Below are positions 1 through 64,000 of a stretch of DNA of 64,000 bases, piece after piece (within the stretch, counting starts at the first letter, position 1; the number at the start of each line of letters is the position of its first letter). The position numbers and the translations under genes are program-made. This DNA comes from an uncultured bacterium (GTDB taxonomy: Bacteria; Cyanobacteriota; Vampirovibrionia; Gastranaerophilales; Gastranaerophilaceae). The notes beneath the pieces were generated by a model. That model saw nothing but the letters and a program-made list of their open reading frames with translations, had not been told where the DNA came from and made no database searches. The stretch covers positions 6,320 to 70,319 of the forward strand of contig CACYVN010000005.1 in the NCBI GenBank assembly GCA_902777855.1. Direction: 5' to 3'.

Positions 1-528
1 TAACACTTCAATATCATTATTATTATAGACTTCATTACATATATCAAAAAAATCTATTATTAGTAATTTGAATTTTTTATGAGAACAAATTTTTTTTAGG
101 ACATTATATAAATCCTCTATTCGTTCTTCATCTTCTTCAAGATTTAATACAAATAATATCGGCGTTTCGGACTTAATTATTTGCCTGAAATTTTCTATAC
201 GATTTTTAATTCGAGTTAATAATTTTTCTTTGTCATAGTATTGACAGTCTAAATCGTGATAAAAAACAGTTCCGTCATTTTTATGCCATTTGCCTCTTTT
301 TCTGAAATCTAAAAAATTTCGTTTCCGTATAACAAAATGAATATCGTCAAAATAATCGCTAAAATCAGTTTCGAGATAATGAATTATATTTGGTAAATAA
401 TGCCGAACCAAATCAAAAGGACATGACAATTCACCGTCTGCTTTTCTGGGCTTTATTCCGTTTCTTGTCAAAACAGTTCTTGGCAAGCAGTTTACTCCTA
501 ACGATACTATTTCAACTTTTTTATCCAT
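1..528 (-). CDS. DUF1796-like protein (putative papain-like cysteine peptidase family), C-terminus cut by window edge
   Basis: Not in the ORF track. Reverse-strand ATG at 528-526, open through position 1 (176 codons): MDKKVEIVSLGVNCLPRTVLTRNGIKPRKADGELSCPFDLV... The N-terminal SLGxNC...PFD layout resembles DUF1796. Family assignment is from memory only. Confidence 0.4.
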   Translation of the reverse strand, partial: MDKKVEIVSLGVNCLPRTVLTRNGIKPRKADGELSCPFDLVRHYLPNIIHYLETDFSDYFDDIHFVIRKRNFLDFRKRGKWHKNDGTVFYHDLDCQYYDKEKLLTRIKNRIENFRQIIKSETPILFVLNLEEDEERIEDLYNVLKKICSHKKFKLLIIDFFDICNEVYNNNDIEVL

Positions 529-641
529 TATTTTTCAAAACCTGTAACGATATTTTTCACATTATAAATCATTATAGAATTACCATGTATCACAACTGAC
601 TTATAATGTCAATTTATTTCTCATAATGATAAAATCTACAA

Positions 642-839
642 ATGATTAAAAATAATTTGTCTATGTTGATGGGCGCAAAAAGAATAAAAATATACGAGTT
701 GCAAAAATTATCAGGGTTAAGCCGCAGCACAATTACAAGATTGTATTATGAGCAGACAAATACAGTCAGCCTTCACACACTTGAAGCATTGTGCAAAGCT
801 CTTGATTGTACTCTAAATGATTTGTTTGAAATATCTTAG
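642..839 (+). CDS. XRE/Cro-C1 family helix-turn-helix transcriptional regulator
   Basis: 65 aa. IYELQKLSGLSRSTITRLYYEQ...SLHTLEALCKALDCTLNDLF is a canonical HTH_3-type layout. Divergent from the 1-528 gene. Confidence 0.8.
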   Translation: MIKNNLSMLMGAKRIKIYELQKLSGLSRSTITRLYYEQTNTVSLHTLEALCKALDCTLNDLFEIS

Positions 840-2311
840 TCTATAACAATTTCTTTTTCGTTTTTGTAGGTGACATAACCTAAATTGGCTTTCGGAGGTT
901 TGCGCAGATATTTGCGTTTTGTATAAATTACCCCGATTTTGGAGGAGTTTGCCCCTTTTGAATTTTCTTTGGCAAGTTTTGCACACTCCAAAATTAAGTC
1001 ATCCGTTATGTTTTGGCTTTTTAATAAAACATGAGAACCGGGGCAGTCTTTTGTATGAAACCACAAATCTTCATCACCTGCAAGTTTTGAAATAATATAA
1101 TCGTTTTGTTTGTTGTTTTTGCCGATGTAAATTCTTGCTCCGTCAGGTTTTTCAATACAGGTAAGTCCCCTCCCCGAAATCAAAGATTTCGACCCTCCCT
1201 CAAGGGGAGGGTATTGCATTATTTCTATTTCTTTCAAGTCATCAATATTTTTTGCGATTTCAACAGAATATAAGACGCTTTCAAGATATTCTTTGTTTTG
1301 CCTGTTTTCTTCAATGAGTTCGGAGAGTTTTATCCCTGCTGTTTTTCCTTTGTTGTATTTTTTATAATAATCGTTTGCGTTTTCTTTAACGGTTTTTGTG
1401 TCCTTTAAAGGTATCGTAATTCCCTGATTATTCTCATAATCAAAAACTTTTGCTTCGGTAGTGTAATCTTTCAAATTATACAAATTGCCCATGAGCAAAT
1501 CGCCATAGAGCCTGAATTTATCGTAATTTTCACTTCGCTTTAACTGCAAAGACATTTCGTTTAATGATTTTTTGCATTTTTTTAATTTCTGATTTGTCAG
1601 AGTTAAGTATTCGGATTTTAATGCTTTAAACTTTGCATTATAGGTTAATGTTGCATAGTAATTATCAATAAGGGAATTAACATTTTCACAAGTCATGTCA
1701 TTGCGAGCCCGACAGGGCCTGGCAATCCCATTCACATTTATACTTTTTAGAAATCCGTAGCGTTCTTCTATGAAATATTTTGACGAATGTTCGGGAGGAT
1801 AAGTATAAGGAATTTGCCCGTAAACCTCTCTGACCTGACTTTTATCTGCACCGACATTGTGTGCGCACCCCAAAATCATATTCGTATCTGTATTATAAAG
1901 AATAACGTTTGAATATTTGCCCATAAGTTCAACGGCAAGACAAAGATAAATTTTATCCCCGATTTCGTTATATGTTTCAAAAAACAATTCCAAAATTCTC
2001 TCACCATCAGGCTGATTAACTTTTGCAATTTTTGAATTTTGCAGATATTTTCTCAAAAGCATACAAAACATCGGCGGTTTTTGCGGAATTTCTATTCGTC
2101 TTTTTTTTGAGCTTTCATCTGACATAAAACAAACGTGATACATTTTGGGGTCAATATTGATGTAAAATTGACGGGTTTGTCCGCTGTTGCGTACTGACAA
2201 AATGAGTTCCCTGCGTGTGGGCTGTTGAATTTTATTTATTCTACCGCCTGTTATAAATTCTTTATTCTGATTAATAAAGGCTTTTAAGATTAAACTGTCG
2301 AATGAAATCAT
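836..2311 (-). CDS. rqcH: NFACT-family ribosome quality control protein (RqcH/FbpA-like)
   Basis: NFACT-N start (MISFDSLILKA...GGRINKIQQP), coiled-coil middle, C-terminal NFACT-R/DUF814 (IYIGKNNKQNDYI...DLWFHTKDCPGSHVLLK). Confidence 0.8.
   Translation of the reverse strand: MISFDSLILKAFINQNKEFITGGRINKIQQPTRRELILSVRNSGQTRQFYINIDPKMYHVCFMSDESSKKRRIEIPQKPPMFCMLLRKYLQNSKIAKVNQPDGERILELFFETYNEIGDKIYLCLAVELMGKYSNVILYNTDTNMILGCAHNVGADKSQVREVYGQIPYTYPPEHSSKYFIEERYGFLKSINVNGIARPCRARNDMTCENVNSLIDNYYATLTYNAKFKALKSEYLTLTNQKLKKCKKSLNEMSLQLKRSENYDKFRLYGDLLMGNLYNLKDYTTEAKVFDYENNQGITIPLKDTKTVKENANDYYKKYNKGKTAGIKLSELIEENRQNKEYLESVLYSVEIAKNIDDLKEIEIMQYPPLEGGSKSLISGRGLTCIEKPDGARIYIGKNNKQNDYIISKLAGDEDLWFHTKDCPGSHVLLKSQNITDDLILECAKLAKENSKGANSSKIGVIYTKRKYLRKPPKANLGYVTYKNEKEIVID
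1165..1212. repeat. GC-rich nested palindromic element embedded in-frame in rqcH
   Basis: gtcccctccccgaaatcaaagatttcgaccctccctcaaggggagggt. It has an 8-bp hairpin accctccc/gggagggt (1192-1212) and a 7-bp hairpin cgaaatc/gatttcg (1175-1191). It encodes ..PPLEGGSKSLISGRGL.. in the variable linker of the protein. Confidence 0.6.
1697..1729. repeat. Half copy of the CATTGCGAGCCC..GCAATCC repeat family, in-frame in rqcH
   Basis: gtcattgcgagcccgacagggcctggcaatccc. It has the same core as 45031-45060 (cattgcgagccc-N11-gcaatcc). It encodes GIARPCRARNDMT. Confidence 0.55.
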
Positions 2312-2410
2312 AAAGAAAATTTACCAAAAATCAATATTATTGTCTAATGTTTTTTTGTTTGTGATAAGATTAATTTTGCAAAATATAAATAGAAAAAGGA
2401 AATTTGAGAG

Positions 2411-4192
2411 ATGATTGAAACAAATTACAAAGACCACGAATGTGGAAAATTAAGACTTGAAGATATTGATAAAACCGTCACATTATCAGGCTGGGTAGCA
2501 ACAGTTCGTGATTTGGGCGGAATTTTGTTTATTGAACTTCGTGACAGAAGCGGTGTTTTTCAGTTGGTTGCAAACCCGCAGATTAACCCGAAGGTGCATG
2601 AGGTTTTCGGTAAAGTAAGAAGCGAATATGTTATAAAAGTTACGGGTAAAATTACAAAAAGACCGCCTGAAACTTACAACGAAAAATACCCGACAGGTCA
2701 GGTTGAAATGTATCCTGAATCTGTTGAAGTTTTATCGGAATCAAAGGTTTTGCCTTTTGTTCTTGATGATGAAAATGTTTCTGAAGATATTCGTCTGAAA
2801 TACAGATATCTTGATTTAAGACGCGAAACAATGCTTTCAAAATTGGTTTTGCGCCACGATATTGTTCAGGCTATCAGAGGATATTTGAATAAATTGGACT
2901 TTTTGGAAGTTGAAACACCGATTTTGATTAAAACAACTCCTGAAGGCGCAAGAGATTATCTTGTCCCGTCAAGAGTTCAGGAAGGTAAATTCTTCGCATT
3001 ACCTCAATCACCGCAAATCTTCAAACAACTTTTGATGGTCGGCGGTATTGAAAGATATTATCAAATTGCAAAGTGCTTCAGAGATGAGGACTTGCGTGCA
3101 GACAGACAGCCTGAATTTACTCAGGTTGACCTTGAAATGTCTTTTGTCGAACAAAAAGATGTTATAAAAGTAGTTGAAGGCTTGATTGTAGATGCGTTTA
3201 AAGCCGCAGGTGTAGAAGTTAAACCACCGTTTACTCAAATCACTTGGCAGGAAGCAATGGACAGATTCGGTTCTGATAAGCCTGATACAAGATTCGGACT
3301 TGAACTTTTTGATATCGGCGATATCATTATGCAGTCAGAATTTCAGATTGTTAAAAACACATTGCAACAAGGCGGAATCGTTCGTGGTATTAGAATCCCG
3401 GGCGGTGCTAAATTCTCAAGAAAAGAAATTGACGATATTACAAAAATCGCCGTTTCGTTTGGCGCAAAAGCACTTGCAAATATTATCTACCAAGAGGACG
3501 GAACACCAAAATCTCCGGTACTTAAATTTGTTACTGATGAACAGGCAAAAGCAATTCAGGAACGTGCTCAGGCTCAGGCTGGCGATATAATCTTCTTCCT
3601 TGCAGATAAGCCGAAACTTGTTTATGACATTATGGGCAGATTAAGATTACATTTCGGTAAAATGCTCAACTTAATTGACGAATCAAAACACGCTTTGTTG
3701 TGGGTTGTTGATTTCCCAATGTTTGAATGGAGTGATGAAGAACAAAGATTTATGGCTATGCACCATCCGTTCACATCTCCAAACCTTGAAGATATGGATA
3801 AACTCAAAGCGGGCGATTTAGGCAATGTTAAATCTATCGCTTACGATATTGTTTATAACGGAACTGAACTTGGCGGAGGCTCAGTCAGAATCCACTCATC
3901 AGAAGTTCAGCAGGAAATCTTTAAGGCTTTAGGCTTAACTCAGGAAGAAGCCGAAGAAAAATTCGGATTTATGGTTAACGCACTGCAATACGGCACACCT
4001 CCTCACGCAGGTTTGGCTATCGGATTAGACAGACTTGTTGCATTATTAGCAAGAACTGATTCAATTCGTGACGTTATTGCATTCCCGAAAAACGCAGGGG
4101 CAAAATGTCTGATGTCAGGTGCTCCGGGAGAAGCCTCAATTCAGCAGCTAAGAGAATTGCATATCAAAAGTACGGTTCAACCGAACAAATAA
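2411..4192 (+). CDS. aspS: Aspartyl-tRNA synthetase
   Basis: 593 aa. Class II motifs FRDEDLRADRQPEFTQVDLEMSF, GGGSVRIH, GLAIGLDRLV. N-terminal OB fold region. Confidence 0.97.
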   Translation: MIETNYKDHECGKLRLEDIDKTVTLSGWVATVRDLGGILFIELRDRSGVFQLVANPQINPKVHEVFGKVRSEYVIKVTGKITKRPPETYNEKYPTGQVEMYPESVEVLSESKVLPFVLDDENVSEDIRLKYRYLDLRRETMLSKLVLRHDIVQAIRGYLNKLDFLEVETPILIKTTPEGARDYLVPSRVQEGKFFALPQSPQIFKQLLMVGGIERYYQIAKCFRDEDLRADRQPEFTQVDLEMSFVEQKDVIKVVEGLIVDAFKAAGVEVKPPFTQITWQEAMDRFGSDKPDTRFGLELFDIGDIIMQSEFQIVKNTLQQGGIVRGIRIPGGAKFSRKEIDDITKIAVSFGAKALANIIYQEDGTPKSPVLKFVTDEQAKAIQERAQAQAGDIIFFLADKPKLVYDIMGRLRLHFGKMLNLIDESKHALLWVVDFPMFEWSDEEQRFMAMHHPFTSPNLEDMDKLKAGDLGNVKSIAYDIVYNGTELGGGSVRIHSSEVQQEIFKALGLTQEEAEEKFGFMVNALQYGTPPHAGLAIGLDRLVALLARTDSIRDVIAFPKNAGAKCLMSGAPGEASIQQLRELHIKSTVQPNK

Positions 4193-4197
4193 TTCAT

Positions 4198-4227
4198 AAA
4201 AAAGACGGTTTAAACACCGTCTTTTTT
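4198..4227. terminator. Bidirectional intrinsic terminator between aspS and the 4226-4552 gene
   Basis: agacggt-ttaaac-accgtct hairpin flanked by an A-run and a T-run. Confidence 0.75.
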
Positions 4228-4552
4228 ATTTCATCTTTTTTATAAATTCGTGTGCATTTATTACATCATCAGAACTTATCGGAGGAGGCCCGTCAATAAT
4301 TTCCATAGGGTAATGTTTGTCTGATTTGCGGTTGAAATTAAAAACGACATCACCAAAATCTTTTTCACAAACAGTACATTTAAGATTACAGATTAAAATA
4401 TCTCCTTCCCGTCTTTTTACGGTTAAAGAGCCTGTCGTAAAATCATTTCTGCACTTTGAACAACATAGATTTTTAAACAAAATTTTTATATCTTTATCGC
4501 AAAAGTCGTTCATAATTAACATTATATATAAAAATATTAATAAATTTCTCAA
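4226..4552 (-). CDS. Hypothetical protein with two CxxC pairs (zinc-ribbon-like)
   Basis: 108-aa ORF with CSKC...CTVC pairs. The true start may be an internal Met (MLIMNDF / MNDF). Confidence 0.5.
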   Translation of the reverse strand: MRNLLIFLYIMLIMNDFCDKDIKILFKNLCCSKCRNDFTTGSLTVKRREGDILICNLKCTVCEKDFGDVVFNFNRKSDKHYPMEIIDGPPPISSDDVINAHEFIKKMK

Positions 4553-4627
4553 AATTAATTATTTTGGGTTAATGACCTTTTGTGAATTTTATTATAAAAT
4601 AAAGGCATATTTGAAAGAGGGCATTAT

Positions 4628-5863
4628 ATGACTATAGACAACGCATTGGTTATGATTCTTGCAGGCGGTGAGGGTAAAAGATTATACCCGTTAACAAAGG
4701 ACAGGGCAAAACCTGCGGTTCCGTTTGGCGGAAGATACAGAATTATTGATTTTGTTCTGAACAACTTTATAAACTCAGGTTTTTTCAAAATCAAAGTATT
4801 GACTCAGTATAAATCAGATTCATTAAATAAACACATAACAAGAGGATGGACTCTTTCTCCGTTTTTAAACCAGTATGTTGATCTTTGCCCTGCGCAGATG
4901 AGAACAGGTAATGATTGGTATAAAGGAACTGCTGATGCTATTTATCAAAACATATTTCATATAACAGACGAAGACCCTCGTTATGTATGTATTTTTGGCG
5001 GTGACCATATTTATAAAATGCATGTTGATCAGATGTTAGAATTTCATAAAGAAAAAAATGCGGATTTGTCAATTTCGGGGATTCCTATTCCTATAGAAGA
5101 AGCATCCGAGTTCGGTATCATGGAAGTTGATGAAAACTGGAAATTAATTAATTTTGTTGAAAAACCTCAATACAGACCAAAATCAATTCCTGGGAACCCG
5201 AATATGTGTCTTGCATCTATGGGCAACTATATTTTTGATAAAGAAATTTTGCTTGATGCATTAAATCGTGATGCAGTAAAAGAAGATTCTTCTCATGATT
5301 TCGGCAAAAATGTCATTCCTATGCTATTGAGCGAAGGGAAAAATATTTATGTTTATAATTTTGCTCAAAATACTTTCCCGGGAATGACAAAAGCTGAACA
5401 AGGCTACTGGAAAGATGTCGGCAGTATTGATGCATATTGGCAGGCAAATATGGATTTGTTATCATATAATCCCGAATTGAATCTTTATTCAAAAGAATGG
5501 CCTTTAAGAACATTTAATTATAATTATCCTCCCGCTAAGTTCGTATGGGAAGAAGGCGATAGAGTCGGTATGGCAACAAACTCTATGGTCTCAGAAGGCT
5601 GTATCATTTCGGGCGGCGGCCTTTCGCACTGCGTATTATCGCCAAAAGTCAGAATTAACAGTTATTCAAGTGTGATAGACAGTATCCTGATGGAAAATGT
5701 AGAGGTTGGCAGATACTCTCAAATCAGAAAAGCAATTATTGATAAAAATGTTGTAATTCCGCCTCATACAAAAATCGGGTTTAACCGTGAAGAAGATATT
5801 AAACGAGGATTTCATGTTTCTGAAGGCGGAGTAACGGTTGTTCCGAAAGGTGCAATATTATAA
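4628..5863 (+). CDS. glgC: Glucose-1-phosphate adenylyltransferase
   Basis: ILAGGEGKRLYPLTKDRAKPAVPFGGRYRIIDFVLNN N-terminus and left-handed beta-helix C-terminus. 411 aa. Confidence 0.95.
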   Translation: MTIDNALVMILAGGEGKRLYPLTKDRAKPAVPFGGRYRIIDFVLNNFINSGFFKIKVLTQYKSDSLNKHITRGWTLSPFLNQYVDLCPAQMRTGNDWYKGTADAIYQNIFHITDEDPRYVCIFGGDHIYKMHVDQMLEFHKEKNADLSISGIPIPIEEASEFGIMEVDENWKLINFVEKPQYRPKSIPGNPNMCLASMGNYIFDKEILLDALNRDAVKEDSSHDFGKNVIPMLLSEGKNIYVYNFAQNTFPGMTKAEQGYWKDVGSIDAYWQANMDLLSYNPELNLYSKEWPLRTFNYNYPPAKFVWEEGDRVGMATNSMVSEGCIISGGGLSHCVLSPKVRINSYSSVIDSILMENVEVGRYSQIRKAIIDKNVVIPPHTKIGFNREEDIKRGFHVSEGGVTVVPKGAIL

Positions 5864-5870
5864 GATATAA

Positions 5871-5906
5871 AAAATGTGCGAATTGTATAATCCGCACATT
5901 TTTTGT
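5871..5906. terminator. Bidirectional intrinsic terminator after glgC
   Basis: aatgtgcg...cgcacatt 8-bp stem followed by a T-run, with an A-run on the other side. Confidence 0.7.
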
Positions 5907-5914
5907 ATTTATAC

Positions 5915-6244
5915 TTATATGTTGACCGGCGGTTTATAACTTGGGTTTAAGTTTATCTTTCTTAAATCTACATTTACGGCTTTTTCTTTTAAAGCCTGAA
6001 GATATTGAGAATTTACACTTTCTCCTTTTATATTTACCGAATTATTAAAAGCCGCTGATTGACGGAAATCTTTATAGTCTTGCCCGTTAAGTAAGAGTAT
6101 TTGATCTTTGCCAATATCAAAAATATCAAAACTATTTTGTGTAATCATGTCATCTTGTGCTTTTTTCATTTGTTCATACGCTTTATTCCTGGTTGTATTG
6201 TCTTTGTATGTGTATAAATAATTTCCTGTAAATGATACTTTCAT
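5915..6244 (-). CDS. Hypothetical protein
   Basis: 109-aa ORF between a terminator and an AT-rich promoter region. N-terminus MKVSFTGN. No recognisable domain. Confidence 0.5.
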   Translation of the reverse strand: MKVSFTGNYLYTYKDNTTRNKAYEQMKKAQDDMITQNSFDIFDIGKDQILLLNGQDYKDFRQSAAFNNSVNIKGESVNSQYLQALKEKAVNVDLRKINLNPSYKPPVNI

Positions 6245-6397
6245 GTTTACTCCTTTTTTTTGTTTAAAAATCTATAAAAATATTTTTTGCTACTATATAA
6301 AAATATTCAGAATTATTGTAAATTTTTGTTAATATAGTATTTAAAATTTAGCAATATTGCACGGCTGAAATTTTTTATATAGTGGGTGAATGTGTGT

Positions 6398-7078
6398 ATG
6401 TCTAACCTTAGTGTAAAACCTCTTTTCAGCTATGGCAGAAAAGCCTCAAGATGGCTTTTCGATAAACTTCCGTCTGTTGAACTCAAGAACGGAAAAGTTT
6501 TAAACGGCATAAAATGGGCAGGACAGCACATTTCATCTCCCCAAAACAGAGTTATATTAGGAGCAACGGCATTAATGAGTCAGCCGTTTATAGACTTACA
6601 CAACCGAAATGTAGATGAAGAAACACGAAAAGTATCTGCTGCAAGAACTGTAGCCAAAATTCTTGCAGGTACTACAACAGGATTTTTTGTCAGATATTAT
6701 ACAATAAAAGCAGTTGATGCATTCACACACAACCCGATAAAAGCAAGAAATATAATGCAGTCATTGTTGTTTCCGAAAAAAATTATTAATCCTACGATAA
6801 AAGGAATGCAACAATACAGGCTTGCATTAGGAACATATATATCTCTTATAGTAATGCTTTTTACAAATTTCTTAATAGATGCGCCGTTAACGAAAATTTT
6901 GACAAATTTCTTTGTTAAAAAAGTTAAAGATTACGAAAACAATAAAATAGACACACATATTATGGAACCCCAAACCCAAATAAATTCACCTGAAAAAAAA
7001 GAAGAGAAAACTTCAAATAATCCATTTATAGCACACCCGTCAATGGATACTTTCCTGAATAGAAAGGAGGCTAAATAA
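6398..7078 (+). CDS. Hypothetical membrane protein
   Basis: The ORF track starts at a GTG (6386). The first ATG (MSNLSVKPLFSYG) is at 6398. Hydrophobic segments are present. The stop overlaps the next start (ATAATG). Confidence 0.55.
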   Translation: MSNLSVKPLFSYGRKASRWLFDKLPSVELKNGKVLNGIKWAGQHISSPQNRVILGATALMSQPFIDLHNRNVDEETRKVSAARTVAKILAGTTTGFFVRYYTIKAVDAFTHNPIKARNIMQSLLFPKKIINPTIKGMQQYRLALGTYISLIVMLFTNFLIDAPLTKILTNFFVKKVKDYENNKIDTHIMEPQTQINSPEKKEEKTSNNPFIAHPSMDTFLNRKEAK

Positions 7079-7719
7079 TGATTAAATCAAAAACTCCGTT
7101 TTCTATTCTTGATTATGTTTACAAAATATATCATAAAGATGCAGGCAAAATGTTGATTCACACCGGTACTATAAGCTGGATATTGTCTTCTGCCGCACAA
7201 ATTTTCGGAATTATGATAAATGATAAAATTCCTAAGGAACAAAAAATGTTTCTTATTCCTCAGGAATTTGCAGATGCTGTTTTTAATATACTGTCATTTT
7301 ATATCGTTACATGTTCATTTACCGGAGTTGCCGCAAAAATGGTAAATACAGGGAAATGGCTTCCAAGCAACGTTAAAAATTATCTTATTAAAAACGGATT
7401 TAAAGATAAAATTGGAAAATTCGGTTTTAACATTTTAAAGGATGCAAAACTTACAGGCAGAGCAAAAAGAAGTTTTGAATTATATAAAAACGGTATCGGA
7501 GTACTTGCTTTTACCGCCGGTTCAATTTTATCATGCAATGTTATCACTCCGCTTTCAAGAAACAAATATGCTTCCGCTCGCCAACAGCAAAATCTTGCAA
7601 GTCTTAATAATCCGAATCCCGCATTACAAAATCCTCAAACACATCGTGAAAAAGCAAAAGCCGTAATTCATCACAAATATATGCAGGCATTTATGAATCG
7701 GGGAGATTTAAAAATATAA
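7078..7719 (+). CDS. Hypothetical membrane protein
   Basis: 213 aa with several hydrophobic helices. Translationally coupled to the upstream gene. Confidence 0.55.
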   Translation: MIKSKTPFSILDYVYKIYHKDAGKMLIHTGTISWILSSAAQIFGIMINDKIPKEQKMFLIPQEFADAVFNILSFYIVTCSFTGVAAKMVNTGKWLPSNVKNYLIKNGFKDKIGKFGFNILKDAKLTGRAKRSFELYKNGIGVLAFTAGSILSCNVITPLSRNKYASARQQQNLASLNNPNPALQNPQTHREKAKAVIHHKYMQAFMNRGDLKI

Positions 7720-8223
7720 ATACATAAAACCACTTATTATTGCAATTAATAACAGTACGAATAAAATTATTATATTGCGAAAATATGTTGTTGTATAGTC
7801 AGGTGTTTGATTTAATGCGGCCATAATACTTTTTGAATAATCAAACTTTGTCTCATTTTTTGTTTTTTCATAAGCGGAATGTATAAGCTTTTGAAATTTG
7901 TACATTGATTCAAGCTTTTGTCGGGCTGAGGGATTAGAAATTGCCTTTATTTTTATTTTGACATTTTCTGTAGTATCAAGTTCATTATCAATATATGCTG
8001 ATAAGCTTCCTATCAGTTCACCGTCAGTTTCTTTTGTATTTTGTGAGTTATTTTCATTATTATATTTTAACATTACATTTTTTAATTGCTCAATTTTTTT
8101 TCTGCATTTTGGACATTTTTTTATATGTTCGGTTACATACTGAGCAAGAGAAGGTGCAAGTTTGCCATCAATATAATAATTTAATAATGATTCTACCTGG
8201 TTGCAAGTGAAATTTATATCCAT
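7708..8223 (-). CDS. Anti-sigma factor (zf-HC2 type, single C-terminal TM)
   Basis: CNQVESLLNYYIDGKL...HIKKCPKCRKK matches the zf-HC2 anti-sigma N-terminus. C-terminal TM helix. Sits immediately downstream of the ECF sigma gene. Confidence 0.75.
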   Translation of the reverse strand: MDINFTCNQVESLLNYYIDGKLAPSLAQYVTEHIKKCPKCRKKIEQLKNVMLKYNNENNSQNTKETDGELIGSLSAYIDNELDTTENVKIKIKAISNPSARQKLESMYKFQKLIHSAYEKTKNETKFDYSKSIMAALNQTPDYTTTYFRNIIILFVLLLIAIISGFMYLYF

Positions 8224-8233
8224 AAAAGCTCCT

Positions 8234-8827
8234 TTACGCGTATTTTTGTAAATCGTGATGTAATCTTATTCTTGCTCTCGAAATTCTTGATTTTACGGTT
8301 CCGATACTTGAATTTGTTGTGTTCGCAATTTCTTCATAGCTTAATCCCTGAAATTCACGCAATATTATTGCTATTCTGAATGTTTCAGGCAATCCTCTTA
8401 TCGCCTTTTTAACCTGACGTTCACACTCTGCACTTATACACTTTTCCATTGGTTTTGAATGTTTATCCGGAATTTCAATATTAATTTCCGTATCATTTGA
8501 AGGACAAGTGTATTCAAGCGGGATAGTTTCAGGTTTATTTTTGATTTTACGCAAATAATCATAATAGGTATTTGTCGTTATATGATTGAGCCAGCCGTTA
8601 AAACATTTTGGATTATGCAGATTGTGAATACTTTTTGCAAGTTTCAATAAAACTTCCTGAGTTAAATCATGTATACTTTCGTTGCTTTTTAACATATAAG
8701 ATAGAGTAGCAAAAACATCCTTCTGAACTTTTCTTATAAGTTCTTCAAGCGCTTTAAAATTGTCCTGTTGAGCAAGCTTTGCAAGCTGTTCAGGTTTCAT
8801 TTTTTTATAGTCAAACTTTTCAGGCAT
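8234..8827 (-). CDS. ECF-type RNA polymerase sigma-70 family factor
   Basis: Region 2 (DLTQEVLLKLAKSIH) and region 4 HTH (GLSYEEIANTTNSSIGTVKSRISRAR). Confidence 0.9.
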   Translation of the reverse strand: MPEKFDYKKMKPEQLAKLAQQDNFKALEELIRKVQKDVFATLSYMLKSNESIHDLTQEVLLKLAKSIHNLHNPKCFNGWLNHITTNTYYDYLRKIKNKPETIPLEYTCPSNDTEINIEIPDKHSKPMEKCISAECERQVKKAIRGLPETFRIAIILREFQGLSYEEIANTTNSSIGTVKSRISRARIRLHHDLQKYA

Positions 8828-8918
8828 AATCTTTCCTTTTAAGAAATTTTAAAAGATAGTAAAGCCTGAATTATCAGTAGAATTACCAATTTTTAGGGTA
8901 ATATTATTTTTTTTACTA

Positions 8919-9377
8919 TTAAACTTTTGATTTTGATTCTTTTAAAAATTGCTCAAAAATCTCTACACTGTCCCCGACAAGTTCAACACACGGGCGTTTT
9001 TTGTAGTAATTTTCCGTTCTCGGTTCGGGATTAGTGCCTGAAGTCGTTTCAACCCCCTGCAAAAGTTCTCTGCAAATAATACTTCCGTTTTTGTCTTTAA
9101 ACCTTTTTGCAAGCTCCTGTATGCGTTTGTAGTGCTCCCCTTTTTCTGCAGGAGAATCATTTACACCTGCAAAAGCCAAACCGGCCGCCATAAACATTCC
9201 GCTTACCGTACCGCAAACCTCTCTCATTCTGCCCATGCCTGCACCAAATGATGATGCAAGTTTCATTGCAGTTTCAAAATCCAAACCCAGTTCCTCACAG
9301 AAAACTCCTAAAACCGCCTGAGAACAGTTATAACCTGATTTGAATAATTCTTTTGCCTTTTCTGATTTTTCACTCAT
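8919..9377 (-). CDS. C_GCAxxG_C_C family protein
   Basis: GYNCSQAVLGVF..., ..GMGRMREVCGTVSG.., ..CRELL.. and a late Cys fit the family pattern. 152 aa. Confidence 0.75.
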   Translation of the reverse strand: MSEKSEKAKELFKSGYNCSQAVLGVFCEELGLDFETAMKLASSFGAGMGRMREVCGTVSGMFMAAGLAFAGVNDSPAEKGEHYKRIQELAKRFKDKNGSIICRELLQGVETTSGTNPEPRTENYYKKRPCVELVGDSVEIFEQFLKESKSKV

Positions 9378-9412
9378 AATTTAACTCCTAAATAATAAAT
9401 ATTATATATTAG

Positions 9413-9461
9413 AAAAGACCCCATTTCTGAGGTCTTTTAATAGAATTGCTCCAGGCCAGAC
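9413..9461 (-). repeat. Duplicate of the tRNA-Leu T-loop-to-3'-end (15 nt) plus its terminator
   Basis: The 49 nt at 9413-9461 match 9607-9655 with 2 mismatches. Both mismatches keep the terminator hairpin paired. The tRNA-derived part is tgctccaggccagac (9447-9461). Confidence 0.85.
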
Positions 9462-9606
9462 CAAGCCGAGCAGAGCCACAAATTCATTAGTGAGAGCCGA
9501 CAATTATGCCTGCAATGAATATTCAGGCTAATTGGAGGCGGTGGCGTTTACTGCGAGGCGCAGTAGTCTGCCACGTTGCAGAAAATCCATTTTTACTGCA
9601 ACGTAT
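9462..9606 (-). ncRNA. Candidate structured RNA / cassette body between the two tRNA-Leu 3'-end copies
   Basis: 145 nt, GC-richer than its surroundings, no credible ORF. On the minus strand it has an 8-bp hairpin cgttgcag/ctgcaacg. It also has a nested helix gtggc..(actgcg-cct-cgcagt)..gccac and a 7-bp attcatt/aatgaat helix. It ends in a tRNA-like 3' end plus a terminator. I did not recognise its family. Confidence 0.25.
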
Positions 9607-9632
9607 AAAAGACCTCATTTTTGAGGTCTTTT
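9605..9632 (-). terminator. Intrinsic terminator of tRNA-Leu
   Basis: Minus strand: agacctca-aaaa-tgaggtct followed by a T-run. Confidence 0.75.
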
Positions 9633-9640
9633 AATAGAAT

Positions 9641-9727
9641 TGCTCCAGGCCAGACTTGAACTGGCACCGAGGTTGAGCCCCGATTGGATTTTAAGTCCAA
9701 CGCGTCTACCGATTCCGCCACTGGAGC
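9641..9727 (-). tRNA. tRNA-Leu (anticodon UAA), type II with long variable arm
   Basis: Minus strand: GCTCCAG TG GCG-GAATCGGTAGA-CGC G TTGGA CTTAAAA TCCAA (variable arm) GCCAG TTCAAGT CTGGC CTGGAGC A. The cloverleaf is fully paired. CCA is not encoded. Confidence 0.92.
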
Positions 9728-9769
9728 ACGGTTTGTGTTATTTAATTGTCAATTTTGTTCTGCTTGAGT

Positions 9770-9832
9770 GCGTCTACCGACCTCTCGAAAAACAATACTT
9801 AATTGTTTTTCTCGGCAGAGTGCCACTGGAGC
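9770..9832 (-). pseudogene. tRNA-Leu 5' fragment (acceptor 5' strand plus D-arm) with a 41-nt insertion in the D-loop
   Basis: GCTCCAGTGGC (9832-9822) and TCGGTAGACGC (9780-9770) are identical to the tRNA. The GGAA of the D-loop is replaced by 41 nt (9781-9821) containing a 10-bp hairpin. The upstream 25 nt (9833-9857) duplicate 9728-9752 with 2 mismatches. Confidence 0.7.
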
Positions 9833-9907
9833 ACGGTTTGTATTATTTAGTTGTCAAACTTGCCCAATCAAGCAACAAATAGATAGTATTATAAACATTC
9901 ACCGATG

Positions 9908-11113
9908 TCAAACGCAAAATTCCCTGAAATATTCTTCAAATTCCTTTAACTTTTCACCTAACAAGTCAATCAAGTTCAATAAATGTGCTTTTACTGTTGG
10001 CAAATTTTCACACCTTTGACCCAAAAGTCCGGATTTTACATTTGAAAAAAGCAAATTTTGAAACATTTTTATCTGTTTATAAATATTTCCATCAATATAA
10101 TCTTTTCCATCAGCAAGCATTATGAAAAGTTCTCCGGTAATTTCTTTTGATTTTAAATATTTTTTTCTTAACATCTGTTCCTGAATATTTCTTAAATAGT
10201 CCATAATATTTTCATAAACAGAGTATATTTTCTGTTTTTTTACAGGAAGTTTATTTTTTAAATATTCTTTTGCCGCATTATAACCGGCATCAATTATTGC
10301 ACGTCTTTTTTCGGCTGTGCAATTAAAATCAAAAACCATCGCATCTCCGGTATTGATTACAATATAATCGTACATGTCATTATCGCCATAGATATCTTTT
10401 ATAAATGAGGTTTCACTAAATGTCATGCATGAATAAATCCCGTTTACATAATCTAAAGGATTAGTATCATCCCCGCTGAATTGCCCCTCAAGACGAATCT
10501 CACAAATTCTGTTTTTTGACTCTCTCAGGCTTTTAGACAAATACCACATCGGTTTGCCTTTCATCAAATCTCCGTCAACAAGCAATTTATCGTCAATATT
10601 GACCGCTCTCATAAGTCCGGGGGCACAGCATGAAATACGAACTGCCATCGCCACTTCAAATTCAGGTGTTTCATAAGTTGAAAACTCACAGCAGGAAAAA
10701 TCCTTCATGTTTGTTGAAATAATATACAAATCTTTGATTAAATCTTTAAAACGTACAGGTGCATTTTCACCTTTTTGATAGTTATCACCGTAAAATTTCT
10801 TTTCAATAAGTTCTTTCATCCAGTCAAGAAAGACCTCACCTTTACTCAATGCAAATTTGACATTAAAGCCCAACGAAATATCTCTGAAAAGTTCAAAATT
10901 TACCCCTAAAAATATATCTTCAATTTCTTCAGTTGTATATCCTACAGCAAGTAATGCAGCAACCATTGATCCCACAGACGAACCGCCTAAACTTTCAAAA
11001 GTTATGCCAAATTCCTCAAAAGCTTTCAGTGCACCGACATGCCCTGCACCTCTTATTGCTCCGCCTCCAAATAAACACGTGTATTTTAAACTCTCTAAAT
11101 TCTTCATAAGCAA
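9908..11113 (-). CDS. Patatin-like phospholipase with long C-terminal extension
   Basis: GGGAIRGAGHVG oxyanion motif, GSSVG nucleophile elbow, LLVDGDL catalytic Asp motif. About 170 aa of unknown C-terminal region. Confidence 0.85.
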   Translation of the reverse strand: MLMKNLESLKYTCLFGGGAIRGAGHVGALKAFEEFGITFESLGGSSVGSMVAALLAVGYTTEEIEDIFLGVNFELFRDISLGFNVKFALSKGEVFLDWMKELIEKKFYGDNYQKGENAPVRFKDLIKDLYIISTNMKDFSCCEFSTYETPEFEVAMAVRISCCAPGLMRAVNIDDKLLVDGDLMKGKPMWYLSKSLRESKNRICEIRLEGQFSGDDTNPLDYVNGIYSCMTFSETSFIKDIYGDNDMYDYIVINTGDAMVFDFNCTAEKRRAIIDAGYNAAKEYLKNKLPVKKQKIYSVYENIMDYLRNIQEQMLRKKYLKSKEITGELFIMLADGKDYIDGNIYKQIKMFQNLLFSNVKSGLLGQRCENLPTVKAHLLNLIDLLGEKLKEFEEYFREFCV

Positions 11114-11130
11114 ATGATAACATAAAAAAA

Positions 11131-11952
11131 TTAGTATTTACCCCCTATTTGTTCCCAAATTTTTTCTGCATATTCCGGTAGCTTTTCTCCACACATTTTT
11201 TTACCAAAAATCTGTGCAAATGTTTCACCTTCGCATTTTGTATAATACTTCCCTCCCAAATACTTTGTTAAATCATCTTTTACAGGAGATATTATTTTTT
11301 TAAATTTTAAACTGCCGAATAACTCATTGAAAATATTTGAAACAGTTAAATGAATGCCATGACCTATTTCATGATATAAAGTCAATAATCTGTTATCCAA
11401 GTAGCCCAATTTCTTTACTTTTTCGAAATCTTTCTCAAAAGCTTTACCGAAGTAAATTTTTGATAATTGAACAGTTCGCGTAAATGGATTATACCTTCCT
11501 TGTAATTCTTCGCACCAAAATTTGTGTATTTTAATTTCTTTAGGCAATAATACTTTCCCCTTTGTTTTGTTCGATAAATTTACTAAAGCTTCGTTTATCC
11601 AATTTGCTGTTTTTAACTGCCCATCAACATTAAGTTTTACACCAAGATTATCTTTAGCAAATTTTATTGCATCCTCTATTTTATCTGCTTTTACAAAATC
11701 AATATGCTCTGCAAGTTCTTTAACCGACTTTGGATTCCACTTTTTAAACAATAAAAAACCTGCGGTAATGGCTCCTAAACCTGAAATTAAACCTATTATT
11801 GCTTTAGTATTTTTAGGGGAACTTTTTTCTTGATTACTTCCAAAAGAAATACTATTGTTTTGATAAATTGTATTATTATAATGTTTGTTTTTTGTATTAA
11901 ATAAAATATTATTGTATAAATATTTGTTATAACAAATTCCTTCTATAGGCAT
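11131..11952 (-). CDS. Membrane-anchored protein with HExxH (zinc metallopeptidase-like) motif
   Basis: One TM helix (IIGLISGLGAITAGFLLF). LYHEIGHGIH motif near the C-terminal third. Lies 17 nt upstream of the patatin gene on the same strand. Confidence 0.5.
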   Translation of the reverse strand: MPIEGICYNKYLYNNILFNTKNKHYNNTIYQNNSISFGSNQEKSSPKNTKAIIGLISGLGAITAGFLLFKKWNPKSVKELAEHIDFVKADKIEDAIKFAKDNLGVKLNVDGQLKTANWINEALVNLSNKTKGKVLLPKEIKIHKFWCEELQGRYNPFTRTVQLSKIYFGKAFEKDFEKVKKLGYLDNRLLTLYHEIGHGIHLTVSNIFNELFGSLKFKKIISPVKDDLTKYLGGKYYTKCEGETFAQIFGKKMCGEKLPEYAEKIWEQIGGKY

Positions 11953-12053
11953 AAAAATTTCCCTTTATACGCATTAACCTTAAATTTATAAAGTATTTCT
12001 TTTCTTAAAAATTGCGTTATAGAAAAAATATGTAAAGAAATATAAAAGTGCAT

Positions 12054-12081
12054 AAAAAAAGATTGGCTCATCACCAATCTT
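12054..12081 (-). terminator. Intrinsic terminator after the 12104-12403 gene
   Basis: Minus strand: aagattgg-tgatgag-ccaatctt followed by a T-run. Confidence 0.7.
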
Positions 12082-12103
12082 TCCTGTTTTTCATATTTTA
12101 TAA

Positions 12104-12403
12104 CTATGCAGCTTTTGAACCTTTGATTTCTCTGATTAGGTATTGTGCTACCCATTCAAAATCTTTGTTATTTTTTGCTGCTTCTTTAAGATATTCAACA
12201 GATGCATCGCCGATTCTGATTAAAGTCATCGCAACAACGCCTCTTTTGATACCTCTAACAATCTGTAATCTGTCAACAAGACTTGGAACCGCATCAGAAC
12301 CGATGCTTACAAGTTCGTTTTCAACTTTGTTTTTTGTTGTGTTATCTACGTTATCCAATTCAATTAATGCTTCTTTTAATGTGCACATCTTTATCTTCTC
12401 CAT
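12104..12403 (-). CDS. Small HEAT-repeat-like protein
   Basis: 99 aa. SDAVPSLVDRLQ...GVVAMTLIRIGDASVEYLKEAAKN resembles PBS-lyase/HEAT-like repeats. Confidence 0.45.
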   Translation of the reverse strand: MEKIKMCTLKEALIELDNVDNTTKNKVENELVSIGSDAVPSLVDRLQIVRGIKRGVVAMTLIRIGDASVEYLKEAAKNNKDFEWVAQYLIREIKGSKAA

Positions 12404-12501
12404 ATAAATCTTATTTACATTCTTATTATAAAGTAAATTTTAACGATATTAAGATTTCATTACATAATCTTTATATCTTGGAGAAAATATTAATATCTTC
12501 T

Positions 12502-14388
12502 TTACATCTGAATTCTGTGTTTATCTAAAAGCACCATTAAAACAGAAATATCTGCAGGTTTTATGCCGCCGATGCGTGAAGCCTGAGCCAAATCCTTGGG
12601 GCGAATTTTTGACAGTTTGTCTTTTGTTTCCGATGAAATATGATCGATTTTTGAATAATCAATACTTTCTGGTATTTTAAATTTTTCAAGTTTGCCGGCG
12701 TTATTAACCTGTTCCTCCTGACGTTTAATATAGCCGTCATACTTCACGATAACTTCTATCTGCTCGTAAACATCTCTCGGAATATTCAAATCAGCCGTAC
12801 CCTTATCAAGCTCCTGTAAAATTTTGTAACTGATATTAGGGCGTTTTAAAAGTTCTGAGGCTCTCATGCCCCGCTCTAAATGTTCGCCGTATTTTGACAA
12901 AATTTTATTAACTTCCTCATTTGCAGGAATTTTTACACCTTCAAGCCGTTTACTTTCCTCTTTTATAAGCCGTTGTTTTTCTTCAAAACGGAAGTACTGC
13001 GCATCATCAATTAAACCAAGTTTGTGCCCTATGGGGGTTAATCTTTCATCCGCATTATCCTGTCTTAATAAAAGTCTGTATTCCGAACGTGATGTGAGCA
13101 TCCTGTAAGGATCCTGAATATCTTTTGTAACCAAATCATCTATCAATGTTCCGGTATAAGATGAACTTCTTGGCAGCTCAAGCATTTCAGAACCATTAAT
13201 ATAATTAAATGCATTAATACCCGCGATTAAACCCTGCGCTGCAGCTTCCTCATACCCGCTTGTGCCGTTAATCTGACCGCCAAAGAAAAGACCTTTAATC
13301 TTTTTTGACATCAGTGAATGAGTTGTCTGAATGGCAGGAACATAGTCATATTCAACCGCATATGCAGGTTTGATGATATGAGCGTTTTCAAGCCCCGGCA
13401 GAGTGCGCAGCATTCTGACCTGAACATCATAAGGAAGACTCGTTGAAAATCCTTGTATATATGTTTCGTAAGTACCTAAGCCTTCAGGCTCAATAAAAAT
13501 GTGGTGTGAGGGATTAGAAGCAAAGCGTACAACCTTATCCTCAATTGACGGGCAGTATCTCGGGCCGACACCGTGAATTAACCCCTGATACATTGGCGAT
13601 TTATCAAGATTTTCTTTGATAATTTTGTGCGTTTCTTCGTTAGTTTTTGTCAAATAGCACGGGTAAGTCTTTCTTATCGGACGATTTGGTCTGAAGGAAA
13701 AGAAATTTAATTCCTCATCTCCAGGTTGAATAATCATTTTTGAATAATCAATTGTTCGTTTATCCACTCTGGCAGGAGTGCCTGTTTTTAATTTCTTTGT
13801 TTCTATTCCCAATTTATGCAGACTATCAGATAAACCGATAGCGGCTTTTTCTCCTAATCGGCCTGCGCTGAAGGATTTTAATCCGACAAAAATTCTGCCT
13901 TCTAAAGAAGTCCCTGTTGTCAAAACAACCGCTCTTGCACTGTATTCTGCGCCAAATTCATCCACAGCACCCGTAATTTCTCCGTTTTCAACTTTTAATT
14001 CCGTTATGCAGCACTGTTTTATGAAAACATTTTCGTTGGTTTCAAGCAAATTGCGCATATATCTTGAATATTCCGCTTTATCAGACTGAGCTCTTAAAGC
14101 TCTGACGGCGGGACCCTTTGATGAATTTAGTGTTTTCATCTGCAAATATGTCGCATCTGTTACTTCCCCCATAACTCCTCCCAATGCATCAATTTCACGC
14201 ACCAAAGTAGACTTTGCGGGACCCCCGACTGCCGGATTGCAGGGCTGAAGGGCAATATTTTCGACATTTAGTGTAGTAAGAAGAACTTTTAAACCCAATT
14301 TTGCGCACGCCAAAACGGCTTCGCAACCTGCGTGACCGCCCCCTACTACAATTACATCATATTTATTGTTTAAGTAACCTGTGTACAT
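12502..14388 (-). CDS. mnmG: tRNA uridine 5-carboxymethylaminomethyl modification enzyme MnmG (GidA)
   Basis: YDVIVVGGGHAGCEA FAD motif, and the family is recognisable along the full length. The ORF track starts at a TTG (14415). The ATG at 14388 (MYTGYLNNKYDVIVVGGG) fits the usual N-terminus. Confidence 0.95.
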   Translation of the reverse strand: MYTGYLNNKYDVIVVGGGHAGCEAVLACAKLGLKVLLTTLNVENIALQPCNPAVGGPAKSTLVREIDALGGVMGEVTDATYLQMKTLNSSKGPAVRALRAQSDKAEYSRYMRNLLETNENVFIKQCCITELKVENGEITGAVDEFGAEYSARAVVLTTGTSLEGRIFVGLKSFSAGRLGEKAAIGLSDSLHKLGIETKKLKTGTPARVDKRTIDYSKMIIQPGDEELNFFSFRPNRPIRKTYPCYLTKTNEETHKIIKENLDKSPMYQGLIHGVGPRYCPSIEDKVVRFASNPSHHIFIEPEGLGTYETYIQGFSTSLPYDVQVRMLRTLPGLENAHIIKPAYAVEYDYVPAIQTTHSLMSKKIKGLFFGGQINGTSGYEEAAAQGLIAGINAFNYINGSEMLELPRSSSYTGTLIDDLVTKDIQDPYRMLTSRSEYRLLLRQDNADERLTPIGHKLGLIDDAQYFRFEEKQRLIKEESKRLEGVKIPANEEVNKILSKYGEHLERGMRASELLKRPNISYKILQELDKGTADLNIPRDVYEQIEVIVKYDGYIKRQEEQVNNAGKLEKFKIPESIDYSKIDHISSETKDKLSKIRPKDLAQASRIGGIKPADISVLMVLLDKHRIQM

Positions 14389-14421
14389 AAACACATTATA
14401 AAATAAACATGACAAATTGTT

Positions 14422-14766
14422 TTATGAAAAGAGTTTACCGCCGTCTAAAAATCCGATAAGCAAAACCATTGCATAAACAACATCAATCAATATTACTGTT
14501 GTATTTGCAATATGGCTTGTATGGTTCTCTCTTTCGGTATCTTTAATCCCGATAATTGAAATTGCAAGCGGAAATATTGAAAGTAAAATCGCTTTGCATG
14601 CTGTCTGAACTATATTTGTTGCATTATGAAAATCTATTGTAAATAACAATGCAAGTACAGGGCATATACAAAAAATTATTGCAAGAATGTCATAAGGTTT
14701 TGTTGTGTGTTTATTTTCGCATGTACATTCCTGACAGTTGCATTGGTTCATTTCTTCTTCGCTCAT
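14422..14766 (-). CDS. Small membrane protein with Cys-rich N-terminus
   Basis: The ATG at 14766 is preceded by aggag (MSEEEMNQCNCQECTCENKH...). Three hydrophobic helices follow. The ORF track extends to 14820. Confidence 0.5.
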   Translation of the reverse strand: MSEEEMNQCNCQECTCENKHTTKPYDILAIIFCICPVLALLFTIDFHNATNIVQTACKAILLSIFPLAISIIGIKDTERENHTSHIANTTVILIDVVYAMVLLIGFLDGGKLFS

Positions 14767-14835
14767 AATAAACTCCTGTGTATTAAATCTGACAAGGTTA
14801 AGTATAACAAAAATCCGCACCGTTGTAAAGACAAT

Positions 14836-14858
14836 AAAAAGCCGGCTCTTTGAGCCGG
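14836..14858 (-). terminator. Intrinsic terminator after the 14909-15061 small ORF
   Basis: ccggctc-ttt-gagccgg hairpin, T-run on the minus strand. Confidence 0.7.
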
Positions 14859-14908
14859 TATTATAAAACTCTCTTCTTATTTTTCAGTTATCACTCTCGT
14901 TGCAAAAT

Positions 14909-15061
14909 TTACTTCACTGCCCGCAGATTTGCTTTTACTCCTGCATTTGAATTTACTTCGGAAGCAAGAGAATAAGCCATTGCCCTGCGTTTTTTTGCTC
15001 CTCTTAATATTAATTCAACACTCTGACATCTACTGTATGATGGTGTTGTTATCTTCTGCAT
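14909..15061 (-). CDS. Small basic hypothetical protein (50 aa)
   Basis: Below the ORF-track cutoff. ggagataaaaattATG Shine-Dalgarno. MQKITTPSYSRCQSVELILRGAKKRRAMAYSLASEVNSNAGVKANLRAVK. Has its own terminator. Confidence 0.45.
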   Translation of the reverse strand: MQKITTPSYSRCQSVELILRGAKKRRAMAYSLASEVNSNAGVKANLRAVK

Positions 15062-15203
15062 AATTTTTATCTCCATAAAAACTGATTACAAATAAAATAT
15101 CGACACACACCAAATAAAACTTTAAAAAAGTATATACGATTTTAACAATTATTAATAAAATAATTGACTTGCAACAACCGAAAAATAAGTCTATAATCTC
15201 AAT

Positions 15204-16178
15204 ATGATTGTAATAAGAAGATTAAATTGTTTTGATAATCCAAAACTAAAAAAATTGATTTCGTATCTTTGTAATGATGAAGATGACAAACTTGCAAAAA
15301 ATCTTATGCAGGAACCTTTGGGAATCATCAATGCAATGATGCCCCTTTCAATGAAATTTCGTTCTGAATCATTTATTCTGACAGAAGATAAAGATATATT
15401 AGGGCTGATTACAGCTGTATGCACTCCGGGGAATCCATACAAAATTAATATTACAAGGTTGATTTTTAAAGAAAACAGATACGAAATCGGTAAGCAACTT
15501 GTGGAATTTCTAATTCAAAAACTCGGAGGGAAAGGTGCAAATACATTCAGTGTTGTAATTGATGAATGCCATAACGAACTTTTTGACTTGTTTGTAAACG
15601 GATGCGGCTTCAGACAGTGTTCATCGGAGACATTGTGGAAAATTGAACATCCTATTCCGCAAAAAACTGATTTAAGATGGCGTTATGCACAAAGTTCCGA
15701 TGCAGATAAAATTGCACAATTATATAACGGAGAAGTCATAAATATTTATCAACCGTCACTTATAAGACATCCGAAAGAGTTTAAAAGTGCATTTTTTCAA
15801 GGATTTACAAAGTATTATAAAACAAGATATATATGTGAGGAAACAGATAAAATTTTAGGATATTTTTCTGTTACAACAGAGGATAATTTAAATTATATTC
15901 TTGATATAACCACAAACAGCGGATACGAACTGGAATATGACAAGATTATAAACGTTATGCTATGCGATATTGCAAGAAAAAAACACGCATTTTATCCGCT
16001 TATTAAACAAAAAAAATACACAAAAAATTCCCAAAAGCTTGAGGATTATCTTAAATCAAAAGGCTATACTCCTATCCAAACCAAACATATTTTGGTTAAA
16101 GATTTTTATCGCCCTGTTAAGGAAGAATCCAAGAATTGGAATGTTTTTGTGTTAGGTGAAAGTCAAATTTCAGGATAA
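15204..16178 (+). CDS. Hypothetical protein
   Basis: 324-aa ORF. No motif I can name with confidence. Confidence 0.5.
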   Translation: MIVIRRLNCFDNPKLKKLISYLCNDEDDKLAKNLMQEPLGIINAMMPLSMKFRSESFILTEDKDILGLITAVCTPGNPYKINITRLIFKENRYEIGKQLVEFLIQKLGGKGANTFSVVIDECHNELFDLFVNGCGFRQCSSETLWKIEHPIPQKTDLRWRYAQSSDADKIAQLYNGEVINIYQPSLIRHPKEFKSAFFQGFTKYYKTRYICEETDKILGYFSVTTEDNLNYILDITTNSGYELEYDKIINVMLCDIARKKHAFYPLIKQKKYTKNSQKLEDYLKSKGYTPIQTKHILVKDFYRPVKEESKNWNVFVLGESQISG

Positions 16179-16282
16179 ATAAAGCGCAAAACCCCGTATC
16201 CGTTTATGAAATTAAACGTAATATCTACACTAAAAAGCCTTCAAACTACCTTAAATTTTTCTTTAAAAACGAAAACGAATTT

Positions 16283-16375
16283 TTATCCTTCTGCGCTCAG
16301 TTCGTCCCAGATGCTTGGTACTACAATCAATGCAGTGTAAACGATGAACCCGAACAGGATTAAATTGATAGCCAT
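16283..16375 (-). CDS. Small hydrophobic peptide (30 aa)
   Basis: aggaggttatcATG Shine-Dalgarno. MAINLILFGFIVYTALIVVPSIWDELSAEG forms a single TM helix. Below the ORF-track cutoff. Confidence 0.4.
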   Translation of the reverse strand: MAINLILFGFIVYTALIVVPSIWDELSAEG

Positions 16376-16475
16376 GATAACCTCCTTTGGTTTCTCTTGC
16401 CATCATTTTCAGATAATAGTTAAATCATCCATTATTATTAATCCCAAAATTTGAATAAAAATAACATGAAATTTG

Positions 16476-17735
16476 CTAATCATATTTCCAGGGTAATCCA
16501 AATTTTTGATAATAGTATTTGATGAGCCTTTCAATATTCGGCAGTCCGACAACATGAGATAAATTTGCTTTTTTATCGTACAAAAAGTCGTGATAGCAAA
16601 CCTGATAATTATCGTAGCATGCCAAATCAACCCAGAAATTATCATGAGTCTTTCCTTTTTCGTAGTTCGGAATATTCTGGGCATAATATGGATTTGAATC
16701 AATTATTGTATTTACAAAATTCTTTCTTCCGTAGTGTTCAAGATAATTTCTTCTCGGATCATAATTTTGCGGGTTAGTTATAACTTTATGAATGGTATCT
16801 GCTAAAGATTCCGGGGTAAATTCTGGTACATATTCTCCCGCATTTCCGAAAAATACAGGGAAATCTCCTCTTGAATATTTATTGAAATCTTTAAAAACAA
16901 TTATGGGGACATCACAACTTTGTGATTCACTGATAAATCTGTTTTTACCTTCTATCAAGGAACCTAATACACAGCATTTTGATGCAGAATAATATTTTGA
17001 CAAATCTTTATAATCAATAAACGGATAAAAATCTATGTAATCTTTTGTTTTGCCTTCAAAAATTTCATCAACATAGCGAAGTTGTTTGCTCCCGTATTCT
17101 TCAACCTGAGAGTAATCTAACGAGCCGTCTTCACGTCTGACTGCCGTTCTTTTACCTATTGCATAAACAACTTTTAATCTTCTTCCGTATTTTCTTTCAT
17201 ATTCTTTAAGTGCAATAGCAATTAAAGGTAGATTTTTAACAGGAAACGGAGTTGACACACAAAAAACATCAATGGTTTTTGGAGTATAAGGTACAGGAGC
17301 AATGTAATATTCGTTTAAAAAGTCTGCATCCTGCAAAGGCAGGCAAATTACGTCTTTTGTTTCCGGATATTTATTTTTGAAATACTTTTCTCTTGCTTCA
17401 TTTTTATAGCAGGTAAAGAAGTAATCCGCTTTGTGATTCCTCGGATATGATGAGAACATTGAATTAGCTATTACAAAAAATATTTCGCTTAATTCCGGAA
17501 ATTTTTTCATAATAGTCCTTGTTGCCTGAGAATAAAATGCACCTTTTACAAGTTTACCTTTATATTTTAAAGGCGGGAAAGGTACAACCATGTTAAGATT
17601 GGCATGGAGTCTTTCTGTTTCTTCATATCGGTCTTCGAAACTATAATTGTCTATATCATCCCAAATTTGCTCTATCGGCTTATCAATATTCGGGTTATGC
17701 ATGTATGCTTCCGGCCACTCGTTAACCATTTTCAC
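16476..17735 (-). CDS. Hypothetical protein, GT-B glycosyltransferase-like C-terminal half
   Basis: IDVFCVSTPFPVKNLPLIAIALKEY...RLKVV and SLIEGKNRFISESQSCDVPIIV resemble the GT1/GT4 EX7E region. Weak, by eye only. Confidence 0.4.
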   Translation of the reverse strand: MKMVNEWPEAYMHNPNIDKPIEQIWDDIDNYSFEDRYEETERLHANLNMVVPFPPLKYKGKLVKGAFYSQATRTIMKKFPELSEIFFVIANSMFSSYPRNHKADYFFTCYKNEAREKYFKNKYPETKDVICLPLQDADFLNEYYIAPVPYTPKTIDVFCVSTPFPVKNLPLIAIALKEYERKYGRRLKVVYAIGKRTAVRREDGSLDYSQVEEYGSKQLRYVDEIFEGKTKDYIDFYPFIDYKDLSKYYSASKCCVLGSLIEGKNRFISESQSCDVPIIVFKDFNKYSRGDFPVFFGNAGEYVPEFTPESLADTIHKVITNPQNYDPRRNYLEHYGRKNFVNTIIDSNPYYAQNIPNYEKGKTHDNFWVDLACYDNYQVCYHDFLYDKKANLSHVVGLPNIERLIKYYYQKFGLPWKYD

Positions 17736-17861
17736 CTCCGAAAATATTTATCCATCATCCATAATAAAGTTTGCCATATTAACTGTCAATCAAAATCAGA
17801 CAAAATACTTCAACGGGATTATTTAATATTTGTAAATTATTACGAATGTGAAAATATTTAT

Positions 17862-17869
17862 TGTATAAT
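17862..17869 (+). promoter_or_regulatory. Possible extended -10 promoter element (TGTATAAT) upstream of kdsC
   Basis: Perfect TGnTATAAT 29 nt upstream of the kdsC ATG. No clear -35. Confidence 0.3.
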
Positions 17870-17897
17870 TATCTTGTAGTTTTTAAGGGATATTTTA

Positions 17898-18392
17898 ATG
17901 GATTTGAAAGACAAAGCTTCAAAAATAAAACTTCTTGTTTTTGACGTTGACGGCGTTATGACAGACGGCAGTATTACATATGACGAAAACGGAATTGAAT
18001 ACAAGACCTTTAATGCAAAAGACGGTCACGGGCTTGCAAAAATGATTAAAAGCGGTCTTATGACAGCAGTTATAACAGGCAGAAAAAACGGAACTGTTGA
18101 CAGGCGTGCCGTTGATTTAAGATTTACCGAAGTTTATCAGGGCGTAAAAAATAAATTACCTATACTTGAGGCTATTATGCAGAAATATGAGCTTGATTAT
18201 TCTCAGGTTTCGTATATGGGAGATGATGAACCAGATATTCCGGTACTTGAAAAAGTCGGACTGTCAGCCTGCCCCTCAGATGCGGTAAAAAAAGTTCGTA
18301 ATATATGCGATTTTGTATCCTCAAAAGACGGAGGCAAAGGCGCAGTCAGAGAGTTATGCGATTTGGTTTACGAATCACAATTTGAAAATTAA
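17898..18392 (+). CDS. kdsC: 3-deoxy-D-manno-octulosonate 8-phosphate phosphatase (HAD-IIIA, KdsC)
   Basis: LLVFDVDGVMTDG, ..GDDxxD.. and the 164-aa size fit KdsC. Confidence 0.85.
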   Translation: MDLKDKASKIKLLVFDVDGVMTDGSITYDENGIEYKTFNAKDGHGLAKMIKSGLMTAVITGRKNGTVDRRAVDLRFTEVYQGVKNKLPILEAIMQKYELDYSQVSYMGDDEPDIPVLEKVGLSACPSDAVKKVRNICDFVSSKDGGKGAVRELCDLVYESQFEN

Positions 18393-18406
18393 TATAGGAG
18401 TATAAA

Positions 18407-18769
18407 ATGTACGAAATTAAAACACAGGCATTTTTTTCAGCAGCACATCATTTGTTAAATTATGACGGCGCATGTGAAAATCAGCATGGTCATAACTGGA
18501 TGGTTGAAGCATTTGTTCGTGGCGAAGCGTTAGATAAAAGTAATATTTTAATTGATTACAAAGTTTTAAAAAGAGAACTGAACGAAGTATTAAGCGGACT
18601 TGATCATAAAGATATAAACGAACTCCCTGATTTTAAAGGAGAAAGTCCGTCAAGCGAAATGATAGCATCTTATATTTATACAAAACTGAAAGAAAAAATC
18701 GTTCAGTTACACAAGGTTTCTGTTTGGGAAACTCAGACATCATGTTGTTCATATTTTGAGGAAGAGTAA
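18407..18769 (+). CDS. queD: 6-carboxy-5,6,7,8-tetrahydropterin synthase
   Basis: FSAAHHLLNYDGACENQHGHNW signature. 120 aa. Confidence 0.9.
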   Translation: MYEIKTQAFFSAAHHLLNYDGACENQHGHNWMVEAFVRGEALDKSNILIDYKVLKRELNEVLSGLDHKDINELPDFKGESPSSEMIASYIYTKLKEKIVQLHKVSVWETQTSCCSYFEEE

Positions 18770-18776
18770 TTAATAA

Positions 18777-19622
18777 ATGCCGATTTTACAGACAATTTTA
18801 ATGGGAATAGTTCAGGGGTTGAGCGAATTTTTGCCAATTTCAAGCTCTGCGCATCTGGTTTTTACATCAAATTTTTATAAAGTTTTTAAAAATATTGAGA
18901 TAGTTCAGCAATCAAATGAAGAAATTTTTCTTGACATAATGCTTCATTTGGGAACACTAATTGCAGTTATTATATTTTTCAGAAAAGATATTTGGGAGAT
19001 TTGCAAATCCTTGTTTTTTGCGTGCAAAAACAAGGATTTTTCCGAAAAAAATGCTAAACTCGGGATTTATATAATTATCGGTACTGTTATAACCATTGCT
19101 CTTGCACTTCCGATTGATGATGTTGCAGAACATCTTGTGTATCACCCTGCACTGGTCGGCGGATTATTAATTTTGACCGGCTTTGTTTTGTTTTTCAGTG
19201 AATATTTATCTAAAAAAAGAACTGAAAAATTTGACACTCCGAACTTAAAACAATCAATTTTAATAGGTTTGGCACAAGGTTTAGCGGTACTTCCGGGGTT
19301 TTCACGCTCCGGGTGGACAATTGCAACAGGTTTGTTTGCCGGTTTAAACCGCGAAACAGCCGCAAGATATTCATTTTTGTTAAGTATTCCTATAATTTTA
19401 GGTGCATCAATGGTTTATCCTCTGATAAAAATTGATGTAAAAGAAGCATTGACTTATAACTGGATTGCAATAATTTTGGGAACGATAGTTTCTGCTATAG
19501 TCGGATATTTTTGTATTAAATATTTTATGAAATTTATTTCAAAATTTTCTCTTAATATATTCGCCTGGTATTGCGTATTGATGGGAGTTTTCACTTCAGT
19601 ATTTTTCACAATTTTTAAATAA
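18777..19622 (+). CDS. uppP: Undecaprenyl-diphosphate phosphatase
   Basis: GLSEFLPISSSAHL and PGFSRSG motifs. Polytopic membrane protein, 281 aa. Confidence 0.93.
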   Translation: MPILQTILMGIVQGLSEFLPISSSAHLVFTSNFYKVFKNIEIVQQSNEEIFLDIMLHLGTLIAVIIFFRKDIWEICKSLFFACKNKDFSEKNAKLGIYIIIGTVITIALALPIDDVAEHLVYHPALVGGLLILTGFVLFFSEYLSKKRTEKFDTPNLKQSILIGLAQGLAVLPGFSRSGWTIATGLFAGLNRETAARYSFLLSIPIILGASMVYPLIKIDVKEALTYNWIAIILGTIVSAIVGYFCIKYFMKFISKFSLNIFAWYCVLMGVFTSVFFTIFK

Positions 19623-19711
19623 AATTATATTAAAAATTGTAAATTTAATATTCTTATAATGTCAAAAAAAAATATTGACATGCATTCTAAATATCGTAAA
19701 GCGGAGTTGAC

Positions 19712-20743
19712 ATGATTTTACCGGTAAGTAATTTCGACAAACAAAATATGAATTTTATGGGCAATGACTCTAAGGAAAATAATCTTCCTAAGAGCGATAC
19801 CCTTTTAAAAAATAATTTTTCGACCCGCACAAGAATTGCAATGGACAAATTTACCAAAGCATTTACCGTTTATCCTGCAAGAGGACTAAAAGGGAGCATC
19901 AATTCCGACTTTTATGAATTTTTGACAATGGGAACAGTTCCTTATGTTGTCGGCAGTTTGACTTTAATGTCCGTATTTAATTCCGCAGCAAAACATTTTG
20001 AGTCTTTCGGGCAATCGGCAGCATACAAGCTCGGAAATAAAATGGCTCTTGGGGTTGTTTTCTATGCTTTAGCAAAAACATTATCTAAATCACTTGTAAA
20101 TTTACCCGTTAAATGGGCAACCGGTATTGATACACAACTTCCGTATTTAAAAGTAAATCATCAACTCCCTGAAAGCAAAGATGATTTTGATTTGACAAGT
20201 TATGAATATCATAAAGTCGGCGAAAGTGTTGAATTTACCCGCTGGGATCTATTGTATGGAGATCCCAACGACAAGCGTGAATTAAACAAACGTTTCGATA
20301 AAATTGCAAGACGCAACGGTTTAGGTACAAATTTAAACGATTCCGATCAGGCTGTAAAACCTGTTTATAAAGAAGTTCTTGTAAAATCTTCACTGGCGCG
20401 CACGATGTCATCATATTTATGGGCTGCAGCTGGAGTTTGCCTTGCATTCCAAAAACCTTGGGAAACATATTTTAATGTTGCAACAGGAAAAATCTGGAAT
20501 ACAAAAGATTTTGCTCATTCTTTAAAAGTTTTTGGTGAAAGTTTCATTGAGAGTGCAAAAGAATTTTATAATCCTAAAAATCCAAAAACACTACTTGAAA
20601 AATATTCCGGAAAAGGGGTTATTGCACTTGCAGCACTTGCCACAGTAGCAGGGGTCATGAATACTTTAAATATAAATAAAAAGCCGTCAAAAGTAACAGA
20701 AAAAGATGTTATGGATAAAAACAAAGAAAGTGTGGTCGGATAA
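19712..20743 (+). CDS. Hypothetical membrane protein (first gene of a 4-gene coupled operon)
   Basis: 343 aa. ggag SD. Hydrophobic segments. The stop overlaps the next start (ATAATG). Confidence 0.6.
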   Translation: MILPVSNFDKQNMNFMGNDSKENNLPKSDTLLKNNFSTRTRIAMDKFTKAFTVYPARGLKGSINSDFYEFLTMGTVPYVVGSLTLMSVFNSAAKHFESFGQSAAYKLGNKMALGVVFYALAKTLSKSLVNLPVKWATGIDTQLPYLKVNHQLPESKDDFDLTSYEYHKVGESVEFTRWDLLYGDPNDKRELNKRFDKIARRNGLGTNLNDSDQAVKPVYKEVLVKSSLARTMSSYLWAAAGVCLAFQKPWETYFNVATGKIWNTKDFAHSLKVFGESFIESAKEFYNPKNPKTLLEKYSGKGVIALAALATVAGVMNTLNINKKPSKVTEKDVMDKNKESVVG

Positions 20744-23376
20744 TGAGAACTAATTTAATCCAGTCATACTTACAAAATAATACTCAGGCTATTCAGCAAT
20801 ATCATTCCGATAATGCAAGAAGAAATTTTGATGTTAAAAAAGAACTCACAAACAGAACATTTATCAAACCGTTACCAAGTAACGGACATCTTGTAAGGAA
20901 TTCTTTATTTGATATTCCGTCTGAAATTTTTAAAGATATAAAATATAGTGCAAAAGCGCTGCATCATTCGATAAAAGGGAAGGCAAATGATAACGAGCTC
21001 GGGCATTTGAATGATTTGGGTATGAAACTCGGCGGACTTACCATTGCAACATATTTATTCTCAAGGAAATTTGCCCCGCTTGCAAAATCTATGGAATTTG
21101 TAGGACTTGTTTCGTTCTTTGCGGCAATGGATATATGGCCAAAACTGGCTCTGCAACTGCCTGCATATTTAATTCACGGCTTTGATATAAGACAACAGTA
21201 TCGTGATAACTATGGAACTAAAAAACCTGTATTCCAAGACCATCAATTTATACCATGGGATTTATATTCCGATGAAGAAATAAACAAAATTGGTGACCGT
21301 TTAAGAGTTCCAAAGGATATGAAAAACCGCAGAGACTTTATTCAGGAAAAAATGAGAAAAATTGCCCTCCAGAATAATACTATGTGGATGCTAACTGCAG
21401 GTTTTGCAACTCCGATAATGAGTGCTCTTATTTGCGAAGGGTTAAAAGACCCAATTCACAATTATCAGGACAGAAAATTGAATAAAAAAGCAAATGCGCT
21501 TTTAAGTAATTTTAATAACGAAATTGCAAAATATGATTTTTCTCAAAAGAATGAAGCTCTCAACGAGTTACTTGAAAATCATAAAGGACAACCTATAACC
21601 TCAGAACTTTTTGATGAAATTTCAAAAGCTGTTTCAAAAGGTATGGATTCAATTACAGCAGGGGAAATAAGTAAAGATTTAAAAGATGTTATTATGCAAA
21701 AAGGTGTAAATATTTCAAAAAGCACATTTGAAAATATCAGTGAATCATTAAAAGATGTGCTTCAGGGTATACCTGAAAATGAAAAGAAAGAATTTATTCC
21801 AAGTGCCGATGAAATTATTGCAAAACTTGATGATGGCAAACGTAGTGCAATTGCATCAGGAGAAGTTATTTCAAATCAAACTGAATTTTCTTCTTATGTA
21901 AAAGCTTTAGAAGATGCCTTTGATGCTAAGATTAATGCTTTTGAACAGGCAAATCCCCAAAATCTGAATACCGAACGCGTAAGATTTATGGTTGATTCTA
22001 TGTTTGAATCAACAAATGGCGGAAAATCAGTTCTTGATAAATTCTTCAAATCAACTCCGTCTTCTGTTCTGACTGACAGTTCTATTCAAAACATAAAAGA
22101 AGTCAATAAAACTCTTAATACCTTCCACGCAAGACAAAGAGTACTGAATAAATATGCTTACCTTAAATCCGCACAAGCTCAGGAAACTTATCTTGCCAAT
22201 ACCTGGAACTCAATTTTAGACAGTGATATGCTCAAAACTCTCGGTATAACTGATAAGGATATATCGAAAACAAGGATGGATTCAAATCTTGTGAATAACC
22301 TTTTGAGAGAAAAATTTGAAGCGATTGTGTGTGATGATGCAAAATACAATGAAGTAATGGATAAGATTATTGAAAAACTTAACTTCCTTGAAGACAGAAC
22401 AAAATTTGCACAATTTGACAAATATAATCCTGATGAAAAAAATCCTTACAAAACTTATGTTGATACGACATTTGATGAAGCGGCAGACAATTTAAAACAA
22501 AAAGGGATGAAAAATACAGCAAGACGCCTCAAAGGTTATGATGTTCCAAACGGTGTCGATACTCACACTCTGAAAGATCTACAATTATCATTTGTACAGG
22601 ACAGAGTAAGAGGCGTAAAAAGCTCATTCTATCGCTTGCTAAATACTCTTGATTTCTTTAAACGTGTGTCCGATAAAGAGCACTTGGATTCTTTAAAAGA
22701 ATATAATTACACTGATGCGAGCGGAAATCTGTTAAAACATGTTGATTTTACACGCCAGATAAAAGAAGAAATGGTAGAAATGTCTAAACAGCTACTTCTC
22801 GGTGGTCGTTCTTCGGATTATGCCGTTAAATTCTTCTTCCTTAGAAATCCGGAATTAAATCCTGATAATCTGACGGATGAACAAAGAAGATTATTGTTCT
22901 CAGATATCCAGACTAATATGGGTAAAATGGTAAATGAATTTTACGGAAAACAGGCGCTTAATCAACTCGCAGACAATCCTCACGACAGAATATTCTACGA
23001 TTCTGCAATGAGATTGATGTACAGTGACAGATTAAGTGATAAGACTAAAAACAAAATTGAAAATTCAATGTTTTTCAAGAACTTTGAACAGTACAGGAAA
23101 GAATTGTTCAGCTATTTGGGCGGAGATGAATATTTCACCAAAAAAAGCCACAAAGTTGCCGGCGGAAGTGCTGATTCAACAACGGAATTCAGATTCCAGT
23201 TATTAGGCAGCGCCGTTGACGATATGTTTACAAAATTATTCAACCAAAAATTTAACAGTAAAACATGGTTAAAAATGTTTGGCGGATTTGGAGCAGGATT
23301 GCTCGGTTTGACAGTTCTTTCACAGTTCTTTATGGGTAAAATGCCGAAAGATAAAATCGTTAAGGAGAATGAATAA
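20743..23376 (+). CDS. Large hypothetical membrane protein (877 aa)
   Basis: Long uninterrupted ORF. TM segments near residues 95-230 and at the C-terminus (FGGFGAGLLGLTVLSQFF). The stop overlaps the next start. Confidence 0.65.
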   Translation: MRTNLIQSYLQNNTQAIQQYHSDNARRNFDVKKELTNRTFIKPLPSNGHLVRNSLFDIPSEIFKDIKYSAKALHHSIKGKANDNELGHLNDLGMKLGGLTIATYLFSRKFAPLAKSMEFVGLVSFFAAMDIWPKLALQLPAYLIHGFDIRQQYRDNYGTKKPVFQDHQFIPWDLYSDEEINKIGDRLRVPKDMKNRRDFIQEKMRKIALQNNTMWMLTAGFATPIMSALICEGLKDPIHNYQDRKLNKKANALLSNFNNEIAKYDFSQKNEALNELLENHKGQPITSELFDEISKAVSKGMDSITAGEISKDLKDVIMQKGVNISKSTFENISESLKDVLQGIPENEKKEFIPSADEIIAKLDDGKRSAIASGEVISNQTEFSSYVKALEDAFDAKINAFEQANPQNLNTERVRFMVDSMFESTNGGKSVLDKFFKSTPSSVLTDSSIQNIKEVNKTLNTFHARQRVLNKYAYLKSAQAQETYLANTWNSILDSDMLKTLGITDKDISKTRMDSNLVNNLLREKFEAIVCDDAKYNEVMDKIIEKLNFLEDRTKFAQFDKYNPDEKNPYKTYVDTTFDEAADNLKQKGMKNTARRLKGYDVPNGVDTHTLKDLQLSFVQDRVRGVKSSFYRLLNTLDFFKRVSDKEHLDSLKEYNYTDASGNLLKHVDFTRQIKEEMVEMSKQLLLGGRSSDYAVKFFFLRNPELNPDNLTDEQRRLLFSDIQTNMGKMVNEFYGKQALNQLADNPHDRIFYDSAMRLMYSDRLSDKTKNKIENSMFFKNFEQYRKELFSYLGGDEYFTKKSHKVAGGSADSTTEFRFQLLGSAVDDMFTKLFNQKFNSKTWLKMFGGFGAGLLGLTVLSQFFMGKMPKDKIVKENE

Positions 23377-25094
23377 TGATTTCTAATGTCACTACAAACT
23401 TAATAGCGTTAAAATTAAATTCTCCTTACCATCAGGTAAAGAAAAATACTGTTGCAAATAGTTCTAACCCTGCATTTTCAGGTTCGAATTTAATACAGGA
23501 TTTTTTGGAAAATCAGGCTGTAATTAATGCTCCGGTTGTTACACCGATTCAGACTGCTGCAGATTCTAATTATAAAAACAATTTGAGAACACTTTTTACT
23601 ACAAACAGTGCCAAAATTCTCGCGATTTTGCCAAGAACATTTACTGCAGACGATAAAAACGATAACGGTTATATTGACGGAAAAGAAAAAGCCGGGACAT
23701 TTCTTAGTGCAATATCAAGATTAGACGAAGTAAAAGCTCAGGGCTTTAATACTTTGCATGTTTTACCTATAAATCCTCCCGGCAAAGACAATGCTATGGG
23801 TACGGCAGGTTCTGTTTATTCACCTGAAGATTTATTAAAAATTGACCCTGTTTTAATCGATAAAAACGATCCTCGTTCGGATAAAGAACAATTTAAAGCA
23901 TTTGTTGACGAATGTCACAAAAGAGGTTTAAAAGTAATGGTTGATATGCCAAGTTGCGCATCATATAACCTTTACAAAGAGAAACCTGAACTTATGGCAA
24001 TAGAAAACGGGATTCCTAAAACTCCGCAGGGCTGGGAAGACATCAGAATGTTTCAGCCATGGGATGATGAAGGTAAAAGAACACTAAATCCTAAACTTCT
24101 TGAATATCACAGAGAATTTGTAGATATGATGATAGATGCAGGAGTTGACGGCATCAGAGCCGATGTTGCAAGAGCTAAGCCTGTTGAATTTTGGGATATC
24201 ATTATTCCGTATTCAAGAAAAAGAGATCCGGAATTTGCATGGCTTGCTGAAACTTACACTTATGAAGATGCATCTCCTCAGGCAAATATGCCGTTTGACA
24301 GACCTGAAGATTCTTTGCGTGCAGGGTTTGATGCTTATTACGGACAATATCATATTTTCCATGAATGGCAAAGCGCAAAAGATTTACACGATTATGTAAT
24401 TGATAATCTGAATATGTCATACAGAGTAGACACAGGTAAATCTTTAATCGGTTCATTTGCAACTCACGATGATGTTTCTCCGATGTTCCATGGAGGAGAA
24501 GTTTATTGTAACTTAACATCAGGCTTGCAGGCAACTTTACCGATGATGAATCCTTATATTGTTGACGGTTTCCAATCCGGTGATTATTACGTTTATCCGT
24601 ACAGGAATACTTACAATCCTGATACTATGACTGATAACCACGAAATGACAGCTCATCAGGGGAAACTTGATATATTCAACCTGTCAAGGCGCCCCGGCGG
24701 GAAAGAACCTCAAATCGGCAAATTTATGACCGAGTGTTTTAAATTCAGAGATAAATATGACGATATAATGCGTCGCGGTTCTTATATAATTCTTAATAAA
24801 GAAAAAGACAAACAGGATCAGGTTATTGCATTTGCCCGTCACAGACAGGGAAGAACAGTTCTTGTTCTTGCAAATAAAGATGTAAATCACCCTGTTGCAT
24901 GCAAAGTAAGTATTCCGACACTTAAATCAACTCAAAAGCTTGAAAATCTGCTTCCAAAATATGGAGAAGAAAGTAAATTTCAGGTAAATGATGATAGTAT
25001 TTCCGTAGTTTTAGGTCCGGGAAGAATACATGCATTTGAAATAGATACTCCTAATATTCAGCTTTATTCAGATAAGGTTTACAAACAGCACTAA
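23376..25094 (+). CDS. GH13 alpha-amylase-family glycoside hydrolase with a roughly 90-aa N-terminal extension
   Basis: GFNTLHVLPINP, GVDGIRADVA (nucleophile Asp region), AWLAETY (acid/base Glu), SFATHDD conserved regions. Confidence 0.85.
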   Translation: MISNVTTNLIALKLNSPYHQVKKNTVANSSNPAFSGSNLIQDFLENQAVINAPVVTPIQTAADSNYKNNLRTLFTTNSAKILAILPRTFTADDKNDNGYIDGKEKAGTFLSAISRLDEVKAQGFNTLHVLPINPPGKDNAMGTAGSVYSPEDLLKIDPVLIDKNDPRSDKEQFKAFVDECHKRGLKVMVDMPSCASYNLYKEKPELMAIENGIPKTPQGWEDIRMFQPWDDEGKRTLNPKLLEYHREFVDMMIDAGVDGIRADVARAKPVEFWDIIIPYSRKRDPEFAWLAETYTYEDASPQANMPFDRPEDSLRAGFDAYYGQYHIFHEWQSAKDLHDYVIDNLNMSYRVDTGKSLIGSFATHDDVSPMFHGGEVYCNLTSGLQATLPMMNPYIVDGFQSGDYYVYPYRNTYNPDTMTDNHEMTAHQGKLDIFNLSRRPGGKEPQIGKFMTECFKFRDKYDDIMRRGSYIILNKEKDKQDQVIAFARHRQGRTVLVLANKDVNHPVACKVSIPTLKSTQKLENLLPKYGEESKFQVNDDSISVVLGPGRIHAFEIDTPNIQLYSDKVYKQH

Positions 25095-25115
25095 TATAAA
25101 GAATAGCGAGGAAAA

Positions 25116-26066
25116 ATGGTAAGGATAACTAAATGTGTAAATAATTTCTTTTACAAACCGATAAGACTTATGGAAAAAGCAGGAAGTAAAACAGCCGGTG
25201 GCGGAACTCCAAAACCTCTTCCGATAGAGGTTCGTATGGTTCCGAAATATTTGGAACTTGCAACCTACAGGGGTAAAGACAGATTTAATCACGAAGAAAT
25301 TAACGAAATAACAAAACTTGTACAAGAACGCAAATCAAGAGGGATTTCACCTACAGATCTTGTAAAAAATCTGCTTGATATAGGCAAAGATAACGGCAAT
25401 ATATTGTCTGCGAAAGAAATAAAAGACTTTTTTGAAGTAACCTCTGCGGGCTATGGCAAACAGGAGCAAAGCAAACTTTTGAGATTTATGAAATCATTGA
25501 AAGAAGGTCAAAAGCCGGCTCAAAAATCTCTTTTTGGTGTTTTATCCGACAATAAGAGTTTTTGTGAAGGAAAACCAAACTCAACAAGCGACTATGTATC
25601 CTTCAATAACAGACTTTTAACAAAAGCCATCAGTAAATCTGAAAAACCTGAGACTTTAGCAAGAGTATTTGAAATAACAGGAAGCATTCATAATGAACTT
25701 CTTGATGTTGAATATGCAACCGAGTTCGTAAATCACCTGACCGAATTATATACAAAAACTAAAAAACCCGCGTTGCTTTTGGATTTTAATAGGGTATTCT
25801 GTTCGTGGGAAGTAGAACAAATATTAGCCAAAATGAAAGAACCGGGATATAAGTTACCGGAATATAAATTCCCGCTGACAAAACCGGATTATGCCAATTC
25901 AAGTTTGAGAAAACACGCTGAAATTACAAAACAACAAAAAGAAGTATTGGATTATCTCGGTCTTAAAGGCAAAGTTACATTAGTCGGATTTTACCGTGAA
26001 TATGTGGATGCTATGAGTTCAAAAGTTTTGAGGAAAGGCAATTTTGAGGGCGGTAAAAAACGCTAA
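25116..26066 (+). CDS. Hypothetical protein
   Basis: 316-aa ORF starting 21 nt after the GH13 gene, with a gaggaaaaATG SD. No recognisable domain. Confidence 0.55.
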   Translation: MVRITKCVNNFFYKPIRLMEKAGSKTAGGGTPKPLPIEVRMVPKYLELATYRGKDRFNHEEINEITKLVQERKSRGISPTDLVKNLLDIGKDNGNILSAKEIKDFFEVTSAGYGKQEQSKLLRFMKSLKEGQKPAQKSLFGVLSDNKSFCEGKPNSTSDYVSFNNRLLTKAISKSEKPETLARVFEITGSIHNELLDVEYATEFVNHLTELYTKTKKPALLLDFNRVFCSWEVEQILAKMKEPGYKLPEYKFPLTKPDYANSSLRKHAEITKQQKEVLDYLGLKGKVTLVGFYREYVDAMSSKVLRKGNFEGGKKR

Positions 26067-26069
26067 ATT

Positions 26070-27311
26070 TTACTTATCGCTTATATAACCGTTGATTGCA
26101 CTGTATGCCGCAACATAAGGAGATGAAAGATAAATAAAACCTTTTGTGTTGCCTAATCGGCCGATAAAGTTTCGGTTTTGAGTTGTCAGGCATACCTCGC
26201 CGTCTGCCAAAATTCCTGCATGAATTCCGACGCAAGGTCCGCAACCGGGCGGTAGAATCGTTGCATTTGCATCTATAAAGGTTTCTAACAATCCTTCTTT
26301 TAATGCCTGTTTATAAACGGTTCTTGATGCGGGGCAAATTAGCATCCGCACACCGTCATGAACTTTTTTGCCTTTCAAAATATTTGCAACAGTTCTCATA
26401 TCTTCAATTCTGCCGTTTGTGCATGTACCGACATAAACCTGATTAACCTTTACATCATTGAGTTCTCTTGCAAGTTTTGTATTATCAACGGTATGGGGGC
26501 ATGAAACGGTATGTTCAATTGTTGATGCATCAATTTCAATAATTCTTTCATAGATTGCATCTTCATCAGGTTCAAGTGTTGAGAACTTATCCCCTCTGCC
26601 TTTTTCTTCCAAATATGCTTTTGTCTTTTCATCCGCAACAAAAAGACCGCATTTTGCTCCCGCTTCAACAGCCATATTTGCGATAGTAAAGCGCTCTGAC
26701 ATGCACATATTTTTGACTGCTTCGCCATGAAATTCCAAAGCCTTATATGTCGCACCATCGGCACCTATCATTCCGATAAGGTGTAAAATCAAATCTTTGG
26801 CACAAATTCCTTCTTTGAATTTACCGTTTACAACAACTTTAAAAGTTTGCGGAACTTTGAGCCAAGTTTTACCTAATGCCATTGCAACCGCAATGTCTGT
26901 TGAGCCCATGCCTGTTGCAAATGCGCCTAATGCTCCTGATGTACATGTATGAGAATCCGCACCGACCAAAATTTCACAAGGGTTTACAAATGATTCAACA
27001 AGTCTTTGGTGGCAAACTCCTGAACCGACTTCCGATAAAATTGCACCGTAATCTCTTGAAAAATCTCTCAAAGTCGTGTGCATATTTGATAATTCTTTTC
27101 TCGGACTTGGAGATGCATGGTCAATAAAAAGTATTGTTCTTTCAGGATTATACAATTTGTCTTTGCCCAGTTTTTTAAATTCCTCAACAGTTAAAGGTCC
27201 TGTTCCGTCTTGTACCGCACAGACATCTACTTTTGCTATTACAAGTTCACCCGCTCTGACTTTATGATCCGAATGAAGTGATATTATTTTTTCTACTAAA
27301 GTTTGTCCCAT
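26070..27311 (-). CDS. Aconitase-family dehydratase large subunit (3-isopropylmalate/homoaconitate dehydratase, LeuC/HacA type)
   Basis: 413 aa. DHASPSP.., GADSHTCT, CTNGRIEDMR, PGCGPCVG cluster-ligand regions of the short (archaeal-type) LeuC family. Confidence 0.85.
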   Translation of the reverse strand: MGQTLVEKIISLHSDHKVRAGELVIAKVDVCAVQDGTGPLTVEEFKKLGKDKLYNPERTILFIDHASPSPRKELSNMHTTLRDFSRDYGAILSEVGSGVCHQRLVESFVNPCEILVGADSHTCTSGALGAFATGMGSTDIAVAMALGKTWLKVPQTFKVVVNGKFKEGICAKDLILHLIGMIGADGATYKALEFHGEAVKNMCMSERFTIANMAVEAGAKCGLFVADEKTKAYLEEKGRGDKFSTLEPDEDAIYERIIEIDASTIEHTVSCPHTVDNTKLARELNDVKVNQVYVGTCTNGRIEDMRTVANILKGKKVHDGVRMLICPASRTVYKQALKEGLLETFIDANATILPPGCGPCVGIHAGILADGEVCLTTQNRNFIGRLGNTKGFIYLSSPYVAAYSAINGYISDK

Positions 27312-27391
27312 TAATTTGCCCTCTTTTTTACCATTTTAACACGAAGATAATTTTATAAGTCACATAAAAATATACCTTTAATTTCCTATGT

Positions 27392-27419
27392 AAAAAGACA
27401 GGGTAATAAATTTACCCTG
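27392..27419 (-). terminator. Intrinsic terminator after tpiA
   Basis: cagggtaa-taaat-ttaccctg hairpin, T-run on the minus strand. Confidence 0.7.
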
Positions 27420-27448
27420 CCCTTGATAATTGTTTAATTGTTTTGGCG

Positions 27449-28243
27449 TTAAACGGCGACCTTCATTGTTTTTTCGATAATTTCATTAAAGCTTTCGGCT
27501 TTTAAAGAAGCCCCTCCGATTAAAGCTCCGTCAATATCTGACTGAGCCATTTGTTCTTCAATTGTATTAGGTTTAACAGATCCGCCATAAAGGATTCTGA
27601 TAGCATCTGCCGCACTTTGACCTGCAACTTCTGCCACAACACCTCTAATCATTTTGATAACTCTGTTTGCTTCAATAGCATCACAAGATTTGCCTGTTCC
27701 GATTGCCCATATCGGTTCATAAGCAATAACTGATTTTGCAACATCTTCAGATGAAATACCTGCTAATGCAGCCCTGATTTGAGAAGCAATCCAGCTGTCA
27801 GTAATTCCGGATTCTCTTTGTTCTAATGATTCACCACAACAGATAATAGGAATCAAACCGCCCGCTAAAATTGCTTTTGCTTTTTTGTTAATCATTTCAT
27901 CAGTTTCAGAGAAATACTGTCTCCTTTCGGAATGACCGATAATAATATAAGAACACCCCGCATCTTTTGCCATTTCAACGGAAATTTCACCGGTGTATGC
28001 ACCTGATGCTTCCCAGTGGCAATTCTGAGCAGCTACTGCTAATTTTGTACCGTTACATCCGCAATCACAAGGAATTTCTTTTACCTGATTTAAACATGTA
28101 AATACAGGTGCAATAACTACTGACGGTAACTGAACAGCGCTATAATTTGAAACAAAAGAACTGATAGCTTCATACAATGCTTTTGCATCACTCTGGAGTA
28201 AATTCATTTTCCAGTTTCCAGCAATAATTGGTTTTCTTGACAT
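27449..28243 (-). CDS. tpiA: Triosephosphate isomerase
   Basis: IIAGNWKMN, IIGHSERR, AYEPIWAIGTG. Confidence 0.96.
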   Translation of the reverse strand: MSRKPIIAGNWKMNLLQSDAKALYEAISSFVSNYSAVQLPSVVIAPVFTCLNQVKEIPCDCGCNGTKLAVAAQNCHWEASGAYTGEISVEMAKDAGCSYIIIGHSERRQYFSETDEMINKKAKAILAGGLIPIICCGESLEQRESGITDSWIASQIRAALAGISSEDVAKSVIAYEPIWAIGTGKSCDAIEANRVIKMIRGVVAEVAGQSAADAIRILYGGSVKPNTIEEQMAQSDIDGALIGGASLKAESFNEIIEKTMKVAV

Positions 28244-28376
28244 AATAAAATCTCCTTTTTTATCTTATACATTCATAATGATTCTATATTAAACAAAAAT
28301 TTAATACAACAATATGCCTTATTGCATAAGAGTCTAAAATATTGTATAATCGTAAATATAAATTGGAGGTATTAAT

Positions 28377-28919
28377 ATGTTTGGTTATACAGGTTATAAA
28401 AAATCAGGTTTTACGCTGGCAGAAGTTTTAATTACATTGGGTGTAATCGGGGTTGTAGCTGCAATGACGATTCCGACACTTATGATGAATTATCAAAAAC
28501 AGGTTTGGGAATCCAAACTCAAAAAAACTTTTTCTATTGCAACAAATGCATGTGAACGTATGCTTATTGAAGAAAATGTTTCAAGAGTAAATGAAACTTC
28601 AGTATATGGCGAAGTTTCAAATGACAATTTAAGAACTTATTTCAAACTTATGCAAGATGGACAAGAAGTTAGCGGTAAAGGTTTTTCAATACTATTACCG
28701 GATAGTGCTATTCTGTACCTGAATGCAGAAAACAACGGGTTTACGTTCTATACTGATGTTAACGGAACGGATACAAGACCAAATACAGTCGGTCGTGACG
28801 AATTTGAATTCAGATTAGACCAAAACTGCGCATACGACAGCAACCTTGGAGAAGGAGCTTCAGCTGCCGCAACAGCATTTAAAAATGTAGTAGAAAATGA
28901 CTGGAAAATTCCTAACTAA
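28377..28919 (+). CDS. Prepilin-type N-terminal cleavage/methylation domain protein (type IV pilin-like)
   Basis: Leader ...KKSG|FTLAEVLITLGVIGVVAAMTIPTL with Glu at +5. Confidence 0.8.
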   Translation: MFGYTGYKKSGFTLAEVLITLGVIGVVAAMTIPTLMMNYQKQVWESKLKKTFSIATNACERMLIEENVSRVNETSVYGEVSNDNLRTYFKLMQDGQEVSGKGFSILLPDSAILYLNAENNGFTFYTDVNGTDTRPNTVGRDEFEFRLDQNCAYDSNLGEGASAAATAFKNVVENDWKIPN

Positions 28920-28930
28920 GGTTTTAAATT

Positions 28931-29629
28931 ATGAAAAAAGCATTTACATTTTTGGAAGTTATGTTCGGACTTGCTGTTGTAGGCTTAATTAGTGCAATGG
29001 TTATTCCGATATTCTATAATACATACGGTGACAAAGTAATGGGCACACAACTAAAAAGAGCATGTACCCAGATTACACTTGCGACAAAAGAAGTTATGAC
29101 AGATGAAAGATCTGATGATACAATGACTTTAGATGCGGAGGAAGAAGAAGCCGACACAGAACGGGGGTTTTATTACACTACTGCCGGAGTAAAAACCTCA
29201 AATGCTACACAGGGGGCACAATATTTTCTTAATAAATATTTTAAGCATTCAAAAGTTAATTGCGGTCCCGGAGGCAGTGCAGATTGTGTCGGAGAAAAAT
29301 ACAGAACACCAAAGAAAAAAAATTTAGGAACAATTCCGGTCGGATTTTATTGTATTAAAACAGTTAATGCAGCTGCAATATGTATGAAGTTTGATGCAGA
29401 TGAAAAAGTAACAAAAGTAATAGTAGATGTAAACGGGGCGGACAAGCCAAACATAACAGGTTCCGATACATTTGTTATGTATATTACAAATGACGGGAAC
29501 TTAAAAGATTTAGACGAGAATGCTGATAACTGTAATAAAGACAGAGAAAGCGGAGATTCAATTTTAGATTACGGCGCCGGATGTTTCTCCAAAGTCGTTA
29601 CTAACGGTTGGGCTATGCCAAAAGAATAA
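28931..29629 (+). CDS. Pilin-like protein with degenerate prepilin N-terminus
   Basis: MKKA|FTFLEVMFGLAVVGLISAMVIP. Glu at +5 is retained, and Ala replaces the usual Gly at -1. Confidence 0.6.
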   Translation: MKKAFTFLEVMFGLAVVGLISAMVIPIFYNTYGDKVMGTQLKRACTQITLATKEVMTDERSDDTMTLDAEEEEADTERGFYYTTAGVKTSNATQGAQYFLNKYFKHSKVNCGPGGSADCVGEKYRTPKKKNLGTIPVGFYCIKTVNAAAICMKFDADEKVTKVIVDVNGADKPNITGSDTFVMYITNDGNLKDLDENADNCNKDRESGDSILDYGAGCFSKVVTNGWAMPKE

Positions 29630-29632
29630 TTA

Positions 29633-31099
29633 TTAGACCTCATCACCTAACAGCTTGCAAAGAGTAGCATAATTAACTCTTTTACCGTTTTGGTTTGTGT
29701 AAAAATACTTAGTTTCTCCGATATCATCATTATGAATAATAAACTCTTTTCCGATTAGTTTATTCCCCGGAGTTTTAAATATATTTATACTTTTGAAAAT
29801 ATCTTTTAGCGTCTGCTTTAAATGTTCTATATGATATATTTCTGTCCCTTTTGCATCTTTAACTATTGTTTTTAGACAACCAGACTCATCATTTATATAA
29901 TCTTTTGTAAATTTCACATTATCTTTTGAATCTTTTTCCACATATTTAGTTATCAAATCATTTTTATCATAAAACGTTTCCATTTTCACGTCTTCATAAA
30001 TTTCGGAAAATTTAATCAGATTATTATTTTTATCGTATTCATATATGTTTTTATAAGAACCTAAACTGTCATAATAAGTTATTTGGGAAATTTTTAAAGA
30101 TTTATTCGGATAATATGAATTTATTGTTTGTTCAATGAGTTTATCATTTTGATTATAAACAGATTCTTTTATAAGCAAATTGTCTTTATTATACACATAT
30201 TTTGATGTTTGAATGTTTTTACCGGATGCACCTAACCTTCGGGATTGAATAATGTTACCTTTATTATCGAAAGTATTTTCCGTAAACCATTTACCGTCAC
30301 ATTCGCTGAAAATTTCTCTTATCTTGTTGCCATAATTATCATACATCGTTTTTTTATCATATGACCATTGGTTGTTATCACCCTTAATCCTTGTCCAAAT
30401 CGGATTTCCGTTTTTATCAACAAGATAATTTAATTCTGCCCTTGTTTGTCCGGCTGCATCAGTGTAAATTCCTTTGAAATTATGTCCATCCTGAACTATT
30501 ACAGACATTCCGCCATGCTTCAAATCTCTTATAATTGTTTTATCCACTACTCCGTTATTAAGAATTGGGTCTCCCTGCAAATACCTGAGCTGTATCCGCC
30601 CTGCACCCGTGTAATTAGCTTGATTTAAAAAATATCTCGTATCTACACTGATATTATCAAAGTATTTTATAAACCCGAAAATTAACTTTGGAGAAACAAC
30701 ATATTTAATCAGTCTGTCTGAAACATCAAATGTTTTTCCTATTACATCATTGATTTTTTCTTCTCTGGTATATTCAAGTCCGATATTATGTTTTATCTCT
30801 TTAACAAATACATCTTTACCGTCTTTTTTTACATTAATTAACCTGCCATTCTTATCATATTCATATGTCCTGAGCCTTATATTATTAAAATTCCCTGAAG
30901 AAGCACTTTTTAAAAGACCTTTTTCATAATCAAGAAACAATTTTTTACCACTGTCAAGTGTAGTAAAAAAATTCCCGGTATATTTTCTCGCACCTTTGAG
31001 TAATATTTTTCCGTCGTATTTAAAAGATTTATCCAAAGAGTTTATTCTAAGCATGTTTTGTATAAAACACATAAATAAAAAATTTGCGGAGTAAATCAT
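29633..31099 (-). CDS. YD/RHS-repeat-like protein
   Basis: Repeated YxYDxxG(R/N)(L/I) units: YEYDKNGRLI, YDNYGNKI, FDNKGNII, YEYDKNNNLI, FYDKNDLI. The start is uncertain (M1 or M16). Confidence 0.6.
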   Translation of the reverse strand: MIYSANFLFMCFIQNMLRINSLDKSFKYDGKILLKGARKYTGNFFTTLDSGKKLFLDYEKGLLKSASSGNFNNIRLRTYEYDKNGRLINVKKDGKDVFVKEIKHNIGLEYTREEKINDVIGKTFDVSDRLIKYVVSPKLIFGFIKYFDNISVDTRYFLNQANYTGAGRIQLRYLQGDPILNNGVVDKTIIRDLKHGGMSVIVQDGHNFKGIYTDAAGQTRAELNYLVDKNGNPIWTRIKGDNNQWSYDKKTMYDNYGNKIREIFSECDGKWFTENTFDNKGNIIQSRRLGASGKNIQTSKYVYNKDNLLIKESVYNQNDKLIEQTINSYYPNKSLKISQITYYDSLGSYKNIYEYDKNNNLIKFSEIYEDVKMETFYDKNDLITKYVEKDSKDNVKFTKDYINDESGCLKTIVKDAKGTEIYHIEHLKQTLKDIFKSINIFKTPGNKLIGKEFIIHNDDIGETKYFYTNQNGKRVNYATLCKLLGDEV

Positions 31100-31107
31100 A
31101 TTCCGCT

Positions 31108-31680
31108 TTATTTTTGCATAGCGAATTTACATCCGCAGTAATTTTGGCGATATAAGTTCAATTCTTTTGAAATTTGGTTTGTTTTCGAAAATCCGTCATT
31201 CTTTCTGAAATTGAAAGGTAAATATTTTAAATCGTAGCGTGAAGCGACTTGCTCTCCTATTTTTGACAGTTTTTCATAGTTTTTATGCGGACTAATAACT
31301 ATTGAAGTCGTAAATTCTTCAATTCCGAGTTCTTTCGCTTTCATTGCAGACCTGTCAAGTCTGAGTTCAAAACACTTGTCGCATCTTGCTCCTTTTTCAG
31401 GCTCATTTTCAAGGCCTTTGACAAATTCATAATACACATCAGGTTCATAATCTCCGATAAGGAGTTCACAACCCAAATGAGAACAAAGAGTCTTTTCAGC
31501 TTCAAGACGTTTTTGGTATTCTTCTTGCGGAAAAATATTAGGATTATAAAAATAAACAGTAACGGAATATCCCATATCTTGTAATAAAGATATGGGATAA
31601 CCTGAACATATACCGCAGCATGCGTGCAGCAAAATATTTTTATCTGAATAATTTAATTTTTGGTTTTGCGCCATTTTCAA
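31108..31680 (-). CDS. queH: Epoxyqueuosine reductase QueH (DUF208)
   Basis: LLHACCGICS, RCDKCFELRL, YRQNYCGCKF Cys motifs of DUF208. 190 aa. Confidence 0.85.
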   Translation of the reverse strand: MKMAQNQKLNYSDKNILLHACCGICSGYPISLLQDMGYSVTVYFYNPNIFPQEEYQKRLEAEKTLCSHLGCELLIGDYEPDVYYEFVKGLENEPEKGARCDKCFELRLDRSAMKAKELGIEEFTTSIVISPHKNYEKLSKIGEQVASRYDLKYLPFNFRKNDGFSKTNQISKELNLYRQNYCGCKFAMQK

Positions 31681-32869
31681 TTAACCATTGTTTTAATTCC
31701 GGATATGGTTTTACACCCATCTGGAAATCATTTCCGATTTTCAGGGAAGGAGTCCCTACCATACCTTTAGAAAATGCAAAATCTATATCCTTGTTTATTA
31801 CATCCGCAACTTCTTTTGAATTTGCATCTTTTTTAAGTTGATCAAAATTAAGTTTTATTCCTGATTCTTTTAAATTTTTAAGAATATCTTGTTCTGTTGA
31901 TGCCGGTTTTTCAAACAACACATTTTCTACTTCCCAGAATTTCCCCTGTTTTTCTGCCGCCAAGCCATATTTTGCACTAATACATGATCCGATGTGAAAA
32001 TCTTCTGTCATATATTTATTACACGCTTTATCTAAAGGCATATTATGGTGTTCAACACGAACATTTTTAAAATCCGTTACGACTTTGTGAACCATAAGAT
32101 TTGCGGTACTGCAAATAGGGCACATATAATCTGAATAAACTTCCAATACAACAGCATCTTTATCTTTTGAGCCCAAAACGTTACCTTCTACCGCATAAAT
32201 ATTGGTTTTCATATTGAGAAATTCTCCAAATGCTCTGTAACCTTTCAATGCAGGTGAAAATTTTGCACTCGTAAATGTCCATGATAGAAATCCAGTAGCA
32301 AGGGCAACTACAATAATAAATGCTATTCTGTATGGTATTGGTTTCAAAGCATCAACAAAATCAATCCAGCTTTGTCTGATTGCACCAATAAAATGTCCTT
32401 TTAATCCTGCTGCAGCAATCAAACCGATTAAAAAATTCAGTAAATAAGTAACAAGACACATTACACAAAGTTTTTTGATTTCAAAATAACTCACGGCAAA
32501 TAATGTCATTGAAATTATAAATGAAATTAAACCCAATGCAGCTATATAATGAAACTTATTTTTGAATACTTCCATAAATTTCAGGAACGGAATTTTTTTG
32601 AGTCCGTCAACCATTAACATAAGTCCCATAAACAGATACAGGAACAATCCCCAGTAAGCCAAAGGAACGCCTAAGAATTGTGATTCAACTGTTCTTGCAA
32701 CACCATCACAGTCGATAAAATCATTTATCGAACAAAAACTCGGTAATGCATGTTCGTTAAAATTCGCCTGAAAATAGATATATGCCAAATCTATAGTTAC
32801 TCCAATTCCTATTAATACAAGGAATGCGATAATGATTGTTTTCCATAAATGTTTTTTGTTCTCTTCCAT
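31640..32869 (-). CDS. Vitamin K epoxide reductase (VKOR) fused to a thioredoxin/DsbA-like domain
   Basis: N-terminal polytopic VKOR with a loop Cys pair (CSINDFIDC) and CVMC in a TM helix. C-terminal DsbA-like domain with CPIC. Confidence 0.8.
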   Translation of the reverse strand: MEENKKHLWKTIIIAFLVLIGIGVTIDLAYIYFQANFNEHALPSFCSINDFIDCDGVARTVESQFLGVPLAYWGLFLYLFMGLMLMVDGLKKIPFLKFMEVFKNKFHYIAALGLISFIISMTLFAVSYFEIKKLCVMCLVTYLLNFLIGLIAAAGLKGHFIGAIRQSWIDFVDALKPIPYRIAFIIVVALATGFLSWTFTSAKFSPALKGYRAFGEFLNMKTNIYAVEGNVLGSKDKDAVVLEVYSDYMCPICSTANLMVHKVVTDFKNVRVEHHNMPLDKACNKYMTEDFHIGSCISAKYGLAAEKQGKFWEVENVLFEKPASTEQDILKNLKESGIKLNFDQLKKDANSKEVADVINKDIDFAFSKGMVGTPSLKIGNDFQMGVKPYPELKQWLIENGAKPKIKLFR

Positions 32870-32956
32870 GGTATTTCTCCCTTACTAACAATTAAATATT
32901 ACCCGTTAAATATAAATTAATCAACTAATTTTTCATAATTGTGATATAATTCAAAT

Positions 32957-34744
32957 ATGGAGAAGAAGCATAAGCAGGGATTCACTACCCAGAACCGTTT
33001 AATAATTTTTGGTCTTGTATTCAGTACATTGCTTATTATGGCAATTGCAATATTTTCATCTGTTAATATCCAGAAAAATCTTAATATGAGTTATCATGGT
33101 TTCGGACAGGTTATTTCAAAAACTCTCGCAGTTGAGAGTTCTGATTTGATTAAAAATACTGACGAAAAACAAAAAAAAGATATTTTGAAAACTCATTCTG
33201 ATTTGATACTAAATTCAAACAAAGACATAGTATTTATCGAATTTCGGGATAACAACGGTAAATCTATTTATAAATCAAGTAATAAAAATATTGGTAAAAA
33301 TGAAAAATCAAATATTTCCGTATCTTCTCCAATGAAAAATAACCAAACAGGGGAAAATATCGGTTCGGTTACCGTGGGACTTTCCGGAAGTATTGCAGAT
33401 AAATTATCTTCAACTACAAGAGCAACAATGCTTTTTGTTTTCACGATTATCTGGCTTGTGTTTGCTTTTGTTGTTTTAATCAATACATACTTAATAACAA
33501 GAGAACTAAAAATTTTAAGAGATGGAGTAAAACGCATCTCTTCAAAAGAATTTGGAGTAAAAATAGAAAGCCAAGATGTCAGCGAAGAAGTACAGGAACT
33601 TTTTAATGCATTTAATGACATGTCAAATAAACTCCATCTGTACGAAGAATCAAATGTTGAACAACTGACGTTAGAAAGAAATAAACTTCAGGCTGTGTTA
33701 ATGAGTATTGCAAACGGAGTTATAGTTTGTGATAACAATGATAATGTCACATTAATAAACGCTCACGCAAAAGAACTTTTAGAATTACAGGATAATCAAC
33801 TGCTCAATACAAATATAAAGAATTATGTCGATTCCGACGGGAATTTCTGCTTCAATGAAAAAATCGACGAATACAAACAGCTTTCACTCGAAGAAAGAGC
33901 CTCAAAACCTGTCATTTTCAATATCAAATTGGATGATAAGACTTTGAAATCAATTATTTCGCCGATGTTTACCCAGAGCCACGATTATGTCGGATATATT
34001 ATCGTAATGATTGATGTAACCCGAGAAACAGAAATGGATATGATGAAGTCACACTTCATATCAAATGTTTCGCATGAACTTCGCACCCCTGTTACGGTGT
34101 TGAGAAGTTATATTGACACCTTGTACGATATGGGCAGTGAATTTGATTTTGAATCCCAGAAAGAATTTATCGAAACATTACACACGGAAATTGTCAGACT
34201 TCAAAACATGGTCAATGATATTCTTGATTTTTCAAGACTCGATTCGAACGCAAAAATTGAAAAAAGCGAAAATGATCTTTCCCAACTTGTTGATTACTGC
34301 GTAAATGAAGTTCAGACCTTGCTTAAAGATCATCATTTAAGGATTGAAGTTGAAAAAGACGATAATCTCCCAATGGTAAATTGTAATTATGATTCTATCG
34401 CAAGAGCTTTGACCAATTACTTATCAAACGCTATAAAATATGCTCCTGACAATTCCGCTATCAAAGTAAGATTATACCGTGATAACAGCGAGGTAGTATT
34501 GACGGTAAGAGATGAAGGAATAGGAATTGCGCCTGAATTCCAGAAAAAAGTTTTTGAAAGATTTTACCGTGTAGAAAATAAAACTCATAGTGTTAAAGGT
34601 ACCGGTTTAGGTCTGCATCTTGTAAAAACCACCATTGAAAAACACCATCACGGGCACGTATTTGTTAATTCAGTTCCCGAACACGGTTCAACTTTTGGGT
34701 TTACACTTCCGATTGATGATAGTGCAGAAGATGATTTAGTTTAG
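32957..34744 (+). CDS. Sensor histidine kinase (TM-HAMP-PAS-HisKA-HATPase)
   Basis: Two TM helices. H-box SHELRTPVT. N-box NYLSNAIKY. G-boxes DEGIGI / GTGLGLHLVK. Confidence 0.9.
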   Translation: MEKKHKQGFTTQNRLIIFGLVFSTLLIMAIAIFSSVNIQKNLNMSYHGFGQVISKTLAVESSDLIKNTDEKQKKDILKTHSDLILNSNKDIVFIEFRDNNGKSIYKSSNKNIGKNEKSNISVSSPMKNNQTGENIGSVTVGLSGSIADKLSSTTRATMLFVFTIIWLVFAFVVLINTYLITRELKILRDGVKRISSKEFGVKIESQDVSEEVQELFNAFNDMSNKLHLYEESNVEQLTLERNKLQAVLMSIANGVIVCDNNDNVTLINAHAKELLELQDNQLLNTNIKNYVDSDGNFCFNEKIDEYKQLSLEERASKPVIFNIKLDDKTLKSIISPMFTQSHDYVGYIIVMIDVTRETEMDMMKSHFISNVSHELRTPVTVLRSYIDTLYDMGSEFDFESQKEFIETLHTEIVRLQNMVNDILDFSRLDSNAKIEKSENDLSQLVDYCVNEVQTLLKDHHLRIEVEKDDNLPMVNCNYDSIARALTNYLSNAIKYAPDNSAIKVRLYRDNSEVVLTVRDEGIGIAPEFQKKVFERFYRVENKTHSVKGTGLGLHLVKTTIEKHHHGHVFVNSVPEHGSTFGFTLPIDDSAEDDLV

Positions 34745-34798
34745 TTTTTCATTTGTCTGTATGACGAAATATTTTTCAAAATTCATTATAATTTCGTT

Positions 34799-35506
34799 AT
34801 GAATATTATCAGAAAAATTATAAGAATTTGCGCTCTATATTCAAAAAAAAGACGCTTAAAAAAAATGTTAAAAACTTATAATACGACAAGTGCTGGCAAT
34901 GATTTGTCAAAAACTATCATATCTGACGGAGCGAATGTTACAATTAATTCCAAATCAAAAGAACTGGCTTCACAAGTTGAGCAGAATATAAAAGCTATAG
35001 TAAACCGGACAAATTGCGACGGAGAAAAGCTTTTGGGGTATGTCAGGGCATCCGGAACAAATATTTATACAGTACCGAATGCAGAGAAATTACTCAAAAA
35101 TATAGGAGAAGAAGAAGGTTTAATCTGTGAAAAAAGAGGTTTTGATGCTTTGTATCTGTCTTTTATTACAATGAGCGGATTAAAATTAAAAACCGACCCA
35201 ATGTTTATATTCGGAAAGAAAAATCCTGAACGGTATTTGGTTTTATACAATTTTTACAAATGGTATTCAATGAAAGCAGGATTAGGCGGCTTTGAATATG
35301 ATATTGTAAAAAAATACAATAAATTTATGAAAAATATAAACAAGGCTGATGTAAACAAATTACCTTTGAATGACATTATCGGTTTGCAGGAAGCAATCGC
35401 AAGGGATAGCGAAGCAACAGATTTTGTATTGAATTACGAAAAAGAGAACGAAGTTGCAAAAAAAGTAAGCGAAAAAATTTCACAAGACGGTGGAGCAAGT
35501 GTTTAA
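34799..35506 (+). CDS. Hypothetical protein
   Basis: 235-aa ORF. No recognisable domain. Confidence 0.5.
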   Translation: MNIIRKIIRICALYSKKRRLKKMLKTYNTTSAGNDLSKTIISDGANVTINSKSKELASQVEQNIKAIVNRTNCDGEKLLGYVRASGTNIYTVPNAEKLLKNIGEEEGLICEKRGFDALYLSFITMSGLKLKTDPMFIFGKKNPERYLVLYNFYKWYSMKAGLGGFEYDIVKKYNKFMKNINKADVNKLPLNDIIGLQEAIARDSEATDFVLNYEKENEVAKKVSEKISQDGGASV

Positions 35507-35514
35507 AAAAAATG

Positions 35515-35543
35515 TTGACAATGAAATTTGTTCTTGTTAGGAT
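35515..35543 (+). promoter_or_regulatory. Putative sigma-70 promoter of tRNA-Lys
   Basis: TTGACA (35515-35520), 17-nt spacer, TAGGAT (35538-35543), about 40 nt upstream of the tRNA. Confidence 0.45.
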
Positions 35544-35585
35544 GGATTTACACGGGTTAAGCCGAGTTAAATGAATAGCAAATAA

Positions 35586-35658
35586 GCGCTTGTAGCTCAG
35601 CAGGTAGAGCACTCCCCTTTTAAGGGATAGGTCGCGCGTTCGAATCGCGCCAAGCGCA
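35586..35658 (+). tRNA. tRNA-Lys (anticodon UUU)
   Basis: GCGCTTG TA GCTC AGCAGGTA GAGC A CTCCC CTTTTAA GGGAT AGGTC GCGCG TTCGAAT CGCGC CAAGCGC A. 73 nt. CCA is not encoded. Confidence 0.92.
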
Positions 35659-35662
35659 TATT

Positions 35663-35694
35663 AAAAGAGATAACCTTTATGGTTATCTCTTTTA
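35663..35694 (+). terminator. Intrinsic terminator of tRNA-Lys
   Basis: agagataacc-tttat-ggttatctct 10-bp stem followed by a T-run. Confidence 0.8.
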
Positions 35695-35697
35695 ATA

Positions 35698-35880
35698 TAT
35701 GTTTGACGACGAATTGAATGCACTTGCGTTCGAGCGAGGGGCGAGCAGAGGGCGAAGCAGATTTTGCTTGTGGCTTGAAGCCACTTAAAGCAAAATGCGT
35801 AGTCCCGTTTATTGCGAGCCCCTCAAGACAATCGCGCCAAGCGCAAAATAAAAAGGATAGATTTTTCTATCCTTTTTATT
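35698..35880 (+). repeat. Cassette A: GC-rich body, then a 16-nt copy of the tRNA-Lys T-loop-to-3'-end (35830-35845), then its own terminator (35851-35880)
   Basis: AATCGCGCCAAGCGCA is identical to 35643-35658. Terminator aggatag-attttt-ctatcct plus a T-run. The body contains a 9+5-bp hairpin at 35761-35795. Confidence 0.8.
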
Positions 35881-36220
35881 TTTGTTTAGGTAGCGATGAG
35901 AACGCCGTTTTGCGTTCGGCGGATTTTGACAATAGTGAAGTGAGCGACAGGTTACAAAATAAAAAGTTTGCGAAAACATCAATCTGTCTGAAGGACAAGT
36001 GAGCAAACTTTTTCGTGTGGATTTGATATTGATATAAGCGAAAGGAACTATTATGGTGAAAGGTTTGATGGAGCGACTGTTTATGCGTTCAGCATAAACA
36101 AAGCGGAATGCTAAAACCTTGAACTGTCAAAATCCAAGACAATATATTAAAATTTGCGCGCCCCTCAAGACAATCGCGCCAAGCGCAAAATAAAAGAGGT
36201 CATAGTGACCTCTTTTATTT
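35881..36220 (+). repeat. Cassette B: about 290-nt body, then a 16-nt tRNA-Lys 3'-end copy (36172-36187), then its own terminator (36192-36220)
   Basis: The last roughly 40 nt (gcgcgcccctcaagacaatcgcgccaagcgcaaaataaaa) are nearly identical to the end of cassette A. The terminator stem differs (gaggtca-tag-tgacctc). Confidence 0.8.
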
Positions 36221-36367
36221 TGTGGATTTGCAAAGTTTCAAACGTAAATGTGCGTTCGGAACAAGCGAGGCAAAGCCGGAACGGTTTTGCTTGTGGAACA
36301 CTTGCCACTAAAGGCAAAACGTGGAGTGCTGTCGATGGCGAGCAAAGTAATTAATCGCGCCAAGCGA
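36221..36367 (+). repeat. Cassette C: body homologous to cassette A, then a 14/16-nt tRNA-Lys 3'-end copy (36353-36366), no terminator
   Basis: tgcgttcgg..agcgagg..gttttgcttgtgg..ccactaaaggcaaaac..gcgagc aligns with cassette A. It ends in aatcgcgccaagcgA. Confidence 0.75.
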
Positions 36368-36395
36368 TAATTTGGACAAAAATTGCACACTACAC

Positions 36396-36953
36396 CTATA
36401 TCTCAATATATTTTCTTGCACATTCAAGCATAGAATTTAAAAGTGCAGCGTTTGAAGTTAAATTCATTCCATTAATTTCAAGCACCTGTTTAATGCGATC
36501 TTCCCAGAGATTATAAATATCTGTTCTGTCTAAATCAAGTATTTCACCTATCATTAGCAATTCCTTTAAATCAATCGGCAAAGGATATGCCCCTCTTAGC
36601 ATATCGACAATATGTACACGTTTTTTTCTGGGGAATGATTTCAAAAAATTTACCACACTCATTTTTTTCTGCTTTAAGGTATTTTTTATAAATTCAACAG
36701 AATAATCTTTGAGTATAGGTTCCTGTGGTATCTTATATTCTTCAAATTCTTCAGGAGCAACATCCATAACCGTTGCAATACGTTCTAATGTACTTGAACG
36801 GGTAGAAAACGGTATTGTTTCATCTATCAAATTGTAGACATAAGACAGAGTCACTCCTATCATTTCTGCAAAATCTTTTTTATGCAGAGAATTTTTCTCC
36901 AAAAAATCAATAACCTTTTGTGAACTTTTTTCTTTAGTGGTTTCATTTTTCAT
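36396..36953 (-). CDS. XRE-type helix-turn-helix domain protein
   Basis: KKDFAEMIGVTLSYVYNLIDE HTH near the N-terminus. 185 aa with an unknown C-terminal domain. Confidence 0.65.
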   Translation of the reverse strand: MKNETTKEKSSQKVIDFLEKNSLHKKDFAEMIGVTLSYVYNLIDETIPFSTRSSTLERIATVMDVAPEEFEEYKIPQEPILKDYSVEFIKNTLKQKKMSVVNFLKSFPRKKRVHIVDMLRGAYPLPIDLKELLMIGEILDLDRTDIYNLWEDRIKQVLEINGMNLTSNAALLNSMLECARKYIEI

Positions 36954-37077
36954 AAATTTCTCCTTTAAATTTTTATTTCTTTCAATTTATTTTCAAGTTA
37001 TTATTTTTTTAACCTTAAACTTTCTATATCATTGTGGTAATATTTATTTAGATTAAAATTACAAAAACGAGGATAAA

Positions 37078-37635
37078 ATGAAATTAGTTGCAGGATTAGG
37101 CAATATTGGTGAAAAATACACATGGACAAGGCATAATGCAGGGTTTATGGTAGTTGATAAATGGGCAATAAAAAACAATGCTCCGTTTAAAGAAAACAAA
37201 AAACTTCAGTGTTATATAGCAAAATTTCACTACGGATTGAATGAAATTTTACTTATAAAGCCTACGACTTATATGAATTTATCCGGGAATGCAATTTCTG
37301 CTGTTATGAATTATTACAAAATTCCTATCGAAGATTTACTTGTAGTTTATGATGATATTTCAATAGAACTTGATAAAATAAGATTTCGCCCGAATGGTTC
37401 TGATGGCGGGCATAACGGGATTAAATCCATTATAAAAAGCCTTGGGACAACAGAATTTGCACGGCTCAAAATAGGTATCGGACCACAACCGCCTATTCCT
37501 GCAGAAGAATTTGTTTTACAAAATTTTTATAAATATCAGCTTGATAAATTAAAACCTGTACTCAAAACCGCAGTAGAAGGAATTGAATTTTATCTTGACG
37601 AAGGAATGGAGAAAACCCAGAATTTCTACAATTAA
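37078..37635 (+). CDS. pth: Peptidyl-tRNA hydrolase
   Basis: KLVAGLGNIGEKYTWTRHNAGF, ..DDISIELDKIRFRPNGSDGGHNGIKSI. Confidence 0.95.
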   Translation: MKLVAGLGNIGEKYTWTRHNAGFMVVDKWAIKNNAPFKENKKLQCYIAKFHYGLNEILLIKPTTYMNLSGNAISAVMNYYKIPIEDLLVVYDDISIELDKIRFRPNGSDGGHNGIKSIIKSLGTTEFARLKIGIGPQPPIPAEEFVLQNFYKYQLDKLKPVLKTAVEGIEFYLDEGMEKTQNFYN

Positions 37636-37718
37636 TCTAAAGTATTTACTATTTTACAAATTCCCTATTGGTGATATAATTAGAATGCGCATATATTTTA
37701 AATAAGGAGTCGGAATAA

Positions 37719-39119
37719 ATGAGTTTGCAGCTCGCTGAACAATTTGAAGCTAATGAACAGTACGAAGAAGCGTATCGTGAATATAAAAAAGAATTTGAAA
37801 CAAATCCTGATAATATGGGGATATTGGAACGTCTCGGGCACTTATCTTTAATCCTTGACAGACCGGAAGAAGCTGCAACTTATTATCACGAAATTTTAAA
37901 ACGTGACGTTACAAACCCGCTTGCTTACGAACAATTAATGACCATTTATGAAGATACCGATGCTTATAAATACTATGTTTACAGGGGGAACAAAAATTCT
38001 ATTGAGGGCAAACTTGATTTTGCAATAAGTGATTTTAAAAAAGCATTGGGGCTTTGCTCTGACGGGGCACAGGCTGCAATGACCAGATTTACGCTTGCAA
38101 ATCTTTATAAGCAGGCAGGTCAGGATATGAAAGCAATTGATGAGTTTAACATTTTGCTTGAAGGCAGTGATGTTCACGAGGAAATGTTTTTACAGCTTGC
38201 CGATATGTATTTAAAAGACGAAGCTTATTCATCCGCTGTTGATACGCTGATGCGTGCAAAACAAAAAGGGTTTGACACCCCGAAGATTAACGAAGGACTT
38301 GCAGCAGTTTATTTAAAAAGCGGAGATCCGCAAAAAGCAATTGAATTTACAAACGATGAATTGCTGAAGATTCAGTGTATGCTTGAAATTGGTCAAGTAG
38401 AAGAAGCTTATACAAGATTAAACAATTTATCTGAAGAACTAAAAGCAGTTCCGAGATACTTTACATTAAAAGCACAGTATTTCTATTCTGCAAAGAGATT
38501 TGAAGATGCACTTGAATGTATTGATGAATATAACAAACTTTCCCCAAATTCACCGCTCACATATCAAATGAGAGCATTAGTTTATGACGAAAAAGGTGAT
38601 GAATATAATTCTCACCTGAATTGGGGCAGATACAACATTGTAAGAGGAAACTACGATATTGCTATCAATGAATACTTAAATGCCGTACAAATCAAAGACG
38701 ACGATATCGATTTATTATTTGAACTTGCAGCACTCTTAGAAAATAACAAAGAAGTTGACCATGCAAGCGAATATTACGTAAAAATCGTTAAAAAAGATCC
38801 TGCAAACAAAGAGGCTCTGAGAAAACTTGCCGCATACAGAGAAAGTATCGGGGATTATCAGGGGCAGGTAAATTATCTTGAAAAACTCGTTGAAACAGAC
38901 GGCAACGATCTTGATGCGCTCAAAAATTTGGGCAGAGCATACGAAAAAACAAGAGCAAACGGCAAGGCTTTAGAGCTTTATCAGCACTATATCGAAATAG
39001 TTAAAAACCCTGCTGACTATAAAATTATTAAAGATAAGATTGAAAAACTTCAAAACGGCGGTGCAGAAGAAAACTCCGAAGGTTTACTTGATAAGATTAT
39101 GAAACTTTTCGGAAAGTAA
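37719..39119 (+). CDS. Tetratricopeptide repeat (TPR) protein
   Basis: 466 aa of repeated A/Y/L-patterned 34-aa helical pairs (e.g. EEAATYYHEILKRDVTNPLAYEQL, GKALELYQHYIEI). Confidence 0.8.
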   Translation: MSLQLAEQFEANEQYEEAYREYKKEFETNPDNMGILERLGHLSLILDRPEEAATYYHEILKRDVTNPLAYEQLMTIYEDTDAYKYYVYRGNKNSIEGKLDFAISDFKKALGLCSDGAQAAMTRFTLANLYKQAGQDMKAIDEFNILLEGSDVHEEMFLQLADMYLKDEAYSSAVDTLMRAKQKGFDTPKINEGLAAVYLKSGDPQKAIEFTNDELLKIQCMLEIGQVEEAYTRLNNLSEELKAVPRYFTLKAQYFYSAKRFEDALECIDEYNKLSPNSPLTYQMRALVYDEKGDEYNSHLNWGRYNIVRGNYDIAINEYLNAVQIKDDDIDLLFELAALLENNKEVDHASEYYVKIVKKDPANKEALRKLAAYRESIGDYQGQVNYLEKLVETDGNDLDALKNLGRAYEKTRANGKALELYQHYIEIVKNPADYKIIKDKIEKLQNGGAEENSEGLLDKIMKLFGK

Positions 39120-39137
39120 TTAAAGTAAAAGAAAATT

Positions 39138-40616
39138 TTAAATTTCCCCAATAATTTCTGTCTTAAATGATGCCCCGATTTCTTCCTGTGCTATAACTAC
39201 AATATTGTTTATATATAAACTTAATAATGTAAACAATATTTGTCGGTATTCAATGGATACCATGATTTTTGGCTCACAAATTCCGAGCTTCTTTGCTTTT
39301 CGCTTAATTTTATTAGCGAGTTTTTCTGCAAAATCCGCATCAATTTTTATTATCGACGCATCAGAATCATCACACCCTAACATTAACTCCGAATAGGTTT
39401 TGTCAGACAAGTCGAATAAACTTATAGTTTCACCATCTTCATTTGTATATTTTGAACAAATCTGACGCGATAGAGCTATACGAATTTTGTTTATAATATC
39501 AACCTTTGAGCCGTCATCTGCAAAATCATTTATTTTTTCAAAAATATAAGTGATATTTTTAATTGAAACATGTTCTTTTATGAGACAAACCATAATGTAC
39601 TTGATATCAGCGTACCCAAGCACTTCAGGAATAATGTTGTCTATAAGATACGGATTTTCTTTTTCAACAACATCAAGATATTTTTCAATATCTTCATAGT
39701 CAAGCAAATCTTCAACATGCTTTACCGCAATATATTCAAGCGCTTTTGCGATGTATTCTGAAGAAGTCAGACTACTCTGCCAAAAATCTTTTGCCTTGTC
39801 TTTTTCAACCCAGATAACCTTTTTACCTGTTATTTCATCTTCGGCATTTACAGAATTTTTAATTTTATGTTCTGTATGAAGCTCGTCAGCAAAAAACATT
39901 TTGTGTTCGGGATAAACAACTGCTCTGAAAACTTCCATTCCTCTTATTCTTATACTAAACTCACAAGGATTGAGATTTTCATCATCTTTAAATACAACCT
40001 TTGGTATGACATAGCCATATTTTTCTGTCAATTCAAGTCTTGATTTAACAGTCTGAGCAACAAGTTTTTCATCCTCATAACCGTCACGCTCACTGTCCAC
40101 GAACCCCAAAAGTTCTTCACTTAAATATATAGCAAGTTTTTCCTCATGAAGTTTTGAGTACATCAAATCAGGAGAGGTCGCTTTATTTAATTCTCCTTTT
40201 AAATCGTCCAAAGCCTTCAAACCTGAGGAGATTTTATCATTAAGTTTTTTTCGTGACACCGGAGCTTCACCATCAAGCTGAGCCTTAACCTGATTAATTT
40301 CATCACGTTTTTGCTTAATCTTTGATTGAATTTCAAGGCATTTTTCATATTCGGTCATTTTTGGAGAAAGCATTTTTTCCATCTGGCTTTTAAAATCCGA
40401 AATATTTATAATATCGTCAGAAGTAACTGCCGATTTCGCTTCACGCATAAATATACAGTTTAATTGCGCATTTTCATCTTCTTCCCCGCCGACTTCAGTC
40501 ATACTATAAAGTTCCCAGCCTTTCATCGACATTTCGTTAAGAAGATTCTGCAACTCCTGTGCATTATCAGCAGGACATGTTTTTATGACATATTCCATTC
40601 TGTTTTTACCGAACAT
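39138..40616 (-). CDS. Soluble protein: DUF4177-like N-terminus, coiled coil, FlhA/FHIPEP cytoplasmic (C-terminal) domain-like region
   Basis: N-terminus YVIKTCPADNAQELQNLLNEMSMKGWELYSM. Residues from about 170 to 490 align by eye with FlhA-C. The matching segments are LELTEKYGYVIPKVVFKDDENLNPCEFSIRIRGMEVFRAVV, VIWVEKDKA, HVEDLLDYEDIEKYLDVV, ADIKYIMVCLIKEHVSIKNITYIFEKI and EYRQILFTLL. No TM export-gate domain. Confidence 0.6.
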   Translation of the reverse strand: MFGKNRMEYVIKTCPADNAQELQNLLNEMSMKGWELYSMTEVGGEEDENAQLNCIFMREAKSAVTSDDIINISDFKSQMEKMLSPKMTEYEKCLEIQSKIKQKRDEINQVKAQLDGEAPVSRKKLNDKISSGLKALDDLKGELNKATSPDLMYSKLHEEKLAIYLSEELLGFVDSERDGYEDEKLVAQTVKSRLELTEKYGYVIPKVVFKDDENLNPCEFSIRIRGMEVFRAVVYPEHKMFFADELHTEHKIKNSVNAEDEITGKKVIWVEKDKAKDFWQSSLTSSEYIAKALEYIAVKHVEDLLDYEDIEKYLDVVEKENPYLIDNIIPEVLGYADIKYIMVCLIKEHVSIKNITYIFEKINDFADDGSKVDIINKIRIALSRQICSKYTNEDGETISLFDLSDKTYSELMLGCDDSDASIIKIDADFAEKLANKIKRKAKKLGICEPKIMVSIEYRQILFTLLSLYINNIVVIAQEEIGASFKTEIIGEI

Positions 40617-40621
40617 AATAT

Positions 40622-41380
40622 TTATCCTTTTAAAATTTTAATTGCCTCAATAGCTGTTTTTATTGCTTTTTCAGTATCGTGTACTACCGGATTTTCAAGT
40701 CCTGCTTTATCTCTTTCCTGATTTGCAACAACAAGGAAAACAGAACCGATTTTCACATGAAGATAACTTGCAACAACAAACAGTGCCGCAGATTCCATTT
40801 CAGAAGCCAAACACCCTAAACGTTTCCATGCTTCCCATTTATTCAGGAGTTCATTTGAAACCGGCATAATTTGCGGAGAATGTTGTCCGTAAAAAGAATC
40901 CTTACACTGAACAATCCCGGCATGATAGTTATAACTTAATTTTTTTGCAGATTCTACAAGAGCATTAACTACATCAAGATTTGCGACCGCAGGAAATTCA
41001 ATCGGAGCGTATTCTTTGCTTGTACCTTCCGCACGAACTGCACCTGTCGCAATAACAATATCTCCGCCTTTAACGTTTGTATCAATACCGCCGCATGTGC
41101 CTACACGAATAAATGTCTGAGCTCCTGCTTTAACAAGCTCCTCAAGAGCAATAGCTGCAGAAGGACCACCTATACCGGTTGATGTTACACTAACCTTTTC
41201 TCCATTCAAGAATCCTGTATAAGTAACAAATTCGCGACTATCAGCAATTTTTACCGGATTATCAAAAAACTGAGCTATTTTTTCACAACGTTTCGGATCC
41301 CCGGGTAATATTACATACCTGCCGACATCCCCTTCTTTTAATCCTATATGATACTGTCTGCCATCCTTCGTATAATTCAT
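40622..41380 (-). CDS. udp: Uridine phosphorylase (PNP/UDP family 1)
   Basis: [38 protein letters not shown]. 252 aa. Confidence 0.85.
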
Positions 41381-41388
41381 CAGGTTTA

Positions 41389-41838
41389 TTATTGTCCTTT
41401 CAGCTTAGATATAACTTGATCCGTTACATCTACACCCCCTACAAATACAACCTGATCTGACAAAATAGCATCGAGTCTTTGAGCTACCATAATTGATTTT
41501 GCAACAGTTTGAATTTGGTTTAAAATCTGCGCTTCTTTATCTCTTTGCAATTTCATTAATGCTTCCTGTTTAGATTTTAAAGTATTAGCAGCCTGTGTTT
41601 CAAAGTTTTGTTTTTGCAAAGGAGTCGACAGGTTTTTGTACTGTTTTTCCTGTTCTAATACATACTGCTGAAGCTCAAGAGTTTTTGCATCGATTTCTTT
41701 AACAGCAGCCTGCGCAGCAGGATAGCTTTCCAATACTCTCTGATAATCAATATATCCAACTTCTGCATTAGCACTGTTTGCACAAAATAAAACAATACCT
41801 GCACTCATAAATAAAGCCATTAATTTCAAATTTTTCAT
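41389..41838 (-). CDS. skp: OmpH/Skp-family periplasmic chaperone
   Basis: Signal peptide, Q/K/E-rich coiled-coil body, position directly downstream of bamA. Confidence 0.75.
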
Positions 41839-41902
41839 ACAACCTCCTGTAATTTATATTTAATTATTATAATATTTTGTTTTAAATTTTCAAGTCTGAG
41901 AT

Positions 41903-43921
41903 TTAGTACATCAAATCGCCGACACCAAACGAGAAATATCCGCTGCTTGAAGTGTTGCGACCTGTACGGGTAAGGGGAATACCATAGTCAATTGATAAAG
42001 GTCCCATGCCCGGAATAAATACTTTTAACCCAACACCTGCTGACACTGCATACATCGGTCTATCATAAATTATATCAGAAACCGTTCCGTTAAATACTTT
42101 ACCTGCATCAACCCACATTGTAAATCTTAAATTGTTCAGGAAAGCAATTCTTGTTCTGTCCATAAACGGGATAGGAGTAGCGAATTCGGCAGAACCCATA
42201 ATAAATGCGTTACCTGTACCAACTGCACTCATTTTGAAACCTCTGATAGTGTACGGACCACCTAAACGGTATGCCATAACTTCAGGAATATGCCCATGAA
42301 TTGCACCTCCGCCTTTAACAGTCAAAGAGAACGAAGATTTCTTTGCAACCGGGATGTACTGCTTAATCATACCCGTAAGCTTGCCGTTTGTCTTATCAAA
42401 ACCGTTCAGACCGATACTTTCATCAAATCTCAGGCTTGCCATTGTACCATGGCGGGTAATTGTCGCAGAATCTCTTGTATCATACATCAAGGCAGGACTC
42501 AAAGTCAGGAACAATCCGCCTTCAAGTTGTTTTGCTCTTTTTGATAACGGTATATTGTATGCACGATAAAGGCTTTCTATTTTCTTTCTGTTACCTTCTT
42601 TCACATTAATATTTTCAGCTCCCAAGCCAAAAGTCGCTGTGGCATGACGATTCTTTTTAAATTTATGAGCAACAGTAAATTCGCCGCCAAATCTTTGTTC
42701 AATAGCCATCGGAACCTGATATGAACCAAAATCTCTGAAGAACAATCTTGTATTTAATGACGTATCGGAATTAAAGAAATAAGGTTTGAAATAACTCAGT
42801 TCAGCCTGCAAATTCATGTGATTTACGACAGAATTATCGTTCATAATAACACCAGTACCTGCTAAACCTGTTAAGGAAATTCTTTCGGCTCTGCCTCTGA
42901 AATTATTTTCAGAAATACCTAAAGATCCGAATAAACCTGTTGCAGTATCCAAACCGCCACCGACTGATACGCTTGCTGTTCTTTGTTCCTTGATTCGGAT
43001 GGTTATATCATACGCATCTTCAATATCTTCACTCGGTTCAATTTCTCTTGTTACATCTTTAAAGGCCTGAGTAGCATACAAACGAACAAGGTCTTCTTTA
43101 ACCATATTTTCGTTATAAACCATGCCCGGTTCGGTCAAAATATTTCTGGCAATGACATAATCTTTAGTTTTTTCATTACCTTCAATCATGATTTTATCTA
43201 TTATGCCCTCTTTAATAACGACATTGATTGTTCCGTCAGGGTCATCCGTTACAGAAGCAATTCTTGCAAGGATATAGCCTTTTTGCATGTACAAATCCTG
43301 GATTTTAGTAATCGCTTCATTGAGTTTTGAAATATTTTGCGGCTTACCTTTCATTTCTTCCAGCTGATTTAAAATATCTTCTGTAGAAATTACGGTATTG
43401 CCATCAATGGTAAAGTCTTTAACAGGTAAATTTTCTTCTACAATAATTTTTACGGTAACAGTTCCGTCATCATTATTTGTCGGCACAGCTTTCATTCTTT
43501 CCGAAAAATAACCGGTTTCGTAGATTGTTTTTAAATCATCCTGCATATCAGAGCGACTGTATTCCGCACCGACTTTCATTTTCATTTGGGATAAAAGTTC
43601 ATCCTGCGGGAGAGAATTCAGACCAAAAAACTCAATATTTTTGATAGTTCTGTTTTCTTTATCAGATACGAGAGAAGTTGATGCTGATGCAGAAGTTACA
43701 GACGGAGCAGAAGTCTGAGTTTCCCGTAGTTGGGGAGTCGATTCATCAGGTTTCACTGTAGAAGAATCAAAGATGGTATTTGAAGATGCATTTTGTTTGA
43801 CAGCATCCTCGGTTATGCCCATGCTTGAACCCCAAACATCGTCTATACAAAACGCAGGCATCTGTGCCAGCGAAACTATAACTACGGTCAGTAATATCTT
43901 TTTCAGTGAATTAAAATTCAA
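41903..43921 (-). CDS. bamA: Outer membrane protein assembly factor BamA (POTRA repeats plus Omp85 barrel)
   Basis: Signal peptide. POTRA-like repeats (IKNIEFFGLNS.., VKDFTIDGNTVIS.., IDKIMIEGNEKTKD..). C-terminal beta-barrel ending in an aromatic residue. Confidence 0.9.
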   Translation of the reverse strand: MNFNSLKKILLTVVIVSLAQMPAFCIDDVWGSSMGITEDAVKQNASSNTIFDSSTVKPDESTPQLRETQTSAPSVTSASASTSLVSDKENRTIKNIEFFGLNSLPQDELLSQMKMKVGAEYSRSDMQDDLKTIYETGYFSERMKAVPTNNDDGTVTVKIIVEENLPVKDFTIDGNTVISTEDILNQLEEMKGKPQNISKLNEAITKIQDLYMQKGYILARIASVTDDPDGTINVVIKEGIIDKIMIEGNEKTKDYVIARNILTEPGMVYNENMVKEDLVRLYATQAFKDVTREIEPSEDIEDAYDITIRIKEQRTASVSVGGGLDTATGLFGSLGISENNFRGRAERISLTGLAGTGVIMNDNSVVNHMNLQAELSYFKPYFFNSDTSLNTRLFFRDFGSYQVPMAIEQRFGGEFTVAHKFKKNRHATATFGLGAENINVKEGNRKKIESLYRAYNIPLSKRAKQLEGGLFLTLSPALMYDTRDSATITRHGTMASLRFDESIGLNGFDKTNGKLTGMIKQYIPVAKKSSFSLTVKGGGAIHGHIPEVMAYRLGGPYTIRGFKMSAVGTGNAFIMGSAEFATPIPFMDRTRIAFLNNLRFTMWVDAGKVFNGTVSDIIYDRPMYAVSAGVGLKVFIPGMGPLSIDYGIPLTRTGRNTSSSGYFSFGVGDLMY

Positions 43922-44002
43922 AAATACATTCCCTTAAAACTATCAACTTCTCTCCACTAAAATTTTAGCATGAATTTGCAAAAAAAGTAAAATATTTTAC
44001 AA

Positions 44003-44815
44003 CTATTTACCAATAGAAATTCTATACACATTATTTTTGTTATAACCGTATAATTCGGACAGAATAACTGAAATATCTTTAGGGCTAAAACCTTTATCTT
44101 TCAACAATTTTACTTTTTTCTGAACATCATAATCTTCACACATATCATCATTTGCAAAAACCATCACAACAAATTCTCCTTTGGGCTGGTTATTTTCAAA
44201 ATGTGCAATAATATTATCGATTTTATCAACCAAAATTTCTTCAAACATTTTTGTAAGCTCACGCCCGATGGCAATTTGAGCATTTCCCCGCACTGATTTT
44301 ATAATGCCTAAAGTCTGCAAAATCCTGTTTGGGGACTCATAAAAAATAAAATTTTTATCTTCATAATCCGTTACAAGTTTTTGAATTTTTTGCTCAGTTT
44401 TAGGCAAAAATCCGACGAAAGAAAATTTTTCATCCTCTCTTGAAATTTGTGACAGAAAAGTTACGACCGCATTAGCTCCCGGCAGGGCAGTAACACAAAA
44501 GCCTCTGCTTTTTAATTCTTTTACGATAATACTTCCGGGATCGCAAATTAAAGGAGTTCCCGCATCGGATACAAGAGCCATTTTTTGACCGGACTCAAGA
44601 GTTTTTATAATTTGTTCAACTCTCTCTTTTTCATTGTACTTGTGATAAGAAAGACATTTTGTTCTTATATCAAAATGATTGAGGAGTTTTTGAGTAACCC
44701 GTGAATCTTCGCATGCGATTAAATCAACGGATTTTAAAACCTCAATCGCTCTTAAAGTAATATCACCCAAATTCCCGATAGGAGTCGGAACAATATAAAA
44801 ATCGTATTCTTTCAT
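44003..44815 (-). CDS. rsmI: 16S rRNA (cytidine1402-2'-O)-methyltransferase
   Basis: YIVPTPIGNLGDITLRAIEVLKSVDLIACEDSR, SDAGTPLICDPG. Confidence 0.93.
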   Translation of the reverse strand: MKEYDFYIVPTPIGNLGDITLRAIEVLKSVDLIACEDSRVTQKLLNHFDIRTKCLSYHKYNEKERVEQIIKTLESGQKMALVSDAGTPLICDPGSIIVKELKSRGFCVTALPGANAVVTFLSQISREDEKFSFVGFLPKTEQKIQKLVTDYEDKNFIFYESPNRILQTLGIIKSVRGNAQIAIGRELTKMFEEILVDKIDNIIAHFENNQPKGEFVVMVFANDDMCEDYDVQKKVKLLKDKGFSPKDISVILSELYGYNKNNVYRISIGK

Positions 44816-45030
44816 AACCGTATTTTAGCATAAAATCAAATTTTTCGCCGAATGGCTCACTACTATAGAGTAGTGACGATTTAGAGGAATTTTCAAAATT
44901 TGAAATGTAATTTATAATTTTAATAATAAGCATAAGCAAGTGTAATTTATTACAGCGTTTGATACAAAATGAAAGCGAGGCTTATGAAGAAACTAAATTA
45001 AGATAATTATATAGCAGTTGCCGCAACATG

Positions 45031-45122
45031 GCATTGCGAGCCCATCATGGTGTGGCAATCCGGCTATTTGTTAACATGATACGGATTGCTTCATCGGCAA
45101 TCCCTTACCTCCTCGCAATGAC
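45031..45122. repeat. Palindromic CATTGCGAG...CTCGCAATG mini-repeat (REP/MITE-like)
   Basis: cattgcgagcccatcatggtgtggcaatcc...ggattgcttcatcggcaatccc..ctcgcaatgac. Terminal 9-bp inverted repeats and internal gcaatcc/ggattgc pairs. GC-richer than the flanks. Confidence 0.7.
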
Positions 45123-45210
45123 AGATTGCGGAGGGATTTATGTAAATTTCTACACCCGCTCTGACGGGACGAAAGTAAGCGGTTACTACCGTTCAAAACC
45201 AAAATATTAA
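45118..45210 (+). CDS. Possible 30-aa peptide with YxRxDGTxVxGYYR motif
   Basis: The ATG lies inside the right arm of the repeat. MTDCGGIYVNFYTRSDGTKVSGYYRSKPKY. The longer 45028 ORF in the track is translated through the repeat and is probably an artefact upstream of this Met. Confidence 0.3.
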   Translation: MTDCGGIYVNFYTRSDGTKVSGYYRSKPKY

Positions 45211-45305
45211 CTGTAAATTTTACGTTACATTATTCCAAAATTTTTAAAGTTTTTCCATGCTTTATACGAATATATTTTTATATTCGTATTTTTTAAGGAA
45301 CTTTA

Positions 45306-48300
45306 ATGAGCTCAAATTTCGGATTTAATATCGGAAAATCAAATCCTAAAACTTTGGACAACAACGCTTCTACGCTTAAAGGAGGCGTAAGGAAAGAATC
45401 TGTTGACCAAAAATTTCATTCGATTTTTGATAAGGTAGACAGAGATAAAAACGGGATTTTAGATGATGCGGAATTAGCAAATTTCAAATCGGAAATTGAT
45501 ACAAATAACAATGGCAATATCGAGAAAAAAGAATCTAAAAATTACATAAAAAATAATAATTTGACATATACAAATGATAAGGGGAAACAAAAAGAATTAT
45601 CAGGCGAAGATTTGAACCAATTTCTTGACAGCTTGGCACAAAATGTTGACAAGGCAAATATTAAATCGGCAACAAAAGGAGAAGTTGACGGTAAAAGTGC
45701 GGTCACTATTACAAAAAATGACGGCAGTCAGGAGATTATTTTTGATGATAAAAATGAGCCGTCAAGATTTGTCAAAACAGACCCTCAGACCGGAGAAACA
45801 AAAACACAATTTGTTAAAGACGGCAAAGTTTTGAAAGAAGAAACAGAAAGCCAAAACGGCGACAGAACTGCGACTGAATTTGGCGATAACGGCAAACCGC
45901 TTCAATCAACAACTTTAAAACAAGAAAACGGCGAAACTTCTGTCACAAATTACACAGATGGTGTGCCGACATCAAAGGACATTACAAAGGGTACAACACA
46001 AAAACATTATTCCATTGACCAAAACGGAAATGAAATACTTGAAACTGAAGTTCAGGATATGGGCGGAGGAATGAAGAAAACATCAACCCATACATATGAT
46101 GGCAATACAGAAACAATTGCAACAAGCAACCCTGACGGAAGTAATATTGTAAAAACAAAAATAGACGGTAAATTAGCTCAAACCGTTGAAACAAAAGCCG
46201 GAGAGACAATAATTACAAACTATAATGAGGATGGCTCTAAAGTTGAAACAAAACAGAAAGACAATGTTACAACCACAACATCATTAAATGCGGATGAACA
46301 CAGAACGGAACAAACACAAATTGTTAACGGTAAAGCTCATACCGTCAAATATGACGGAAAAGGTAACACTCAAATAGTTGTCCGTGCAGGGGATTCATTG
46401 GAGCAAATTGCTGCATATATGAACAAAAACAGCGGTCAAAAAGTTACTGTTGAAGATTTGAAAAAGTTAAATCCAAAAGTTAATAATGATAATATTCAGG
46501 CGGGACAAATGATAACAGTACCCGGGGAATACGATGCGGCAAGCAAAATTGTTGTGAGCCGAGGTACTCAGGCTGAACAAAAAGCTAAAGGGGATGCAGC
46601 AGAAACGAGATTGAACCAGAAACTCTCAAAACTTGATCAGACATATCAAACGGAAGCAACATCATCAAATTATGCCGACATTGCAAAACAAATTCTTGAA
46701 GAAGCAGGAGAAAAACCTAATGAACAACTGGTTAAAAAATTAACAAAACAAATATCCGAAATGAACGGCAACAGACAAATCAAAGCCGGAGATAAGATTT
46801 TTGTACCTATGACTGAAGATACACTGAGAAAAACCATTAACAAAGAACAAGATTTCAGCATTAACTGGGGTGCAGAAGAACCAATTGCAAATGAATTTTA
46901 TGAAGCTATAAAAGGTGTTGGTACAGATACAAAAAAATTAGATAAATTAATTTTAGATCCTGATTCAGAATTTTGCCAGGAAAATGTTGCAGGAGTTTTG
47001 ATATCTTACAGTACAAAACACCCCAAAGAAGGACTTTTAGAAGGGATCTCAGACGAAGTAGGTCTCACACAAAATGACAGACTGAAATACATTAACGGAA
47101 TTTACAATAAACTTGAAGCCCGTGCAAAGGAATTGGGTATAGATACAAAAGAATACAGAACAAAATGGGATCAAATAGATAAAACTAAGCTTAACAATAG
47201 TGAAATGGATAAAATAGCAATTGAATTATCCCAACATTGTATTTCATATGAGCGAATGAGCACAAAATATGAACAATTCAAAATAAAATCACGTCCCAAC
47301 GAAGAAAATTATAAAATGACCACAAATGTATTGCAAGACCGATTGAACCAGGCAAAGAAATCATTTGTTGCACAACAAAAATATGACGGTTGGGCAGGTC
47401 GTGTCGCAGACTCGTTCGGAAAGAACTTTAATATAAAAGAACGTAATTATAAAGAAGCCGTTATTCAGGATATGAAACAAAGCCAAAGAATAATTAATAT
47501 TTTGGATTTGTCAACAAAAACAGGAGTAGATGGCGACTTTGAAAGAGCATTTAAAGAACAATTCGGAGTTGAATATAATCCGGTGATGGTTGATAATTAC
47601 AAAAAACTTGCAGACAAACAGGCAGAAGTTGAAATGTATCATGCAATGTCGGAAACATTTAATAAAGATTTGGGATATTTAGTTGAAAATACCCATAAAG
47701 AAATGCGGGGAGAAATATCATTAAATCAAACCTATACTAATATGGGAGAAATAAATGCATACAATAAATTGTCCGAATTTTTCGGAGGCGGAGATGTAAA
47801 AGAAGGAAAAAAACTGCTTGATACAAGACTGAAAGATATGGGGGTACCACAAAAAGTGTCTAAATGGAGAGCAATGCATCTTATGGCTGAAGAAATTTCA
47901 AGTGACCTGGAAATGAAATCCAGTCCGGGCTTTGGAAGTTATGCAGAATACAAAACTCAATTAAATGTTGCATACAAAAATGCCTTTGGGACAAATCAAA
48001 ATAGTGACATATTAAAAAGAGTTGAAGATTATAATACATCACAGATGGTAGGAGCAAGTGTCGTTAAAACCGCCGCTAAAACAGTAGCAATCGCAGGCAC
48101 TGCAGTAGCGGTAGTTGCATCAGGAGGAACGGCAACACCACTTGTAGTCGCAGGTACAACATTTGCTGCAGGCACAGCGGTTGATGCATCAGATGTTTTA
48201 ACCTCAGAATCAAGGAAATTAGACGGTGCAGAAATAAGTAATATATTAAAAGATGCAGGTATAGATGCAGCTATGACATTTGCAGGCGGTCAATTAGGGG

Positions 48301-48626
48301 CTAAACTTGCAACCGCAGAAGCATTTGCAACAATACCCGGAGCGACTATATCAAACACCGGCAAAGTTGCAGGCAGAGTCGCTACGAGTATGGCCGGCAA
48401 CGCAACAATCGGTGCCGCCGGAGAATATGCAAAAACAGGAAAGGTAACACTTAATGGTGTTATACTGAATGCAACATTTGCCGCAACAGGTGAAATTATT
48501 GCATTATCGACCTCAAACATGAGTAAAATTACATCTACGGCTATCAAACAATCAAATAATACCATAGGAAAGAAAACAAGTAATGCAGGAGAAGCTCCTG
48601 CAAAAATCTTCGGTGCAGACTCATAG
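45306..48626 (+). CDS. Large multidomain protein: EF-hand pair, T/G/K-rich beta-repeat region, LysM domain(s), helical region, Ala/Gly/Thr-rich hydrophobic C-terminus
   Basis: EF-hand loops DRDKNGILDDAE and DTNNNGNIEKKE. LysM VRAGDSLEQIAAYMNK...LKKLNPKV..IQAGQMITVP, and a second degenerate one (..IKAGDKIFVP). C-terminal roughly 230 aa is A/G/T-rich. Confidence 0.8.
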   Translation: MSSNFGFNIGKSNPKTLDNNASTLKGGVRKESVDQKFHSIFDKVDRDKNGILDDAELANFKSEIDTNNNGNIEKKESKNYIKNNNLTYTNDKGKQKELSGEDLNQFLDSLAQNVDKANIKSATKGEVDGKSAVTITKNDGSQEIIFDDKNEPSRFVKTDPQTGETKTQFVKDGKVLKEETESQNGDRTATEFGDNGKPLQSTTLKQENGETSVTNYTDGVPTSKDITKGTTQKHYSIDQNGNEILETEVQDMGGGMKKTSTHTYDGNTETIATSNPDGSNIVKTKIDGKLAQTVETKAGETIITNYNEDGSKVETKQKDNVTTTTSLNADEHRTEQTQIVNGKAHTVKYDGKGNTQIVVRAGDSLEQIAAYMNKNSGQKVTVEDLKKLNPKVNNDNIQAGQMITVPGEYDAASKIVVSRGTQAEQKAKGDAAETRLNQKLSKLDQTYQTEATSSNYADIAKQILEEAGEKPNEQLVKKLTKQISEMNGNRQIKAGDKIFVPMTEDTLRKTINKEQDFSINWGAEEPIANEFYEAIKGVGTDTKKLDKLILDPDSEFCQENVAGVLISYSTKHPKEGLLEGISDEVGLTQNDRLKYINGIYNKLEARAKELGIDTKEYRTKWDQIDKTKLNNSEMDKIAIELSQHCISYERMSTKYEQFKIKSRPNEENYKMTTNVLQDRLNQAKKSFVAQQKYDGWAGRVADSFGKNFNIKERNYKEAVIQDMKQSQRIINILDLSTKTGVDGDFERAFKEQFGVEYNPVMVDNYKKLADKQAEVEMYHAMSETFNKDLGYLVENTHKEMRGEISLNQTYTNMGEINAYNKLSEFFGGGDVKEGKKLLDTRLKDMGVPQKVSKWRAMHLMAEEISSDLEMKSSPGFGSYAEYKTQLNVAYKNAFGTNQNSDILKRVEDYNTSQMVGASVVKTAAKTVAIAGTAVAVVASGGTATPLVVAGTTFAAGTAVDASDVLTSESRKLDGAEISNILKDAGIDAAMTFAGGQLGAKLATAEAFATIPGATISNTGKVAGRVATSMAGNATIGAAGEYAKTGKVTLNGVILNATFAATGEIIALSTSNMSKITSTAIKQSNNTIGKKTSNAGEAPAKIFGADS

Positions 48627-48680
48627 ATTTTTAAATTTCAGATGTTAACAATATCTTAATTATTCAAGCCGTAATTTTAC

Positions 48681-48709
48681 TTGATTACAAAACATGTTGA
48701 TGTTACTAT
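48681..48709 (+). promoter_or_regulatory. Putative sigma-70 promoter of gap
   Basis: TTGATT (48681-48686), 17-nt spacer, TACTAT (48704-48709), about 45 nt upstream of the gap ATG. Confidence 0.35.
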
Positions 48710-48753
48710 CGACATGTTATAGTAGTTACCAATTAAGAAGGAGAAAAAAGATT

Positions 48754-49758
48754 ATGGTAAACGTAGCAATTAACGGATTCGGCAGAATCGGTAGAAATAC
48801 TTTAAGAGCCGCAATCAGAGAAGGTATTTTTGACAAAATCAATTATGTAGCAATCAACGACCCGGGTTTGAAACCGGAAGATGCTGCAAGAATTTTCAAA
48901 TATGACTCAGTTATGGGTAAATTTGACGGTGAAGTTGAAGCTTATGAAGAAGGTATTATCGTTAATGGTAAGAAAATCAAATTCTTCGCAGAAAAAGATC
49001 CTGCTCAGCTTCCTTGGAAAGATTTGGGTGTAGAAGTTGTTGTTGAATCAACAGGTTTCTTCACAGATGGCGAAAAAGCTAAAGCTCACATCGCAGCAGG
49101 CGCTAAAAAAGTTATCATCTCTGCACCTGCAACTAACGAAGATATTACAATCGTTCTTGGTGTAAACGACAAAGAATACGATACAACTAAACACAATGTA
49201 ATTTCTATGGCATCTTGCACAACTAACTGCTTGGCACCGGTTGCTAAGGTTATCGATGAAAAATTCGGTATCGTTAAAGGTTTGATGACAACAGTTCACT
49301 CTTATACAGGTGACCAGAGAATCTTAGACGCAGGTCACAAAGACCCTCGTCGTGCAAGAGCAGGCGCTCTTAACATTTGTCCTACAAAAACAGGTGCTGC
49401 TAAGGCTGTTGCTTTAGTTCTTCCTCAGTTGAAAGGTAAATTGGACGGTTTTGCTATGAGAGTTCCGACTCCTGACGTATCTTTGGTTGACGTTGTATTT
49501 GAAACAGAAAAGAAAGTTACTGTTGAAGAAGTTAACGCAGCATTAAAAGCAGGTGCTGACGGACACGTTCTTTGCTATACAGAAGAACCGTTAGTATCAT
49601 CTGACTACGTTGGTACTTCACAATCATCTACTGTTGATGCTTTATTAACAAGAGTTATGGGCGACAACATGGTTAAAATCATTTCTTGGTACGATAACGA
49701 AATGGGTTATTCAACAAGACTTGCTGAAACAACTTATATGGTTGCTTCAAAATTATAA
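48754..49758 (+). CDS. gap: Glyceraldehyde-3-phosphate dehydrogenase
   Basis: MVNVAINGFGRIGR, SCTTNCLAP. The aaggag SD before the ATG at 48754 indicates that the ORF-track start at 48694 is an upstream in-frame extension. Confidence 0.96.
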   Translation: MVNVAINGFGRIGRNTLRAAIREGIFDKINYVAINDPGLKPEDAARIFKYDSVMGKFDGEVEAYEEGIIVNGKKIKFFAEKDPAQLPWKDLGVEVVVESTGFFTDGEKAKAHIAAGAKKVIISAPATNEDITIVLGVNDKEYDTTKHNVISMASCTTNCLAPVAKVIDEKFGIVKGLMTTVHSYTGDQRILDAGHKDPRRARAGALNICPTKTGAAKAVALVLPQLKGKLDGFAMRVPTPDVSLVDVVFETEKKVTVEEVNAALKAGADGHVLCYTEEPLVSSDYVGTSQSSTVDALLTRVMGDNMVKIISWYDNEMGYSTRLAETTYMVASKL

Positions 49759-49798
49759 GGAAATTATTGGAGTAATTCCAATCCGTTATAATGTATAA

Positions 49799-49831
49799 GT
49801 GCGGGGTATCAGTTGATACCCCGCACTTTTT
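49799..49831 (+). terminator. Intrinsic terminator after gap
   Basis: gtgcggggtatc-agtt-gataccccgcac 12-bp stem followed by a T-run. Confidence 0.85.
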
Positions 49832-49863
49832 ATGTAGTCTGCTATTATCAAATATACAAAACT

Positions 49864-49892
49864 AAAAAGGTGCAAACATTGCACCTTTTTTT
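49864..49892. terminator. Bidirectional intrinsic terminator (serves the 49907-50281 gene)
   Basis: ggtgca-aacat-tgcacc flanked by an A-run and a T-run. Confidence 0.7.
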
Positions 49893-49906
49893 ATTAAATA
49901 CTTTAC

Positions 49907-50281
49907 TTAATCCCATATTAGCTGGTCTTCTCTGATGTGGGTTAATTGATATTCATTATCGGATTTTATACTGTAACCGTTATCAAAATGTTTTAGTTCA
50001 ACCAAGACAGATTCTTTATTTACTCTGGGCAATTTAATCCCGAGAGTTTGCCTGATTACATCTATGTATTGCCCCAATTTGTTGCGTTCTATCTTTTTTT
50101 TACCGAAATCAGCCCAATTGCCGTCAAACATATTTTTAAGAGCTAATTGTGCAAAACCTTTGTCAAGTTCAAGTGTAGTTTCAATTTTTGTAATTTTGCC
50201 GCCATTTGTGAAATCCTGGAATTTCATTATCCCCCCAAACTGCGGATTATAAGTTCTGTATTGTATTTTATTTATTTGCAT
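49907..50281 (-). CDS. Hypothetical protein
   Basis: 124-aa ORF with a terminator downstream. N-terminus ..YNPQFGG... No recognisable domain. Confidence 0.5.
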   Translation of the reverse strand: MQINKIQYRTYNPQFGGIMKFQDFTNGGKITKIETTLELDKGFAQLALKNMFDGNWADFGKKKIERNKLGQYIDVIRQTLGIKLPRVNKESVLVELKHFDNGYSIKSDNEYQLTHIREDQLIWD

Positions 50282-50344
50282 TTTGTAAAATTTTCCTACT
50301 TTATAGTATAAAAAACATCAAAATAAATTTTGCCATCCCAAGTT

Positions 50345-51403
50345 TTATTTTACAACCTTATTTAAGCCATGCGGCTTATCAACGTTTCTGTGAAGTTTCA
50401 GTGCAATTTCCAGTGCAAGGAGTTGGATTATTACCAAAATTCCGAAAGTTTTGATAATCGGTTTTTCACAGTCTATATTAAGGTTATAAGTCGATTTAAC
50501 CTGGTTTGTTCTGTTACCGATTATACAAATCGGGGGCTTATAATTTTCTTTGATGCTATTGAGATTTTTTACCGCAATATAATTTAGATCTGAATTTGCA
50601 ATATAAATCATTGCACTTTTGGCATTGTTCAACACCGCAACATGCCCATGCATAAATTCACCCAAAATATAAGAACAAGTGTTGATATAAGAAGTTTCTT
50701 TAATCTTTAAAGATGCCTCTTTTGCAAAAGCATACATCTCACCATCGGCACTCATAACAATACTTTTGTAACGGGACAAAAATCTTGCCGCCTGTTTGAT
50801 TTTTGAATGAATTTTATATGCTTTATTTATAACATCCGGAATATCATTCAAATCTCTAATCAGATCACTTACATTAATTCCCTTATCCTGAGCGAGCTTA
50901 AATACAAGAATTGCACCGCAAAGCAATTGGGAAGTAAAAGATTTTGTTGCTGCAATACTTTTTTCTTCACCGGCATGACAAGCGATATGATATTGTGTTG
51001 CGTTCCAGATTGATGAATTTTCTTTATTAGTTATACAAAGAGTTTTTACGCCATGCTCTTTTGCTCTCAACAGGGCCGAATTTGTATCAGTTGTTTCCCC
51101 TGACTGGGTTATGAAAATATATAAAATATCCTCGCTGTCGGCAATTTTTGGCTGAAGCAGAAATTCACTTGAATAAATAGCCCTTGCTTCAATATTTGCA
51201 ACCGAACCTAATATACTTGCGCAGTACCTTGCACAATGATATGAAGAACCGCTTGCAACCAAGAAAACACGATTAATATTTTGAGGAACATCAATATTTA
51301 TCTGTCCGTCTTTTATATATTCACCTATAATTTGCTCACAGATTTTACTCTGAGCAAATATTTCCATTTCCATTGCGGATTTTTTGCGTTTGATAAGTGG
51401 CAT
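50345..51403 (-). CDS. Tandem SIS-domain sugar-phosphate isomerase/aminotransferase-like protein (GlmS isomerase-domain / AgaS-FrlB type, no glutaminase domain)
   Basis: VASGSSYHCA... and ..ITQSGETTD.. SIS motifs in the first half. The second SIS-like half ends in ..VDKPHGLNKVVK. Confidence 0.75.
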   Translation of the reverse strand: MPLIKRKKSAMEMEIFAQSKICEQIIGEYIKDGQINIDVPQNINRVFLVASGSSYHCARYCASILGSVANIEARAIYSSEFLLQPKIADSEDILYIFITQSGETTDTNSALLRAKEHGVKTLCITNKENSSIWNATQYHIACHAGEEKSIAATKSFTSQLLCGAILVFKLAQDKGINVSDLIRDLNDIPDVINKAYKIHSKIKQAARFLSRYKSIVMSADGEMYAFAKEASLKIKETSYINTCSYILGEFMHGHVAVLNNAKSAMIYIANSDLNYIAVKNLNSIKENYKPPICIIGNRTNQVKSTYNLNIDCEKPIIKTFGILVIIQLLALEIALKLHRNVDKPHGLNKVVK

Positions 51404-51425
51404 TATATAACTCTTACTTAATAAG

Positions 51426-51494
51426 GAGATTCTTCGGCTTGATTATCATTCTGAGCAATGCGAAGAATCTCTCACATGACGCCTCAGAATGACG
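51426..51494. repeat. Palindromic GAGATTCTTCG...CTCAGAATGACG mini-repeat (REP/MITE-like)
   Basis: gagattcttcg (51426-36) pairs with cgaagaatctc (51461-71). cattctgag (51447-55) pairs with ctcagaatg (51483-91). Sits between the SIS gene start and the gatB stop. Confidence 0.65.
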
Positions 51495-51500
51495 ATGAAG

Positions 51501-52955
51501 TTATCCTTCCAAAAATTCTCTTACAAATTTATTAACTGTTTGCGGATTTGCTCTTCCTTTAGTTTCTTTCATTACCTGACCGACAAAGAATCCCAAAAGA
51601 TTAGTTCTTCCGTTTTTGTAAGATTCAACTTCATTTGGATGTGCTTCAACGATATTTTTAACCATATCTTTGATTGCACTCTCATCGTTGATTTGGCTCA
51701 AACCTTTTCTTTCAACAATAGCAGAAGCCGTTTCACCTTTGGTAATCATATCTTCAACAAGAATTTGCTTACCGATATTATTTGATATTGTTCCCTTTTC
51801 AATTAAGGCAATAAGTTCTGCCAAATTTTCAGGAGTCAATTTTGTTTCATTGATTTCAACATGATTTTCTTTTAAATACGCTGCAATTTCACCTGTTAAG
51901 AAATTAACGGCTGTTTTTGGATTTGCACCGAGTTCAATGACTTTATCAAAGAATTTTGCAAGTTCCATCTGCGATACAACAACATTTGCATCATATTCGC
52001 TCAAACCTAAACTTTGATATCTTTCACGCTTTTGATTCGGGAGTTCAGGCATTTTTGCTCTGATTTCTTCAACCCATTCACGGGAAATTTCTAACGGCAT
52101 CAAATCAGGTTCAGGGAAATAACGGTAATCGTTTGCATCTTCTTTGCTTCTCATTGATTTTGTTTCTCTGGTATCGTCATTCCAAAGTCTTGTTTCCTGA
52201 ACAACTTCACCGCCGTCTTCGACAAGTTCTATCTGGCGATCAATTTCGTATTCTAACGCTCTTTCCAAGGCAGAAAAAGAGTTAATATTTTTTATTTCGG
52301 CTCTTGTTCCAAATTCTTTTGAACCTTTTGGCATGATAGAAATGTTTGCATCACATCTCATTGAACCTTCTTCAAGGTTGCCGTCACAAACTCCTGCATA
52401 GCGGACAATGTCACGAAGTTCTTCCATATATGCCCTTGCTTCCTGCGGACTGCGCATATCAGGTTCCGATACGATTTCAAGAAGCGGAGTACCGGCTCTG
52501 TTCAGGTCAACAAGCGAATAAATAGAACCTGCCAAACCGTTTGCACCTGCGTGGACAAGTTTACCTGCATCTTCTTCTAAGTGTGCACGTGTAATTCCGA
52601 TTCTTTTACCGTTAATATCAATATGACCGTTTACGCAAATTGGTTCATCATACTGAGATATCTGATAACCTTTCGGCAAATCAGGGTAGAAATACTGCTT
52701 TCTGTCGAATTTGCATCTTGCAGGGATTTCACAATTAAGTGCTAAGCCTGCTAAAATACCCATATTAACGACTTCCTTGTTAAGTACAGGCAAAACACCA
52801 GGCATACCAAGTGTAATCGGACTTGTAAGTGAATTTGGCTCTTGCCCGAACTCATTTTTGTCAGGGGCAAAAATCTTTGTTTTTGTCTTTAACTGAGCGT
52901 GAACTTCAAGCCCTATAACAACTTCATATTTATCTCTTAATTCTTGTTCAACCAT
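51501..52955 (-). CDS. gatB: Asp-tRNA(Asn)/Glu-tRNA(Gln) amidotransferase subunit B
   Basis: YEVVIGLEVHAQL.. and full-length family resemblance. The aggag SD before the ATG at 52955 (MVEQELRDKY) indicates that the track start at 53033 is an extension. Confidence 0.95.
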   Translation of the reverse strand: MVEQELRDKYEVVIGLEVHAQLKTKTKIFAPDKNEFGQEPNSLTSPITLGMPGVLPVLNKEVVNMGILAGLALNCEIPARCKFDRKQYFYPDLPKGYQISQYDEPICVNGHIDINGKRIGITRAHLEEDAGKLVHAGANGLAGSIYSLVDLNRAGTPLLEIVSEPDMRSPQEARAYMEELRDIVRYAGVCDGNLEEGSMRCDANISIMPKGSKEFGTRAEIKNINSFSALERALEYEIDRQIELVEDGGEVVQETRLWNDDTRETKSMRSKEDANDYRYFPEPDLMPLEISREWVEEIRAKMPELPNQKRERYQSLGLSEYDANVVVSQMELAKFFDKVIELGANPKTAVNFLTGEIAAYLKENHVEINETKLTPENLAELIALIEKGTISNNIGKQILVEDMITKGETASAIVERKGLSQINDESAIKDMVKNIVEAHPNEVESYKNGRTNLLGFFVGQVMKETKGRANPQTVNKFVREFLEG

Positions 52956-53137
52956 TTTAAATCTCTCCTTGTCTATTAACATAATTTTAGCATAAAAACA
53001 AAGACAGTAAGACGTTAAGATATTAAGAAGCAAAGTTCTTTACAAAAATTATAAATAAATAATTACCTTCCAAAACTTTACTAATATAGCAAAAATATTT
53101 TTTATGGGTTTTAGGTATACTGAAAGGAGAATTGCAA

Positions 53138-53560
53138 ATGACAATTTTTATAAATGCCCCACGTATTTTTAAGTTTAATAATAAAAATTATATGTACCTG
53201 AATCAGGAATTTGAAGGGAATTTGGATGTCGGATATAATTTGCACGACAGGCAAAAAGGATTGTTTGAAATTGTCCCATCCAAAAATCCTTCTTCATATT
53301 CTCATATAGAACTCAAACCGGTAATTCTTGCAGAAAAGCACGTTGAAAAAAACGGAGATATCACTTTTAGCAGAAAAAATTTCTTAACGGGAGAAACTTT
53401 ATTTGCAGATAAATTTTGTTTTTCAGATAAGTACGAAATTTCAAAGGCTCCATGTGAACAAATAGGAAATATAATCGAAGAACAAATTGAAATTTTAGCT
53501 AAAAATAAAAATGCCCACAGAATACTAAAAAAAGTAAAAAATTTAATAAAAAGCCTGTAA
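53138..53560 (+). CDS. Hypothetical protein
   Basis: The ATG at 53138 follows aaaggag. About 140 aa. No recognisable domain. Confidence 0.5.
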   Translation: MTIFINAPRIFKFNNKNYMYLNQEFEGNLDVGYNLHDRQKGLFEIVPSKNPSSYSHIELKPVILAEKHVEKNGDITFSRKNFLTGETLFADKFCFSDKYEISKAPCEQIGNIIEEQIEILAKNKNAHRILKKVKNLIKSL

Positions 53561-53582
53561 TATCATAATTATTTAATACATT

Positions 53583-54188
53583 TTATCTTGAATATACATC
53601 ATGCTTTGTTGGTGTTGATAATGGCTCTTTATAATTATTTATATAATCTATAGCATCCTGCGGAGTTGATGCAACATAAAACAGATTCGTTGTAAATTTA
53701 TTCGCGAATTTGTCATCCACCATTTTATCAAAAAACTTCAAAAGCTCATCATAATAACCATTTGTATTTAAAATTACAATTGCTTTTTTGTTGAAACCTA
53801 ACTGCTTTTGTACAAGCATTTCTGCAAATTCTTCCAAAGTTCCGAAACCACCGGCCATCGCAATAACTGCATCTGATATATCATCCATTTTTTGTTTTCT
53901 GTCTCGCATTCCCTGCGCCAAAATGAACTCGTCACAATTATCTGTCTTACAACCTAAATCTACAAGTCTTTTAGGCATAACACCATAAATTTTCCCGCCG
54001 TTATTCTTAACTTCGGATGCACAAGCCCACATCATTCCTAATGTAGAACCGCCATAAACAATATTATATCCGTTTTGGCCGATAAGTTTACCTAATTCCC
54101 TTGCATCCTTATAATAAATGACATCAAGATAATCACTTGAAGAACAAAATACACAAATGTTCTTTATACATTTACCTTTATTCGACAA
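53583..54188 (-). CDS. LOG-family nucleotide 5'-monophosphate nucleosidase (TIGR00730)
   Basis: VFCSSS.., GGSTLGMM, AGGFGTLEEF motifs. 201 aa. Confidence 0.85.
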   Translation of the reverse strand: MSNKGKCIKNICVFCSSSDYLDVIYYKDARELGKLIGQNGYNIVYGGSTLGMMWACASEVKNNGGKIYGVMPKRLVDLGCKTDNCDEFILAQGMRDRKQKMDDISDAVIAMAGGFGTLEEFAEMLVQKQLGFNKKAIVILNTNGYYDELLKFFDKMVDDKFANKFTTNLFYVASTPQDAIDYINNYKEPLSTPTKHDVYSR

Positions 54189-54810
54189 AATCGCCCCCTA
54201 TTCGGTAATAATGAGAACATGATAAGCCTGTGCCGTTTTTAGAACAATCCTGACGCAATTTATCGACATCCCAACCATAACCTATGGCATTTACATTCCC
54301 GTCTCTATAAATATTTAGTCCAAAAATATCCAAACCCCAGGTATTAGGTTTTTTACTGCCATTAGTATCAATAAGCATCAAAAATACCGGTGCATCAGGA
54401 GTTTTATCCACAATGTCTTTTACTCCAATAATCAGACCATCCTGATTGTTATACAACAAATCAAAGTAGTAAAAATCGTTTTTAGATACAACTTTACCAT
54501 TCATATAGTGCTGAACGTACTTTTTCTTATTCATCCTGTCCTCAAGCCGGAGATATGGCTTTACCAACTGAATCATATATCTTTCACGCAGAATATCACT
54601 TTTTGCATTCCGCATATTTTTTACAATATCAGATTTTGCCTGAGCACTCATAGCAGTAAACATATATGCAATTTTATTATATTCGGAATTCCAGATAGAA
54701 ATATAAACCGCCGTCTTTGAAGAAAAAGAAGTCGGAATCATAAACAATATACCCGCAAATATTGCAAATATTGTTAAAGAATATTCAATTTTCCAGTTAA
54801 ATTTAGTCAT
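54178..54810 (-). CDS. Hypothetical protein with N-terminal TM anchor
   Basis: 210 aa with one N-terminal helix. Overlaps the LOG gene start by 11 nt. Confidence 0.5.
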   Translation of the reverse strand: MTKFNWKIEYSLTIFAIFAGILFMIPTSFSSKTAVYISIWNSEYNKIAYMFTAMSAQAKSDIVKNMRNAKSDILRERYMIQLVKPYLRLEDRMNKKKYVQHYMNGKVVSKNDFYYFDLLYNNQDGLIIGVKDIVDKTPDAPVFLMLIDTNGSKKPNTWGLDIFGLNIYRDGNVNAIGYGWDVDKLRQDCSKNGTGLSCSHYYRIGGDFVE

Positions 54811-54813
54811 TTT

Positions 54814-55686
54814 CTAATTAACCGCAGCCAAATCAAGGCGTTTCTTTTCTTCAATCAATTTGTCATATACCCATTCAGGAATAAAGTTTTTGCCCAACAC
54901 AATCTGACCGTTTAAAATATTTGGGGCATGAAAATCAGAACCGCCGGTAACAATCAAACCAAGATTTTCTGCCATTGATGAAAAATACTCAACCATAGCA
55001 GGAGAGTGTTTCCTGTGGTATGCTTCAATTCCTCTCAAACCGTAACTCATAAGGTCTTTAATCAAACCTTCGGCCATATTTTCCAAATCGTGCGGATGCG
55101 CAATAACAGGAATACCTCCCGCATCATAAATAATTTCAACCGCATCATGAGGAGAAACAGTTTTTCTTTGTACATAAACAGGAGAATTTATATGAATATA
55201 TTTAGCATAAGCATCCATAACATTCGTTGTTCCGCCGGCTGATGTTATAGCTCTTGCAATATGAGGACGCCCAATACTACCTCCGGGAGCAACAAGCTTT
55301 TTAATATCATCAAACTTGATTCTTATTCCTTCTTTTTTTGCAAGTAAGCCTAAAATTTCTTTTGTCTGTTTTACCCTTGCCTGTTGTTGTGATTTAATCA
55401 TACTTTGAAAATCAGAATTATCTACATCCATAAAATAACCCAAAATATGTACTTCGTAATCATTATACAAAGTATTCACTTCAATACCGCGCAAAATTTG
55501 AATTTTATCATTCAAACCTTTTTCTTTGATATAATTTTGAGCTACATCATAAGCAAGTACATTATCATGGTCTGTTATAGCGATTGCACCAAGACCGACA
55601 TCCATAGCGGTGTCTACAATTTTTTCGGGCGTAAAAACACCATCGGAAAAATATGTGTGAATATGTAAATCAGTTTTCATCTCCAC
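54814..55686 (-). CDS. PHP-domain metal-dependent phosphoesterase (TrpH/YciV-like)
   Basis: DLHIHTYFSDG, AITDHD, ..AHP.., GGSDFH motifs. Confidence 0.85.
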   Translation of the reverse strand: MEMKTDLHIHTYFSDGVFTPEKIVDTAMDVGLGAIAITDHDNVLAYDVAQNYIKEKGLNDKIQILRGIEVNTLYNDYEVHILGYFMDVDNSDFQSMIKSQQQARVKQTKEILGLLAKKEGIRIKFDDIKKLVAPGGSIGRPHIARAITSAGGTTNVMDAYAKYIHINSPVYVQRKTVSPHDAVEIIYDAGGIPVIAHPHDLENMAEGLIKDLMSYGLRGIEAYHRKHSPAMVEYFSSMAENLGLIVTGGSDFHAPNILNGQIVLGKNFIPEWVYDKLIEEKKRLDLAAVN

Positions 55687-56488
55687 TTTCCTCTACTTTA
55701 CTGTTACTACAAAAAACTCTTTTTACCGTTAAAGCACGACCGCTGTTAACATCAATATCAACCTCAAGGGCGTTAACCTGTGTTGTCTTGCCTTGTGCAA
55801 CTTCATACCTTTCCGGAATCCCTGTCAAAAACCGTGACAGAGATGTATTATACTCCATCCCGATAACACCGTCGCTTGCACCACAAAAACCGGCATCCGT
55901 TATGTATGCCATCCCGCCAATAATACATTCATCAGCAGTTTGAACATGAGTGTGTGTTCCAAAAAATGCGCTTAAACCAAACTCTGAACAATATTTGGCA
56001 AAACAGATTTTTTCTGCGGTTGCCTCGGCATGAAAATCCATTAATACTATCGGTGTTTCTTTTTTGATTTTTTCAATTTCTGATTTAACAATTTCCCAAG
56101 GGGAATCAACCATATTCATAAAAACTCGGCCGATTGAATTTATTACTCCGATTTTTATTCCGTCTTTTTCAAAAATACGGCTTCCGGCTCCCTTTACACC
56201 CGTCGGGTAGTTTATTGGGCGAATAAGTTTGTCTGCACTGTCAATATATGTATAAACATCTTTTTTGTCCCAGATATGATTACCGCAAGTCATTGCGTCA
56301 ATACCGTATTCAATAAAATCGTTATAATTTTTTTCGGTCAAACCAAAACCATGAGATGCGTTTTCAATATTGGCAATAACAAAATCATATTTTTCTTTGC
56401 TATCAGTCAAAAAATCCCTGACGGCATTGCGCCCCGGCTTGCCGACTATATCTCCGAAAAATATGATTTTTATTGTGCCATTTTTCAT
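55670..56488 (-). CDS. ymdB: YmdB-family metallophosphoesterase (2',3'-cyclic-nucleotide 2'-phosphodiesterase, TIGR00282)
   Basis: IIFFGDIVGKPGR, FVIANIENASHGFG, GNHIWD, HAEATAEK, GTHTHVQTAD. Confidence 0.9.
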   Translation of the reverse strand: MKNGTIKIIFFGDIVGKPGRNAVRDFLTDSKEKYDFVIANIENASHGFGLTEKNYNDFIEYGIDAMTCGNHIWDKKDVYTYIDSADKLIRPINYPTGVKGAGSRIFEKDGIKIGVINSIGRVFMNMVDSPWEIVKSEIEKIKKETPIVLMDFHAEATAEKICFAKYCSEFGLSAFFGTHTHVQTADECIIGGMAYITDAGFCGASDGVIGMEYNTSLSRFLTGIPERYEVAQGKTTQVNALEVDIDVNSGRALTVKRVFCSNSKVEESGDEN

Positions 56489-58017
56489 TATTTTGCTATT
56501 TCTGTCGCTCTGAACTCTCTTACAACAGTTACTCTTATCTGTCCCGGATAATCAAGTTCGTCCTCAATACGTTTTGCAACATCTCTTGCAAGTTTGCCTG
56601 ATGCCAAATCGTCAAACATCTCAGCCTGAACAATAATTCTGACTTCACGACCTGCCTGTACCGCAAAGGATTGTTTAATACCCTCGTAGCTGTTTACAAT
56701 TTCTTCAATCTTTTGCAGACGTTTGATATAAATTTCCAAAGTATCACGTCTTGCACCGGGTCTGCCTGCAGAAATTGCATCGGCAACTTTTACTAAAACT
56801 GCCTCAATTGTATTTGCAACAACATCATCATGATGCGCTTCAATAGCATGAACTACTTCAGGTTTTTCACCATATCTGTTTGCAATTTCTACACCAAGCT
56901 GAATGTGAGTACCTTCCTGAGTTTGGTCAACGGCTTTACCTATATCGTGTAATAATCCGGCACGTTTTGCAATTTTCTCGTTTGCACCAAGTTCTGCCGC
57001 TAACATTCCGGCAATGTGACCAACTTCAAGTGAGTGTTTTAATACATTCTGACCATAACTTGTTCTGTAATATAATCTTCCGAGTGTTTTAATCAGTTCT
57101 TTATTTAAGCCCATAACACCCATTTCAAGAGCTGCGTTTTCACCCTCTGTCCAAATCTTTTTATCAATTTCTTCCTGAGCTTTTGCAACCATTTCTTCAA
57201 TTCTTACAGGGTGAATACGACCGTCAACAATAAGTTTTTCCAAAGCAAGTTTTGCTATCTCACGTCTGACCGGGTCAAAACTTGATAATACAACAGCTTC
57301 CGGAGTATCATCAATGATTAAATCGACACCTGTTAATGTTTCCAAAGCTCTGATATTTCTGCCTTCACGACCGATTATACGACCTTTCATTTCGTCATTA
57401 GGCAAAGCAACAACAGAAACAGTGGTCTCTACAACCTGCTCTATCATGCACCTTTGCATAGTTGTAGAAAGAATTTCCTGCGCTTTTTCCAATGAAGTTT
57501 CTTTAATTTTTGCTTCATTTTCTCTTATAAGTTGCATTTGTTCCTGAGCCAAGTCATTTTTTAACTGTTCAAGCAAAGTATTTTTTGCTTCTTCGCAAGA
57601 CATGCCTGAAATCCGCTCCAATTCTTCCGTTTGTTTTTGCACAAGTTCTGCAAGATAATCTTCTTTTTCTAAAAGCTCATCTTTTTTACGTTGAACCTCT
57701 GCTTCTTTGTCAGTGTATTCCTGAATTTTTTCTTCAAGTACATCTTCTCTTTTGGCTAATTTTTGTTCCTGTCTTGAAAGCTCCTGACGTCTTTCTCTTT
57801 CTTCTTCATTTAAGGCTTCTCTGTCATTTTGTAATTCTTCAAGCGCTTTAATTTTTGCTTCTTTTTGAAGAATTTTTTCTCTTTCATCCAGTGCATTTTT
57901 GTCCTTTTCTATGGACATCAAAGCAGCACTAACTTTGTTTTTTTGAATAATCAGCATTACAACTAAGACTATTACCGCAATAGCTGCAATAACCAATAGC
58001 AAGGTTTTTGCTTCCAT
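56488..58017 (-). CDS. rny: Ribonuclease Y
   Basis: N-terminal TM helix, E/K-rich coiled coil, KH domain ([13 protein letters not shown]), HD domain (LLHDIGKA). Confidence 0.95.
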
Positions 58018-58214
58018 AAAGTTAATACCTTTTCCTTTTCTATTTTTTTATAATACATGCAATCAGGTGTACATATAACCTACACCCACATTTATTCAAT
58101 TTTAGCTTTAATAAAATTATTGCATATATTTCCTAAAAAAATTTATATACTACATCTGACAAAATCATATCATATTTTTTATTTTTTGTATAGTATTTTT
58201 TAATTAAAAAATCA

Positions 58215-58246
58215 CAAAAAAGGTGCGAAAATATCGCACCTTTTTT
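58215..58246. terminator. Intrinsic terminator after the 58264-59733 pilin-like gene
   Basis: ggtgcga-aaata-tcgcacc flanked by an A-run and a T-run. Confidence 0.75.
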
Positions 58247-58263
58247 GAATTTTTATAATCGTA

Positions 58264-59733
58264 TTATTTATGACCTATGAATACGAATTCATCATCATAG
58301 ACATTACCGTCACTTCGTTCATAATATCCGTCATCATTCTTTTTATAAGTCATACTGTGACCTTTATAAGTACCGTCCCCGATATCACGGACAAACAGCC
58401 CGCTTCTATAATCAAACCAGTTACCTTTATAAATTTCACCAACAATATTCATATCTTTATCATAATAAGTATTATTATTTACATAACGTCCCTGCGAATC
58501 TTTTGTATAAATCTTACCGTCACTGCCCGAGTAGCTTCCGTCAGTATTTTCCTTTACGAAGAAACCGTTTTTATAATCATACCAATTGCCGTTCTTATTT
58601 TGTCCGAGAATGTTGAAGTTTGAATCCAAAACCGCACCGTCACTACGGTTATATCCGCCATCTGCATTTGGTGTATAAGTCATCCCGCCTTGGCCCTTAA
58701 AAATACCATTTCCTACATCTCGAACCAAAACGTCACCTTTATAATTGAACCAATTTCCATTATAATTTCTGCCTATGACATCCATATTTTCATCATAAAC
58801 ATACCCGTCCGGGCCGGCATAATTTCCGTCAGAATTTTTGGTATAAGTATTGCCTGAAGCATCTACATAATTACCGTCAGAATCTTTTCTTAAATAAGCA
58901 TTAACCCCATCACTATACTCGTAATCATTACCTTTAAATGTTACCTTTTTAGGCGGAGTAGTTTCATCTTCCGCATTTTGTCCCAAAGATTGATTTTCTT
59001 TTCCGTTCCCGCCTAAGAATGCAGAAAGCGCCGCATTTGTAGCCGGATGGACATGACCATCATGAAATACGATTGGAAATATATCGCCCATTGAACCATT
59101 CGTAACCTTACATGTTGTATTGGCAGAAATTGCTGTCGTACCATCCTCACACGAAATCTCATTATTTGGCGGAGTCGGCCCGTTAACATCAATAAATCCC
59201 AAACAATTTTGCAACGGACCGTTTGTTATATCACTTGTTGTCATTACATTTCCTACACCAATACCGCATTTTGTTGCATTGGGATTAAACGCAACAAAAG
59301 AGCCGTCAGATAACGAAAAGAATAAAAAATCATCAATAGGAAAACTCCTCACAGTCGCCGTGTATGAAGTTTTACCATTAGCACCTTTTACATTACCATA
59401 TTTCCCTGCGTAAGTTTGAGCGGAAAGAGTATTATTTAATAATCCGCACATAGTATATTTGTTATCAGCAATAGTATCACTTGCACAAGTAGAATCTTCA
59501 CTTACCGAAGTTAAGAGAGAATAATCCATATCATATTGCGCGTGAGCACTTATTGCTGCCTGATCCAATGTAGAAACTGACTTTTTAAACTGAGTTACAA
59601 ACTTTCTCGAATTTGAATTTTGAATTAACGTGGGTATAGTCAGGGCAGCAACTACACCTATAATACCTAAAGTAATTAAAACTTCTGCCAAAGTAAATGC
59701 TTTTCTCTTAAAATCTTTCATGTTCATCACCAT
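58264..59733 (-). CDS. Prepilin-type N-terminal domain protein with C-terminal tandem repeats of about 56 aa
   Basis: ..KRKA|FTLAEVLITLGIIGVVAALTIPTL. The C-terminal 200 aa hold about 3.2 repeats of (Y)YDxxMN(I/V)(I/V)Gxx(Y/K)NGNW(F/Y)(D/N)Y(K/R)xGxFV(R/K)(D/E)xxDG(S/T)Y.G...TY(T/K)K..DG.Y.RSDG. Confidence 0.8.
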   Translation of the reverse strand: MVMNMKDFKRKAFTLAEVLITLGIIGVVAALTIPTLIQNSNSRKFVTQFKKSVSTLDQAAISAHAQYDMDYSLLTSVSEDSTCASDTIADNKYTMCGLLNNTLSAQTYAGKYGNVKGANGKTSYTATVRSFPIDDFLFFSLSDGSFVAFNPNATKCGIGVGNVMTTSDITNGPLQNCLGFIDVNGPTPPNNEISCEDGTTAISANTTCKVTNGSMGDIFPIVFHDGHVHPATNAALSAFLGGNGKENQSLGQNAEDETTPPKKVTFKGNDYEYSDGVNAYLRKDSDGNYVDASGNTYTKNSDGNYAGPDGYVYDENMDVIGRNYNGNWFNYKGDVLVRDVGNGIFKGQGGMTYTPNADGGYNRSDGAVLDSNFNILGQNKNGNWYDYKNGFFVKENTDGSYSGSDGKIYTKDSQGRYVNNNTYYDKDMNIVGEIYKGNWFDYRSGLFVRDIGDGTYKGHSMTYKKNDDGYYERSDGNVYDDEFVFIGHK

Positions 59734-59802
59734 ATAAATTAAGAATATTCTACAACTTTATATCACAATTGTAAAGCTACTATTTTAATAAATATAACTA
59801 TT

Positions 59803-60900
59803 TTATAGAGCAAATCTAAAATGTGCCAAATCTCCGTCCTGCATAATATAATCCTTACCTTCAAGGCGGGTAACACCTTTTTCTTTGCAGGCATTATAAG
59901 AACCGAGTTCTATAAAATCTTTACACGGTGTAATTTCCGCTCTGATAAAACCTTTTTCAAAATCAGTATGAATAACACCGGCTGCCTGAGGGGCTTTTGT
60001 ACCGGCAGTAATTGTCCAAGCCCGAACTTCTTTTTCTCCTGCCGTTATAAATGTTCTTAATTTCAAAAGCGAATAAACAGATTTAATCATTCTGTTAATA
60101 CCACTATCTTCAATACCCAAATCGTTAAGGTATTCTTTTGCTTCATCCGCTCCGAGTTCAGCAAGTTCTTCTTCAATTTTGGCAGAAATTATAACCATTT
60201 CTGCGCCGTGTTCATCAGCGTATTTTTGAACTTTCTTTGTATAATCGTTTCCGTCTTTCAAATCGAATTCCGATACGTTCGCACAGTATATAACAGGCTT
60301 AACAGACATCAGATTAAGCATTTTTACAAACGGAATTTCATCTTCATCAAAATGTTCTTTGATATTTATAAAGGTACAATCCTGTAAGAGTGTCATAAGT
60401 TTTTCAAGAACTTTATTTTCCAAAACGGCATCTTTATCATTGCCTTTTGCTGCTTTTGAAATTCGTTGCTGACGGCGTTCGACAGATGCCATATCGGCAA
60501 GTGCAAGCTCAGTATTAATCGTTTCAATATCGCTTATCGGGTCAACTTTGCCTTCAACGTGAATGGTATTCACATCATCAAAACATCTTACAACCTGAAT
60601 AATCGCATCCACTTCTCTGATATTTTGCAAAAATTGATTGCCTAAACCTTCACCTTTGCTTGCCCCTTTGACAAGTCCTGCAATATCAACAAACTCAATC
60701 GCAGTCGGGATAATATTTTCAGTTTTGCACAATTTTGCAAGAATCGGCAGTCTTTCATCAGGGACCTCAACAACTCCGATATTGGGTTCTATGGTGCAAA
60801 ACGGATAATTCGCACTCTGCGCATTTCTTGTACTTGTTAAAGCGTTAAATAAAGTTGATTTCCCGACATTTGGTAATCCTACTATCCCTGTTCTGAGCAT
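59803..60900 (-). CDS. ychF: Ribosome-binding ATPase YchF
   Basis: [21 protein letters not shown]-like C-terminus. 365 aa. Confidence 0.95.
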
Positions 60901-61057
60901 TTATTTGTCCTTTCATCAATAAATATCTTTAATAATCTTACCCCAAACCAACTTTATTTGCACGAAAATTGTATGAATTTTTATTAAGAAGCGCAATTTT
61001 TGAGAAGAAAAATACTTTATAAATATAAGGGGAATTAATTAAAGTTTTTGGATAAAA

Positions 61058-61294
61058 ATGCCGTGTTATAAAATATACGGAAAAAGGTACAAAATGGCAG
61101 CAAATCAGAAATTTATCAGATACGAAGAAGATATACGACTCGAAATCTACGGGACAAATTGCATAAAAGCAGAAAACCTCTTTGACGATATACGAAAAGA
61201 AATAAAATCAGAATCTCAAATGATGGCAGGCTTTATAACCGTCAAAGAATATTCAAAAGATTTAAGAAACAAACAAAAAAAATACAGGGCTTAG
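61058..61294 (+). CDS. Hypothetical small protein
   Basis: 78-aa ORF. The start is possibly the second Met (MAANQKF). A terminator overlaps the stop. Confidence 0.4.
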   Translation: MPCYKIYGKRYKMAANQKFIRYEEDIRLEIYGTNCIKAENLFDDIRKEIKSESQMMAGFITVKEYSKDLRNKQKKYRA

Positions 61295-61316
61295 TTTTTC
61301 AAACTGAGCCTTTTTC
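61288..61316. terminator. Bidirectional intrinsic terminator
   Basis: ggcttagttt-ttc-aaactgagcc (one G-U pair) followed by a T-run. Convergent with the exbD operon end. Confidence 0.65.
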
Positions 61317-61325
61317 GATTAATAA

Positions 61326-61709
61326 TTAACTTCTGTCAACAGAAATTGCTTTAACACCGGCATAACGGGCTTTGTCCATAAGAGTGACAACCGCACCGTG
61401 TTTTGCATCTTCATCTGTTTTTATAAGCAAACCGTCAGGGTAATTTTTTATTTCGTTTGCCAAAGTAGAGCCCAACATATCTGTTGCAATTTCTTCGTTA
61501 TTAATAAAATATTTCCCTGCACTTGAAACATAAACCGTCAAAATTTGCGGATCTTTATCAATTTGCTGTTCTTCAACATTTTCAGGAACAGTCAGGCTTA
61601 TACCCTGCTGATCTAACAACGGTGCTACTACCATCATGATTATCAAAAGAACCAAAAATATATCTGTTAACGGAGTAATATTGATTTCGTTAAATGTTTT
61701 TCTTGCCAT
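61326..61709 (-). CDS. exbD: ExbD/TolR-family biopolymer transport protein
   Basis: EINITPLTDIFLVLLIIMMV TM signature. 127 aa. Confidence 0.88.
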   Translation of the reverse strand: MARKTFNEINITPLTDIFLVLLIIMMVVAPLLDQQGISLTVPENVEEQQIDKDPQILTVYVSSAGKYFINNEEIATDMLGSTLANEIKNYPDGLLIKTDEDAKHGAVVTLMDKARYAGVKAISVDRS

Positions 61710-62197
61710 TATTCTTCCTCCGTTGGAATACTAACCGAATTTTTCTGCTGCTGTGCAGCATTTTCTTTCAAAACTTTTTGTTCTTTTTTATTTAAAGGCT
61801 CGCCTGCAACAATGAGTTTTTTATATTCGGCATTTTGTGCAGCATCCATAATATCAAGAACTTTTGAACTTGATACATTTTTATCTGCTTTGACAACAAT
61901 TTCCTGCTTTTCATCGTCAGGATTTTTTACCGCTATCAGTGCATCTGTAAGTTTTGAAGCCTCTGTCGGAGTACCGTTAATATAGATTAAGCCGTCTGCA
62001 GTAACAGAAACCGCAACCTTTGATTCTTCAATATTTACACCGTTATTTATTTCCGGAATATCAACAGGAGTATCATTCGATTGCAACACAGGTGCAACCA
62101 CCATCATAATGATTAACAATACCAGAAAAATATCCGTTAACGGAGTGATATTTATTTCAGAAAATATTTTACCTTGTCTTTCACTGCCAAATGCCAT
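61709..62197 (-). CDS. exbD: ExbD/TolR-family biopolymer transport protein (second copy)
   Basis: EINITPLTDIFLVLLIIMMV is identical to the downstream paralog's TM segment. 162 aa. Confidence 0.88.
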   Translation of the reverse strand: MAFGSERQGKIFSEINITPLTDIFLVLLIIMMVVAPVLQSNDTPVDIPEINNGVNIEESKVAVSVTADGLIYINGTPTEASKLTDALIAVKNPDDEKQEIVVKADKNVSSSKVLDIMDAAQNAEYKKLIVAGEPLNKKEQKVLKENAAQQQKNSVSIPTEEE

Positions 62198-62209
62198 GTG
62201 TATCCCTGC

Positions 62210-62869
62210 CTATAAATTAACCTTTGGTGACGGAGTATAACTTGACTGAGATTGTCCTTCAGAATCAACATAATTTAAGAACAACAATTTAATCAAATTA
62301 AAATCGTTCTCAAAATGTTTTACAACTGACTGGAAAAGGTTGAAGAAAATAACTGCAACAATAGCAACACCTAAACCAAAAGCAGTAGCAATCAACGCTG
62401 AGCCGATACCATACATAACATCCGCTGCCTGAGCCGCATGTCCTGCTGCAGCCATATCTTTGAATGTCAAAAGAATACGTACAACGGTACCAAACAAACC
62501 TAAAAATGGAGCAACCCCGCCAATTGTACCCAAAATAGTTAAATTTGATTCTAATTTTCTTGTTGCAAGAGTTGCAGAAATATCAAAAGCTCTTGAAAAT
62601 CCTTTTTTCTGCTCATTGAAAATTCTTACAGCTTCTTCAATGACTTCACCTACAACCCCTCCGCATCTGATAGCAGTATCCTGAGCTGCTCTGAGATCAT
62701 TAGTTTCAAGTTCTCTGTTGAGTTCACGCATATAAACTGCGATATCTCTCTTGTTTTTCTTGAAATAAGACCATTTGTTGATAACAACACCCAACACAAG
62801 TATTGAACAGATTAAAATCGGTAACAATACCGGCCAGTCCATTTTAATTGATTCGATTAATAATTCCAT
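62210..62869 (-). CDS. MotA/TolQ/ExbB-family proton channel protein
   Basis: Three TM helices. ..LGTIGGVAPFLGLFGTV.. signature. Confidence 0.88.
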   Translation of the reverse strand: MELLIESIKMDWPVLLPILICSILVLGVVINKWSYFKKNKRDIAVYMRELNRELETNDLRAAQDTAIRCGGVVGEVIEEAVRIFNEQKKGFSRAFDISATLATRKLESNLTILGTIGGVAPFLGLFGTVVRILLTFKDMAAAGHAAQAADVMYGIGSALIATAFGLGVAIVAVIFFNLFQSVVKHFENDFNLIKLLFLNYVDSEGQSQSSYTPSPKVNL

Positions 62870-62936
62870 AATTTTATCCTCATTTTTGTATTACTCATAT
62901 ATTATCATTCTGAACTTAATTCAGAATCTGTTATTT

Positions 62937-64000
62937 TTAATATTTTGTTGCTCCGAATACGTTATAATCAAACGTAAACTGAATATCTATGCTTGAACCT
63001 TTAAATTCAGGAGGAAGCGGTCTGAAAGGTGCTGCAAGTTTAACAGCATTCAAAGCAGCCGCATCGGCATTTTGTAATCCTGAAGACTTAAACACACTGC
63101 AAGACAAAAGTCTTCCGTCTTTAGCAATCTTGAATAACAGAACTACACGCTTACTTTCGTTACCTTTTGGCGGATCCCAGTTCATTTTAATTCTGCGCTG
63201 TAATTCTCTCATATACGGACCGAAATCAGGTTCTTTAATAGCATCGATACCGGGGCGTCCTCCGCCTCCTCCCGGATTACCTCCGCCGGAGCCTGTACTG
63301 CCGCCACTACCCGTACCTCGTCCGGTACCAGTTCCGGTTCCTGTTCCTCTTGAAGTTGAAGACCCTGAACCGTTACCGATGGGCGCAAGTGACGGATTTG
63401 GAGAATAATTACCTGAACCTCTTGATCCGCCTTTATCTGATGAGCCTGAACCGCTTATAGGACCTGTTGCATATTGTCCGGCAGTAGTTCCTCCGGATGG
63501 TACTGGAACTTTAAACGGTGAATTTGTCGGTTTTTGAACCGTTTTTGGAGTCGTCGGCGGTTTTAGCGATGGTCTTGCCGTAGGCGGTTGCGGTTTTGCA
63601 AGTTCCGGTTTAGGAATTGCAGGTGTCGGCACCGGCGACGGAGTAACATTCTTTTGGGTTGTCGTCGGCGCAGACTGTGGTTTTGTTATACTTTGTTTTA
63701 CCCTATCCATAAGAGATTTATTTTGTTGTTTTGGAGTTGGAGTTTTGGGAGCTCCTCCGCCTGCCGGCTTTGCTGAAGGTCTTGCCTGTGAAGACGGCAT
63801 CGAAACAGGCAGTTTAGGATTATTAATTCCGCCGGAACGTGAATTTTTATCTGCTCTGTTTTTTGTATTCAAATCTCGAGGAATATCTTCTTTATCAACC
63901 AAAACGAATTCTATATCCGTATTTTGTTTTGGTTTCGGTTTATCAAAAATAGACAAGTTAATACCTAACAATGCACAAATAAGTAGGACAAGCCAAATAA
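62937..64000 (-). CDS. TonB/TolA-family energy transducer, N-terminus cut by window edge
   Basis: The reading frame stays open to position 64000 (..IWLVLLICALLGINLSIF.. is the TM anchor). The ORF-track start at 63971 is an internal TTG. Pro-rich spacer, G/S/T-rich tract, C-terminal TonB_C-like domain (..VVLLFKIAKDGRLLSCSVFKSSGLQNADAAALNAVKLAAPFRPLP). Confidence 0.8.
   Translation of the reverse strand, partial: IWLVLLICALLGINLSIFDKPKPKQNTDIEFVLVDKEDIPRDLNTKNRADKNSRSGGINNPKLPVSMPSSQARPSAKPAGGGAPKTPTPKQQNKSLMDRVKQSITKPQSAPTTTQKNVTPSPVPTPAIPKPELAKPQPPTARPSLKPPTTPKTVQKPTNSPFKVPVPSGGTTAGQYATGPISGSGSSDKGGSRGSGNYSPNPSLAPIGNGSGSSTSRGTGTGTGTGRGTGSGGSTGSGGGNPGGGGGRPGIDAIKEPDFGPYMRELQRRIKMNWDPPKGNESKRVVLLFKIAKDGRLLSCSVFKSSGLQNADAAALNAVKLAAPFRPLPPEFKGSSIDIQFTFDYNVFGATKY

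What the first reader, a model, noticed from the sequence alone, without database searches (positions are those of the whole stretch)
9413..9655. tRNA-Leu is followed by a 194-bp unit ending in a near-perfect copy of its own T-loop-to-3'-end plus terminator
On the minus strand the order is tRNA-Leu(UAA), then its terminator, then a 145-nt GC-richer body (9606-9462), then a second copy of the tRNA 3' segment and terminator. That second copy comprises the last 15 nt of the tRNA (from inside the T-loop) together with the spacer and terminator. It spans 9461-9413 and matches 9655-9607 at 47 of 49 positions. Both differences lie in the terminator: one converts a stem pair to a G-U wobble and the other falls in the loop, so the hairpin is kept. 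The body folds into at least three clean helices and has no credible ORF. Unlike a plain integrase scar, the identity extends 34 nt beyond the tRNA end. The unit therefore looks like a 194-bp module that could have entered by recombination across a 49-bp identical segment. Taken with the tRNA-Lys array, this suggests a common mechanism or element class targeting tRNA T-loops.
Basis: partly seen in the sequence, partly recalled or inferred. Interest (0 to 1): 0.68.

Follow-up and report, generated by a model that had tools for sequence, protein, structure and literature searches.

The report
Small structured cassettes stacked behind tRNA genes
Behind a leucine tRNA gene of an uncultured rumen bacterium (Gastranaerophilales) sits a 194-bp gene-less cassette that ends in a copy of the tRNA's last 15 bases; related bacteria carry the same kind of cassette, other cassettes or none at this site, so it looks like a new, very small kind of insert that uses the end of a tRNA gene as its docking site.

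Summary
In detail: window 9655-9607 and 9461-9413 (minus strand) match at 47/49 positions, and the copy starts in the T-loop of tRNA-Leu(UAA).

The interpretation needs correcting. In relatives carrying the same body (L107) or a different one (L010), the identity covers only the last 15-20 nt of the tRNA. The 34-nt extension into the terminator is therefore local homogenisation in this lineage.

The unit belongs to a family of promoter-less, ORF-less cassettes in rumen Gastranaerophilales. Each is [trailer + terminator][95-290-nt body with conserved folding][last 14-17 nt of the neighbouring tRNA]. They occur singly or in arrays behind tRNA-Leu (two unrelated body types) and behind tRNA-Lys (three in this window).

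Close relatives have empty sites. Bodies evolve far more slowly than neighbouring synonymous sites, and helices covary. A genuine 4.7-kb integrase element at the same tRNA-Lys leaves a different, 42-nt anticodon-loop fragment.

Best reading (confidence about 0.4): integrase-less mini-cassettes gained, multiplied and lost by recombination through the tRNA-derived handle. The enzyme and the role of the body are unknown. The main rival is a resident ncRNA co-transcribed with the tRNA.

The parts
9641..9727 (-). tRNA-Leu(UAA), intact, no encoded CCA. Its last 15 nt (9655-9641) are repeat copy A, the 'handle'.
   Evidence: Rfam 61.9 bits; ARAGORN.
9607..9640 (-). Proximal trailer plus intrinsic terminator (AAAAGACCTCA-AAAA-TGAGGTCTTTT). 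In relatives it travels with the body.
   Evidence: Inverted repeat I13. The same terminator type precedes the same body in L107, where the distal terminator is of another type. Terminator plus body is 95.5% identical between the window and L107.
9462..9606 (-). Type-A body: 145 nt, 47.6% G+C, no credible ORF, conserved fold. It has an extra 5' hairpin (9604-9573) that the A' variant in L110 lacks.
   Evidence: Fold z = -3.6. Consensus structure with five compensatory pairs between A and A'. Model R2 finds it only behind tRNA-Leu.
9447..9461 (-). Repeat copy B: displaced copy of the last 15 nt of tRNA-Leu (T-loop nt 59 to the discriminator).
   Evidence: The segment is 15/15 identical in every Leu cassette of types A, A' and B except one strain SNP in L002.
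9413..9446 (-). Distal trailer plus terminator, the native one of this lineage, followed by the C_GCAxxG_C_C gene (9377-8919).
   Evidence: Same terminator (GACCTCAGAAATGGGGTC) distal in L010. Orthologous single terminator at the empty site of L013.
9756..9862 (-). 5' module: promoter-like TTGACAA box, then tRNA nt 1-11, then a covarying A/U-rich hairpin, then a D-arm-like GGTCGGTAGACGC. It mirrors the 3' cassette on the other side of the tRNA.
   Evidence: Direct repeat D2. Present in 1-4 tandem copies in L008-L017, L107 and L108, with an invariant 21-nt core and a covarying hairpin.
35586..35658 (+). tRNA-Lys(UUU), intact.
35659..35845 (+). Lys cassette 1: terminator, then body b1 (35703-35829), then the last 16 nt of tRNA-Lys (35830-35845).
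   Evidence: Model R1, 150.9 bits.
35846..36187 (+). Lys cassette 2: terminator, then body b2 (286 nt; its two ends match the family and its middle is unique), then the last 16 nt of tRNA-Lys.
   Evidence: R1 hits both ends.
36188..36366 (+). Lys cassette 3 (the most distal and most decayed): terminator, then body b3 (alpha variant), then 14 nt of tRNA-Lys. The following base is changed and there is no terminator after it.
   Evidence: R1, 52.9 bits.

Best explanation
The 194-bp unit is one copy of a family of very small, integrase-less cassettes. In rumen Gastranaerophilales they dock at the 3' end of particular tRNA genes.

**Build.** A cassette is [trailer + intrinsic terminator] + [structured, non-coding body] + [last 14-17 nt of that tRNA, from T-loop nt 57-60 to the discriminator].

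**Proposed mechanism.** The tRNA-derived segment is the recombination handle. A circle or tandem copy [handle-terminator-body] recombines with the identical segment in the tRNA gene (Campbell type). The tRNA is thereby rebuilt with the cassette's terminator. The previous tRNA end with its terminator is pushed downstream, behind the body. Repeats of this build arrays with the newest cassette next to the tRNA. Recombination between handles multiplies or deletes cassettes.

**The 47/49 identity.** In this window the identity reaches into the terminator because the two copies have been homogenised, not because that stretch belongs to the docking site.

**The body.** It is kept by selection, most simply as an RNA read through from the strong tRNA promoter. 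In the fitted consensus structures the tRNA-like tail lies outside the helices in the Lys family and is drawn as a local hairpin in Leu types A and B.

**Shown**
- The cassette anatomy.
- Occurrence only behind the cognate tRNA.
- Filled, empty and alternative alleles at the same site.
- Copy-number variation.
- Slow evolution of the body and covarying helices.
- A difference from a real integrase scar.

**Inferred**
- The recombination route.
- Transcription by read-through.

**Unknown**
- The recombinase. It could be a T-arm-specific tyrosine recombinase acting in trans, or host recombination on the conserved tRNA sequence.
- What the body does.
For: **Anatomy and repeat**
-.

**Same site in relatives of known phylogeny**
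- L008, L012 and L013 are empty: tRNA, one terminator, then the next gene.
- L010, 95% identical in patatin to the empty L008, holds a different 127-nt insert with only a 20-nt repeat.
- L108 (71% identical) holds two tandem copies of that type.

**Metagenome hits**
- L107 has the window's body, but with the proximal terminator conserved and the distal terminator of the 'empty-site' type.
- L110 has an A' variant.
- L109 has one full unit plus a truncated second body.

**Body families**
- Body types A and B are not detectably related: model R2 finds only A and A'.
- So unrelated cargo ends in the same handle at the same site.

**Lys locus**
- One to three cassettes per genome.
- Proximal cassettes are intact.
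- Distal cassettes have mutated or truncated handles and lack terminators.

**Distribution**
- All Lys bodies form one family.
- They occur nowhere else in 295 kb of related sequence.

**Constraint**
- Terminator plus body is 95.5% and 96% identical between sister species.
- Third codon positions next door are 76% and 70% identical; flanking spacers are 64-74% (window vs L107; the L010/L106 distal spacer is 91.5%).

**Structure**
- Seven Lys units: 85.8% of cells paired against 26-37% when partners are slid, nine pairs with changes on both sides, 0/500 shuffles as high.
- Five compensatory pairs in Leu type A versus A'.

**Contrast with a real integrase element**
- The real 4.7-kb integrase element at tRNA-Lys in L168 displaces a 42-nt fragment that starts in the anticodon loop.
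- Its arms are A+T-rich with TGTCGTA repeats.

**5' side**
- tRNA-Leu carries mirror-image modules that bring a promoter-like box plus tRNA nt 1-11, in 1-4 tandem copies.
- This is the logic of inserts that must restore the gene they dock in.
Against: - No recombinase, transposase or RNA-guided nuclease lies among about 40 ORFs of the window or beside any cassette.
- No autonomous element with a T-loop crossover and a matching arm was found.
- No circular or extrachromosomal copy was seen.
- The direction of change (gain or loss) cannot be fixed. L008 and L010 also differ in the whole spacer down to the next gene, so alleles may simply be exchanged by homologous recombination between related species.
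- Slow evolution of the body fits a resident functional RNA equally well.
- The array in L109 ends inside a body, and that in L108 ends inside a terminator. A pure site-specific route does not predict this.
- Only two tRNA loci could be examined.
- The covariation rests on few independent sequences, and alignment A8 was fitted to the model.
Confidence: 0.4

Rival explanations
1. A resident non-coding RNA co-transcribed with the tRNA. The body is an ordinary, vertically inherited small RNA gene in the tRNA's read-through transcript. Its tRNA-like 3' tail arose by a partial duplication. The tail is kept identical by gene conversion, or because it gives the RNA a tRNA-type 3' end (cut after the discriminator, CCA added). 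Copy number changes by unequal crossing-over between the short repeats. Patchiness reflects loss and allele exchange between related species.
For: - The body evolves much more slowly than neutral sites, and its helices covary.
- It is always on the tRNA's strand, always directly behind the cognate tRNA, and has no promoter of its own.
- In L010 and L106 there is no good terminator between the tRNA and the body, so the two must be co-transcribed.
- The Lys family is present at the same locus in species down to 74% identity of the flanking protein.
- The two terminator copies within one genome are homogenised.
Against: - Two unrelated body families (A and B) occupy the same tRNA-Leu site and end in the same 15 nt.
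- Sister genomes differ as filled versus empty.
- Distal copies decay.
- The tail is no more complementary to the body than to shuffled bodies, so a tRNA-like acceptor/T-arm helix that processing enzymes would need is not supported.
- Most cassettes sit behind a terminator.
Confidence: 0.27
2. An ordinary scar. The copy of the tRNA end is the displaced fragment (attR) left by a prophage or island that integrated in the T-arm. The 145-nt body is what remains of that element after deletion of its interior.
For: - An intact tRNA plus a downstream same-strand 3' fragment starting in the T-stem/T-loop region is the textbook signature. The T-stem region is one of the two common crossover subsites (PMC4383910).
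- tRNA-Lys in this clade is a live integration site.
Against: - There is no integrase or gene remnant.
- At least eight independent cassettes all measure 125-340 bp.
- Bodies are conserved at 95-96% where neutral sites are at 64-76%, and they keep covarying helices. Decaying remnants would not do this.
- The real integrase element leaves a 42-nt anticodon-loop fragment and A+T-rich repeat arms that do not resemble the bodies.
- No viral contig, phage or plasmid shares the body.
Confidence: 0.08
3. Guide-RNA genes. Each body is the scaffold of an RNA guide (TnpB omega-RNA or Cas12-crRNA style). The 14-17-nt tail is a guide matching the tRNA gene. It would be used by an RNA-guided nuclease or transposase encoded elsewhere to home to, or hold on to, the tRNA site. 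[quoted passage not shown]
For: - The form fits: a conserved structured scaffold of about 100-130 nt, then a 14-17-nt stretch identical to the neighbouring gene and lying outside the helices in the Lys family, then a terminator.
- The tail tends to be less complementary to its own body than chance (p = 0.90-0.98 in three Lys units).
- Unrelated scaffolds carry the same tail.
- V-K elements keep a separate truncated crRNA for their tRNA attachment site (PMC11406308).
Against: - No RuvC, TnpB, IscB, Cas or transposase gene lies in the window or next to any cassette.
- The start of the match varies between T-loop nt 57 and 60, so there is no constant TAM/PAM.
- No Rfam match.
- Such guides normally lie inside their element.
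Confidence: 0.07
4. A plain local tandem duplication with no function. Replication slippage or unequal exchange duplicated the tRNA end plus terminator around a piece of spacer.
For: The two copies are adjacent, direct and nearly identical in this window. L108 shows a fresh tandem duplication.
Against: - A tandem duplication predicts tRNA-X-body-fragment-X-body, with the array ending in a body. The window, L107, L010 and L106 end in fragment plus terminator.
- The module is conserved across species, with different distal terminators.
- The same build occurs at tRNA-Lys.
Confidence: 0.04

Closest known systems
Genomic islands and prophages integrated in tRNA genes by tyrosine integrases (tDNA plus displaced 3' fragment; Islander definition, PMC4383910)
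   Same: - An intact tRNA gene rebuilt by the insert, which supplies the 3' end and a terminator.
- A downstream, same-strand copy of the tRNA end.
- Identity starting in the T-arm region.
- Tandem accretion, with older units further away.
- A 5'-fragment counterpart also exists.
   Different: - No integrase and no genes.
- 125-340 bp instead of kilobases.
- The cargo is a conserved structured non-coding body.
- The real island found at tRNA-Lys in this clade crosses over in the anticodon loop (42-nt fragment), not in the T-loop.
CIMEs and other non-autonomous integrative elements (att-flanked, integrase-less, mobilised in trans; from my own knowledge of Streptococcus thermophilus CIME/ICESt elements)
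   Same: They are flanked by att-type direct repeats, lack an integrase, and would depend on a recombinase supplied in trans.
   Different: - CIMEs are kilobase-sized deletion derivatives of a recognisable ICE. Here no parent element is known.
- The units here are an order of magnitude smaller, carry no ORF, and occur in arrays.
Integron cassette arrays (attI, promoter Pc, promoter-less cassettes each ending in a folded attC)
   Same: - Promoter-less units in a single orientation behind a fixed site next to a strong promoter.
- Each unit carries a structured element of 60-140 nt whose folding is better conserved than its sequence.
- The newest unit lies next to the entry site.
- Cassettes can be empty of genes.
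   Different: - No integron integrase.
- The boundary sequences (GTCTGGC..., AATCGCG...) do not fit the R''/R' cores RYYYAAC/GTTRRRY.
- The bodies are multi-helix rather than one long hairpin.
- The repeated core is 14-17 nt of a tRNA.
[quoted passage not shown]
   Same: Scaffold followed by roughly 16 nt identical to a nearby tRNA gene. The link with tRNA attachment sites is shared.
   Different: - No effector gene.
- No transposon ends.
- No constant TAM/PAM.
- The cassettes stand alone directly behind the target itself.
Small RNAs made from tRNA operon spacers and trailers (e.g. 3'ETS-leuZ of E. coli; from my own knowledge)
   Same: An RNA released from the transcript of a tRNA gene and encoded directly behind it.
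   Different: Those RNAs are the trailer itself. They have no copy of the tRNA end, are not repeated, and do not vary as present or absent between close relatives.

Membership tests
tRNA-integrated genomic island (tyrosine-integrase island, Islander criteria) | An intact tDNA plus a cognate 3' fragment downstream in the same orientation. | tested here: met
tRNA-integrated genomic island (tyrosine-integrase island, Islander criteria) | The fragment begins at a recognised crossover subsite (anticodon loop or T-stem region). | tested here: met
   Starts at T-loop nt 59 in the window, and at nt 57-60 in other cassettes. The subsites are described in PMC4383910.
tRNA-integrated genomic island (tyrosine-integrase island, Islander criteria) | An integrase gene between the tDNA and its fragment. 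| tested here: not met
   Only 145 nt lie between them, with no ORF. No Phage_integrase hit in about 40 window ORFs. Positive control: L168 has one.
tRNA-integrated genomic island (tyrosine-integrase island, Islander criteria) | Multigene cargo of kilobase size. | tested here: not met
   All cassettes measure 125-340 bp.
Non-autonomous integrative element (CIME-like) | An autonomous relative with the same att site and a cognate integrase in the same or related genomes. | tested here: inconclusive
   None was found in viral contigs, phages, plasmids or the fetched loci. The one integrase element found uses another crossover site. Whole genomes could not be searched.
Non-autonomous integrative element (CIME-like) | Excision as a circle and re-integration. 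| not testable with these tools
   This needs reads or PCR across the circle junction.
Integron cassette / attC | Integron integrase with attI and Pc. | tested here: not met
   No integrase of any kind in the window.
Integron cassette / attC | R'' RYYYAAC and R' GTTRRRY cores at the ends of a single imperfect hairpin. | tested here: not met
   Read directly from the boundaries. The bodies have several helices.
TnpB omega-RNA / Cas12-type guide RNA | A conserved scaffold followed by an unpaired 3' guide of about 16 nt. | tested here: met
   In form only.
TnpB omega-RNA / Cas12-type guide RNA | A cognate RuvC-type effector gene overlapping or adjacent. | tested here: not met
TnpB omega-RNA / Cas12-type guide RNA | A constant TAM/PAM 5' of the target. 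| tested here: not met
   The match begins at nt 57, 58, 59 or 60 of the T-loop, depending on the cassette.
Any curated RNA family (Rfam 15) | A covariance-model score at or near the gathering threshold. | tested here: not met
   Only the two tRNAs are found. The best other hits on the Leu unit have E > 5; the best sub-threshold hit on the Lys array has E = 0.013, well below its gathering score.
tRNA-like RNA (tmRNA-type or minihelix mimic) | A 5' strand pairs with the tRNA-derived 3' strand to give an acceptor/T-arm-like helix. | tested here: not met
   Best duplex energy between tail and body is no better than with 300 shuffled bodies (z between -1.6 and +1.8). ARAGORN finds no tmRNA.

The most novel reading that the evidence does not exclude
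tRNA genes of Gastranaerophilales may serve as cassette platforms analogous to integrons. The T-loop-to-3'-end segment would be the entry site, and the tRNA promoter would drive the array. The cassettes would be tiny structured RNAs, or folded single-stranded DNA sites. They would be captured, shuffled and lost through a recombination system not yet described. That system might be guided by the cassette's own RNA, whose free 3' tail matches the docking site.
Probability: 0.12. Interest if true: 0.9.

Novelty: new variant of a known kind. Interest (0 to 1): 0.6.

Why it matters
tRNA genes are the classic docking sites for large mobile elements. Here the same signature (a rebuilt tRNA plus a displaced 3' fragment) surrounds units of only about 150-340 bp. 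These units have no genes and no recombinase, yet they are conserved, structured, and variable in presence and number between close relatives.

If they are mobile, they are the smallest tRNA-docking elements described. They would also point to an unknown trans-acting, T-arm-specific recombination activity in an uncultured gut and rumen phylum. If they are resident RNAs, they are a new RNA family physically tied to two of the tRNAs (Leu-UAA, Lys-UUU) that read A/U-rich codons, expected to be common in this 35% G+C genome.

There is a practical consequence too. These repeats break metagenome assemblies at tRNA loci. They would also be miscalled as island scars by fragment-based island finders.

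Tried and rejected
1. **Closing helix / tRNA minihelix mimic.** By eye, each body seemed to start with a strand complementary to the tRNA-derived tail (GGCAGAC / GTCTGGCC and similar). The best duplex energies between tail and body are no better than with 300 dinucleotide-shuffled bodies in 11 cassettes. Rejected.

2. **Bodies derived from the tRNA.** By eye, bodies seemed to contain the T-arm 5' half (GCGTTCGA, CCAGTTCA) or the variable arm, as if the insert had split a T-arm. Local alignment of seven bodies against the rest of the tRNA gave p = 0.2-0.85. Rejected.

3. **Phage attP.** No low-G+C viral contig carries the tRNA-Leu end. All 42 hits to the 15-mer were chance hits in contigs of higher G+C (41-70%), mostly within coding sequence.

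4. **Body motifs in viral contigs.** Hits to AAACGCCACCGCCTCCA and CATACAGGCTCACAC were chance only.

5. **Left end of the real tRNA-Lys element in viral contigs.** No hits.

6. **BLAST of the unit against phage and plasmid collections.** No match.

7. **Leu type A and type B as one family.** A MAFFT/alifold alignment suggested a shared 3' block. The type-A model does not find type B at E <= 1. I treat them as separate families.

8. **Leu and Lys bodies as one family.** The Lys model gives only E = 0.04 hits on the wrong strand of the Leu unit.

9. **Promoter inside the unit.** The consensus scan found none on the tRNA strand within 9413-9606.

10. **Strain-level copy-number variation in this species.** Contigs carrying the identical flanking proteins stop inside the repeats. 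The patatin look-up found no exact record.

11. **DGR, retron, primer-binding-site and integron-core readings.** I considered these from the sequence. They were dropped because there is no reverse transcriptase, no complement of CCA next to the copy, and no GTTRRRY core.
Full report
**1. The observation**

On the minus strand the order is as follows:
- tRNA-Leu(UAA) at 9727-9641 (Rfam 61.9 bits; ARAGORN adds one base at each end).
- A 34-nt trailer with an intrinsic terminator (9640-9607).
- A 145-nt body (9606-9462).
- A second copy of the last 15 nt of the tRNA (9461-9447).
- A second trailer and terminator (9446-9413).
- The C_GCAxxG_C_C gene (9377-8919).

The two 49-nt stretches match at 47/49, and at 49/52 if extended. 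Both differences are A->G. One lies in the terminator loop. The other makes a U-G pair in the stem.

No such two-copy pattern arose in 100 shuffles of the window. The body is 47.6% G+C in a 34.8% window. It folds better than all 200 shuffles (z = -3.6). It is unique in the window and has no Rfam match even at E <= 10.

**2.

The 5' side of the same tRNA is also duplicated. Window 9862-9822 repeats 9757-9717 (41 nt, 90%). This stretch holds a TTGACAA box, the leader and tRNA nt 1-11. It is followed by a hairpin and by GGTCGGTAGACGC, which resembles the D-arm.

The only other tRNA in the window is tRNA-Lys(UUU) at 35586-35658. Three units follow it, each built as terminator, then body, then the last 16, 16 or 14 nt of tRNA-Lys. 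Both tRNA loci of the window therefore carry this architecture. They are also the two G+C-richest intergenic stretches of the window (42% overall, against 17-33% for the others).

**3. Organism and context**

The flanking patatin-like protein finds its relatives in rumen and gut MAGs of Gastranaerophilales / Melainabacteria. The best match is 84-85% identical.

About 40 of the largest ORFs of the window are housekeeping genes. There is no integrase, transposase, TnpB/Cas or reverse transcriptase.

**4. The same site in relatives**

The synteny patatin, tRNA-Leu is conserved in 16 species representatives.

- **Empty sites.** L008, L012 and L013 have the tRNA, one terminator and then the next gene.
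- **Type B.** L010 is 95% identical to the empty L008 in patatin. It has a different insert (type B, 127 nt). There the repeat is only AAGTCTGGCCTGGAGCATTT (20 nt), and the distal terminator is identical to the window's distal terminator.
- **Native terminator.** L013's single terminator is the orthologue of that distal terminator. The distal copy is therefore the native tRNA end, and the proximal terminator came with the body.

A scan of metagenome contigs for two copies of the tRNA end 126-186 nt apart gave five loci:
- L107 holds the window's type-A body in a sister species. Its proximal terminator is of the window's type, and its distal terminator is of the L008/L012 'empty-site' type.
- L110 holds a variant, A'.
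- L106 holds type B.
- L108 holds type B in two tandem copies of 145 bp.
- L109 holds one copy plus a truncated second body.

A covariance model of type A finds A and A' but not B. Two unrelated bodies therefore end in the same 15 nt at the same site.

The tRNA-derived 15 nt are perfect in all Leu cassettes except for one strain SNP. The terminators on either side can be entirely different. The 34-nt extension of identity in this window is therefore not a property of the family.

Within the window's own species, the two terminator copies carry different combinations of the two A/G states in different strains. This is what gene conversion between the copies would produce.

**5. The tRNA-Lys locus in relatives**

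These loci were reached through homologues of the upstream 235-aa protein.

- L157 has the tRNA, a terminator, and only a degenerate start of a unit.
- L158 has two units, and the distal one has a truncated handle.
- L162 has one unit.
- L165 and L166 have one unit with a decayed handle.

A model built from four b1-type units recovers every Lys unit, including the alpha/b3 variants (52-61 bits). It finds nothing else in 295 kb of related sequence and no Leu unit.

On the seven Lys units, 85.8% of cells in the 22 modelled pairs are standard pairs. The figure is 26-37% when partners are slid. Nine pairs show changes on both sides, and 0 of 500 shuffles reach the observed covariation score. A caveat applies: the alignment was fitted to the model.

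The long-range helix reads GAGGGGC/GCCCCUC in the window, GAAAUGC/GCAUUUC in L158 and L168, and CUUGCC/GGCGAG in L165. The tRNA-derived tail lies outside all helices.

**6. A control for the 'scar' reading**

L168 carries a real integrative element between tRNA-Lys and the same downstream genes as in the window (HTH, pth, TPR). The same element is seen in L160, L164 and L167. L167 belongs to the species of L165 and L166, which lack it.

The element is 4.7 kb and holds small ORFs, a GerE regulator and a 377-aa tyrosine integrase. Its displaced fragment is 42 nt and starts in the anticodon loop. Its arms are A+T-rich with TGTCGTA repeats. A b1-type mini-unit lies just beyond it.

Integrase scars in this clade therefore look different from the cassettes.

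**7. Constraint**

| Segment | Window vs L107 | L010 vs L106 |
|---|---|---|
| tRNA and handle | 100% | 100% |
| Proximal terminator + body | 95.5% | 96% |
| Third codon positions of the next gene | 76% | 70% |
| Distal spacer | 64% | 91.5% |
| Upstream region | 74% | not measured |

The bodies are either under purifying selection or spread recently. In neither case are they decaying remnants.

**8. Ideas that failed tests**

- The impression that each body begins with a strand pairing to the tail (a T-stem/acceptor mimic) does not survive a shuffle test.
- The impression that bodies contain pieces of the tRNA's T-arm or variable arm does not survive one either.
- No viral contig, phage or plasmid shares the tRNA-Leu end in a low-G+C context, the body motifs, or the unit.

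**9. Interpretation**

The common denominator is a cassette: [trailer + terminator][structured body][tRNA handle].

Insertion of such a cassette by recombination within the handle gives exactly what is seen:
- an intact tRNA that now uses the cassette's terminator;
- the body;
- the old tRNA end with the native terminator.

Repetition gives arrays with the newest unit next to the tRNA and decaying units further away, as in the window, L158 and L165. Recombination between handles gives tandem copies (L108) and empty sites.

The mirror-image 5' modules carry a promoter-like box and the tRNA's first 11 nt. They occur in 1-4 tandem copies, with an invariant 21-nt core and a covarying hairpin. They follow the same logic on the other side of the gene.

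I put about 0.4 on this 'integrase-less mini-cassette' reading. Four things are not shown:
- which enzyme acts (none is encoded nearby);
- whether circles exist;
- whether the body acts as an RNA (it has no promoter and usually sits behind a terminator, though not in L010 and L106);
- the direction of change at each node, since alleles of the whole spacer may be swapped between species by homologous recombination (L008 versus L010).

The main rival (0.27) is a resident, tRNA-co-transcribed RNA family whose copies change in number by unequal exchange. Scar (0.08), guide RNA (0.07) and plain duplication (0.04) follow.

**10. Comparison with known systems, and novelty**

The cassettes share the tDNA-plus-displaced-fragment signature and the T-arm subsite of tRNA-targeting islands (PMC4383910). 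They fail the integrase and size criteria. They resemble CIMEs in lacking an integrase, integron arrays in layout, and TnpB/CAST guides in 'scaffold plus 16 nt of a tRNA' (PMC11406308). They fail a defining feature of each.

I therefore rate this a new variant of a known kind. There is a modest chance (about 0.12) that it is a new cassette or RNA-guided system.

My interest score is 0.6. The finding is real, recurrent and conserved, and a specialist would find it odd. Its mechanism remains inferred, and only two tRNA loci could be examined.

Noticed in passing
window 9756-9862 (-); also L008 7276-7495, L010 6552-6856, L011 7257-7470, L107 1-212, L108, L109: A conserved module of about 105 nt lies upstream of tRNA-Leu. 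It consists of a TTGACAA box, then tRNA nt 1-11 within an invariant GCTCCAGTGGCACTCTGCCGA, then an A/U-rich hairpin with compensatory changes, then GAGAGG..GGTAGACGC (D-arm-like). It occurs in 1-4 tandem copies, each followed by the next promoter-like box. It is absent from the human-gut relatives L018 and L020-L023, and a vestige remains in L019.
   Followed up: partly
window 35659-36366 (+): An array of three cassettes lies behind tRNA-Lys(UUU), each with its own different terminator. All bodies belong to one covarying family that is also found in L158, L162, L165 and L168. The most distal unit has a mutated handle and no terminator.
   Followed up: yes
L168 10870-15783 (also L160/L161, L164, L167): A 4.7-kb integrative element is inserted in tRNA-Lys. 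It holds a tyrosine integrase, a GerE-type regulator, an HK97-gp10-like ORF, and TGTCGTA arm repeats at both ends. It leaves a 42-nt displaced fragment that starts in the anticodon loop. It is present or absent within one species (L167 versus L165/L166).
   Followed up: partly
L001, L003, L004, L006, L009, L011, L016, L159, L171 (contig ends); L002 1-60: Short-read metagenome contigs end exactly at or inside these tRNA-end repeats and 5' modules. L002 starts with a fold-back chimera at the terminator hairpin. tRNA loci of this clade are therefore systematically fragmented in assemblies.
   Followed up: partly
window 9607-9640 vs 9413-9446, compared with L004 and L006: The two A/G differences between the terminator copies occur in other combinations in other strains of the same species. 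For example, L004 and L006 have GGGG in the proximal copy and AAAAATGGGG in the distal copy. This suggests ongoing gene conversion between the copies.
   Followed up: partly
window 44816-45305: A 490-nt intergenic stretch upstream of the 1106-aa LysM protein has a local G+C peak (51% around 45092). It has no Rfam match at E <= 0.1.
   Followed up: partly
L014 about 7640-7670 and L110 about 255-285: A shared palindromic motif (CAGGCTTTAGCCTG with CCTACAAAC nearby) lies downstream of the tRNA-Leu locus in two different genomes. It may be a dispersed hairpin repeat of this clade.
   Followed up: no
L023 (CAVAPR010000011.1): This contig is labelled 'Candidatus Methanomethylophilaceae archaeon'. 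Yet it carries the Gastranaerophilales patatin gene (60% identity) and the same bacterial tRNA-Leu(UAA). It is probably a mis-binned contig.
   Followed up: no
window 36396-36953 (-): A 185-aa Cro/C1-type HTH protein always lies directly beyond the tRNA-Lys cassette array or integrated element and before pth (window, L157, L168). Its role is unknown.
   Followed up: no

What the first reader, a model, noticed from the sequence alone, without database searches (positions are those of the whole stretch)
35586..36367. tRNA-Lys followed by three tandem mini-cassettes, each ending in a copy of the tRNA T-loop-to-3'-end
tRNA-Lys(UUU) (35586-35658) has its own strong terminator. Downstream, the 16-nt string AATCGCGCCAAGCGCA recurs three times. 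This string is the last 3 nt of the T-loop, the T-stem 3' strand, the acceptor 3' strand and the discriminator. It recurs exactly at 35830-35845 and 36172-36187, and as 14/16 at 36353-36366. The first two copies are each followed by a different but well-formed intrinsic terminator. The bodies between copies (about 130, 290 and 130 nt) are clearly GC-richer than this AT-rich genome. Only ORFs that run across terminators are found in them. A duplication that begins in the T-loop is the classical footprint of tyrosine-integrase crossover in a tRNA gene. Here, though, there is no integrase and no cargo. The units are only 150-340 bp, and three are stacked head-to-tail. The same architecture occurs at the unrelated tRNA-Leu locus (9413-9655). 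I see three possible explanations. One is a set of integrase-less, trans-mobilised miniature elements (CIME-like accretion). Another is heavily decayed island scars. The third is a family of small RNAs that are made with a tRNA-like 3' end and their own terminator. I cannot tell which from this window.
Basis: partly seen in the sequence, partly recalled or inferred. Interest (0 to 1): 0.72.

Follow-up and report, generated by a model that had tools for sequence, protein, structure and literature searches.

The report
Structured mini-cassettes stacked behind tRNA genes
The three small repeats behind this tRNA-Lys gene are copies of a widespread, apparently undescribed family of about 190-bp non-coding cassettes, each built around a conserved folded "rod" lodged in a partial copy of the neighbouring tRNA's T-loop; they pile up behind about 20 kinds of tRNA gene in gut and rumen Melainabacteria.

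Summary
tRNA-Lys(UUU) at 35586-35658 is followed by three units, each ending in a copy of the tRNA's last 16 nt.

The units are neither chance matches nor decayed scars. Each holds a structured "rod" of about 100 nt, flanked by a hairpin (H0). The rod sits exactly between T-loop positions 57 and 58 of a partial tRNA copy (about nt 50-76).

A covariance model built here finds more than 100 such rods:
- behind tRNA-Lys in 36 of 45 Gastranaerophilales species genomes;
- behind about 20 other tRNA species in metagenomes. There the tail and the H0 stem change to match the neighbouring tRNA.

Covariation is strong: 21 of 23 pairs show compensatory changes, and 0 of 500 shuffles reach the observed score. 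There is no Rfam hit, no conserved neighbouring protein and no integrase.

Rod lineages travel with the terminator upstream of them, not the one downstream. A Val cassette and an Ile cassette are about 97% identical except in their tRNA-specific segments. A close relative lacks unit 1.

Best reading (confidence about 0.45): miniature integrase-less integrative cassettes, mobilised in trans, whose conserved fold is the recombination substrate. New units enter next to the tRNA and bring their own terminator. Main rival (0.3): an expressed structured RNA. The tRNA-Leu "same architecture" is a different element.

The parts
35515..35543 (+). Promoter-like site for tRNA-Lys (TTGACA, 17 nt, TAGGAT). 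It is the only good sigma-70-like match upstream of the array. No comparable site precedes units 1 and 3; three weaker 9-of-12 matches lie inside rod 2.
35586..35658 (+). tRNA-Lys(UUU). The T-arm is GCGCG-TTCGAAT-CGCGC. R57 is at 35642 and A58 at 35643. CCA is not encoded.
35659..35697 (+). Terminator 1, a perfect hairpin with A and T tracts (-21.6 kcal/mol). By the co-variation test it belongs to unit 1.
35698..35732 (+). Unit 1 leader and hairpin H0. TTGAATGC (35714-35721) pairs with GCGTTCGA (35726-35733). The 3' strand is a copy of the last T-stem 5' nt plus T54-R57 (TTCG, 35729-35732).
35733..35829 (+). Rod 1 (AGCG...CAAGAC). It has P1 (GAGGGGC/GCCCCTC with a tandem G.A, GCGAGC/GCGAGC), P2 (GGG/CCC) and the P3 hairpin. 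Model R1 scores 97.6 bits over 35713-35829.
35830..35845 (+). Tail 1, an exact copy of tRNA nt 58-73.
35846..35882 (+). Terminator 2 (-17.7 kcal/mol). The hairpin GGATAGA/TCTATCC is also seen in L165 and L213.
35883..35918 (+). Unit 2 leader and H0. GAACGC (35900-35905) pairs with GCGTTC (35912-35917). R57 is at 35918.
35919..36171 (+). Rod 2, a long composite variant. The outer stem is GGATTTTG...CAAAATCC AAGACA, followed by the 3' end of a unit-1-type rod (TTGCGCGCCCCTCAAGAC). Its orthologue lies directly behind tRNA-Lys in the relative L031 (84% identity over 359 nt).
36172..36187 (+). Tail 2, an exact copy of tRNA nt 58-73.
36188..36222 (+). Terminator 3 (-17.2 kcal/mol).
36223..36258 (+). 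Unit 3 leader and H0. AACGTA (36241-36246) pairs with TGCGTT (36251-36256). R57 is at 36258.
36259..36352 (+). Rod 3. It belongs to the subtype with GCGAGGC/GGCGAGC and ends in AGTAATT instead of CAAGAC. Its P3 resembles that of rod 1. Model R1 scores 64.1 bits over 36237-36353.
36353..36368 (+). Tail 3, a 14/16 copy (…GCGAT) with no terminator behind it. On the proposed model this is the oldest copy, the original 3' end of the gene.

Best explanation
The three units are members of a large family of miniature (about 175-245 bp), non-coding, integrase-less cassettes that live behind tRNA genes.

One unit reads: [terminator] - [leader] - [hairpin H0] - [rod] - [tail]. The 3' strand of H0 copies the last T-stem 5' nt plus T54-R57. 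The rod runs (A)GCG...CAAGAC and folds into P1, P2 and P3 with conserved G.A-rich internal loops. The tail copies the tRNA from A58 to its 3' end.

Shown here:
- the fold is conserved by compensatory change on the sense strand;
- the tRNA-specific segments (tail, H0 stem, part of the leader) match whichever tRNA lies upstream;
- the rod and the terminator upstream of it form one co-inherited module, found almost unchanged at different tRNAs;
- no recombinase gene accompanies the cassettes.

Inferred:
- the cassettes are mobilised in trans by an enzyme encoded elsewhere;
- that enzyme recognises the folded single strand, much as an integron integrase recognises attC or as HUH/Xer systems recognise folded ends;
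- a cassette enters at the T-loop or 3' end of the tRNA gene;
- the incoming unit supplies or duplicates nt 58-76 and brings its own terminator, so the tRNA stays intact and older units are pushed downstream.

On this model, in the window unit 1 is the newest unit and the degenerate fourth 16-mer is the original gene end. The H0 loop of such cassettes also serves as a landing site for integrase-less restriction-modification islands.
For: Family and fold:
- A pattern scan of species genomes found tRNA-Lys + 50-80 nt + GCGTTCG in 45 low-GC MAGs, mostly named Gastranaerophilales or Melainabacteria. Of these, 36 carry one or two further 16-mer copies, with a typical spacing of about 183 nt.
- A hand-drawn structure on 29 rods gave 16 of 24 pairs with compensatory change and 0 of 500 shuffles reaching the score.
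- On 106 distinct rods aligned to model R1, 81.9% of cells pair, 21 of 23 pairs covary, and the covariation score is 0.461 against 0.145 shuffled and at most 0.122 for slid controls.
- The sense strand folds better than the antisense strand in 36 of 37 units.

Modularity:
- All 50 rods that have a tRNA gene called 55-130 nt upstream on the same strand show the same layout. In nearly all of them the tail equals that tRNA from A58 and the box equals its T-stem nt plus T54-R57. Exceptions include L142 and L179.
- The tRNAs are Val, Leu, Ile, Met, Gly, Glu, Thr, Asp, Gln, Ser, His, Arg, Tyr, Ala and Lys-like.

Unit and mobility:
- Upstream-terminator identity rises with rod identity (0.60 to 0.76; Spearman 0.27, p=5e-19). 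Downstream-terminator identity does not (rho 0.07).
- The L116 (Val) and L123 (Ile) cassettes are about 97% identical in the rod and about 85% identical over the upstream-terminator window (near-identical hairpin). They differ in the tail, the leader and the H0 stem nt.
- The relative L031 has the unit-2 orthologue directly behind the tRNA and no unit 1.
- L055 and L057 carry identical tandem units.
- A rod in L055 with another tRNA's tail is almost identical to rod 1 in P3/P2' but differs in P1.
- Assemblies of this same strain break inside the array.

No protein partner nearby:
- The largest neighbour family occurs in 5 of about 110 loci.
- The L141 and L234 islands inside H0 carry methylases and restriction enzymes and no recognisable recombinase.
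Against: - No mobilising enzyme was identified, and no excised form or empty site within one population was seen. Mobility is inferred from distribution only.
- Concerted evolution (gene conversion) among resident cassettes could mimic the identity between the Val and Ile cassettes.
- Tandem copies can arise by unequal crossing-over between the repeats of about 55 nt.
- How the tRNA-specific leader, H0 and box segments are retargeted is unexplained.
- A strongly covarying fold with conserved G.A motifs is just as typical of a functional RNA.
- Leader-to-tail pairing, which the folded-intermediate picture would like, is weak in a fixed register (0.46 against 0.425 shuffled).
- The pair counts come from an alignment fitted to the model.
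Confidence: 0.45

Rival explanations
1. The cassettes are genes for a structured small RNA. The RNA is made by read-through from the strong tRNA promoter and ends at the cassette's own terminator. Each RNA is tailored to its neighbouring tRNA, for example as a T-arm mimic, decoy or sensor, and arrays arise by duplication. This reading does not exclude mobility.
For: - The sense strand is the folding strand, with G.U pairs tolerated on it.
- Tandem sheared G.A motifs are invariant, and the 3' internal loop (GUUUAAY) resembles a T-loop.
- Every tail is followed by a terminator in the window's first two units.
- Cassettes lie behind tRNA-Lys in most species of the order.
- The H0 5' strand is antisense to the T-arm of the cognate tRNA, with compensatory change at all six H0 pairs.
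Against: - No promoter-like site precedes any unit, apart from three weak 9-of-12 matches inside rod 2, and a strong terminator stands between the tRNA and each unit.
- There is no Rfam family.
- Subtypes are distributed patchily, and close relatives carry different subtypes or numbers of units.
- The upstream terminator is co-inherited with the rod. That is odd if this terminator merely ends the preceding gene.
- Truncated and degenerate copies are common.
- No expression data are available here.
Confidence: 0.3
2. The rod is a guide-RNA scaffold, like a TnpB or IscB omega/reRNA or a CAST homing crRNA. The 16-nt tail would be the guide, directing a nuclease or transposase encoded elsewhere to tRNA 3' ends or to phage attP sites that mimic them.
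For: - The layout is scaffold, then a 16-19-nt target-identical tail, then a terminator.
- The tail is swapped for each tRNA while the scaffold is kept.
- The target is preceded by a fixed TTCR motif that could act as a TAM.
- Cyanobacterial type V-K CASTs are known to home to tRNA genes with a short delocalised crRNA (own knowledge).
Against: - No TnpB, IscB, Cas12k or any recurrent protein lies within 4 kb.
- No Rfam omega-RNA or HEARO hit was found.
- The guide would match the cell's own essential tRNA gene, with the same TTCR in front of it.
- The cassette also carries the target's left half and its antisense, which guide RNAs do not.
Confidence: 0.08
3. The units are ordinary att-site scars, that is, leftovers of normal-sized prophages or islands that integrated at tRNA-Lys and were later deleted.
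For: - Relatives do carry prophages in the identical tRNA-Lys (L011, L016/L025).
- Rods occur on IMG/VR contigs next to an M15 peptidase (endolysin-type) gene and a reverse-transcriptase gene, and at a contig end (L109, L103).
- Degenerate tails and truncated rods exist.
Against: - Those prophages use a 45-nt repeat that starts in the anticodon loop, and they have no rod.
- Scars would not keep a covarying fold in more than 100 loci and about 20 tRNA contexts.
- Deletions would not stop at the same boundaries every time; unit length clusters at 175-193 nt.
- No rod was found in 50,697 phage records or 72,556 plasmid records by blastn, which is insensitive to such short, variable sequences.
Confidence: 0.07

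Closest known systems
CIMEs and other integrase-less att-flanked elements that accrete at tRNA genes (Streptococcus thermophilus ICESt1/CIME; accretion-mobilisation model)
   Same: Both are flanked by direct repeats of the tRNA 3' end, lack a recombination module, stack head-to-tail at one tRNA, and are presumed to be mobilised in trans.
   Different: CIMEs are kilobases long, derive from ICEs by deletion and carry genes. These units are about 190 bp and non-coding. They have a conserved covarying fold placed between T-loop nt 57 and 58, and they exist in versions for about 20 tRNAs.
Integron attC sites and CALIN arrays
   Same: In both, the structure is conserved while the sequence varies: a rod with internal loops, a bulged base and a variable terminal hairpin. 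Both form arrays without a nearby integrase, and in both new units are thought to be added at the proximal end. One strand is the folding strand.
   Different: There are no paired R''/R' core sites (RYYYAAC/GTTRRRY); the GTTTAAY here is unpaired. No ORF lies between sites. The attachment point is a tRNA T-loop and 3' end, and each unit carries tRNA-specific segments and a terminator.
IS200/IS605-derived PATEs and RAYT-mobilised REPINs
   Same: Both are small, non-autonomous, hairpin-rich elements that evolve by compensatory change. Here the insertion lies directly 3' of a fixed tetranucleotide (TTCR), with no small target duplication at the rod ends. Rods also occur in the loops of other hairpins (L158, L182, L230, L148).
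   Different: Rod ends pair with each other instead of forming separate left and right hairpins. P1 varies freely. No TnpA or RAYT was found in about 1.8 Mb of held sequence, a weak test that used a probe sequence from memory. Copies sit almost only at tRNA flanks.
Tycheposons and other tRNA-targeting islands of cyanobacteria (Hackl et al., bioRxiv 10.1101/2020.12.28.424599; listed, not read here)
   Same: Both occur in the cyanobacterial lineage and form arrays of partial tRNA repeats with cargo next to tRNA genes.
   Different: Tycheposons carry recombinase and replication genes and are kilobases long. No structured rod has been described for them as far as I know.
CTX-phi type folded single-stranded attP used by host XerCD (IMEX elements)
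   Same: In both, an element without its own recombinase would be recognised through a fold in which inverted copies recreate a duplex site. Here the H0 5' strand is antisense to the T-arm copy. Tandem arrays form at one site.
   Different: The target here is a tRNA gene and not dif. A side branch (the rod) sits at the junction, and there are no phage genes. No evidence was obtained here that the fold acts as DNA.

Membership tests
tRNA-integrating element of the tyrosine-integrase type (prophage, ICE or genomic island) | Direct repeats made of the tRNA 3' segment flank the element | tested here: met
   The 16-mer is exact three times and 14/16 once. The same holds at 50 other loci.
tRNA-integrating element of the tyrosine-integrase type (prophage, ICE or genomic island) | An integrase gene lies inside the element | tested here: not met
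   The units are 181-342 bp and contain only ORFs that cross terminators. No recurrent protein lies within 4 kb in about 110 loci.
CIME (deletion derivative of an ICE) | Sequence homology to a full-length element with recombination and conjugation modules | tested here: inconclusive
   No full-length relative was found in IMG/VR, INPHARED or PLSDB. L103 and L109 lie next to phage-like genes, but no integrase was seen in the parts held.
Integron attC | Paired R''/R' core sites RYYYAAC...GTTRRRY with the crossover at G|TT | tested here: not met
   The conserved CGTTTAAY lies in an internal loop opposite AG, not in a helix.
Integron attC | Conserved hairpin structure with variable sequence and a variable terminal structure | tested here: met
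   21 of 23 pairs covary, and P3 is variable in length and sequence.
IS200/IS605 PATE or REPIN | Insertion 3' of a fixed 4-5-nt target, without target duplication at the element ends | tested here: met
   The rod always follows T54-R57 (TTCR) and is followed by A58. Removing it restores the tRNA sequence.
IS200/IS605 PATE or REPIN | A Y1 HUH transposase (TnpA or RAYT) in the genome, and separate subterminal hairpins at each end | tested here: inconclusive
   phmmer with an ISHp608 TnpA sequence recalled from memory found nothing in 3,638 ORFs from about 1.8 Mb. Whole genomes were not available. The rod ends pair with each other.
TnpB/IscB omega RNA or CAST homing crRNA | Adjacent or element-borne RNA-guided nuclease or transposase, and a scaffold matching a known family | tested here: not met
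   There is no conserved neighbour and no Rfam hit even at E<=10.
Any Rfam 15 family | A score at or above the gathering threshold | tested here: not met
   Only the two tRNAs pass. The best sub-threshold hits are on terminator hairpins.
tRNA gene with an intron, split tRNA, or tmRNA | Removing the insert yields a complete tRNA, or ARAGORN calls a tmRNA | tested here: not met
   Of 101 in-silico spliced constructs, one gave a tRNA, and that was the real upstream gene. No tmRNA was called.

The most novel reading that the evidence does not exclude
The rods define a new structure-specified cassette system that uses tRNA T-loops as its attachment points. A trans-acting enzyme would recognise a folded strand (H0 plus rod, a three-way junction with G.A motifs). 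It would insert the cassette so that the tRNA gene is healed, and it could be retargeted to any tRNA by swapping four short segments. The arrays built this way would then act as landing pads (the H0 loop) for integrase-less defence islands. A mirror-image 'head' cassette in the D-loop of 5' tRNA copies would belong to the same system.
Probability: 0.3. Interest if true: 0.9.

Novelty: new variant of a known kind. Interest (0 to 1): 0.8.

Why it matters
If the cassettes are mobile, they are the smallest tRNA-targeting integrative elements known to me. They would be recognised by shape and not by sequence, and retargeted to about 20 different tRNAs with almost no change elsewhere. That would be a natural, programmable, site-specific insertion module.

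They may also help explain how tRNA genes in gut Melainabacteria grow into island hot spots. The cassette hairpin H0 hosts restriction-modification islands that lack any integrase.

If the cassettes are instead RNA genes, they are a new abundant class of tRNA-matched structured RNA in an uncultivated phylum. On either reading, the family is missing from Rfam and from the phage and plasmid collections searched here. It is common enough to break metagenome assemblies.

Tried and rejected
- Rfam at gathering and at E<=10: only the tRNAs pass.
- Viral scans for the P3 hairpin of rods 1 and 3, and for 16-mer + TGCGTTCG: nothing.
- The 16-mer alone in IMG/VR: mostly chance hits in GC-rich phages, plus prophages of a relative that use a 45-nt repeat starting in the anticodon loop and have no rod.
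- MAFFT + RNAalifold alone recovered only part of the fold. The structure had to be set by hand and then through a covariance model.
- Rod as an intron of a full tRNA gene: rejected.
- Leader as a degenerate copy of the tRNA-Lys 3' end (GCCAAG): rejected, because the same leader occurs in cassettes of another tRNA.
- Leader as a full antisense copy of nt 59-68: only weakly supported. Own leader-tail pairs fold better than cross pairs (-6.7 versus -5.0 kcal/mol, p=0.0014), but a fixed-register test gave only 0.46 versus 0.425 shuffled.
- Conserved neighbouring protein: none.
- The syntenic HTH gene next to the array is just synteny with pth. The tRNA-cassette block is inverted relative to it in about half of the species.
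- Search for the attL of the L103 provirus using the tRNA-Ala tail: not on that contig.
- Unknown ORFs in the L141 and L234 islands against Pfam, NCBIfam and PDB: no recombinase.
- TnpA probe: no hit.
- Hammerhead, hairpin, twister and K-turn resemblances were considered by eye and dropped. The core motifs are absent and Rfam is silent.
- Literature searches found no description of such cassettes.
Full report
**1.
ARAGORN and Rfam place tRNA-Lys(UUU) at 35586-35658 on the + strand. Its last 16 nt, AATCGCGCCAAGCGCA, comprise T-loop nt 58-60, the T-stem 3' strand, the acceptor 3' strand and A73. They recur exactly at 35830 and 36172, and as 14/16 at 36353. No shuffle out of 100 gives four matches.

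The gene and the first two copies are each followed by a different perfect A-tract/hairpin/T-tract terminator (-21.6, -17.7 and -17.2 kcal/mol). The last copy has none. Units 1 and 3 are 50-53% GC in a genome of about 30% GC; unit 2 is less GC-rich. Only ORFs that cross terminators are present.

**2.
- Units 1 and 3 are homologous (74% identity).
- Units 1 and 2 share a 42-nt end.
- All three carry the box TGCGTTCG 63-66 nt after the preceding 16-mer. That box is the 5' half of the tRNA's own T-arm (GCGCG-TTCG).
- Each unit is therefore a copy of tRNA nt about 50-76, with a body inserted inside the T-loop and a small hairpin (H0) pairing the box to an upstream strand.

**3. It is a family.**
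One scan of species-representative genomes for 'tRNA-Lys 3' end, 50-80 nt, GCGTTCG' returned 71 loci. Of these, 45 are low-GC MAGs, mostly named Candidatus Gastranaerophilales or Melainabacteria, which identifies the window's organism as a gut melainabacterium. In 36 of the 45, the tRNA is followed by one or two more 16-mer copies, typically 175-193 nt apart. Most of the rest have a partial unit.

The alignment shows a common plan:
- terminator;
- leader;
- H0 (GAGAACGC...GCGTTCG);
- (A)GCG;
- P1, 7-11 bp, with a tandem G.A (GCGAGC/GCGAGC);
- AG;
- P2, GNNY paired to R(W)N'N'C;
- a 3x3 loop, GRA opposite GNA;
- the variable P3 hairpin;
- CGTTTAAY;
- P1';
- CAAGAC;
- tail.

**4. The fold is under selection.**
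On 29 rods with a hand-set structure, 79% of cells pair and 16 of 24 pairs show compensatory change. No shuffle out of 500 reaches the score, and slid controls pair at only 23-41%. Covariance model R1 then aligned 106 distinct rods. In that alignment 81.9% of cells pair, 21 of 23 pairs covary, and the covariation score is 0.461 against 0.145 for shuffles and at most 0.122 for slid controls. That alignment is fitted to the model, so it leans towards the structure. The sense strand folds better than the antisense strand in 36 of 37 units. No Rfam family matches.

**5. The cassette is modular and matched to its tRNA.**
R1 found rods elsewhere in L055. There the tail is AGTCTCGTCTCCCGCT(CCA) and the box is ACGAGTTCG, which are the 3' end and T-arm of a different tRNA. 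One of those rods is almost identical to window rod 1 in P3/P2' but has another P1.

About 100 of those 120 are true rods by R1.

In all 50 rods that have a tRNA gene called 55-130 nt upstream on the same strand, the layout is the same:
- the tail starts at A58 and, in nearly all of them (exceptions include L142 and L179), equals the 3' end of that tRNA;
- the box carries its last T-stem nt plus T54-R57.

The tRNAs include Val, Leu (several), Ile, Met, Gly, Glu, Thr, Asp, Gln, Ser, His, Arg, Tyr, Ala and a Lys-like tRNA with anticodon UUA. The rod, (A)GCG...CAAGAC, therefore sits exactly between R57 and A58. The H0 5' strand changes to stay complementary to each box, and all six H0 pairs covary. 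Removing rods in silico never yields a whole tRNA, so they are not introns.

**6. What travels together.**
Among cassette pairs at different tRNAs, the identity of the upstream terminator rises with rod identity (0.60 to 0.76; Spearman 0.27, p=5e-19). The identity of the downstream terminator stays flat (0.55 to 0.59; rho 0.07).

The cassettes of L116 (tRNA-Val) and L123 (tRNA-Ile) have near-identical upstream-terminator hairpins (about 85% identity over the window) and rods that are about 97% identical, including one compensatory P1 change. They differ in the tail, the leader and the H0 stem nt. The unit is therefore (tail +) terminator + leader + H0 + rod, and the terminator now serving the tRNA belongs to the nearest unit.

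The close relative L031 has the orthologue of window unit 2 (84% over 359 nt) directly behind its tRNA and no unit 1. L067 has only a truncated rod, and L101 has one unit of another subtype. Identical tandem units occur in L055 and L057. Independent assemblies of this same strain end inside the array, at 35770, 36072 and 36314.

**7. No protein partner nearby, but cargo.**
Clustering all ORFs within 4 kb of about 110 rods gave no family present in more than 5 loci. In L141 and L234, 5.3 kb and 3.7 kb carrying DNA methylases, a Tsp45I-type restriction enzyme, an McrA-like protein and an SfsA-like nuclease are inserted inside the apical loop of H0. Direct repeats flank them (15 nt in L234). No recombinase is recognisable by Pfam, NCBIfam or PDB sequence search. 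No rod is present in 50,697 phage records or 72,556 plasmid records by blastn, which is insensitive to such short, variable sequences.

**8. Interpretation.**
Shown:
- a conserved, covarying, sense-strand fold;
- exact placement at T-loop nt 57/58 of a partial tRNA copy;
- tRNA-matched segments;
- a co-inherited terminator-rod module;
- patchy distribution;
- absence of a linked recombinase.

Inferred: these are miniature integrative cassettes mobilised in trans. The fold would be the substrate, as with integron attC sites, IS200/IS605 ends or the CTX-phi attP. New units would enter next to the tRNA and bring a terminator. That makes unit 1 the youngest and the degenerate fourth 16-mer the original gene end. 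I put this at about 0.45.

The main rival (0.3), which is not exclusive, is an expressed structured RNA tailored to each tRNA. The G.A motifs and the T-loop-like GUUUAAY loop suit that reading. However, no promoter-like site precedes the units apart from weak matches inside rod 2, and the units vary between close relatives. A guide-RNA reading (0.08) fits the scaffold-guide-terminator layout, but the guide would target the cell's own tRNA gene and no effector lies nearby. Ordinary scars (0.07) cannot explain the covariation or the fixed boundaries.

**9. The tRNA-Leu locus.**
tRNA-Leu(UAA) at 9640-9728 (- strand) is followed by a 145-nt body flanked by a 49-nt repeat, made of the last 14 tRNA nt plus the terminator. 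R1 does not match the body. L194 has the same arrangement at its tRNA-Leu(UAA), but the two bodies do not align. So this is an analogous arrangement and not the same family.

Upstream of the same gene lies a mirror-image 'head' cassette: a copy of the promoter and tRNA nt 1-11, then CACTCTGCCGAG-hairpin-CGAGAGG, then the rest of the D-arm. Ten further tRNAs in the held loci carry an upstream copy of their first 11 nt; the CACTCTGCCG element is recognisable in four of them (L097, L167, L182, L221) and in L148. In L148 a rod sits in the loop of that hairpin.

**10. Limits.**
- No whole genome, expression data or population data could be examined.
- Host range beyond the named Gastranaerophilales MAGs is not established.
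- The TnpA probe sequence came from memory.
- Literature searches of the held library found no description of such cassettes. That does not prove none exists.

Noticed in passing
window 9413-9655 (- strand); L194 5705-6120 (reverse-strand coordinates): tRNA-Leu(UAA) is followed by a 145-nt body flanked by a 49-nt repeat (the tRNA's last 14 nt plus the terminator, 96% identical). The body folds well (z = -2.3 on the tRNA sense strand, -4.4 on the opposite strand) but is not a rod. L194 has the same arrangement with a repeat of about 60 nt and an unalignable body. This may be a second class of tRNA-tail cassette.
   Followed up: partly
window 9753-9871 (- strand); also L097, L167, L182, L221, L148: A 'head' cassette lies upstream of tRNA-Leu. 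It is a second copy of the promoter plus tRNA nt 1-11, then a conserved CACTCTGCCGAG-hairpin-CGAGAGG element in place of the D-loop, then the rest of the D-arm. An upstream copy of tRNA nt 1-11 precedes 11 of the 160 tRNAs held (one of these is an artefact at a locus end); the CACTCTGCCG element follows it in the window, L097, L167, L182 and L221. In L148 the element's hairpin loop holds a rod.
   Followed up: partly
L141 3729-9000; L234 841-4500: Restriction-modification islands (N6/N4 methylases, a Tsp45I-type enzyme, McrA-like and SfsA-like proteins) with no recognisable recombinase are inserted in the apical loop of a cassette's H0 hairpin. Direct repeats flank them (15 nt in L234). The right end of the L141 island has about ten copies of AATTACAT.
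   Followed up: partly
L007, L011, L016/L025, L022 (IMG/VR sample 3300045988): Relatives with an identical tRNA-Lys carry prophages flanked by a 45-nt repeat that runs from the anticodon loop to the 3' end. The prophages have TGCTCACA arm repeats and no rod. This is a different integrase class using the same gene. L093, L099 and L101 show such an attR directly upstream of a rod cassette.
   Followed up: partly
L165 6681-6753; L213 1606-1678: ARAGORN calls a 'tRNA-Stop' with anticodon UUA, with a Lys-like body and the 3' end GAATCGCGCCAGGCGCA, each followed by a rod cassette. It could be an ochre suppressor or a sign of recoding. Not examined further.
   Followed up: no
window 35586-36953 compared with L074, L033, L075, L057, L080 and others: The tRNA-Lys + cassette block is inverted relative to the conserved HTH-pth pair in about half of the 20 species that keep this synteny. 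The 3' end of the HTH gene always faces the block.
   Followed up: partly
window 35770, 36072, 36314 (ends of L001, L002, L003): Three independent metagenome contigs of the same strain (99.9-100% identical) end inside the cassette array. This suggests repeats or strain variation there.
   Followed up: partly
L158, L182, L230, L110, L125, L138, L175: Some rods have no tRNA tail. Several sit in the loop of another hairpin, with flanks that are inverted repeats of 7-8 bp. Others abut a second rod directly (…AAGACA|GCG…). Window unit 2 is such a composite.
   Followed up: partly
window 39138-40616 (- strand): This FHIPEP (FlhA-family) ORF of 492 aa matches only profile positions 316-655, the cytoplasmic C-terminal part. 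The next ORF upstream of it is a PNP_UDP phosphorylase, so the membrane domain seems to be missing or encoded elsewhere.
   Followed up: no
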